Under the pieces are notes generated by a model that saw nothing but the letters and a program-made list of their open reading frames with translations, searched no databases and was not told the DNA's origin. Shown in pieces: positions 1-31,075 of a stretch of DNA of 31,075 bases. How positions within the stretch are numbered: the first letter of the stretch is position 1; each line of letters starts with the position of its first letter. The position numbers and the translations under genes were made by a program. Origin of the DNA: a virus (taxonomy: Duplodnaviria > Caudoviricetes); IMG/VR virus record IMGVR_UViG_3300042564_000331, positions 1 through 31,075 of that record; one strand, written 5' to 3'.

Positions 1-621
1 GAAGCAGTTCGTGCAGAACTCGAAGAGCAGTTTGAAGCTGATCTTAACGAGCAGGTTGAAGCTATTGTAGAAGACCTTACCGACAAAGTTGATTCATATC
101 TTGACTACGTAGTTGAGAACTGGATGAAAGAAAACGAAGTCGCTCTTGAGTCTGGTTATAAGGTTGAAGTTGCTGAATCAATTCTTGCTGGTCTTAAGTC
201 GCTTGTTGAAGACCACAACATTGAGATTGAAGACGAAGAGCTTGAAGCAATTGCTGCAATGGAAGAGCAAGTCGCTGAGTCAACCGCTAAGTACAACGCA
301 CTATTTGAAGAGCTTCTTGCAGAACGTGCAGAGAAGGAAGAGCTTCAGAAGAATGCTGCTCTCTCACACTTCACCGAAGGTATGGTAGCTACTGACGCAG
401 AGCGTTTTAAAGTTCTAGCTGAAGGTGTTTCTTACGAGTCAGTTGATGACTTTGCAAAGAAGCTTGAGACAATCAAAGAATCATACTTCACTGAGCAAGT
501 TGTTCGTGCAGAAGATCAAGCAGAAGTCCTTGAGGAAGAAGTAGAAGAAGTAAAAGCTCCTACGCTCGATCCTTCGGTTTCGGCTTATGTCGCATCGCTA
601 AACAAATTTAGTAAATCTTAA
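1..621 (+). CDS. gp22: Prohead core scaffold protein (5'-truncated by window edge)
   Basis: Frame is open from base 1 (EAVRAELEEQ...KVDSYLDYVVENWMKENEVALESG), acidic and coiled-coil, with the YLDYVVE-W-EN motif typical of gp22; directly upstream of gp23. Confidence 0.9.
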   Translation, partial: EAVRAELEEQFEADLNEQVEAIVEDLTDKVDSYLDYVVENWMKENEVALESGYKVEVAESILAGLKSLVEDHNIEIEDEELEAIAAMEEQVAESTAKYNALFEELLAERAEKEELQKNAALSHFTEGMVATDAERFKVLAEGVSYESVDDFAKKLETIKESYFTEQVVRAEDQAEVLEEEVEEVKAPTLDPSVSAYVASLNKFSKS

Positions 622-625
622 TTTA

Positions 626-633
626 TATAAATA
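626..633 (+). promoter_or_regulatory. T4-type late promoter (gp55-dependent) for gp23
   Basis: Exact TATAAATA in the intergenic gap upstream of the AAGGAG RBS of gp23. Confidence 0.9.
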
Positions 634-668
634 TACTAGATTAAATCCATCAAAGGAGATCATAAAAA

Positions 669-1952
669 ATGAGAAACGAAGAACTATTGAAGAAGTGGGG
701 CCCTGTGCTTGAGCACACTGCTCTTCCATCGATCAAGGATGCGCATCGTAAAGCTGTTACTGCTCAGCTTCTCGAGAACACCGAAGTCGCTATCAAGGAA
801 GGTCAGACATTTGGTTCCGGTTCTTTCCTAACAGAAACCCCAGTAAACAACACTGGCGTTGCTGCAAACTACGATCCAGTGCTTATTAGCCTTGTTCGTC
901 GTGCAATGCCTAACTTGATCGCATACGATATCGCTGGCGTTCAGCCAATGACTGGCCCAACCGGCTTGATCTTCGCGATGCGTTCGAACTACGCTAACAC
1001 CACTGCTGCAACCGCAGAAGCTTTCTACGGTGAAGCTGACACTGACTTCTCAGGCACCGGCACAATGGCTGGTTCAACTGGTAACGCAGCTACTGCAAAC
1101 ACCGGTACTGGTATGTCAACCTCAGCTGCTGAAGCTCTTGGCGACGGTGCAGGTACTGACTTCGCACAAATGTCATTCGACATCTCGAAGGTTTCGGTTA
1201 CTGCTAAGAGTCGCGCGCTTAAAGCAGAATACACCAGTGAACTTGCACAAGACTTGAAAGCAATTCACGGTCTTGACGCTGAGACTGAACTTGCAAACAT
1301 GCTTCAGGCTGAGCTTCTTGCAGAAATCAACCGTGAAGTTGTTCGCACAGTCTACAACACTGCAGTCACCGGTGCACAAACTGGTACCGCTACCGCTGGT
1401 ATCTTCGACCTTGACGTTGACGCAAATGGCCGCTGGTCAGTTGAGAAGTTCAAGGGTCTTATGTTCCAGATCGAGCGCGAAGCTAACCAGCTCGCAAAAG
1501 ACACCCGTCGTGGTAAGGGTAACATCATCATCTGCTCGTCAGATGTTGCATCTGCTCTTCAAATGGCTGGTATCCTTGACTACACCCCAGCTCTTAACAG
1601 CAACGCTCTTAACGTAGACGACACTGGCAACACCTTCGCTGGTGTTCTTAACGGTCGCTTCCGTGTATACATCGACCCATATGCTGGTGCAAACTACATG
1701 GTCGTTGGTTACAAAGGTTCTTCACCTTTCGACGCTGGTATGTTCTACTGCCCATATGTTCCACTACAGATGGTACGCGCAGTCGGTGAGAACAGCTTCC
1801 AGGCTAAAATCGGCTTCAAAACCCGCTACGGCATGGTTGCTAACCCATTCGCAAAAGGTTCAACCAAGTGGGTTGACGGCGATGGTGACTCCGGTCTCAC
1901 CGCTAACTCGAACAAGTACTACCGCCGCGTTCGTGTTACCAACATTCTCTAA
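669..1952 (+). CDS. gp23: Major capsid protein
   Basis: DPVLISLVRRAMPNLIAYDIAGVQPMTGPTGLIFAMR, KSRALKAEY, FYCPYVPLQMVR and KIGFKTRYG motifs of T4-like gp23; strongly biased codon usage. Confidence 0.98.
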   Translation: MRNEELLKKWGPVLEHTALPSIKDAHRKAVTAQLLENTEVAIKEGQTFGSGSFLTETPVNNTGVAANYDPVLISLVRRAMPNLIAYDIAGVQPMTGPTGLIFAMRSNYANTTAATAEAFYGEADTDFSGTGTMAGSTGNAATANTGTGMSTSAAEALGDGAGTDFAQMSFDISKVSVTAKSRALKAEYTSELAQDLKAIHGLDAETELANMLQAELLAEINREVVRTVYNTAVTGAQTGTATAGIFDLDVDANGRWSVEKFKGLMFQIEREANQLAKDTRRGKGNIIICSSDVASALQMAGILDYTPALNSNALNVDDTGNTFAGVLNGRFRVYIDPYAGANYMVVGYKGSSPFDAGMFYCPYVPLQMVRAVGENSFQAKIGFKTRYGMVANPFAKGSTKWVDGDGDSGLTANSNKYYRRVRVTNIL

Positions 1953-1981
1953 TAAAAAGAGTAGGGATAACCTACCAGAAC

Positions 1982-2010
1982 TGGGAGCCTTCGGGCTCCC
2001 ATTTTCGTTT
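1982..2010 (+). terminator. Rho-independent terminator after gp23
   Basis: TGGGAGCC-TTCG-GGCTCCCA stem-loop (cUUCGg) followed by TTTTCGTTT. Confidence 0.9.
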
Positions 2011-2014
2011 GTAC

Positions 2015-2022
2015 TATAAATA
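2015..2022 (+). promoter_or_regulatory. Late promoter for gp3
   Basis: Exact TATAAATA upstream of GAGG RBS. Confidence 0.85.
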
Positions 2023-2047
2023 TAGTAGGCATTAACTGAGGTAATTC

Positions 2048-2539
2048 ATGCAACAGAATTTTCTTTCTCCTACTGGGTTTAGATTCATAGTCAAAAGACT
2101 GCCAAACGTTTCGTTCTATGTACAGTCTGCGAGTATTCCAGGTATTAACATGGGATTCACTCCAACTGCAACTCCGTTTAAAACTCTTAAATCAGCTGGT
2201 GATAAACTCAATCATGAGTCATTTTCTATTACCATACGTGTAGATGAATATATGGAATCATACAATGAGATATATAACTGGATGGTTGCACTTACAAAGA
2301 ATGAATCGTATTCGCAGTTCGCAGATCTAAAGGCGAGTGAATATGGTTTGTACTCAGACGCTTCTCTAGTTGTTCTAAATAGTCGTCAGAATCCTGCTTT
2401 AGAAGTTACTCTTAAAGATGTGTTTCCAATATCCCTCAGTGAAATTCGATTTGATACAACTCAATCAAGTATCAACTACGTTACCTGTGATATCACATTC
2501 GAACACAACGGACATACAGTGAACCGAATCAACAGTTGA
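2048..2539 (+). CDS. gp3: Tail completion / tail tube terminator protein (gp3-like)
   Basis: N-terminal NFLSPTGFRF...LPNVSFYVQSASIPG and late FP-SLS-I-FD motifs; conserved gp23-gp3-uvsY-uvsW synteny of T4-like phages. Confidence 0.8.
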   Translation: MQQNFLSPTGFRFIVKRLPNVSFYVQSASIPGINMGFTPTATPFKTLKSAGDKLNHESFSITIRVDEYMESYNEIYNWMVALTKNESYSQFADLKASEYGLYSDASLVVLNSRQNPALEVTLKDVFPISLSEIRFDTTQSSINYVTCDITFEHNGHTVNRINS

Positions 2540-2564
2540 CATTTTCCATTACCTGTGATATTAT
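2536..2564 (+). promoter_or_regulatory. Sigma70-type promoter for uvsY/uvsW
   Basis: TTGACA(2536)-N17-TATTAT(2559) with extended -10 TG. Confidence 0.75.
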
Positions 2565-2591
2565 TGATGAAAAGCTGTGAAGGAGAAGATG

Positions 2592-3026
2592 ATGGATATC
2601 GAAACGTTGTTCAAGGAGTGGGGTAAAGATGGTGAGATCGATCAAGCGAACATCTCAAAGTCGACTACAGACATCCCGAAGCTTCACAATAAATACTTCA
2701 GATGGTATGTAGAAGAAGGTCTAAAGCTAAAGAAGCTCAAGGCTGAATACAAAGTTCTCTATAAACGCAAGGGCGAATGGTACCGCGGAGAACTTGACGA
2801 TGAAGAACTCAAAGAGCACGGTTGGAAGCCACAGCCACTCAAGATTCTTCGCGCGGACGTGCCATCATATCTCGAAGCCGATGTCGACGTTATTAAGTTG
2901 TCGCTAAAGATCGGTCTACAAGAAGAGATTGTAGCATATCTCGAATCAATCATTAAACATATTAGTAATAGAAACTTCCTTTTGAAAACTATCGTAGATT
3001 GGGAGAAGTTTAGAACAGGCGCATAA
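2592..3026 (+). CDS. uvsY: Recombination mediator protein UvsY
   Basis: IPKLHNKY, YLEAD and I-NRNF-LK-IVDWEKF-G motifs; AGGAG RBS at 2581 favours start at 2589/2592. Confidence 0.9.
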   Translation: MDIETLFKEWGKDGEIDQANISKSTTDIPKLHNKYFRWYVEEGLKLKKLKAEYKVLYKRKGEWYRGELDDEELKEHGWKPQPLKILRADVPSYLEADVDVIKLSLKIGLQEEIVAYLESIIKHISNRNFLLKTIVDWEKFRTGA

Positions 3027-4483
3027 TGGATTTAGTAACTATTGAGAAGGTGAATGAAGTATTTGTACGCGTACAAGCAGAACCTTCATTAAAAATGGAA
3101 ATGTCTGAACACTTTACATTTGAAGTGCCAGGCGCTAAGTTTATGCCAGCAGTCAGAAACAAAGTTTGGGATGGAAAAGTCCGACTATTGAATACTATGA
3201 CCGGTTATATCTACGCAGGTCTAGTTCCATACATTAAGAGATTTTGCGATCAGCGTGGGTATGAATGTTCTATAGCAAAGGAACTTAGTGAGACAGAAGC
3301 TGTTCCAGACGATTATGGTTACGACTTAGCTCAGCAAGTAGATGCTGCCTTTGAAGTTCGCGATTACCAAAACGACGCTATTGTACATGCCATTCATCAA
3401 AATCGTGCCTTGTTTTTATCGCCAACTGCGTCGGGTAAGTCGTTCATCATCTATCTCATTATGGCCCATCATCTTATGCTTGACCGTAAGATTCTTGTCG
3501 TAGTCCCAACTACTTCTCTTGTAGATCAAATGGCTTCAGACTTTGTTGAGTACAATAAAGGGAAGAAGTTAGATATTCATAAGATTCGTGGCGGGATGGA
3601 AAAGAATGTTGGTGCAGAGATCACAATCACTACTTGGCAATCAGTCTATAAGATGCCGAAGGCATTCTTTGAGAAGTTTGATGTAGTCTTTGGAGATGAA
3701 GCCCATAACTTTAAGGCAAAGTCCTTAACATCTATCCTTGAAAAGATGCCTCATGTAAAGTACCGTTACGGGCTCACGGGCACGCTCGATGGCACGCAGA
3801 CCCACAAGCTCGTGCTCGAGGGTTTATTTGGAACAGTTTTCACTGTTACTAAGACAAAGAAACTGATTGATGATAATGTTCTTGCTAGTTTCAAAATTAA
3901 GGCGTTAGTTCTTAAATATCCAGATGATATCAAGAAAGCAAATAAAGGTAAGTCCTATCAAGAAGAGATTGATTGGATCGTTCGAAATCAATCACGAAAC
4001 ATGTTCATTCGTAATCTAGCTTGGAACCTTCCTGGCAACACACTCATTCTTTTTCAATATGTCGACAAACATGGCCAAGCGTTGTTTGATATGCTGAATA
4101 AGTCTGAAGAACATAACGTGTACTTTGTTCATGGTGGTGTAAAAACCGATGAACGGGAAACGATACGCCATGATGTGAGAAAGACAAAGGGCAACATCAT
4201 CTGTGCTTCTTACGGCACGTTTTCAACAGGTATAAATATTCCAGAGTTGGACAACCTTATCTTTGCTTCTCCTTCTAAAGGCCGTATCCGAAATCTTCAG
4301 TCTATCGGACGTGTACTTCGCAAAGGCAAAGACAAATCATCAGCAGTACTATACGATGTGGTTGACGACTTACAGTGGAAGAATACTCAAAACTTTGCAG
4401 TCAAACACTTCATGGAAAGAGTTAAGATCTATAGTGAAGAAGGTTTTGAATTTAAGATCTATAACGTAGATGTGAAAGGATGA
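3026..4483 (+). CDS. uvsW: SF2 DNA helicase UvsW
   Basis: WDGKVRL, SPTASGKS (Walker A), DEAH, GLTGT, STGINI and QSIGRVLR motifs. Confidence 0.96.
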   Translation: MDLVTIEKVNEVFVRVQAEPSLKMEMSEHFTFEVPGAKFMPAVRNKVWDGKVRLLNTMTGYIYAGLVPYIKRFCDQRGYECSIAKELSETEAVPDDYGYDLAQQVDAAFEVRDYQNDAIVHAIHQNRALFLSPTASGKSFIIYLIMAHHLMLDRKILVVVPTTSLVDQMASDFVEYNKGKKLDIHKIRGGMEKNVGAEITITTWQSVYKMPKAFFEKFDVVFGDEAHNFKAKSLTSILEKMPHVKYRYGLTGTLDGTQTHKLVLEGLFGTVFTVTKTKKLIDDNVLASFKIKALVLKYPDDIKKANKGKSYQEEIDWIVRNQSRNMFIRNLAWNLPGNTLILFQYVDKHGQALFDMLNKSEEHNVYFVHGGVKTDERETIRHDVRKTKGNIICASYGTFSTGINIPELDNLIFASPSKGRIRNLQSIGRVLRKGKDKSSAVLYDVVDDLQWKNTQNFAVKHFMERVKIYSEEGFEFKIYNVDVKG

Positions 4484-4851
4484 ACATGAAAGATCAAGTT
4501 TTACACCACGTCAAGTTAAAGAACGGCGAAGATCTTCTTTCGTTCGTAAATTACAATGGCAACCAAGTAGAGTTGCATGCTCCCATATCAGTACAGATTG
4601 ATCCATCTCTTGGTTTATTTGCGAAGAGTTGGTTGTTGCTCACTGAAGGCAATAGTATCATGATATCTACAGACTTTGTAATCTTTGCAAGCAAAGCCTC
4701 TGGCAAAGCAGTAGACTATTATGAAGAGTTTATGCACCGTATTCATGAGAGATCACAGATCAAACAGATGGAAGAAGACTCAGAGTTTACTTCTGAACTC
4801 GAAGAGTTATTTGCAGCCTTAGTAGAATCCAGAACAGCTACTAAGAACTAA
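4480..4851 (+). CDS. Conserved hypothetical protein between uvsW and gp55 (possible Sm-like fold)
   Basis: ATGA overlap with uvsW; VKLKNGEDL beta-strand motif seen in the gene at this position in T4-like phages. Confidence 0.65.
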   Translation: MNMKDQVLHHVKLKNGEDLLSFVNYNGNQVELHAPISVQIDPSLGLFAKSWLLLTEGNSIMISTDFVIFASKASGKAVDYYEEFMHRIHERSQIKQMEEDSEFTSELEELFAALVESRTATKN

Positions 4852-4871
4852 TATTTCAATACCATAAATTC

Positions 4872-4899
4872 ATTATACTCACTTCTACATAAATGTCAA
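4872..4899 (-). promoter_or_regulatory. Antisense sigma70-type promoter, divergent from the gp55 promoter
   Basis: Minus strand reads TTGACA(4899-4894)-N16-TATAAT(4877-4872). Confidence 0.55.
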
Positions 4900-4925
4900 C
4901 CAAAAAGTTGAAAGAAAAAGACTTG

Positions 4926-4954
4926 TTGACATTTTTGTATGTTTGTGGTATACT
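4926..4954 (+). promoter_or_regulatory. Sigma70-type promoter for gp55
   Basis: TTGACA(4926)-N17-TATACT(4949), extended -10 TG, upstream A-tracts. Confidence 0.85.
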
Positions 4955-4983
4955 CAATCAATAACACATGAAAAGGAGGGAGA

Positions 4984-5544
4984 ATGACCCTTACGCCGAG
5001 AAAGAAGCGGAACTACGTCAACAACGCCGAGTTCCTTGAAGCCATGATCAAGTACAAAAAGGCTGTACGAGAAGCAGAGGACAGTGGAGAAGAACCTCCA
5101 CGCATTCCAAACTATATTGGTGAATGCCTCTATCAGATCGCTAACCGATTAGCATACAAACCAAACTTCATTAACTACACCTATCGTGATGACATGATTG
5201 CCGACGGCTTAGAAAACGCTATCATGTGTGTGAACAATTTTGATCCAGAGAAGTCGAGCAATCCATTTGCGTACTTTACTCAGGTCATTTGGTTCGCATT
5301 CATCCGTCGTATCCATAAGGAAAAGAAGCAAACCTATATCCGCCATAAAGTTATGGAGAATTCACTTATCTCTGATACTGCATTTGAACGTGGTGTCGAT
5401 AGTGACTTCAACGCGGCTTCTATGCGAGAAATGAGTAACGATCGTATGAATGACTTCGTTGAAAAATATGAAGCAAACATTGAGAGCAAAAAGAAACCAG
5501 CCGCTAAGAAAAAAGGGTTGGAGAAGTTCATGGGTGAAGAATGA
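4984..5544 (+). CDS. gp55: Late transcription sigma factor
   Basis: NYVNNAEF, IPNYIGEC, PNFINYTYRDDMI-DG-EN and NPFAYFTQ-IWFAF-RRI-KEKKQ motifs. Confidence 0.97.
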   Translation: MTLTPRKKRNYVNNAEFLEAMIKYKKAVREAEDSGEEPPRIPNYIGECLYQIANRLAYKPNFINYTYRDDMIADGLENAIMCVNNFDPEKSSNPFAYFTQVIWFAFIRRIHKEKKQTYIRHKVMENSLISDTAFERGVDSDFNAASMREMSNDRMNDFVEKYEANIESKKKPAAKKKGLEKFMGEE

Positions 5545-6602
5545 AGGTAGCAGTTATTACTGATCAACACTTCGGTGTTCGAGGTGATAGCATCTTGTTC
5601 CTCGATTATTATGAGAAGTTCTATCGTGAGGTGTTCTTCCCTACACTTGAAGCCCGTGGAATTGATACTGTTCTTGACCTAGGCGATACCTTTGACCGCC
5701 GTAAATACGTTAACTTTGTTACTCTTCGTCGTGCTAAACAGATGTATTTTACTCCTCTTAAGGAGCGTGGCATCACAGTTCATTCTGTAGTAGGTAACCA
5801 TACTACCTATTTTAAGAATACGAACGAAATCAATACAATGGAACTACTACTCAAGGAGTACGACAATTACCATGTTTACACTCATGAGCCGGTTACTGTT
5901 ACTCTTGGAAGTTGCGATATTCTGCTATCGCCTTGGATCTGCCCAAGCAACGCAGAAGTTTCTTTCAAAACTTTTAAGGAAACCACCGCAAAAGTAGTAA
6001 TGGGTCACTTCGAGTTTGCTGGATTCGAGATGATGAAAGGTCAAGTATCTGATCATGGTATTGACCGAAGCGAGTTCAAGAAATTCCTTTCTGTTTACTC
6101 CGGCCACTACCATCACCCATCGAGTCACGAGAACATCACGTATCTTGGTGCACCATACGAAATGACGTGGACAGACTACGCAGGTAAGCGTGGATTCCAT
6201 ATCTTTGACACTGAGACTCTCGAGATGGAGTTCATTGCTAACCCATTCTCTATCTTCCATAAACTCGACTACGATGACGCAGACCTCACCGTAGAAGATA
6301 TTGAGTCCCTCGATGTTTCTATGTTGACATCTGCGTACGTTAAGGTTATAGTTAAAAAGAAGAACAATCCATACATCTTCGACTTGTTTATAGACAAGTT
6401 GCAGTCTGCCGGTGCTGCTGACATCAAAGTTGTTGAAGACCATTTGAACTTTGACATCATAGACGAAGGTGAACTTGTAGATGAAGCACAAGACACTTTG
6501 TCTCTACTTCGTGTGTATGTAGATAGTCTCGAAGTCAAAACAAACAAAGAACGAATCAACACGTTTTTGCGTGATCTTTACCAGGAAGCAGTGAGTCTTT
6601 AA
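5541..6602 (+). CDS. gp47: Recombination endonuclease subunit (Mre11/SbcD-like)
   Basis: Metallophosphoesterase motifs TDQHFG, LGDTFDRRK, VGNH, GH and SGHYH. Confidence 0.95.
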   Translation: MKVAVITDQHFGVRGDSILFLDYYEKFYREVFFPTLEARGIDTVLDLGDTFDRRKYVNFVTLRRAKQMYFTPLKERGITVHSVVGNHTTYFKNTNEINTMELLLKEYDNYHVYTHEPVTVTLGSCDILLSPWICPSNAEVSFKTFKETTAKVVMGHFEFAGFEMMKGQVSDHGIDRSEFKKFLSVYSGHYHHPSSHENITYLGAPYEMTWTDYAGKRGFHIFDTETLEMEFIANPFSIFHKLDYDDADLTVEDIESLDVSMLTSAYVKVIVKKKNNPYIFDLFIDKLQSAGAADIKVVEDHLNFDIIDEGELVDEAQDTLSLLRVYVDSLEVKTNKERINTFLRDLYQEAVSL

Positions 6603-8311
6603 TGTTAACATTTACCCAAGTAAAATACAAAAACATTCTATCGACAGGTAATGCTTGGACTACTATTGAGCTCAACCGTAACAAAAGTACTTTGATCGTT
6701 GGCGAGAATGGTGCAGGAAAGTCAACCATTCTCGATGCAATTTCGTTTGCGTTGTACGGTAAAGCATTCCGTAAGATCAACAAACCTCAGTTGATGAACT
6801 CTATCAACCAGAGAGATCTTTCTGTTGAAGTTTACTTTAACTCGAATGGTGCTGAGTTCATTATCAAGCGTGGGATGAAGCCAAATCTCTTTGAGATCTG
6901 GAAGAACGGTGAGTTACTCAACCAAGATGCATCTGCTCGTGACTACCAAGCTTATCTTGAAGATAACATTCTCAAGATGAACTACAAGTCATTTGGTCAA
7001 GTTGTTGTCCTTGGTAGTTCTACGTTTGTCCCCTTCATGCAACTTCCGGCTCAACACCGTCGTGAGGTGATCGAAGACCTTCTTGATATTCAGATCTTCA
7101 GTACAATGAATAACCTTCTCAAAGAAAAGGTGAACACAAACAAAGCTGACCTGATGCAGATCAAATACGATGTTGATCTTGTAAAGACAAAAATCGATTC
7201 TGCGAAAGAACATAACGAGTCTATTCGTAAACTCAAGGAAAGTGAAGTAACTCGTATTAAAGATAAGATGCGAGAACGTATCGAGTTTATCGAAGGCGAA
7301 GAAAGCAGAGCAGAAGAACTCGAAGAGCAAATAACGTCTCTTATCAGTACAGTTTCTGATAAAGCTGAAGCGTCTAGCAAACTTCAGCAGTTTAAGACTC
7401 TCAGAGGCGATCTGAATACGAAGCTTGGTACTCTTCATAAAGATGTCAAGTTTTATCATGCACACGACAATTGTCCTACGTGCCGGCAAGGAATTGAACA
7501 CGACTTTAAAGCATCGACCATCAACGAAAAGTCTGGAAAAATTTCTGAGATCGAAAACGCGATTCTTGTTCTTGACGAAAAGGCAACGAAAGTTGAAGAA
7601 CGGCTGTCGAATATTGCCAATACCGAGACTGAAATACATAAACTCAGTCTCGCACGGAATGAGCACGCTGCAAACATACGAATCGCAAAGTCGACGATCG
7701 TTGGCCTCAAAAATGAACTTGACGAAGCAGAAAAGAACGTGGCTGAAATCGATACGAGTAAGATAGCTTCGTATAAAGAAGAGCTCCGTATTCTTATGGA
7801 AAACGCAAAGATTCTTTCCGAAGACAAAGAGACTCTTGCTGTTGTTGGGTCTATGTTGAAAGATGGTGGTATCAAGACTCGTATCATTAAGCAGTATGTT
7901 CCAATCATGAATAAGTTGATCAATAAATATCTCGCTGCAATGGAGTTCTTTGTTGACTTTCAGCTTGATGAAAGCTTTAACGAGAAGATCTTGTCTCGTT
8001 TCCGTGATGAGTTCTCTTACGCATCCTTCAGTGAAGGTGAGAAGCTTCGTATTGACTTGGCCCTAATGTTCACCTGGAGAGCGGTGTCTAAACTTCGTAA
8101 CTCAGTGACTACGAACCTGTTGATTATGGACGAAGTTCTTGATGGTTCTCTTGACCAAGCTGGTACAGATGAGTTCCTGAAGATCGTCAACGAGATCACT
8201 GCTGACTCGAACGTCTTTATCATTAGCCACAAAGGTGACTCTCTTCACGATAAGTTTGATCATGTGATTAAGTTTGAAAAGAAAAAGAACTTTAGCCAAA
8301 TAGCAGCATGA
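6602..8311 (+). CDS. gp46: Recombination endonuclease ATPase subunit (Rad50/SbcC-like)
   Basis: GENGAGKST, coiled coil with CPTC zinc hook, FSEGEK signature, MDEVLDGSLD and ISH motifs. Confidence 0.97.
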   Translation: MLTFTQVKYKNILSTGNAWTTIELNRNKSTLIVGENGAGKSTILDAISFALYGKAFRKINKPQLMNSINQRDLSVEVYFNSNGAEFIIKRGMKPNLFEIWKNGELLNQDASARDYQAYLEDNILKMNYKSFGQVVVLGSSTFVPFMQLPAQHRREVIEDLLDIQIFSTMNNLLKEKVNTNKADLMQIKYDVDLVKTKIDSAKEHNESIRKLKESEVTRIKDKMRERIEFIEGEESRAEELEEQITSLISTVSDKAEASSKLQQFKTLRGDLNTKLGTLHKDVKFYHAHDNCPTCRQGIEHDFKASTINEKSGKISEIENAILVLDEKATKVEERLSNIANTETEIHKLSLARNEHAANIRIAKSTIVGLKNELDEAEKNVAEIDTSKIASYKEELRILMENAKILSEDKETLAVVGSMLKDGGIKTRIIKQYVPIMNKLINKYLAAMEFFVDFQLDESFNEKILSRFRDEFSYASFSEGEKLRIDLALMFTWRAVSKLRNSVTTNLLIMDEVLDGSLDQAGTDEFLKIVNEITADSNVFIISHKGDSLHDKFDHVIKFEKKKNFSQIAA

Positions 8312-8318
8312 GGGTAGC

Positions 8319-8468
8319 ATGTCGAGGAAACATCTTGAAGAAGAACTCAAAAAAATTGCAGATCGTATTATAGTCCTAGAGTCTGAAAAAGTAGATGAAA
8401 AATATATTAAACCGCTTTATACTGAGCGGTCAAAGATGATTCAAAAATGGCGGGAGACTAATGAATAG
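8319..8468 (+). CDS. Small hypothetical protein (49 aa, helical)
   Basis: Not in ORF track; MSRKHLEEELKKIADRIIVLESEKVDEKYIKPLYTERSKMIQKWRETNE fills the gap, has GAGG upstream and overlaps the next start. Confidence 0.55.
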   Translation: MSRKHLEEELKKIADRIIVLESEKVDEKYIKPLYTERSKMIQKWRETNE

Positions 8469-9162
8469 ATTTATTTTTGATGTTGATGGTACCCTTACGC
8501 CATCACGTACTGTGATTGATCCTATCTTTAAGACTTGGTTTCTACGGTTTTGTTTAGACAATCCAGTTTACATTGTAACCGGTAGTGACAAAGCAAAGAC
8601 CATTGAACAACTTGGAGAAGATGTTTGGAACGCTTGTGCTCGAGTCTATCAATGTTCTGGTAACGATGTATGGGAACGAGATCAAAACATTCGGGTTAAC
8701 GTGTTTGAACCCACTGACGATATGAACAAGTTCTTCTCAATTTGGCTTAACCTAAGTAACTACAAAATAAGAACTGGCCAACATGTCGACGTACGCCCAG
8801 GTTTGATCAACTTTAGTATCGTAGGACGCGGAGCTACGAAAGGTGAACGGGCTGATTATGTAAAATACGATGAAGAGAATGGTGATCGCCGTACTATCGC
8901 TGAAGCATTCAATAACTACTTTAAACCTGGTTATGTTGCTCAAGTGGCAGGTGAGACTGGTATCGATATCATGAGAGCTGGGGAAGATAAGTCTCAGATC
9001 ATTCGTGACTTCACTTCAGGTGATAGACTACACTTCTTTGGCGATAAGATTATGCCTAGCGGTAATGATTACACTCTTGCTGCTGAAGTGATCAAAAGAA
9101 GTGGAAGTGTTTATAGTGTGAGAGATTGGAGAGAGACATGGCATCATCTGAAAAGATCGTAG
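8461..9162 (+). CDS. HAD-superfamily IIB enzyme, eukaryotic-type phosphomannomutase-like
   Basis: FDVDGTLTPSR (motif I), VTGSD, R-GLINFS-VGR and FFGDK---GNDY motifs match the PMM/Sec53 family. Confidence 0.8.
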   Translation: MNRFIFDVDGTLTPSRTVIDPIFKTWFLRFCLDNPVYIVTGSDKAKTIEQLGEDVWNACARVYQCSGNDVWERDQNIRVNVFEPTDDMNKFFSIWLNLSNYKIRTGQHVDVRPGLINFSIVGRGATKGERADYVKYDEENGDRRTIAEAFNNYFKPGYVAQVAGETGIDIMRAGEDKSQIIRDFTSGDRLHFFGDKIMPSGNDYTLAAEVIKRSGSVYSVRDWRETWHHLKRS

Positions 9163-9581
9163 GATTTACTGCATCGACCTTTGACCTCCTTCACGCAGGG
9201 CATATCTCTATGCTCCGAGAAGCAAAGGAACATTGTACATACCTAATTGCAGCTCTACAGGTAGATCCATCTATCGATCGTATAGAAAAGAACAAACCTG
9301 TTCAAACTTTGGTTGAGAGATATGTTCAGTTGTCTGCAGTGAAGTATGTCGATGAGATCGTTTGTTACGTGACAGAGCAAGATTTAGTTGACATTCTTCA
9401 AATGTATGATATAAATGTAAGGATACTCGGTGATGAGTACAAAGACAAAGACTTCACCGGTAAAGACGTGTGCCAAGCTCGTGGAATCGAGCTATATTTC
9501 AACAAACGGGACCATCGCTTCAGTAGCTCTGGTCTACGTAAACGAATTTATGATATGGAGAAACTAAAGAATGTCGACTAA
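9138..9581 (+). CDS. Cytidylyltransferase (TagD / glycerol-3-phosphate CT-like, HxGH family)
   Basis: FTASTFDLLHAGH, ER---L-AVKYVDE and RDHRFSSS motifs. Confidence 0.85.
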   Translation: MASSEKIVGFTASTFDLLHAGHISMLREAKEHCTYLIAALQVDPSIDRIEKNKPVQTLVERYVQLSAVKYVDEIVCYVTEQDLVDILQMYDINVRILGDEYKDKDFTGKDVCQARGIELYFNKRDHRFSSSGLRKRIYDMEKLKNVD

Positions 9582-9987
9582 CTGGGTACAGGACATTAAT
9601 GATATGCATGCTAAGTTTGGTGTGCATAAGTGGGTTGGTCAAAAGGTTGCTGCAGGTGACGTCGAGTCTCTTCGCACATTCCTTAAGTTTCGTATCGACT
9701 TTTTGAAAGAAGAACTCACTGAGACCGAGAAAGCATTCGAGACGAATGACGCAGAAGAGATCGTCGATGGTTTGATCGACCTATGTGTGGTTGCCATTGG
9801 TACACTCGATGCGTTTGGTATCGATGCCCATAAAGCTTGGGATGCTGTTCATGCTGCGAACATGTCGAAAGAACCTGGCGTGAAGCCCTCTCGCCCGAAC
9901 CCTCTTGGTCTTCCAGACTTGATCAAACCAGAAGGATGGACTGCACCTTCTCATGAAGGTAACCATTCTATTCTCGGCACGCTCTAA
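9571..9987 (+). CDS. MazG-like / all-alpha NTP pyrophosphohydrolase
   Basis: LKEELTE...EEIVDGLIDL (ExxE...ExxD) and AWDAVHAANMSK...KPEGW motifs. Confidence 0.8.
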   Translation: MSTNWVQDINDMHAKFGVHKWVGQKVAAGDVESLRTFLKFRIDFLKEELTETEKAFETNDAEEIVDGLIDLCVVAIGTLDAFGIDAHKAWDAVHAANMSKEPGVKPSRPNPLGLPDLIKPEGWTAPSHEGNHSILGTL

Positions 9988-10025
9988 AAAAGTGTAGAAA
10001 AAGTGAAAAAAGTGCACTCAGCCAG

Positions 10026-10054
10026 TTGACATTGGCTGAGTGTTTTATTATATC
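10026..10054 (+). promoter_or_regulatory. Early promoter with -35 inside an inverted repeat
   Basis: TTGACA(10026)-N17-TATATC; flanked by CACTCAGCCA/TGGCTGAGTG; three AAAAAGTG tracts upstream. Confidence 0.7.
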
Positions 10055-10089
10055 TAACTAGTAAGGCAAAACAAAGCAAGGTAGAGAAA

Positions 10090-10452
10090 ATGACCAAGTT
10101 TGCAAAATTCGATCGTAAGAACCTCACTGCCCTCCGCGCTGAAATGAGCGCCCTCTTGAGCAAGTACGGTGTTGATTCGAATATCGATTTTGAAGTCGGC
10201 AATATGAAGTTCAGCGAAAACGAAGTTGAGATCAAAGTCAAAGCAAAAGTTGTCGGTGCAAAGACTCTCACGAATGTGATCCTTGAGTCTCGTGCTGCTG
10301 CTCTCGGGTTGAAGATCAAAAACAAATTTGGTGATGAGCTTGTAGACTACAACACTCGTGCCCATAAGATGCCCTTCGTGTATATCAATGCTGCTGACGG
10401 TAAGCGTTACAAGTGCGACGAGCGTGTGGCAAAAATGCGCTTCGCAGCTTAA
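10090..10452 (+). CDS. Hypothetical early protein
   Basis: 120 aa ORF with high-expression codon bias, AAGG RBS and its own promoter. Confidence 0.75.
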   Translation: MTKFAKFDRKNLTALRAEMSALLSKYGVDSNIDFEVGNMKFSENEVEIKVKAKVVGAKTLTNVILESRAAALGLKIKNKFGDELVDYNTRAHKMPFVYINAADGKRYKCDERVAKMRFAA

Positions 10453-10459
10453 TTTGTGA

Positions 10460-10497
10460 AAAGAGGGGTTGACATTCTTCCCCTCTTTGTTTATACC
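10460..10497 (+). promoter_or_regulatory. Overlapping terminator-like hairpin and early promoter
   Basis: AAAGAGGGG-[TTGACA TTCTT]-CCCCTCTTT then GTTT; TTGACA(10469)-N17-TATACC. Confidence 0.6.
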
Positions 10498-10526
10498 TAT
10501 CTGGTAACCAACAGAAAGAGAACACT

Positions 10527-10775
10527 ATGTCTACGTTTGACCTCGATATCCTTCGTAACCTCGAAAAGCTTTCGCTTAATGAGGCTAAAACAATTTCACT
10601 CGATATCATCAAAACCAGTAAGACAAAGTTAGTAGTCATGAATAGGTTGATTCGAGATCTTACCGCAGCTCCTACTGCTAAGGAAGTTTCTCGCATCATG
10701 TGGCAGACTTATATGTCTGGGACTGGCTTTGGCACACTTAACTCTTCTTGGAAGAAGCATTATAACGGAATTTAA
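10527..10775 (+). CDS. Hypothetical protein
   Basis: 82 aa ORF downstream of promoter, co-directional. Confidence 0.7.
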   Translation: MSTFDLDILRNLEKLSLNEAKTISLDIIKTSKTKLVVMNRLIRDLTAAPTAKEVSRIMWQTYMSGTGFGTLNSSWKKHYNGI

Positions 10776-10790
10776 TAACAGGACTTCGTA

Positions 10791-11228
10791 ATGAAAGATG
10801 TAAAGCGATCAGCAGGTGAAATCGGAGAAGGTATCGTTTTTGAGTTCTTCAAAGACGCTAAGCGTACACATAATTGGTACGATGATAAGAAAGATGGCAC
10901 TATCAATGGGATGACGTATGAAGTTAAGACTATGCGTCTTAACCATGTGTCTCAGTCATTTTGGATTGATACTAAGCAATGGCCAAAGTGTGATGGCGTT
11001 GATCTACTCTTCTTTGTTAGAGTTCCTGAGAAGGAAGAAGATGGTATCACGTTGTACCTTAGCATCAATCATAAGAACAAGAAGTCTATGGCTTATCCGA
11101 GCGATGGGCGTGTTTGTCGCAAGTATCCATTGACAGAATGCATTCCATTGTGTATAATTAAAGATAACCGTGTTCAAGAATTACTTGAGCATTCGAAAGC
11201 ACTTTCCAAACATAAGAGGTTTGTATGA
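10791..11228 (+). CDS. Putative PD-(D/E)XK-fold nuclease-like protein
   Basis: G--GE helix, then D (KDGTING) and YEVKT, matching the E...D...E-x-K pattern. Confidence 0.5.
   Translation: MKDVKRSAGEIGEGIVFEFFKDAKRTHNWYDDKKDGTINGMTYEVKTMRLNHVSQSFWIDTKQWPKCDGVDLLFFVRVPEKEEDGITLYLSINHKNKKSMAYPSDGRVCRKYPLTECIPLCIIKDNRVQELLEHSKALSKHKRFV
11130..11158 (+). promoter_or_regulatory. Consensus sigma70 promoter inside CDS, upstream of the kinase-gp42 operon
   Basis: TTGACA(11130)-N17-TATAAT(11153), perfect consensus. Confidence 0.75.
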
Positions 11229-11788
11229 TTCTTATCATCGAAGGCATGGATCGTTGTGGTAAATCGACACTCGTCGAACAGCTGCGTAAACGGTATTTTC
11301 TCAATAACACTCGAGTTCTCGTCCATCACTCGTCGTCTCCGCCAAAGGTGGTTAATCCAAATGAGTGGGAAGTGCATCACTACAAGTCACTACTTGATGC
11401 GAGCTACATGCTGAACTATGCTCATGATTTTGACGTAATCTATGATCGCTTCCACCTCGGTGCTATTGTCTATGGCAAGAAGTATCGCAACGCAGATCCA
11501 GAAGACATCTATGCAATCGAAAACATGTACATCCATCCTAATGATGAGATTGCTCTCGTTCTTCTGACTGATCATACCTCTGCGATCCTTGAACGTGACG
11601 ACGATGACTCACTCGAATCGTCTGCTGAAGAGTTTGATGAAACCCGCGTAGCCTTTGAGCAAGCGTTTGCTAGGTCGATTATTCCAAACAAACTTCACAT
11701 CAATATTAGTGAGAATGGTGGCTTCATCAATACATATGATGCTGTTACTCAATTTCTTAACGGAGTCCGCAATGCAGAGAGTCAGTGA
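11225..11788 (+). CDS. Thymidylate-kinase-like dNMP kinase
   Basis: IIEGMDRCGKST P-loop and DRF motif; overlaps gp42. Confidence 0.85.
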   Translation: MILIIEGMDRCGKSTLVEQLRKRYFLNNTRVLVHHSSSPPKVVNPNEWEVHHYKSLLDASYMLNYAHDFDVIYDRFHLGAIVYGKKYRNADPEDIYAIENMYIHPNDEIALVLLTDHTSAILERDDDDSLESSAEEFDETRVAFEQAFARSIIPNKLHINISENGGFINTYDAVTQFLNGVRNAESQ

Positions 11789-12440
11789 TATCAGAGCTAA
11801 GCTCATTCAAAAATACAAAGACCAAGACTTTGTTGTTGATAAAACTGGTGTGAAGACGATCGAGGTGATCGGTGAGTCCTTCATTGCCGATGAAGACTGG
11901 ATCATTCGTAAACCGAATTACGAGTACATCGAGCGTGAGCTCGAGTGGTATAAGTCTCAGTCACTCTATGTTAAAGATATCCCAGGCGAGACTCCTGCTA
12001 TCTGGAATCAAGTTGCTTCCAAAGGTGGCCGCATCAACTCAAACTACGGATACCTCATTTGGTCGAATGAAAACTTCACCCAATACGAAAATGTTCGTAT
12101 TGAACTGATGAAGAACCCGAATAGTCGTCGTGCGGTTATGATCTATAATCGTCCTTCTATGCATCGTGATTATTGTGATGATGGTATGTCAGACTTCGTC
12201 TGCACATATGCAAACACTTTCATGATTCGTGATGGTAAACTCATCAGTCACTATCTAATGCGCTCGAATGACGCAGTGTTTGGTTATGACAACGACATTC
12301 ATTGGGCTATGCATGTTCAAGATATGCTTGCTCGTGATCTTGGTGTTGAATGTGGTGATATCATTTGGACTGCTACTAACCTTCATGTGTATGAACGTCA
12401 CTTTAAGTTTATCGAGGAGTTGATGAATGAACAGCCCTAA
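11772..12440 (+). CDS. gp42: dCMP hydroxymethylase (thymidylate synthase fold)
   Basis: Close to T4 gp42: DFVVDKTGVKTIE, RELEWYKS-SL-VKDIPGETP, INSNYG, DGMSDF-CT, MRSND-VFG--ND (Asp at the dCMP-specificity position), LHVY; start reassigned to ATG 11772 (GGAG RBS). Confidence 0.93.
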   Translation: MQRVSDIRAKLIQKYKDQDFVVDKTGVKTIEVIGESFIADEDWIIRKPNYEYIERELEWYKSQSLYVKDIPGETPAIWNQVASKGGRINSNYGYLIWSNENFTQYENVRIELMKNPNSRRAVMIYNRPSMHRDYCDDGMSDFVCTYANTFMIRDGKLISHYLMRSNDAVFGYDNDIHWAMHVQDMLARDLGVECGDIIWTATNLHVYERHFKFIEELMNEQP

Positions 12441-12876
12441 ATGGGATCACCGTTATCTTAAACTCGCTTATCAGATTGCTCAGTGGTCGAAAGATCCATC
12501 GAGTAAGATTGGCGCAGTCGCGGTTGGATCTAAAGGGCAAGTTTTGTCCCAAGGCTTCAATGGCTTTCCTCGCGGCTTGAAAGATGACTTCACTCGTTTG
12601 AACGATCGTGAACTGAAGTACAAATATGTTGTTCATGCTGAGATGAATACTATTTACAACGCCACGTATAATGGTGTATCATTAGATGGAGCAACTCTGT
12701 ATGTCTATGGCCTTCCGATCTGCTCTGAATGTGCTAAAGGTGTTATCCAAGTTGGAATCAAACGCGTTGTAATGCCAAAGCAGGAAATGCCAGAAAAGTG
12801 GCGTGATTCTTGGCTGACGAGCATGAACTTCTTTGATGAAGCTGGAGTTGACTTTGACTTCATTGAGTTTGCATAA
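12427..12876 (+). CDS. dCMP deaminase
   Basis: WSKDPS, GFNGFPRG, HAE and PIC-EC zinc motifs. Confidence 0.92.
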   Translation: MNSPKWDHRYLKLAYQIAQWSKDPSSKIGAVAVGSKGQVLSQGFNGFPRGLKDDFTRLNDRELKYKYVVHAEMNTIYNATYNGVSLDGATLYVYGLPICSECAKGVIQVGIKRVVMPKQEMPEKWRDSWLTSMNFFDEAGVDFDFIEFA

Positions 12877-12921
12877 ATATAGCACGCATTGAGTTTGCAT
12901 TATATTATGAAAGGTATATCC

Positions 12922-14166
12922 ATGAATAAAGTAGCCATCATCATGGCACGTGGTATCGAAGGTTGTGGTGTCACGAAGTATACTGTAGAACAGGTCAAGT
13001 GGCTTAAAGCTAATGGCTATCAGACTAAAGTGTATGCAGCAAAAGATAAGACGTTTTCCCGTAAGAACGCTCACGACCTAGGCGAAGTAGATCTATTCAA
13101 GTTTGCTGACAACGAACACATCAACCGCTTCATCGATGAGTGCAATCAGTCCGACTATATCTTTATTAACTCACTTCCAGCTCTTGGAAATCTTCGTGGT
13201 AAAGGTGCTGGCGACGAAGCAATCGACAACTGGATTAAAGCTCTTAAATCGTTTAAGAAGCCAGTGATTCTGATTCAGCACGATCATACCATCTATTCTA
13301 TCAAGCGTAACGCAGCACTTGACGAGGCGATTGATGCGGCCACATTGATCTTCGCCCACGCCCGCACGAATGACTTCTCCGACTACGTTAAGGAGAGAAA
13401 TGCTGGTGCATCGCTGATGTCTTTCTTTGGTGATGAAGAAGAGTCATCGAAAAAGATCTTGAACTTCCAGCCAGGACTTGACTTTGAGTTAAACCGTAAA
13501 CTGTACTGGAAAGATATTGCAGAGCAAGACGAGAAGCATCACAAGTGGATAGGTCGTTGTACCTCTTGGAAAGGTTTCGACCTCATGTTCCAGTGGCACA
13601 ATGGTTACCTTATGCCAAACGGACATCTTACTACATTCGAAGGTATCGAGAAATCGCCCGCGTTCATAGCCTTTAAAGAGTTGAGTGACTTCCATAATGA
13701 GATTAAATCTGACGCGGAAGGATTCAACCTAAGCAATCGCTATGGTGATAAGGCTTCTGTCTTTGGTCCATATGTTAACAACAAGTTACTTCACCGCATG
13801 TCACGCTCTGGTTTTGGTTATCAACTGTCTATTCTGAAACCAAAGTTCATTGAGAAGTCGATTGAGTATACTCATTGTGAAGTCGCTTCTGTTGGTACAG
13901 TCCCTGTGTTCCGTAAAGAGTATGGTGACGTCTGTGTTCATAGAGTCACAGGTGATCCTCTATCTAAATCAAAAGATAATTTTACTATTTGGCTTTCAAA
14001 AGAGAAGTCAGACATGGAAAATGCAATAAATACAGTCAAGAGACTCGCTACCGATCCAGTCCTACGTGATGAGTGGCGCGAAGGTGCATATGCTTTCTAC
14101 AAAGCTCACCAAAACTCTGAGCATGTATTTGAAGATCTTATGGAAAAAGTGAAGGATAACCTATGA
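12922..14166 (+). CDS. agt: DNA alpha-glucosyltransferase homolog (GT-B)
   Basis: Matches T4 Agt: MARG-EGCGVTK, AKDK-F-R, QHDH, NFQP, WIGR-T-WKGF, EG-E-SPAFIA, RMS-SGFGYQLS-L, EYTH-E, GT-PVF. Confidence 0.92.
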   Translation: MNKVAIIMARGIEGCGVTKYTVEQVKWLKANGYQTKVYAAKDKTFSRKNAHDLGEVDLFKFADNEHINRFIDECNQSDYIFINSLPALGNLRGKGAGDEAIDNWIKALKSFKKPVILIQHDHTIYSIKRNAALDEAIDAATLIFAHARTNDFSDYVKERNAGASLMSFFGDEEESSKKILNFQPGLDFELNRKLYWKDIAEQDEKHHKWIGRCTSWKGFDLMFQWHNGYLMPNGHLTTFEGIEKSPAFIAFKELSDFHNEIKSDAEGFNLSNRYGDKASVFGPYVNNKLLHRMSRSGFGYQLSILKPKFIEKSIEYTHCEVASVGTVPVFRKEYGDVCVHRVTGDPLSKSKDNFTIWLSKEKSDMENAINTVKRLATDPVLRDEWREGAYAFYKAHQNSEHVFEDLMEKVKDNL

Positions 14167-15362
14167 CATTTACGCATGCATCAATCGTTCCTCTCATCGG
14201 TGGTGAAACTATAGGTGCTGAGCGGGCATTTGGTCGCCGCCCAGAGTACATGATGTCGTATAAAGCTTTCGCTGCAAACGACGCTCACATCGTCAACCAT
14301 TATGGAAAAGACGTTCCTTACTACGTACTCGATGATGGTGGTAAACCTCATATGAACGTAGATGTAGTATCGTCTGTGTGCCCCTGCGCGGGCTTGAGTC
14401 AATTGTCCCATGGCTTTGGCGATCACAATGAGAACAACAAGTGGATGCGTATCACTACTGAGTATGTCCTTGGTGATCTGAAACCTCAAGTCTTGTGGGG
14501 TGAAAACGCTCCGGGCTTTGCTGGTAAGATTGGCGAGAATGTTCGTAATGAGTTGAAGGCAATTGGTAAGAAGAACGGCTACACCATGTCGGTCTATCGC
14601 ACTAAGACCCTTCTACATGGTGGTCCTCAGATTCGTGAACGTTCTTTCTACTTCTTCTGGAAAGGCGATAAGACCCCGCTTCTTCATTACTATAAACGGC
14701 CATACACCAAGATTGACGACGTTCTGCTTGGTATTAAATCAAACTATCAGATGGATGTGATCAACAAGAAGACTCCGTCGAAGGACGACCTCTATTACAA
14801 GTTCATCCTTGAAGAGATTCATGGTGGTATCACGCACCGTCAGTTCTCTGATATCGTTGAGCCGCAAAAGGTTCGCAATAGTGATGTCTTCTCGTATATC
14901 GAACGTATGGGCTACAACTATATGCAAGTCGCCGAGTGGATGGCTAAGAATGGTTATGAAAAAGAAGTTGAGAAGTGTAAGTATCGTCATGAGAAGCTTG
15001 GCCGCGGCGAAAATATCATGCGGCGGGGCACGATTATTCCAAAGGACTACATCGGCGCGTTTGTCGGTCACTATCCTACGATGTTGACTCATCCTCACGA
15101 AGATCGTTATATCACTTATCGTGAAGCTATGACAATCATGGGCTTACCTGAGAACTTTGAATTAGTCAATGCTTCTTCTAAAAATGCAAATCACATTTGT
15201 CAGAACGTTCCAGTACAAACCGCGACTGATATGGCAACTGAAGTTGTAGAATACCTTAAGGGTAATCGTTCTTTGGTTGACACAGATTACATTTTGCAGT
15301 ATAATCATACTCAGAAAGCAGAGTACTCTGCTAAAGAACAAACCTTGGAGAACTTCTTTTGA
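14163..15362 (+). CDS. C5-cytosine DNA methyltransferase-fold protein with atypical SAM motif
   Basis: Motif IV CPCAGLS, VI GENAP, VIII PQIRER, IX RYITYREA--IMGLP, X QNVPV; motif I reads VPLIGG rather than FxGxGG. Confidence 0.8.
   Translation: MTFTHASIVPLIGGETIGAERAFGRRPEYMMSYKAFAANDAHIVNHYGKDVPYYVLDDGGKPHMNVDVVSSVCPCAGLSQLSHGFGDHNENNKWMRITTEYVLGDLKPQVLWGENAPGFAGKIGENVRNELKAIGKKNGYTMSVYRTKTLLHGGPQIRERSFYFFWKGDKTPLLHYYKRPYTKIDDVLLGIKSNYQMDVINKKTPSKDDLYYKFILEEIHGGITHRQFSDIVEPQKVRNSDVFSYIERMGYNYMQVAEWMAKNGYEKEVEKCKYRHEKLGRGENIMRRGTIIPKDYIGAFVGHYPTMLTHPHEDRYITYREAMTIMGLPENFELVNASSKNANHICQNVPVQTATDMATEVVEYLKGNRSLVDTDYILQYNHTQKAEYSAKEQTLENFF
15277..15305 (+). promoter_or_regulatory. Consensus sigma70 promoter inside the MTase 3' end, upstream of dexA
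   Basis: TTGACA(15277)-N17-TATAAT(15300). Confidence 0.75.
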
Positions 15363-15997
15363 ACCAACACTTTATTATGGACTTTGAGACTCTTGGTCAA
15401 GATGTATTTGAAATCCCTATGCTTGATTGCGCTTATGTAGCATTTGACTGGGATCGTTTTACATCTGATAACCCCTACAGTCTTGAAGAAATCGTGGGTC
15501 TTGCTCGTAAAGACAAACTCGAGATGACGCATCAAGTTCGCGAACATGGTGCTAAATATGTTCAACGTGATCTTGATTGGTGGTTATCACAATCCGAAGA
15601 AGCAAAAAAGACTCTTAAGCCAAGTAAGTCTGACGTTCGTGTTGAAGTCTTTATCGATAATATCATTAATTACATGAGTGGTGTCGGTAAGATCAACTAT
15701 TGGTGGTCTCGTGCAAACACCTTCGATCCTATCATTCTTCAGCGTTGGGCTAAAATCGTCGGACGAAAAGATGAGATCGAAGAACTCTTGAAGTTCTGGA
15801 CAGTACGTGACACCCGTACATGGATCGACGCCAAGCTTAATTTCCCTAAGAAGAATGGTTTTATTCCTCTCGCCGATGAAGAGTATTGGAACAAAACCTT
15901 TGTACACCATGATAGCCGATTCGATATCGCTGCAGACATCCTTCGTTTACAGACCATCGCTCGGCTCGAAAACGATATGGAGCAACCTGCACGATGA
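15359..15997 (+). CDS. dexA: DexA-like 3'-5' exonuclease (DEDD)
   Basis: FIMDFETLG, WWLSQS-EA, WSR--FD-IL, KFW--RD-RT and HDS-FD-A-D motifs as in T4 DexA; TTG start. Confidence 0.85.
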   Translation: MNQHFIMDFETLGQDVFEIPMLDCAYVAFDWDRFTSDNPYSLEEIVGLARKDKLEMTHQVREHGAKYVQRDLDWWLSQSEEAKKTLKPSKSDVRVEVFIDNIINYMSGVGKINYWWSRANTFDPIILQRWAKIVGRKDEIEELLKFWTVRDTRTWIDAKLNFPKKNGFIPLADEEYWNKTFVHHDSRFDIAADILRLQTIARLENDMEQPAR

Positions 15998-16413
15998 GTA
16001 CGAACGATCCAAAGGTTGGAGGAATGCGAGAAGCACTTGGTATGCCATACGCCCGCCATATTCCGCTTGAAGCAATTGCTGCAGCTGCTGCTTCTCTTGA
16101 GTATGGCGCTAAGAAGTATGCTGACCGCAATTGGGAAAAGGGTCTTCCGTGGCAGCAGATGATCGATAGCCTGAAACGTCATGTTGAAGACTTTGAACGT
16201 GGTCGTGATTATGATGATGGCCCAGATGGATCTGACCTTCATCAAGTCTGCATGATCATGGCTTCCGCTATGATGTTGTCTGCTTCAGTTATTCGTGAAA
16301 TCGGTGTAGATGATAGACTTCCTCCTGTAGATGAAAAAGCTTTATCTGCTAAAGAATGCGCAAAGTTTATCAAAGGCCAACTTGAAAATTCTAGACCAGT
16401 GAAAGGTAAATAA
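15994..16413 (+). CDS. DUF5664-like dNTP diphosphohydrolase domain protein
   Basis: YGAKKY--RNWEKG, SL-RH and D--S-L-H motifs of the DUF5664 (dATP/dGTP diphosphohydrolase) family. Confidence 0.75.
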   Translation: MSTNDPKVGGMREALGMPYARHIPLEAIAAAAASLEYGAKKYADRNWEKGLPWQQMIDSLKRHVEDFERGRDYDDGPDGSDLHQVCMIMASAMMLSASVIREIGVDDRLPPVDEKALSAKECAKFIKGQLENSRPVKGK

Positions 16414-17345
16414 TGGAAATCAAAATAGAAATCGAAAAGCTGAGAAAGAAAAAGCTCTTTATTGCCACGCCTATGTATGGTGGACAATGCGCTGGATTGT
16501 ATACTAAATCGACCAATGACCTAGCTATGAGCTGTGCTAAGTACGACATCGATGTAAAATTCTACTACTTGTTCAACGAGTCGCTTATCACTCGTGCCCG
16601 TAATTATTGTGTAGATGAGTTTCTTCGTTCCGACTATACTCATCTTATGTTTATTGACTCCGATATTGGATTCCATTATAAGGATGTATATACTCTTATG
16701 CATCTTTGTGAGTCTACCGATGAATACGGCGTGATCACTGGTGCTTACCCAAAGAAGACTATTGCTTGGGAAAAGATTCGTACTGCGGTTGAAATGGGAT
16801 TTGCCGATCCAAATCCATTCCAACTGGAAAACTTTGTAGGCGATTACGTCTTTAATCCAGATGAAAACACTACGTCTTTTAGAATTGATGAACCAGTGAA
16901 GATCCGTGAAGGCGGTACTGGTTTTATGATGATTCATCGCAGTGTGTTTGAGAAATACAGTAAAGCTTATCCTGAGCTAAGCTATATTCCTGATCATGTT
17001 CGCACTGAGCATTTTGATGGTAGCCGCGAAATCACTGCTTTCTTTGACTGTGTTATTGATCCTAAGAGTAAACGGTATCTTTCTGAAGACTACATGTTTA
17101 GCCAATACGCTCGAGCAATTGGTATTAACGTATGGCTCTGCCCATGGATCCAGTTGAAGCATGTTGGATCTTATACGTTTGGTGGTTCACTCTCTGCAAT
17201 GGCTGCGATTCAATCGTCTCCTACTGCTAGTGCAGCATCAAATCAGAAAAATTATTTGACAGATTCACCAAAAGGTGATATACTGGACTCCGTACAACAA
17301 CCAAACCGCCAACAGCGGCGTGCTGCAATGAAAAAAGGTAAATGA
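16413..17345 (+). CDS. GT-A fold glycosyltransferase-like protein
   Basis: IATPMYGG, ESLITRARN, THLMFIDSDI (DxD), GTGFM-I-R and YLSEDY-F motifs. Confidence 0.8.
   Translation: MEIKIEIEKLRKKKLFIATPMYGGQCAGLYTKSTNDLAMSCAKYDIDVKFYYLFNESLITRARNYCVDEFLRSDYTHLMFIDSDIGFHYKDVYTLMHLCESTDEYGVITGAYPKKTIAWEKIRTAVEMGFADPNPFQLENFVGDYVFNPDENTTSFRIDEPVKIREGGTGFMMIHRSVFEKYSKAYPELSYIPDHVRTEHFDGSREITAFFDCVIDPKSKRYLSEDYMFSQYARAIGINVWLCPWIQLKHVGSYTFGGSLSAMAAIQSSPTASAASNQKNYLTDSPKGDILDSVQQPNRQQRRAAMKKGK
17256..17284 (+). promoter_or_regulatory. Sigma70 promoter inside the GT 3' end, upstream of gp45
   Basis: TTGACA(17256)-N17-TATACT(17279) with extended -10 TG. Confidence 0.75.
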
Positions 17346-17347
17346 TT

Positions 17348-17998
17348 ATGAAATTTAGTAATGAAACTATTAGTGTTTTGAAGAACTTCTCAATGATTAA
17401 TCCTGGCTTGGTGTTTAAGCCAGGATCGGTTATTCGAACAATGCATCCGCAAAAAACCGTTATGGCTTCGGCTACGGTCTCTGAGAACATCGAAAAATCA
17501 GCCCGTGTGTATGATCTTTCGCGATTCCTTGCAACTCTTTCGTTGTTTGATGATCCTGATGTAGAGTTTACTGAAGATAAATTCATCATTTCTTCGGGTA
17601 AAAGCAAAGTATCTTATACGTACGCAGCAGAAGCAATGGTAGTTGCTCCGCCTGAAAAAGAAATCAACTTCCCTACGCCAGAAGCAGTTGTCACTGTTAA
17701 GTGGAAAGATCTTGATTCCGTGATTAAAGCTTCGGGGGTCTTGAAGCTCTCTGAAGTCGCCTTCACCAGTGATGGTTCAAACGTGTCACTTTCGGCAGTT
17801 GACTCGAAGAACCCTACAGCAGATTCTTATAGTGTTATCATCGCAGAAAACACTGGTGCATCGCCGTTCAGAATGATCGTAAAAGTAGAAAATTTGAAAC
17901 TCATGCCTCATGACTATGAAGTTTCTCTCTCAGCAAAAGGTCTTGCCCATTTTAAGTCGAGCAAGGCTGAATATTATATCGCACTTGAAGCAAAATAA
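17348..17998 (+). CDS. gp45: Sliding clamp
   Basis: MKFS-ET-SVLKNFS-IN, YDL--FL, ENLK--P-DY-V and YYIALE motifs. Confidence 0.95.
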   Translation: MKFSNETISVLKNFSMINPGLVFKPGSVIRTMHPQKTVMASATVSENIEKSARVYDLSRFLATLSLFDDPDVEFTEDKFIISSGKSKVSYTYAAEAMVVAPPEKEINFPTPEAVVTVKWKDLDSVIKASGVLKLSEVAFTSDGSNVSLSAVDSKNPTADSYSVIIAENTGASPFRMIVKVENLKLMPHDYEVSLSAKGLAHFKSSKAEYYIALEAK

Positions 17999-18007
17999 GG
18001 AGTTAAT

Positions 18008-18199
18008 ATGCAACTTACAGTAAACGACATCGCAGCAGCCCTACAGGTTATTGATATTGTATCGGCACGTGGTGCTTTTCGTGGAGACGAACTTTCTCAA
18101 GTTGGAGCTCTTCGTGACAAGCTTGCAGCCTTCGTGAAGGCCAGCCAAGAAGCTCAGGCTGCAGAAGAAGCGGTTGACACCCCTGCAGAAGCAGAGTAA
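18008..18199 (+). CDS. Small conserved hypothetical protein
   Basis: AAGGAG RBS; LTV-DI---LQ-ID----RGAF-G-EL--VG pattern recurring in T4-like phages. Confidence 0.75.
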   Translation: MQLTVNDIAAALQVIDIVSARGAFRGDELSQVGALRDKLAAFVKASQEAQAAEEAVDTPAEAE

Positions 18200-18217
18200 T
18201 ATAGACTATACTACTAT

Positions 18218-18254
18218 AGCGATTACGTTTCGGCGTAATCGCTTTATCTTTTTA
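18218..18254 (+). terminator. Rho-independent terminator
   Basis: AGCGATTACG-TTTCGG-CGTAATCGCT followed by TTATCTTTTTT. Confidence 0.75.
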
Positions 18255-18271
18255 TTATGATTGGAGTGAAC

Positions 18272-19213
18272 ATGGAAGAATTCTTGTGGGTGCAAAAGTA
18301 CCGTCCGCGCACTGTTGATGAAGCTATTCTACCGAAAGAACTAAAGGACACGTTCCAGAAATTCGTTGATGATAGAAACGTACCGAACCTTCTCTTGTCT
18401 GGTCGGGCAGGTGTAGGTAAGACTACTGTTGCTCGAGCAATGCTTGACGAACTCGGCGCAGACTACATTGTTATCAACGGGTCGATGAATGGTAATATCG
18501 ATACACTTCGGGTTGATATTCAGAACTTCGCATCGACTGTTTCATTCTCTGGTGGTCGTAAGTACGTTATCCTTGACGAAGCAGACTATCTCAACGCAAA
18601 CTCAACTCAGCCAGCACTTCGTAACTTTATGGAAGAGTTCTCGAAGAACTGTGGCTTTATCCTGACTTGTAACTTTGCTAATCGTATCATTGAACCTTTG
18701 CAGTCTCGGTGCTCTGTGATTAACTTCAACATCAACGCAAATGATCGACCTAAACTTGCTGCACAGTTCTTTAAGCGAGTGTTGACTATTCTCGATGCTG
18801 AACGCGTTGAGTACGAACAAAAGGCTGTCGCCGAACTCATTAACACATACTTCCCAGACTGGCGTCGAGTTCTAAATGAACTCCAGCGTTATGCAGCAAC
18901 CGGTCGTATTGATACAGGTATCCTTCGTAACAAAGGTTCTGAGTCTATTGAGTCTCTTATTGGTCTTCTGAAAGAGAAACGCTTTAATGACGTTCGCAAG
19001 TGGGTTGGTGAAAACTCAGACGTAGACTCGTCAACTCTCTATAGGGCGTTGTACGACATCCTTCCAACTAAGATCGCAAGTACTTCTTCTATTGCAAATG
19101 CTGTTATCATCTTGGCAGAGTATGAATATAAAGAAGCGTTTGTAGCTAACCCAGAGATCAACCGTGCTGCGGCTATGGCTACTCTCATGGCTGAGTTGTC
19201 GGATTGGAAGTAA
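18272..19213 (+). CDS. gp44: Clamp loader AAA+ subunit
   Basis: LWVQKYRP, GRAGVGKTT, ILDEADYL, SRC and FPDWRRVLNELQRY motifs. Confidence 0.96.
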   Translation: MEEFLWVQKYRPRTVDEAILPKELKDTFQKFVDDRNVPNLLLSGRAGVGKTTVARAMLDELGADYIVINGSMNGNIDTLRVDIQNFASTVSFSGGRKYVILDEADYLNANSTQPALRNFMEEFSKNCGFILTCNFANRIIEPLQSRCSVINFNINANDRPKLAAQFFKRVLTILDAERVEYEQKAVAELINTYFPDWRRVLNELQRYAATGRIDTGILRNKGSESIESLIGLLKEKRFNDVRKWVGENSDVDSSTLYRALYDILPTKIASTSSIANAVIILAEYEYKEAFVANPEINRAAAMATLMAELSDWK

Positions 19214-19214
19214 T

Positions 19215-19412
19215 ATGTCTTGGTTTAGTAACTTTAAGAACAAGAAAACACCGTGCTTAATCTGTGAGAAAAAGTATCAAAAGAAGGATATGATTGAGAT
19301 CAAGTATCGGTATGGAAGTGGCGAGGGAACTATCGGCACCTCACACATGTGCAATGCTTGCAACGATAAGTACAGTAATCAAGAGGAAGAAGAGTATGGC
19401 GAATCCGTTTGA
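19215..19412 (+). CDS. Small CxxC...CxxC zinc-binding protein
   Basis: CLIC and CNAC pairs; fills the gap between gp44 and gp62. Confidence 0.6.
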   Translation: MSWFSNFKNKKTPCLICEKKYQKKDMIEIKYRYGSGEGTIGTSHMCNACNDKYSNQEEEEYGESV

Positions 19413-19788
19413 TTATGTGACGAGTATCCTTCAGACGAAGACTCATATGATGCGAGGTACTGAGAACGATAAGCTAGCAGAGAGTGGATACAATCCATGG
19501 CTGACGAATGCTTCTCTGTCGTACCACGAAGATACTATCTTGATGGCAAACCTTGTGAATGGTCTGCATCATTTGCCAAAGCTTGCTCAATACGACATCC
19601 TTATAAATATGGTTAGACCCAAGAAACGACAGTTTCATAAGTGGGCTAAAACAACGGTCAGTGAAGACTTAGATCTCGTATGTGAAGTTTATAAATGTAA
19701 CCGAACAGTAGGAAACGAGTATCTATCTTTATTGAGCGCCGAACAATTAGAATCGCTGAAAAAACAGCGACACAAAGGTGGAACATAA
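19396..19788 (+). CDS. gp62: Clamp loader small subunit
   Basis: NPFDYV-SI, YNPW--N--LSY, QYD-LIN-VR-KKR and KGG terminus; gp44-gp62-regA synteny. Confidence 0.9.
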   Translation: MANPFDYVTSILQTKTHMMRGTENDKLAESGYNPWLTNASLSYHEDTILMANLVNGLHHLPKLAQYDILINMVRPKKRQFHKWAKTTVSEDLDLVCEVYKCNRTVGNEYLSLLSAEQLESLKKQRHKGGT

Positions 19789-19790
19789 GG

Positions 19791-20186
19791 ATGAATATCG
19801 TTGATGATCTTGTAGAGGTTACTCTGCCATCTCAAGATTCTTTCTTGAAAGTGAAGGAAACACTCACACGCATTGGTGTTGCTTCGAAGAAAGATAAAAT
19901 CTTGTATCAGTCTTGCCATATACTTCATAAGCAGGGCAAGTATTATATCGTACATTTTAAAGAACTCTTTATACTTGACGGTAAAGCTAACACTTTATCT
20001 GAAGAAGACGCTGGACGCAGGAACACTATCGTAAATCTTCTTGAAGAATGGGGATTGGTGAAGGCAGTAAGTCCGGAAAAAGTCCAAGATCCTGTAGCTG
20101 CCTTATCACAGATCAAAGTACTTCCTCATAAAGAAAAAGATGAGTGGTCACTTGTAGCAAAATACAGTATTGGTAAAAGAAAATAA
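19791..20186 (+). CDS. regA: Translational repressor RegA
   Basis: FLKVKETLTRIGVAS, LYQSCHILHKQG-YYIVHFKELF-LDG and RRNTI--LL-EWGL motifs. Confidence 0.97.
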   Translation: MNIVDDLVEVTLPSQDSFLKVKETLTRIGVASKKDKILYQSCHILHKQGKYYIVHFKELFILDGKANTLSEEDAGRRNTIVNLLEEWGLVKAVSPEKVQDPVAALSQIKVLPHKEKDEWSLVAKYSIGKRK

Positions 20187-20217
20187 TTGACATTTTGAGT
20201 CAGTTGGTATATAAATA
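20187..20217 (+). promoter_or_regulatory. Composite early/late promoter for hsp20
   Basis: TTGACA(20187)-N17-TATAAATA(20210-20217): the -10 element is also an exact late promoter. Confidence 0.75.
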
Positions 20218-20274
20218 AGGGTGGGATGCCGCTATGGGTCCCACCCTTATCCTTGCTAATTGGAGGCATTAATG
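20215..20274 (+). promoter_or_regulatory. ROSE-like RNA thermometer in the hsp20 5' UTR
   Basis: 12-bp hairpin ATAAGGGTGGGA/TCCCACCCTTAT, then CCTTGCT-AATT-GGAGG where UUGCU can pair over the SD. Confidence 0.6.
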
Positions 20275-20724
20275 ACTAATCAATACGACCCATTTTCTAT
20301 TGGCTTTGACAAGTTTTTCGATAGATTCAAAGAACTTCAGACTCAAACAGCTAAAGCAATTACTTACCCACCATACAACATCAAGAAAAAAGGCGATAAC
20401 ACTTATGTTATCGAAATGGCAGTTGCTGGTTTTGGTAAGCACGATATTGAGATTACACTCGATAAAAACACTTTGAAGATTGATGGTCACGTTAAGCGTG
20501 ATGCTGATGACGAAAAGAACTATCTCTTCAAAGGAATCGCCGAGCGCCCATTTAGTCGCGCTTTCACTCTTGCAGACACGGTTGAAATCAAAAACGCTGA
20601 GCTTATCAATGGTATGCTTCGTGTCTGGCTTGACAACATTCTTCCAGAAAAGAAACCACGCAAGGTAAATATCACTGAGCCGAGCGAACCAAGCCAAGGT
20701 TCTTACGGCTACCTTAGCGAATAA
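20272..20724 (+). CDS. hsp20: Small heat shock protein (Hsp20/IbpA-like)
   Basis: IGFD, YPPYNI, IEMAVAGF, KGIA-R-F-R-FTLA and A-L-NGML motifs. Confidence 0.95.
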   Translation: MTNQYDPFSIGFDKFFDRFKELQTQTAKAITYPPYNIKKKGDNTYVIEMAVAGFGKHDIEITLDKNTLKIDGHVKRDADDEKNYLFKGIAERPFSRAFTLADTVEIKNAELINGMLRVWLDNILPEKKPRKVNITEPSEPSQGSYGYLSE

Positions 20725-20744
20725 TACAAAATAAAAGACTAAAT

Positions 20745-20768
20745 CTTAGGGGACTTCGGTCCCCTAAG
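20745..20768 (+). terminator. Stem-loop after hsp20 (terminator or stabiliser)
   Basis: CTTAGGGGAC-TTCG-GTCCCCTAAG; weak U-tract. Confidence 0.65.
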
Positions 20769-20771
20769 TAG

Positions 20772-20800
20772 TTGACACCTCGTGTACGATGGTGTATAGT
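20772..20800 (+). promoter_or_regulatory. Sigma70 promoter for gp43
   Basis: TTGACA(20772)-N17-TATAGT(20795). Confidence 0.8.
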
Positions 20801-20827
20801 GGTACTAATTACATCATAGGAGTTTGA

Positions 20828-23347
20828 ATGTCTTCTTTCTACACCTCGGTCCATCGTATGGGTGGCAGTATTCTATATCGTGGTTATACTGACAACGGCA
20901 CACGAATTCACGAGAAAGTAAAGTTTTCGCCTACGTTCTTCGTTAACACCACTGCTGATCGCTGGAAGAGTGGCTGGACTGCGCTCGATGGCACTCGAGT
21001 TGAACCGATTAAATTCGGGTCGATCAACGACGCAAAAGAGTTTATCGACACAAATGGCGATGTCGATAACTTTAAGGTCTATGGCAACAATAACTACGTT
21101 GCACAGTTCATTAATGAAAAATTTCCAGGAGACATTAAGGCAGACCTTCGTCATATCGCTATTGGTAACATCGATATTGAAGTCAAGTCTGATGATGGTT
21201 TCCCTTATCCAGAACAAGCAGCGTATCCTGTTACTTCTATCGCCATGAAGAACAGCAAGAGCTCAATCTACCATGTATGGGGATTGAAGCACTATGACGC
21301 AGATAAGTGTAAGACTGTGCCAGAAGGTTGCATGGTTCGATACGTTAAGTGTGATAACGAAGGTGAGCTTCTCATGAAGTTCCTGACGTATTGGGAAGAA
21401 CATTATCCAGACGTTATCACTGGTTGGAACGTACGGCTATTCGACATTCCGTATCTCATCAATCGCATCAAGCGTATTCTCAACGAGGACTGGGCAAAGA
21501 AGCTCTCGCCTTGGGGTATCGTGAACTATCGCCAGATTGGTGTGAAGGGTAAGTCTCTTGACGCTTACGAGATCTACGGTGTTCAACAACTCGACTATAT
21601 GGATTTGTTCCAAAAGTTTGGCTATGTTTATGGTCCTCAAGAATCATATTCGCTTAATCATATCTGTCACGTGATTCTTGGTGAACGCAAGCTATCTTAT
21701 GAAGAGTATGGTTCTCTGCATAACCTGTATGAACAAGACCATCAGATGTTTATTGACTATAACATTCGAGACGTCGTCCTTGTCGATAAACTCGAAGAAC
21801 AAACCGGTCTTCTTGCTCTTGCCTTGATTATCGCGTACAAAGGTGGGGTGAACTATCCTGATACGCTTGGAACCACCGCAATCTGGGACTCGATCATTTA
21901 TCGCTACCTCAGCGAAAAGAAGATTGCTATTCCACCATCGACAGAAAAGCATCGCCCAGAGTATCCCGGCGGTTATGTGAAAGATCCTCAGGTTGGTCGT
22001 CACGAGTGGGTAGTATCATTTGACTTGAACTCTCTATATCCGATGACGATTGTTCAATACAACATGTCGCCTGAGACTATCGTTGAGAACGCTTCATATG
22101 GTATGCCATGTGATGTAGACTTCTACCTGAAAGGTGTTGAGCTACCACAAGAGATCCGAGACATGAACGTAGCGGTTGCTGCAAACGGTGCGATGTTCAG
22201 AAAGGATAAGCAAGGATTCCTTCCGGAGATCATTGAGAGCTATTACGCTGAACGTAAAGCAACAAAGAAGAAAATGCTTGGTGTAAAGCAGAAGTATGAA
22301 GAGACTCATGCCGATGATCTTAAGCGTGAGATGAACCAGCTTGACAATACACAACAAGCAATTAAAATTCTTATGAACTCACTTTATGGTGCTCTCGGGA
22401 ATAAATACTTCAGGTACTTTGATATTCGTATTGCAGAAGGTATCACTCTCTCTGGCCAGTTGTCCATTCGCTGGGCTGAAAAGCATATGAACTTTGCGAT
22501 GAACAAGATCATGAACACCACTGCGATTGATTATGTTCTCTATATGGACACCGACTCTCTGTATCTCAACATGGCTCCTCTTGTTAAACAAGTAAAACCT
22601 GCAGATCCAGTAGCATTCCTCGATAAAGCATGTGACCAAAGGTTCGAAAAGGTTCTCGAGAATGCTTATGGTATTCTCTTTGAACAGCAGAACGCCTTTA
22701 AGAACACCATGGTGATGAAGCGAGAAGCTATCGCTGATGCCGGCATCTGGACTGCAAAGAAGCGGTATATCCTTAACGTTCATAACTCAGAAGGTGTGCA
22801 ATACGCAGAGCCTAAACTCAAGATCATGGGCATCGAAGCTGTGAAGTCTTCAACTCCTGCGATTGTTCGTGGTAAGTTCAAAGAAGCCTATCAGATCATG
22901 TTGAGTGGAACTGAAGGCGATCTTCAAAAGTTTGTGTCTGACTTCTACGAGGTGTTCAAAGGTCTTGCTCCGGAAGACGTTAGCTTCCCTCGTGGTGTGA
23001 GTGAGATCGGCAAGTGGCGAGATGGAGGTGCGCTCGTCAAGAGTGGTTGCCCTATTCATGTTCGCGGTGCTATCGTTTACAATCATCATGTGCAATCGTT
23101 GAAACTTCGCGACGATGAGATCAAAGATGGTAACAAAGTAAAGTTCTGTTATCTGAAGACACCTAATCCTATCGGGTCTAACGTAATCGCGTTTCCGCAG
23201 TTCTTGCCAAAAGAACTTGAAGCTCATCGTTACATTGACTACGATACACAATTTAACAAAACATTCAAGGAACCTTTGAAGCTCGTATCTGACGCTATCA
23301 AATGGGAACTTGAGTATCGCAACACATTGGAGAGTTTCTTTGCCTAA
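20828..23347 (+). CDS. gp43: Family B DNA polymerase
   Basis: Exonuclease DIEV, GWN---FDIPY, YN--DV; polymerase SFDLNSLYP, K--MNSLYGALGN, YMDTDS and KKRY motifs; uninterrupted. Confidence 0.98.
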   Translation: MSSFYTSVHRMGGSILYRGYTDNGTRIHEKVKFSPTFFVNTTADRWKSGWTALDGTRVEPIKFGSINDAKEFIDTNGDVDNFKVYGNNNYVAQFINEKFPGDIKADLRHIAIGNIDIEVKSDDGFPYPEQAAYPVTSIAMKNSKSSIYHVWGLKHYDADKCKTVPEGCMVRYVKCDNEGELLMKFLTYWEEHYPDVITGWNVRLFDIPYLINRIKRILNEDWAKKLSPWGIVNYRQIGVKGKSLDAYEIYGVQQLDYMDLFQKFGYVYGPQESYSLNHICHVILGERKLSYEEYGSLHNLYEQDHQMFIDYNIRDVVLVDKLEEQTGLLALALIIAYKGGVNYPDTLGTTAIWDSIIYRYLSEKKIAIPPSTEKHRPEYPGGYVKDPQVGRHEWVVSFDLNSLYPMTIVQYNMSPETIVENASYGMPCDVDFYLKGVELPQEIRDMNVAVAANGAMFRKDKQGFLPEIIESYYAERKATKKKMLGVKQKYEETHADDLKREMNQLDNTQQAIKILMNSLYGALGNKYFRYFDIRIAEGITLSGQLSIRWAEKHMNFAMNKIMNTTAIDYVLYMDTDSLYLNMAPLVKQVKPADPVAFLDKACDQRFEKVLENAYGILFEQQNAFKNTMVMKREAIADAGIWTAKKRYILNVHNSEGVQYAEPKLKIMGIEAVKSSTPAIVRGKFKEAYQIMLSGTEGDLQKFVSDFYEVFKGLAPEDVSFPRGVSEIGKWRDGGALVKSGCPIHVRGAIVYNHHVQSLKLRDDEIKDGNKVKFCYLKTPNPIGSNVIAFPQFLPKELEAHRYIDYDTQFNKTFKEPLKLVSDAIKWELEYRNTLESFFA

Positions 23348-23615
23348 AACAATCAAAGACTTTGACGATGACTTTGGTTTCTCTATGGTTGACACCGAAG
23401 AGATCTTGAGTTATAATCAACCTGAGATTAACACTCTTTCGACTGAGAACGAAGACCTTCGTCTCAGACTCGAGAAGATGTACAAAGCTATTGATAAACT
23501 GCTTACAAATCTATCAAAAAATCCAGACCAAGAATTAATTAAATGGCCGAACAGACTTGAGCGAATCACAGAGTTTCGTCTCAAGCTGGAACGCATTCGT
23601 AAAGGAGAAGAATAA
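23340..23615 (+). CDS. Conserved hypothetical protein between gp43 and uvsX
   Basis: DFGFS-VD and L-NL-KNP---I-WPNR motifs; TTG start with GGAG RBS overlapping the gp43 end. Confidence 0.7.
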   Translation: MPKTIKDFDDDFGFSMVDTEEILSYNQPEINTLSTENEDLRLRLEKMYKAIDKLLTNLSKNPDQELIKWPNRLERITEFRLKLERIRKGEE

Positions 23616-24691
23616 TGTCGTTAATGGATAAATTGCTAAAGGCGTCTACGGTCAAAATGACCGCGCCTTTGCTCGACTCAAAGGTATTTGGTAAGAAGGA
23701 AATGATTCCAACGCAAGTTCCTATGGTGAACGTGGCGTTGTCTGGTAGTGTTGATGGTGGTCTTTTGCCGGGTCTCACGATGCTTGCTGGACCTTCGAAA
23801 CACTTTAAGTCAGCTTTCGCTTTGCTTATGGCTGCAGCATATCAAAAGAAGTATAGCGATGCTATCATTCTCTTCTATGACTCGGAGTTTGGTACGCCTC
23901 AGGCATACTTCGAAGCGTTTGACATCGATATGACTCGAGTCATTCACACACCTATCACGAACGTTGAAGAACTGAAGTTTGATATTGTTCAGCAACTTGA
24001 AGCGATCGAGAAGAAAGATCACGTCATTATCGTTGTTGACTCGATCGGTAACCTTGCTTCGAAGAAAGAAGTCGATGATGCTGCTGATGGTAAGTCTGTT
24101 GCAGACATGTCTCGTGCAAAGCAACTGAAGTCAGTATTCCGTATCGTCACTCCGCACCTAAACCTGAAAGACATTCCAATGATTGTGGTTAACCACATCT
24201 ACATGGAACAGGGTCTGTATCCTAAGGCAATCGTCTCGGGTGGTACGGGTATCTACCTTTCGGCTGACAATATCTGGATTCTTGGTCGCCAGCAAGAAAA
24301 AGAAGGCACCGAGATCAAGGGCTATCACTTTGTGATTAACATCGAGAAATCTCGTCATGTTCGTGAGAAGTCAAAGATTCCGATCACTGTTACCTTTGAT
24401 GGTGGTATCTCTAAGTGGTCCGGACTCATGGACGTTGCTGAAGAAGGTGGATACCTTCGGAAGCCAAAGGTCGGTTGGTATGAAGCGGTTGATCCTGAAA
24501 CGGGTGAAGTGCTGTCGGATAAGCTTCTTCGTGCAAAAGAAATCGCTGACAACGGCGTATTCTGGAAGATGATGTTTGACAAAACCGGGTTCGCGGATTA
24601 TATTAAGAACAGATATACCGTAGCGACTCGTACTCTCATCAATGACGATGAAGTGCCGGTTGATATTGACGACGAAGATCTTGAAGACTAA
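23615..24691 (+). CDS. uvsX: RecA-like recombinase
   Basis: AGPSKHFKS, FYDSEFG, DSIGNLASKKE, DMSRAK-LKS-FRIVTP and SGGTG motifs. Confidence 0.97.
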   Translation: MSLMDKLLKASTVKMTAPLLDSKVFGKKEMIPTQVPMVNVALSGSVDGGLLPGLTMLAGPSKHFKSAFALLMAAAYQKKYSDAIILFYDSEFGTPQAYFEAFDIDMTRVIHTPITNVEELKFDIVQQLEAIEKKDHVIIVVDSIGNLASKKEVDDAADGKSVADMSRAKQLKSVFRIVTPHLNLKDIPMIVVNHIYMEQGLYPKAIVSGGTGIYLSADNIWILGRQQEKEGTEIKGYHFVINIEKSRHVREKSKIPITVTFDGGISKWSGLMDVAEEGGYLRKPKVGWYEAVDPETGEVLSDKLLRAKEIADNGVFWKMMFDKTGFADYIKNRYTVATRTLINDDEVPVDIDDEDLED

Positions 24692-24701
24692 TAGAACTAT
24701 A

Positions 24702-24728
24702 ACTGGTGGCAGATTCGCTGCCACCAGT
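24702..24728 (+). other. Intergenic stem-loop between uvsX and gp41
   Basis: ACTGGTGGCAG-ATTCG-CTGCCACCAGT, no U-tract. Confidence 0.6.
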
Positions 24729-24748
24729 CCAATTGATATGAGGTATGT

Positions 24749-26200
24749 ATGATCGAACAAACAATCTTAGCAGGTATGATTCATAATGAAGGTTATGTAA
24801 GAACGGTCTTGCCTTTTCTTAAAGATGAGTATTTTGAAGATCAAAACGAAAAGTTCATCTATACTACGATCAAGTCTTACATCGATGAATATAATGGATT
24901 GCCTACTCTCGCAGCTTTAAAGATTGCGATTGATGCATCAAATTCATTGAACGAAGAACGGTACAAACAAGTCAATACAACTCTTGATTCGTTGACTTAC
25001 GATGAAAAGACTGACATGACTTGGTTGGTCAATACTACTGAAAAGTTCTGCCAAGACAAAGCAATCTATAATGCAGTTCGACAATCAATCCTTGTTCTCG
25101 ATGGTAAGATTAAAGATCTTGATAAAGGTGCAATCCCAGAACTATTGAGTGATGCCCTTGGTGTAAGTTTTGACACGAACGTTGGTCACGACTTTCTTGA
25201 GAACGCAGATGATCGTTTCGACTTTTACCACCGAGTAGAAGAGAAGCTTGAGTTTGATCTTGAGTACTTCAATAAGATCACAAAAGGCGGTCTAAGCAAG
25301 AAGTCTCTGTCTGTCGCGCTTGCAGGCACAGGCGTGGGTAAGACCCTATTCATGACACATTGTGCGGCTGCATCGTTGTCTGCAGGTAAAAATGTTCTTT
25401 ACATCACCATGGAAATGGCTGAAGAACGAATCGCTGAACGTATTGACGCTAATCTTCTTGATGTAACTCTTGATGATCTTCGTCTACTTCCAAAGCCTAT
25501 CTACAACTCGAAGATCGCAAAGGTAAAGGCAAGAACCGTAGGTAAACTTATCGTTAAAGAATATCCCACGAGTTCTGCAGGCGCGAACCACTTCCGCCAT
25601 CTATTGAATGAGTTGAAGCTAAAGAAGAACTTTGTGCCTGACGTAATCTTTATCGATTACTTAAACATCTGTATGAGTGCTCGGTTGAAGCATGGTGCTA
25701 ACATGAACTCATACATGATGATTAAGGCTATCGCAGAAGAACTTCGTGGTCTTGCGATGGAGTTCAACGTTCCAGTCATGACTGCGACTCAAACTACACG
25801 TTCTGGTTATGGTAACTCAGATGTTGAGTTGACTGATACATCGGAATCGTTTGGTCTACCGGCAACAGCCGACTTCATGTTTGCTCTCATTTCAACTGAA
25901 GAACATGAGAAGCGCGGTCAACTTCTCGTCAAGCAACTTAAGAACCGTTGGGGTAGTGTTGATAGCCCGAAGCGATTTGTAGTTGGCATCGATCGCTCAA
26001 AGATGCGTTTGTTTGATGCTGAAGAGTCTGCTCAAGAAGGTATCACTGGTGGGCCAAAGCAGCTTGAGCAACAAGATAGACCTATATTTGATGGTTCTTC
26101 TATGGTGCAAGACTCAGACTTTCAACCAGATCATGACTTTGAACCACAGCGACTAAGCAGCTTTAAGAAAAAGAAACCAAATTTTGGAGGGTTTAACTGA
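24749..26200 (+). CDS. gp41: Replicative DnaB-like helicase
   Basis: EKFCQDKA-YNA, LAGTGVGKT, YITMEMAEERIAERIDAN, IDYLNIC, ATQTTRSG, SESFGLPATAD and KQLKNR motifs. Confidence 0.97.
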   Translation: MIEQTILAGMIHNEGYVRTVLPFLKDEYFEDQNEKFIYTTIKSYIDEYNGLPTLAALKIAIDASNSLNEERYKQVNTTLDSLTYDEKTDMTWLVNTTEKFCQDKAIYNAVRQSILVLDGKIKDLDKGAIPELLSDALGVSFDTNVGHDFLENADDRFDFYHRVEEKLEFDLEYFNKITKGGLSKKSLSVALAGTGVGKTLFMTHCAAASLSAGKNVLYITMEMAEERIAERIDANLLDVTLDDLRLLPKPIYNSKIAKVKARTVGKLIVKEYPTSSAGANHFRHLLNELKLKKNFVPDVIFIDYLNICMSARLKHGANMNSYMMIKAIAEELRGLAMEFNVPVMTATQTTRSGYGNSDVELTDTSESFGLPATADFMFALISTEEHEKRGQLLVKQLKNRWGSVDSPKRFVVGIDRSKMRLFDAEESAQEGITGGPKQLEQQDRPIFDGSSMVQDSDFQPDHDFEPQRLSSFKKKKPNFGGFN

Positions 26201-26201
26201 G

Positions 26202-26411
26202 ATGGGTTACCGCGTAAATGAAAACAACAACTCGTTCGAGATCGTTGAAAAAGGATCCGAATTGGTTGTAGCTCGCAGAAATGATAAGGATGCAGCAACG
26301 AAACTTTGCCGTTCGTTGAACTTAGGGTCTGGGTTTGATGGATTCACTCCACCGTTCTTTACCTTGAAGTATCCAGATGATCATGCAAAAGGAAATACCG
26401 CTCAAACTTAA
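26202..26411 (+). CDS. Small conserved hypothetical protein downstream of gp41
   Basis: LNLGSGFDGFTP-FF motif; GGAGG upstream. Confidence 0.7.
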   Translation: MGYRVNENNNSFEIVEKGSELVVARRNDKDAATKLCRSLNLGSGFDGFTPPFFTLKYPDDHAKGNTAQT

Positions 26412-26425
26412 TTGAGCGGTATTTC
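26386..26425 (-). terminator. Terminator hairpin, oriented for the minus strand and possibly bidirectional
   Basis: 14-bp stem GAAATACCGCTCAA/TTGAGCGGTATTTC (26392-26425) followed by CTTTTG on the minus strand. Confidence 0.75.
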
Positions 26426-26557
26426 ACCGTGCACGATACGTGAATGTTGGGCGGAACCCCACCGGCATTCTTGATGCGACCCCAACTGTTCCATCTGTGA
26501 TTTTGTATGCTATCACACTTGCCTCTACGTTAATTAACGTGATTACACGCACCCATA
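26386..26557 (-). ncRNA. Candidate structured late ncRNA (~170 nt)
   Basis: Bounded by a minus-strand TATAAATA (26569-26562) and a terminator; several complementary helices including a pseudoknot; no convincing ORF. Confidence 0.55.
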
Positions 26558-26561
26558 CGAT

Positions 26562-26569
26562 TATTTATA
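26562..26569 (-). promoter_or_regulatory. Late promoter on the minus strand
   Basis: TATTTATA on + equals TATAAATA on -, intergenic. Confidence 0.7.
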
Positions 26570-26589
26570 CAAAAAGTGTGCTCGGGCTA

Positions 26590-26617
26590 TTGACATTACT
26601 AAAAAAATGTTTATATT
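26590..26617 (+). promoter_or_regulatory. Early promoter
   Basis: TTGACA(26590)-N16-TATATT; upstream AAAAAGTG; leader AGCAAAGGTAGA similar to that at 10076. Confidence 0.6.
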
Positions 26618-26649
26618 ACTACTATAAGCAGAGCAAAGGTAGAACAACC

Positions 26650-26868
26650 ATGATGACCTTCGAACAGACCGGAACCGTCTTCACCGCCACCAACTCGATC
26701 AAACCGGTGATTATCAACAAAAACCATGCCAACCAATACATGCTCTTCACCCCCGAAGGTCGTCTACTCGACAACTTCACCTCCGCTGGTCCTTTCGTAG
26801 ACTTCGAATCGGCTAAGCGTAACGCAGAATGCAACGTCGGTATGGCAATGAACTGGAGTGACTTCTAA
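26650..26868 (+). CDS. Hypothetical early protein (72 aa)
   Basis: Start reassigned to ATG 26650 after AAGG RBS and promoter; strong C-ending codon bias. Confidence 0.7.
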   Translation: MMTFEQTGTVFTATNSIKPVIINKNHANQYMLFTPEGRLLDNFTSAGPFVDFESAKRNAECNVGMAMNWSDF

Positions 26869-26927
26869 TGACTGCTTTAATCATCCCCGTTATCTTTTTA
26901 ATTGTAATCGTGTTTGGCCTTCTTTGA
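26868..26927 (+). CDS. 19-aa hydrophobic micropeptide
   Basis: MTALIIPVIFLIVIVFGLL; TAATG coupling to the upstream ORF; stop abuts the next RBS. Confidence 0.5.
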   Translation: MTALIIPVIFLIVIVFGLL

Positions 26928-26939
26928 GGAAACGAACTA

Positions 26940-27605
26940 ATGGTCAATGTCTATCCAATCACTGGCAAAGTATGGTATCGCGAAAGCACAGATGAGTGGG
27001 TGCTAGAGCTGGAAGGCTCTATCAATGATACCCACTTCATTAGTCGCCACACCGAACCTGGTAACATTGCTCCAGAAGATGTTGCAGGACTACCTTCGCT
27101 GTATAAAGAGGAAACAAAACTAATGACTGACGAAGAACTGATCGCACGGCTGCGGGACTTGGATACTTGGGTTGAAACTGCCGATGTGCCTGACCTTGCC
27201 GCCGACCGCATCGAAGCCCTTGAAAAGGCCCTAAAGGATCAATCTTCTGTCTCTGATCGACTTGCTGAAAGGCTGCACAAGACCGAAGGTCTCTTGGCAA
27301 AGGCGGTGGAGGATCGGGATCACTGGTCGGATGTCGCTCGCCGAGAGGGTGTGTGCATGACCTGTCGCGGTCCCCACGGCGCACTAGAGTCGTATGGCTG
27401 CACGGATTGCCTGAACACTGGTTATTGTGGAGAACACCACAACACCGTGGCTGACCTCGAGGCCAATCTGGCGAAGGCGGTGGAGGCTTTGCGTTTTTAC
27501 GCATGGGAGAACGAGATAAGACTACCTAGCGACGGCCCGTGGGGTGCAGGCAGCACGGATTTCGGCAAGGCCGCCCGCACCATCCTCGCAGAGATCAAAG
27601 GGTAG
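26940..27605 (+). CDS. Mosaic hypothetical protein (LIARLR...AADRIEALE module, CxxC zinc module)
   Basis: GAGG RBS; second in-frame RBS+ATG at 27123; 3' part visibly more GC-rich. Confidence 0.7.
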   Translation: MVNVYPITGKVWYRESTDEWVLELEGSINDTHFISRHTEPGNIAPEDVAGLPSLYKEETKLMTDEELIARLRDLDTWVETADVPDLAADRIEALEKALKDQSSVSDRLAERLHKTEGLLAKAVEDRDHWSDVARREGVCMTCRGPHGALESYGCTDCLNTGYCGEHHNTVADLEANLAKAVEALRFYAWENEIRLPSDGPWGAGSTDFGKAARTILAEIKG

Positions 27606-27609
27606 TGCC

Positions 27610-27711
27610 ATGAAGACTTGCCCACCATGCAATAACGATTGTAATCAGGGCCGTGATTGCCCACAACGCAAACCGAAGGATGCTTCAACAAAAATTCAAC
27701 AAACCAGTTGA
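27610..27711 (+). CDS. 33-aa cysteine-rich protein
   Basis: MKTCPPCNNDCNQGRDCPQRK...; CNQGRxCP motif recurring in small phage ORFs; AAGGG upstream. Confidence 0.6.
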   Translation: MKTCPPCNNDCNQGRDCPQRKPKDASTKIQQTS

Positions 27712-27736
27712 CATTTGGTTCGAAGTAGCTTATATA
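27708..27736 (+). promoter_or_regulatory. Early promoter
   Basis: TTGACA(27708)-N17-TATATA(27731); -35 flanked by AACCA/TGGTT. Confidence 0.7.
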
Positions 27737-27764
27737 GATCTAGTAGAAGCAAAGAGGAAAAGCC

Positions 27765-27938
27765 ATGCTACTCGATACGTCTGTTACCGTCGGCCAAAAC
27801 GTTCGTGCGTTCCTCAATAAGAACGCACGTGGAAAGGTTGTCGCAGCCAACGGTTCGCTGTTGACAGTTCAGTGGGAAGGTGGTAATATTGTAGAAGTTA
27901 ATCGGTTCAGCGTTATCGTCATGAAACCTGGGTACTAA
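27765..27938 (+). CDS. Small beta-rich hypothetical protein (57 aa, SH3/Tudor-like pattern)
   Basis: GAGG RBS; VGQNVR...GKVV...LTVQWEGG--VEV. Confidence 0.65.
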   Translation: MLLDTSVTVGQNVRAFLNKNARGKVVAANGSLLTVQWEGGNIVEVNRFSVIVMKPGY

Positions 27939-27948
27939 GGAGCAACGA

Positions 27949-28113
27949 ATGCAAACTGTACGTGAACTTATCGAAGAAGCTATCACAGAAGCTCGCATCA
28001 TGGAGGCTGCTCGAGAAGTATTCGATGTAGATAACATGCTGCTCACCGCAATGCGCTTGAGTGGTGCACCGTATTCCTTTGTCGAAACTGTATACGAGCG
28101 AGCATCAGCATGA
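27949..28113 (+). CDS. Small hypothetical protein (54 aa)
   Basis: AAGGAG RBS; MQTVRELIEEAITEARIMEAAREVF...; ATGA overlap with the next ORF. Confidence 0.65.
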   Translation: MQTVRELIEEAITEARIMEAAREVFDVDNMLLTAMRLSGAPYSFVETVYERASA

Positions 28114-28433
28114 ACTACTTTGGAGCTACATACACCAAAAGTCGTGATCCTACTGATATCTACTATAAACGTATTCTTGAGATGATGCGTGATTACAATT
28201 TAACAATGCAAGATGCGATCAACTGGGATATGGATGGCTTTATGCCATACCCTTCTCGTGGAATGATTCTTACTGATGAAGAAGAGATTGACTTTTATCT
28301 TCACTTAAATTATATTCCAGCTGATAGCCGTACGTTTTTCACAGGAGTCGCCCTTGGCTTTTATGACTATACACTCGAAGACAAAGAAGAGGAAACCGAC
28401 CAAGAGGATGATCGAAGCACAAGCACGCCATGA
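28110..28433 (+). CDS. Hypothetical protein
   Basis: 107 aa, ATGA-coupled to the upstream ORF. Confidence 0.6.
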   Translation: MNYFGATYTKSRDPTDIYYKRILEMMRDYNLTMQDAINWDMDGFMPYPSRGMILTDEEEIDFYLHLNYIPADSRTFFTGVALGFYDYTLEDKEEETDQEDDRSTSTP

Positions 28434-28683
28434 CGAATGGCTTGCCTCGATTGGAGTGAATGGTCGTAAGACACTGAAAGGTGTTGAACACGTAAATCTT
28501 CGTGAAGGTATTGTTGAGAACGCACAGCTCACGAATGGTATTGCTGGTAACGGTACAAAGAAAGAAGCTAACGTATACACCGGCGACTACATCATGGGTA
28601 TCGCCACAATGCACAAGTCAAACGCTGTGCCGATTACAAGCGGCGAACAAGCGATTGAAGTATCACAAATGAGGAGGAACTAA
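28354..28683 (+). CDS. Conserved T4-like hypothetical protein
   Basis: YTG----GIATMHKSNAVP-...A---S-MRR motif; AGGAG RBS before TTG 28354. Confidence 0.75.
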   Translation: MAFMTIHSKTKKRKPTKRMIEAQARHDEWLASIGVNGRKTLKGVEHVNLREGIVENAQLTNGIAGNGTKKEANVYTGDYIMGIATMHKSNAVPITSGEQAIEVSQMRRN

Positions 28684-28698
28684 GGTTCCTCCTTTTTT
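28672..28698 (+). terminator. Rho-independent terminator
   Basis: AGGAGGAAC-TAAG-GTTCCTCCT followed by a T run. Confidence 0.8.
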
Positions 28699-28705
28699 AT
28701 AAATA
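28698..28705 (+). promoter_or_regulatory. Late promoter
   Basis: Exact TATAAATA upstream of GAGG RBS. Confidence 0.85.
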
Positions 28706-28729
28706 CTTTAAAGAATCTTAGAGGTCGTT

Positions 28730-29812
28730 ATGGTTAAACCTTTTTCTAGCTTTGCTAAATCAAAATCTGATATTTACAAAGAGATTGCTGATCTTTTGAA
28801 TAAGATCGGAAAAGACAAAAACTATCAAGTAGCACCAACTTTACCGATGGGAAAAGTCGGTAAAGATAAGACTACGCGTGAATTTAGAATGCAGCTGATC
28901 GTAAAGACAGTTGATACATCTGAATCGTTTGTTACGCATTTGAAAGCTGGTCTGCGTGGAAATAAGATTTTCGACGCGAAATACAACGTAATATCACCAA
29001 ATAGTTCAAAGTACTCGAGTTACACATTTACATATAAAGGTGTAATCGTTGATGCCGTCATTGCTCGAGGTGCAAACAAAGGTGAGAACTTTGAGACCCA
29101 GACCGTTGAAAATCTCAATATGTTTTTCATGGGAGCATCGGAACAAAGTTTTGCTAAACTTGTAAGACAAATGGAAGAAGAATATCCACCATTTGCCGAT
29201 ACTGAAATTGTAAAAGTGAATCAGCGCAAAGGATCGACGAAAAAGACTGGAATACCGCTAGAAGACTTAAATGCAGTCATTGGCGACATTGTTCTCACTG
29301 ATCGTACTGGAAAGAAGTGGTATATCTCTCTGAAAGACGTAAGTGGTGGCACAGTAAGTGCGTGGCCAGGCGGTGGTTCTATCTTTAACGCTAAAGGTGA
29401 TCTGGTTGGAGATTCAGAAGGTGCAGAATTTCTTCGCACCTTCGGTGTAGATCTAAACAAAGTTCAAAGTGGATTTGATATTCGAAACAACATCGATCCT
29501 AATACTCGTAGTAAACTTAAGACATCTAACGCGAATGTATCACAGATTGAAAAAATCTTTGAACGTGTATGGGGTCTGAATTACTTTTATGTTCGTAAAA
29601 AATCGGGCGGGTGGAAAGTATTCTGGTTAGACCGCAACAAACTCAACGAACTATCACAGGGTATTAAGGTGACAAGGATTGATTATCCTGGAATAACTTC
29701 AAAGTCAACACGAATTTTCTGCGAAAACGCACATCAAAAATATCTTATTGAGATTCGAAACTCAAAGGGTGGCGAGTATCCAAACGACATTAAATTTAGG
29801 GTAATACCATAA
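28730..29812 (+). CDS. Late protein with putative restriction-endonuclease-like PD-(D/E)XK domain
   Basis: NKG--FE helix, IGDIVL and YISLK motifs. Confidence 0.55.
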   Translation: MVKPFSSFAKSKSDIYKEIADLLNKIGKDKNYQVAPTLPMGKVGKDKTTREFRMQLIVKTVDTSESFVTHLKAGLRGNKIFDAKYNVISPNSSKYSSYTFTYKGVIVDAVIARGANKGENFETQTVENLNMFFMGASEQSFAKLVRQMEEEYPPFADTEIVKVNQRKGSTKKTGIPLEDLNAVIGDIVLTDRTGKKWYISLKDVSGGTVSAWPGGGSIFNAKGDLVGDSEGAEFLRTFGVDLNKVQSGFDIRNNIDPNTRSKLKTSNANVSQIEKIFERVWGLNYFYVRKKSGGWKVFWLDRNKLNELSQGIKVTRIDYPGITSKSTRIFCENAHQKYLIEIRNSKGGEYPNDIKFRVIP

Positions 29813-31041
29813 TGCTATCATTCGACAAGTTTCTCGTAGAATCAAAGAACACTCACATGGAGCATCTAGAGGATAACATCCTGAATGCTGGTGTTGAAGG
29901 TGCTCGTCAATCGATTAACTATCTTCGTTCTCTTCGTGACATGCTTGCTGGCAACTCTACGAAGTCGGTGAATGTCACTATCAAGTGGGATGGTGCACCT
30001 GCCGTGTTCGCCGGTATCGATCCATCTGATGGCAAATTCTTTGTCGCGAAGAAAGGGATCTTCAATAAGGATCCAAAGGTATATAAGACGAATGCTGATG
30101 TCGATGCTGACACATCAGGTGATTTGAACACTAAGCTTAAACTGGCTCTCGAAGAGTTGCCTAAGCTTGGTATTAAAGGAGTGGTACAAGGTGACTTCCT
30201 ATATTCGAAAGAAGATATACGAGAAGTGGATATTGATGGAGAACCGTATATTACTTTCCATCCTAACACGATTGTTTATGCGATACCGAAAAAGAGTCAA
30301 CTCGCTCGTACAATACTTGCCTCAAGAATCGGTGTGGTCTGGCACACTACATACAGAGGAAACTCTTTTGAATCAATGTCAGCGAGTTTTGGAGAGGAGA
30401 TCGCAAGCGGTCTCAAGCAAACGCCGTCGGTCTGGTCAGTAGATGCGATGTACCGTGATGTGTCTGGTGCTGCTACATTCACTCAGGCAGAGACAGATCA
30501 AGTCACAGAGTTACTATCAAAGGCCGGTAAGATCTTCTCAGGTATGAAGAGATCTACACTTGATGGAATCTCTGATAACGACGAGCTTCTTGTTCGTGTG
30601 AAAACTTTCATCAACTCAAAGGTTCGTGTTGGAGAACGTACTGGTAACACCACTCAGTTCGTTAACGACCTGATGAAGTATGTCCACGACTACTACCAAA
30701 AAGAAATCGATAAGAAAGCGACTGACAAAGCAAAAGCTCAGTGGATCGCTAAACGTGATGAGACGATGAAGTACTTTGCGAATACGCCAAAGGCTGACAT
30801 CGTTGCCCTCTTTGATATGTACAACTACATCGTCGACGCTAAGCATATGATTATACGTAAGCTCGACAAAGCAAAACAGATCGGCACCTTCCTTAAGACT
30901 GCTGATGGATATAAAGTAACAGAGCAAGAAGGTTTCGTTGCGATTGATCATATGGGTAAGAATGCGGTTAAACTCGTTGATCGCCTCCAGTTCTCTCATG
31001 CAAACTTCTCTGCAGACATTCAAAAGGGATGGCAGCGCTAA
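29812..31041 (+). CDS. DUF6267-like protein, covalent nucleotidyltransferase (ligase-like) motifs
   Basis: KNTHMEHLED, TIKWDGAPA (KxDG), QGD, EGFV and VKLVDR motifs. Confidence 0.7.
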   Translation: MLSFDKFLVESKNTHMEHLEDNILNAGVEGARQSINYLRSLRDMLAGNSTKSVNVTIKWDGAPAVFAGIDPSDGKFFVAKKGIFNKDPKVYKTNADVDADTSGDLNTKLKLALEELPKLGIKGVVQGDFLYSKEDIREVDIDGEPYITFHPNTIVYAIPKKSQLARTILASRIGVVWHTTYRGNSFESMSASFGEEIASGLKQTPSVWSVDAMYRDVSGAATFTQAETDQVTELLSKAGKIFSGMKRSTLDGISDNDELLVRVKTFINSKVRVGERTGNTTQFVNDLMKYVHDYYQKEIDKKATDKAKAQWIAKRDETMKYFANTPKADIVALFDMYNYIVDAKHMIIRKLDKAKQIGTFLKTADGYKVTEQEGFVAIDHMGKNAVKLVDRLQFSHANFSADIQKGWQR

Positions 31042-31075
31042 TGGCACAGTTTAATAAGAATACACACCAGTACTC
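31041..31075 (+). CDS. Start of the next ORF (3'-truncated)
   Basis: TAATG coupling; MAQFNKNTHQY open to the window end. Confidence 0.5.
   Translation, partial: MAQFNKNTHQY

Follow-up and report, generated by a model that had tools for sequence, protein, structure and literature searches.

Covariation supports a stand-alone structured RNA gene adjoining gp41 in uncultured T4-like phages

Introduction

What is encoded on the minus strand beyond the helicase gene gp41 of an uncultured T4-like phage: a structured RNA, an antisense regulator or a short peptide? The question arises from a 31,075-nt stretch of DNA (IMG/VR record IMGVR_UViG_3300042564_000331; hereafter, the window), a 31-kb piece of a T4-like phage that encodes the major head protein, gp55, recombination nuclease subunits, the clamp and its loaders, RegA, Hsp20, DNA polymerase, UvsX, and the gp41 helicase, the last being approximately 60% identical to those of the nearest cultured phages. 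The original prediction proposed a late, pseudoknotted antisense RNA at this locus and, as an alternative, a 30-residue peptide. The relevant features are as follows.

4984-5544: gp55 late sigma factor, on the same contig as the RNA
24749-26200, plus strand: gp41 replicative helicase (phrog_19, E 1.5e-124), the constant neighbour of the RNA by synteny
26202-26411, plus strand: conserved gene for a 69-residue protein, located between gp41 and the RNA, with its stop codon inside the terminator loop
26386-26425, minus strand: intrinsic terminator (terminator scan), 14-bp stem 26425-26392 and U tract
26390-26556, minus strand: whole RNA, 167 nt, predicted +1 to terminator U tract (promoter spacing; RNA contig of a near relative)
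26562-26569, minus strand: T4-type late promoter box TATAAATA
26590-26868, plus strand: sigma-70-type promoter (26590-26617) and 71-residue ORF from ATG 26653, divergent and outside the RNA unit

Results

Transcription unit and homologues

The predicted late promoter box was found at 26569-26562. Of the seven copies of TATAAATA in the window (1.2 expected), it is the only one on the minus strand. The +1 position was placed by what we take to be the T4 rule of promoter spacing, and the predicted 14-bp terminator was located at 26425-26392 with its U tract. An RNA of approximately 170 nt followed by a terminator had been proposed; this size fits the whole unit, which includes the terminator, and the structured body is approximately 125 nt. 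Judging from its promoter, the RNA is likely made late in infection.

The elements of the structured body, all on the minus strand, are listed below.

26546-26552: P1 5′ strand, closing helix, pairing with 26442-26436
26527-26540: P2 hairpin with variable loop
26518-26526: J2/3 linker AGAGGCAAG with the conserved core G-H-G-G-C-A
26496-26517: P3 hairpin, length-variable, 87% paired; two-sided changes in 3 of 5 pairs
26487-26492: J3/4 linker GGAA-N-(A/U)
26481-26486: P4 5′ strand, 6 bp, pairing with 26451-26446; two-sided changes in 6 of 6 pairs
26465-26477: P5 hairpin, optional, covarying where present
26452-26464: P6, 3-bp stem CGG/CCG with two-sided changes in 3 of 3 pairs, and the invariant 7-nt loop UGGGGUU (26461-26455)

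Homologues were collected with several scans. A scan of viral contigs that fixed only the promoter and the 5′ strand of P1 yielded 118 loci in 47 of 64 database parts; 103 of them (plus the window) held the inner motifs, one was cut off and 14 were unrelated, and the members comprised 57 unique sequences. Scans for the inner motifs returned 119 viral and 120 metagenome loci, many of which were chance matches, and the promoter core was present in all 26 metagenome matches with correct P4 and P6 pairing. The combined set held 100 unique promoter-bearing copies, 65 of them at <90% identity. After removal of L470, which showed neither pairing nor a model match, 64 representatives were used for the counts. 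Short, diverged forms were contributed by a later scan (69 loci, 52 unique), and a relaxed definition gave 138 unique matches, 134 with the canonical loop and four in another register. A loose promoter-anchored scan returned approximately 28,000 stretches, mostly by chance, and none of the 100 loci scored from it matched the model. Overall, more than 100 distinct, strongly covarying homologues were found in viral and metagenome contigs.

The full box TATAAATA was present in 57 of the 64 representatives, all of which had been selected for the TAAATA core; this core also occurred in 51 of 52 unique loci from the scan without a promoter term. A terminator-like hairpin was found in 61 of 64 representatives.

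Secondary structure and covariation

In the family, P1 closes a four-way junction composed of the P2 hairpin, the linker (A)GHGGCA, the P3 hairpin, the linker GGAA-N-(A/U), and P4, which carries the optional P5 hairpin and P6. Covariation was assessed on A1, a MAFFT alignment that had not been fitted to the structure. Pairing was intact in 95% of 1639 cells, compared with 25-54% for slid partners, and two-sided changes were observed in 19 of 29 pairs, including 4 of 5 in P2. P1 showed none on A1, in which the search pattern had fixed its 5′ strand. The model-fitted alignment is biased towards the structure; on it, all 29 pairs showed two-sided changes, among them six of six in P1. RNAalifold, applied to 63 more diverse copies, predicted P4 and P6 unaided, with two-sided changes in 9 of 9 pairs. 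Furthermore, G-U pairs swapped with G-C and A-U pairs across the family, as they would in RNA. Covariation in homologues, through which the original prediction could be judged, was therefore strong on alignments not fitted to the structure.

The unpaired letters were likewise conserved. In the scan that left the linker free, 51 of 52 unique loci had the J2/3 core (GAGGCA in 32, GUGGCA in 14, and GCGGCA in 5), and GGAA occurred in all 57 sequences not selected for it. The loop letters UGGGG occurred in 57 of 57 unique sequences from the promoter and P1 scan, whose member filter required [TG]GGGGTT (the 14 dropped loci had neither inner motif), and the loop ended in UU in 69 of 69 when its last two letters were left free. 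About 16 invariant unpaired letters are thus carried on a freely covarying helix scaffold, and the unit is under selection for its structure and for these letters. Length varied elsewhere: the P3 spacer is 13-37 nt, and the linker in the P5 region was long in 72 and short in 66 of the 138 matches. The natural minimal form is approximately 100 nt. P2 is variable apart from a CUGC loop shared by many members that are co-directional with gp41 (L136, L236, L276, L288, L291, L293, L694, and others).

Most of the helices proposed from the window alone were confirmed. The closing helix, the palindromic hairpin, and the UGUGAU/AUCACA and GCAU/AUGC hairpins all lie where they had been predicted, and the GUUGGG/CCCAAC helix corresponds to P4, which is real by covariation. 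The pseudoknot in A-B-A′-B′ order was refuted by covariation, as its other member failed: GGAAC/GUUCC is complementary in the window copy but not conserved, with two-sided changes in 0 of 5 pairs and with three pairs disrupted in 16, 11, and 11 of the 57 sequences. This helix is false because its CC forms the 3′ strand of P6. Among its pairs, two A-U contacts are kept in 57 of 57 sequences, an invariance on which covariation has no say. The proposed linker CGGUGGG also had to be redrawn, since its CGG belongs to the P6 stem (covarying CGG/CCG around UGGGGUU). The RNA is not tRNA-like, as predicted: ARAGORN found no gene, and no Rfam tRNA or tmRNA model matched.

Single-sequence folding was rejected as evidence for the RNA. 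Compared with shuffles, z was −3.6 with the terminator and −0.2 without it; the core without the terminator folded no better than shuffles (86 of 200 as good).

Transcript evidence

A near relative is represented in metatranscriptome run X1 by a contig of 195 letters, which covered 26390-26556, exactly from the predicted +1 to the U tract, at depth 26, with three letters differing from the window and a 2-letter gap. The final 30 letters of this contig repeat the first 30, which hints at an assembly-graph loop joining the 3′ end of the RNA to its 5′ end. The join may represent a true circle, a concatemer, or a jump of reverse transcriptase; whichever its origin, it marks both predicted RNA ends. 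A second X1 contig runs on past the terminator at depth 8.7, and 26557-26654 had no cover in this run. X1 also contained, from a relative of L223, 106 letters of the RNA body flanked by adapter at either side; the neighbours of this RNA were without cover. This evidence consists of assembled contigs from one study, which cannot by themselves show ends, strand, or level, and it hints at a discrete transcript in one run. The RNA had no cover in runs X2, X4, and X6, nor did the L223 RNA body in X3, X4, and X6, except that one contig of X3 overlapped the 5′ end of the latter; such absence proves nothing. A search of 23 carrier records (two near complete) for a phage RNA ligase that could close a circle found none; its Rnl1 part was run without a positive control.

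The core of the original prediction, a stand-alone structured RNA of a T4-like phage with a late promoter and a terminator, is therefore borne out, with covariation and a hint of a transcript. We consider it almost certain that the locus is a stand-alone structured noncoding RNA gene of T4-like phages.

Peptide and antisense readings

The 30-residue peptide would require the RNA to be a short mRNA with a GTG start after a GAGG site. Its frame (26516-26427) is open in the window copy, yet it is unconserved in the family: the GTG start is kept in 28 of 64 representatives, the frame ends within one codon in 10 of 64, and the spacer lengths are spread over all three frames (36, 19, and 9). No Pfam or PHROG match was found for the frame, and a Shine-Dalgarno role of GAGG was rejected because this site varies to GUGG and GCGG. 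The peptide reading is refuted at the family level and hardly credible.

The antisense reading was examined by synteny. gp41 adjoins the RNA in all 50 representatives whose flank reaches it (the flanks of the 14 others were too short), and gp41 played no part in the detection of most copies. The two are convergent in 36 of the 50 and co-directional in 14. "Antisense" is thus not a property of the RNA, because it sits after gp41 in either orientation. Regulation of the gp41 transcript or of the 69-residue gene by antisense pairing would agree with the convergent arrangement in the window and in the 36 representatives, and with some read-through past the terminator in X1; however, the conserved RNA body overlaps no gene, and what is conserved is structure and not complementarity. 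Largely refuted by the co-directional clade, such regulation is very improbable.

Phylogenetic range

The RNA was present at 16 of 80 gp41 loci, and at 14 of 63 with at least 1 kb downstream. In a gp41 tree (81 rows from a quick search, short-flank non-carriers omitted), the two RNA orientations formed separate groups, and non-carriers were placed between and among the carrier groups. Five of five long records held one RNA copy each. When 12 gp41 loci of non-carriers were searched with the model unfiltered, no score exceeded 11.2 bits.

The model search detected the RNA in none of 11 cultured phages (the positive control was found), and the exact pattern with both models in none of five. blastn of four members against 50,697 phage records gave short chance matches or none; of two short matches examined, one was a promoter-region match and the other lay inside a coding gene. 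In the GTDB pattern scan (40 of 64 parts), the late promoter was present at 0 of 120 loci, and the best of the 100 loci scored reached 22 bits, compared with at least 38 for family members. The RNA is widespread in uncultured aquatic T4-like phages, and we infer an accessory role because close relatives lack it.

In the 99%-complete carrier genome G001, of whose 155 long ORFs 94 were scanned, we found 28 tRNA matches, a peptide deformylase, and a two-piece tmRNA of alphaproteobacterial type. These genes hint at an alphaproteobacterial host for that member only.

Three further loci were noted. The tmRNA of G001 is located at L759 18249-18599. In HTVC008M (L558 4386-4617), an unannotated 230-base gap after gp41 contains a late promoter box and no RNA copy. 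In L260, where the RNA is on the plus strand, gp41 is interrupted by approximately 770 bases (parts at 337-1014 and 1781-2341 from the RNA), possibly by an intron or intein.

The neighbouring 69-residue protein

The loci collected contained 80 distinct homologues of the 69-residue protein. Its predicted structure consists of three strands and one helix (pLDDT 88), and its C-terminal motif N-x-G-x-x-F-x-G-x-x-P-x-F is invariant. A fold search returned unnamed phage proteins only, with no named or RNA-binding fold, and tblastn against the 50,697 phage records gave short chance matches or none. The gene adjoins the RNA in 34 of 43 representatives with enough flank; at gp41 loci it was present in 9 of 14 with the RNA versus 12 of 54 without (Fisher p 0.007, uncorrected for kinship). 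It is a frequent but not obligatory neighbour, neither needed nor sufficient for the RNA. A weak, unannotated homologue was also seen in phiM12 (L561, about 6640-6820).

Comparison with known RNAs

The Rfam search envisaged in the original prediction matched no described family. Rfam 15 at the gathering threshold gave no match in the window, a loose search of 26300-26650 gave at best a terminator-driven 19.5 bits, 14 homologue loci had no match near the cut-off, and no Rfam match to self-cleaving ribozymes (hammerhead, HDV, twister, pistol, and hatchet) was obtained.

P6 resembles the P-loop of 23S rRNA (helix 80, E. coli 2246-2258), which also has a 3-bp stem and a 7-nt loop starting with UGGGG. 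E. coli 23S rRNA contains a single UGGGGNN enclosed by a 3-bp Watson-Crick stem, at U2249 in the P-loop; 160 of 2000 23S shuffles (8%) hold such a hairpin, and the comparison is post hoc. According to the part of the source consulted, G2251 and G2252 of the ribosomal P-loop pair with C75 and C74 of tRNA, respectively (PMC6337491). The loop ends in CG in E. coli but in UU in the phage RNA (69 of 69), and the P-loop lies in the ribosome, whereas the phage RNA is a free RNA with variable stem sequence. The family model showed no overall likeness to 23S rRNA, RNase P RNA, or T4 rnaC and rnaD (best 8.8 bits); against rrlB its best score was 5.7 bits, and no Rfam rRNA model matched. GHGGCA and GGAA resemble 23S 2046-2059 (8 of 2000 shuffles as good), a likeness that is doubtful because those letters, as we understand the 23S structure, lie in helix 73 and not in a linker.

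Bacterial RNase P RNA shares with the phage RNA a GAGG-N-AAG after a hairpin and a GGU able to pair with the tRNA 3′ end. The phage RNA is a third of its size, and the linker varies to GUGGCA and GCGGCA. No covarying 3′-end partner of the linker corresponding to the P4 pseudoknot of RNase P (conserved regions I and V) was found, the best model score being 4.4 bits. The rnaC and rnaD RNAs of T4 (species 1 and 2, of 139 and 119 nt) are likewise small, stable, and encoded by a T4-type phage; unlike the present RNA, they lie in the tRNA cluster and have none of its three motifs, and the family model found no match in T4. The pRNA of phi29 is likewise phage-encoded, with a core of approximately 120 nt within a transcript of approximately 170 nt; the part of the source consulted gives 174 nt in full, of which 120 nt are sufficient (PMC11476376). 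It is essential and limited to phi29-like phages, whereas this RNA is patchy among close relatives. No pRNA-type complementary loop pair was detected: the P2 and P3 loops are variable, and the P6 loop has no conserved complement.

GOLLD, ROOL, and raiA, as presented in the parts consulted of Weinberg 2017 (PMC5737381) and Fremin 2023 (PMC10690425), are likewise orphan multi-helix RNAs defined by covariation and with conserved unpaired letters, and GOLLD and ROOL may serve phages (PMC5737381). The present RNA differs in having no Rfam 15 match, in its size of approximately 125 nt, and in being tied to gp41 instead of tRNA genes. No description of it was found in the literature searched, mostly outside subscription journals. 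The parts of Weinberg 2017 (PMC5737381) covered held nothing on the RNA, the text and table parts and four supplements of Fremin 2023 (PMC10690425) gave no match, and the portion covered of a 2026 language-model preprint (10.64898/2026.10.21.760802) mentions neither T4-like phages nor gp41. The RNA may be one of the 8,495 unnamed DNA-virus candidates of Fremin 2023, judging from the parts of that paper searched (PMC10690425).

Discussion

The novelty of these results lies in an RNA class of uncultured T4-like phages, not in a demonstrated mechanism. To our knowledge, it is rare for a new RNA class to combine a multi-way junction with a dozen or more invariant unpaired letters, and earlier such classes proved to be ribozymes, riboswitches, or large RNA assemblies. 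Being small, with natural forms as short as about 100 nt, precisely predicted ends, and few invariant positions, the RNA can readily be made and tested in vitro.

The RNA presumably acts in trans, because nothing lies downstream within the unit. By analogy with the P-loop, we tentatively propose, as the best of several readings, that it acts on host translation. Made late, it would display a ribosome-P-loop-like hairpin, with GHGGCA and GGAA folding around P4 to hold the UGGGGUU loop in place. The Gs of this loop could then pair with C74 and C75 of tRNA, like ribosomal G2252 and G2251, and the RNA would thereby grip tRNA CCA ends or act as a decoy for a host factor that reads the P-loop. The P6 loop contains UGG and GGU, the complements of tRNA CCA and ACC, in what we regard as a parallel to T-box RNAs and RNase P. 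P6 matches the shape of the sole such hairpin in E. coli 23S rRNA, and the tRNA-rich carrier, with its 28 tRNA matches, tmRNA, and peptide deformylase, would suit a phage that intervenes in translation. However, the match is short and post hoc (8% of shuffles), a pure mimic would not need the invariant UU at loop positions 6-7, and no tRNA gene lies within the available flanks of the 64 representatives. The tRNA-rich context is unspecific, as tRNA-rich genomes are common among such phages. A bolder form, in which a free and possibly circular phage RNA copies the P-loop and captures tRNA 3′ ends, or the enzymes or defence nucleases that read the loop, and would thus be a minimal P-site mimic or a new class of tRNA-acting ribozyme, is unlikely. 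If the loop does grip tRNA ends, the RNA would give phages a new way of steering translation in the host and would serve as a natural model of the P-site of the ribosome.

The invariant UU would be accounted for if the three conserved segments formed a compact tertiary core, as in a ribozyme or in an aptamer serving as a free sponge for a small ligand. Two-pair contacts are conceivable between the loop UU and the AA of GGAA, and between the loop UG and the CA of GHGGCA. Invariant unpaired letters on covarying helices, of which this RNA has about 16, are typical of small ribozymes and aptamers, and the A-U contacts are present in all 57 sequences; being invariant, they give covariation nothing to say for or against pairing. 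Even at loose thresholds, the RNA matched no ribozyme or riboswitch of Rfam, there is no downstream gene to regulate, and the unbroken X1 contig from +1 to the terminator is a weak hint that the copies represented were not self-cleaved. We regard a compact core as rather unlikely, and place at a similar level a scaffold or sponge unrelated to the ribosome, with the 69-residue protein, a different phage protein, or a host protein involved in defence or regulation as its partner. The 69-residue gene, with its invariant C-terminal motif, stands beside the RNA in 34 of 43 representatives and is enriched at RNA-bearing gp41 loci, but nine of the 43 carriers lack it nearby, the gene occurs without the RNA at 12 gp41 loci, and the protein matched no RNA-binding fold. 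CsrA-type sponges are judged by the number of GGA motifs, and with a single GGA the RNA would be a poor one. A function in virion assembly or DNA replication, similar to phi29 pRNA or to an R-loop primer beside the helicase gene, would fit the late promoter, the pRNA-like size, the constant place after gp41, and the GGUU in the P6 loop. A packaged RNA is disfavoured because close relatives lack it, with 16 of 80 gp41 loci carrying the RNA and non-carriers nested among carriers, and none of the 11 cultured phages has it. In addition, no conserved complementary loop was found among the top covarying pairs, and the strong terminator would free a primer. This function is improbable.

Additional features of the window

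On the plus strand at 26590-28316, sigma-70-type promoters at 26590, 27861, and 28288 precede small genes without a Pfam match. These genes form a variable island between gp41 and a pair of genes for 360- and 409-residue (DUF6267) proteins, and some of them recur in relatives. At 10791-17345, genes for thymidylate kinase-like, thymidylate synthase-like, dCMP deaminase, glucosyltransferase-like, methyltransferase-like, and pyrophosphohydrolase proteins are clustered, likely as a pathway for DNA base hypermodification. The kinase-like (11225-11788) and synthase-like (11655-12440) frames overlap by approximately 130 bases as called, and the true start of the latter is probably further downstream.
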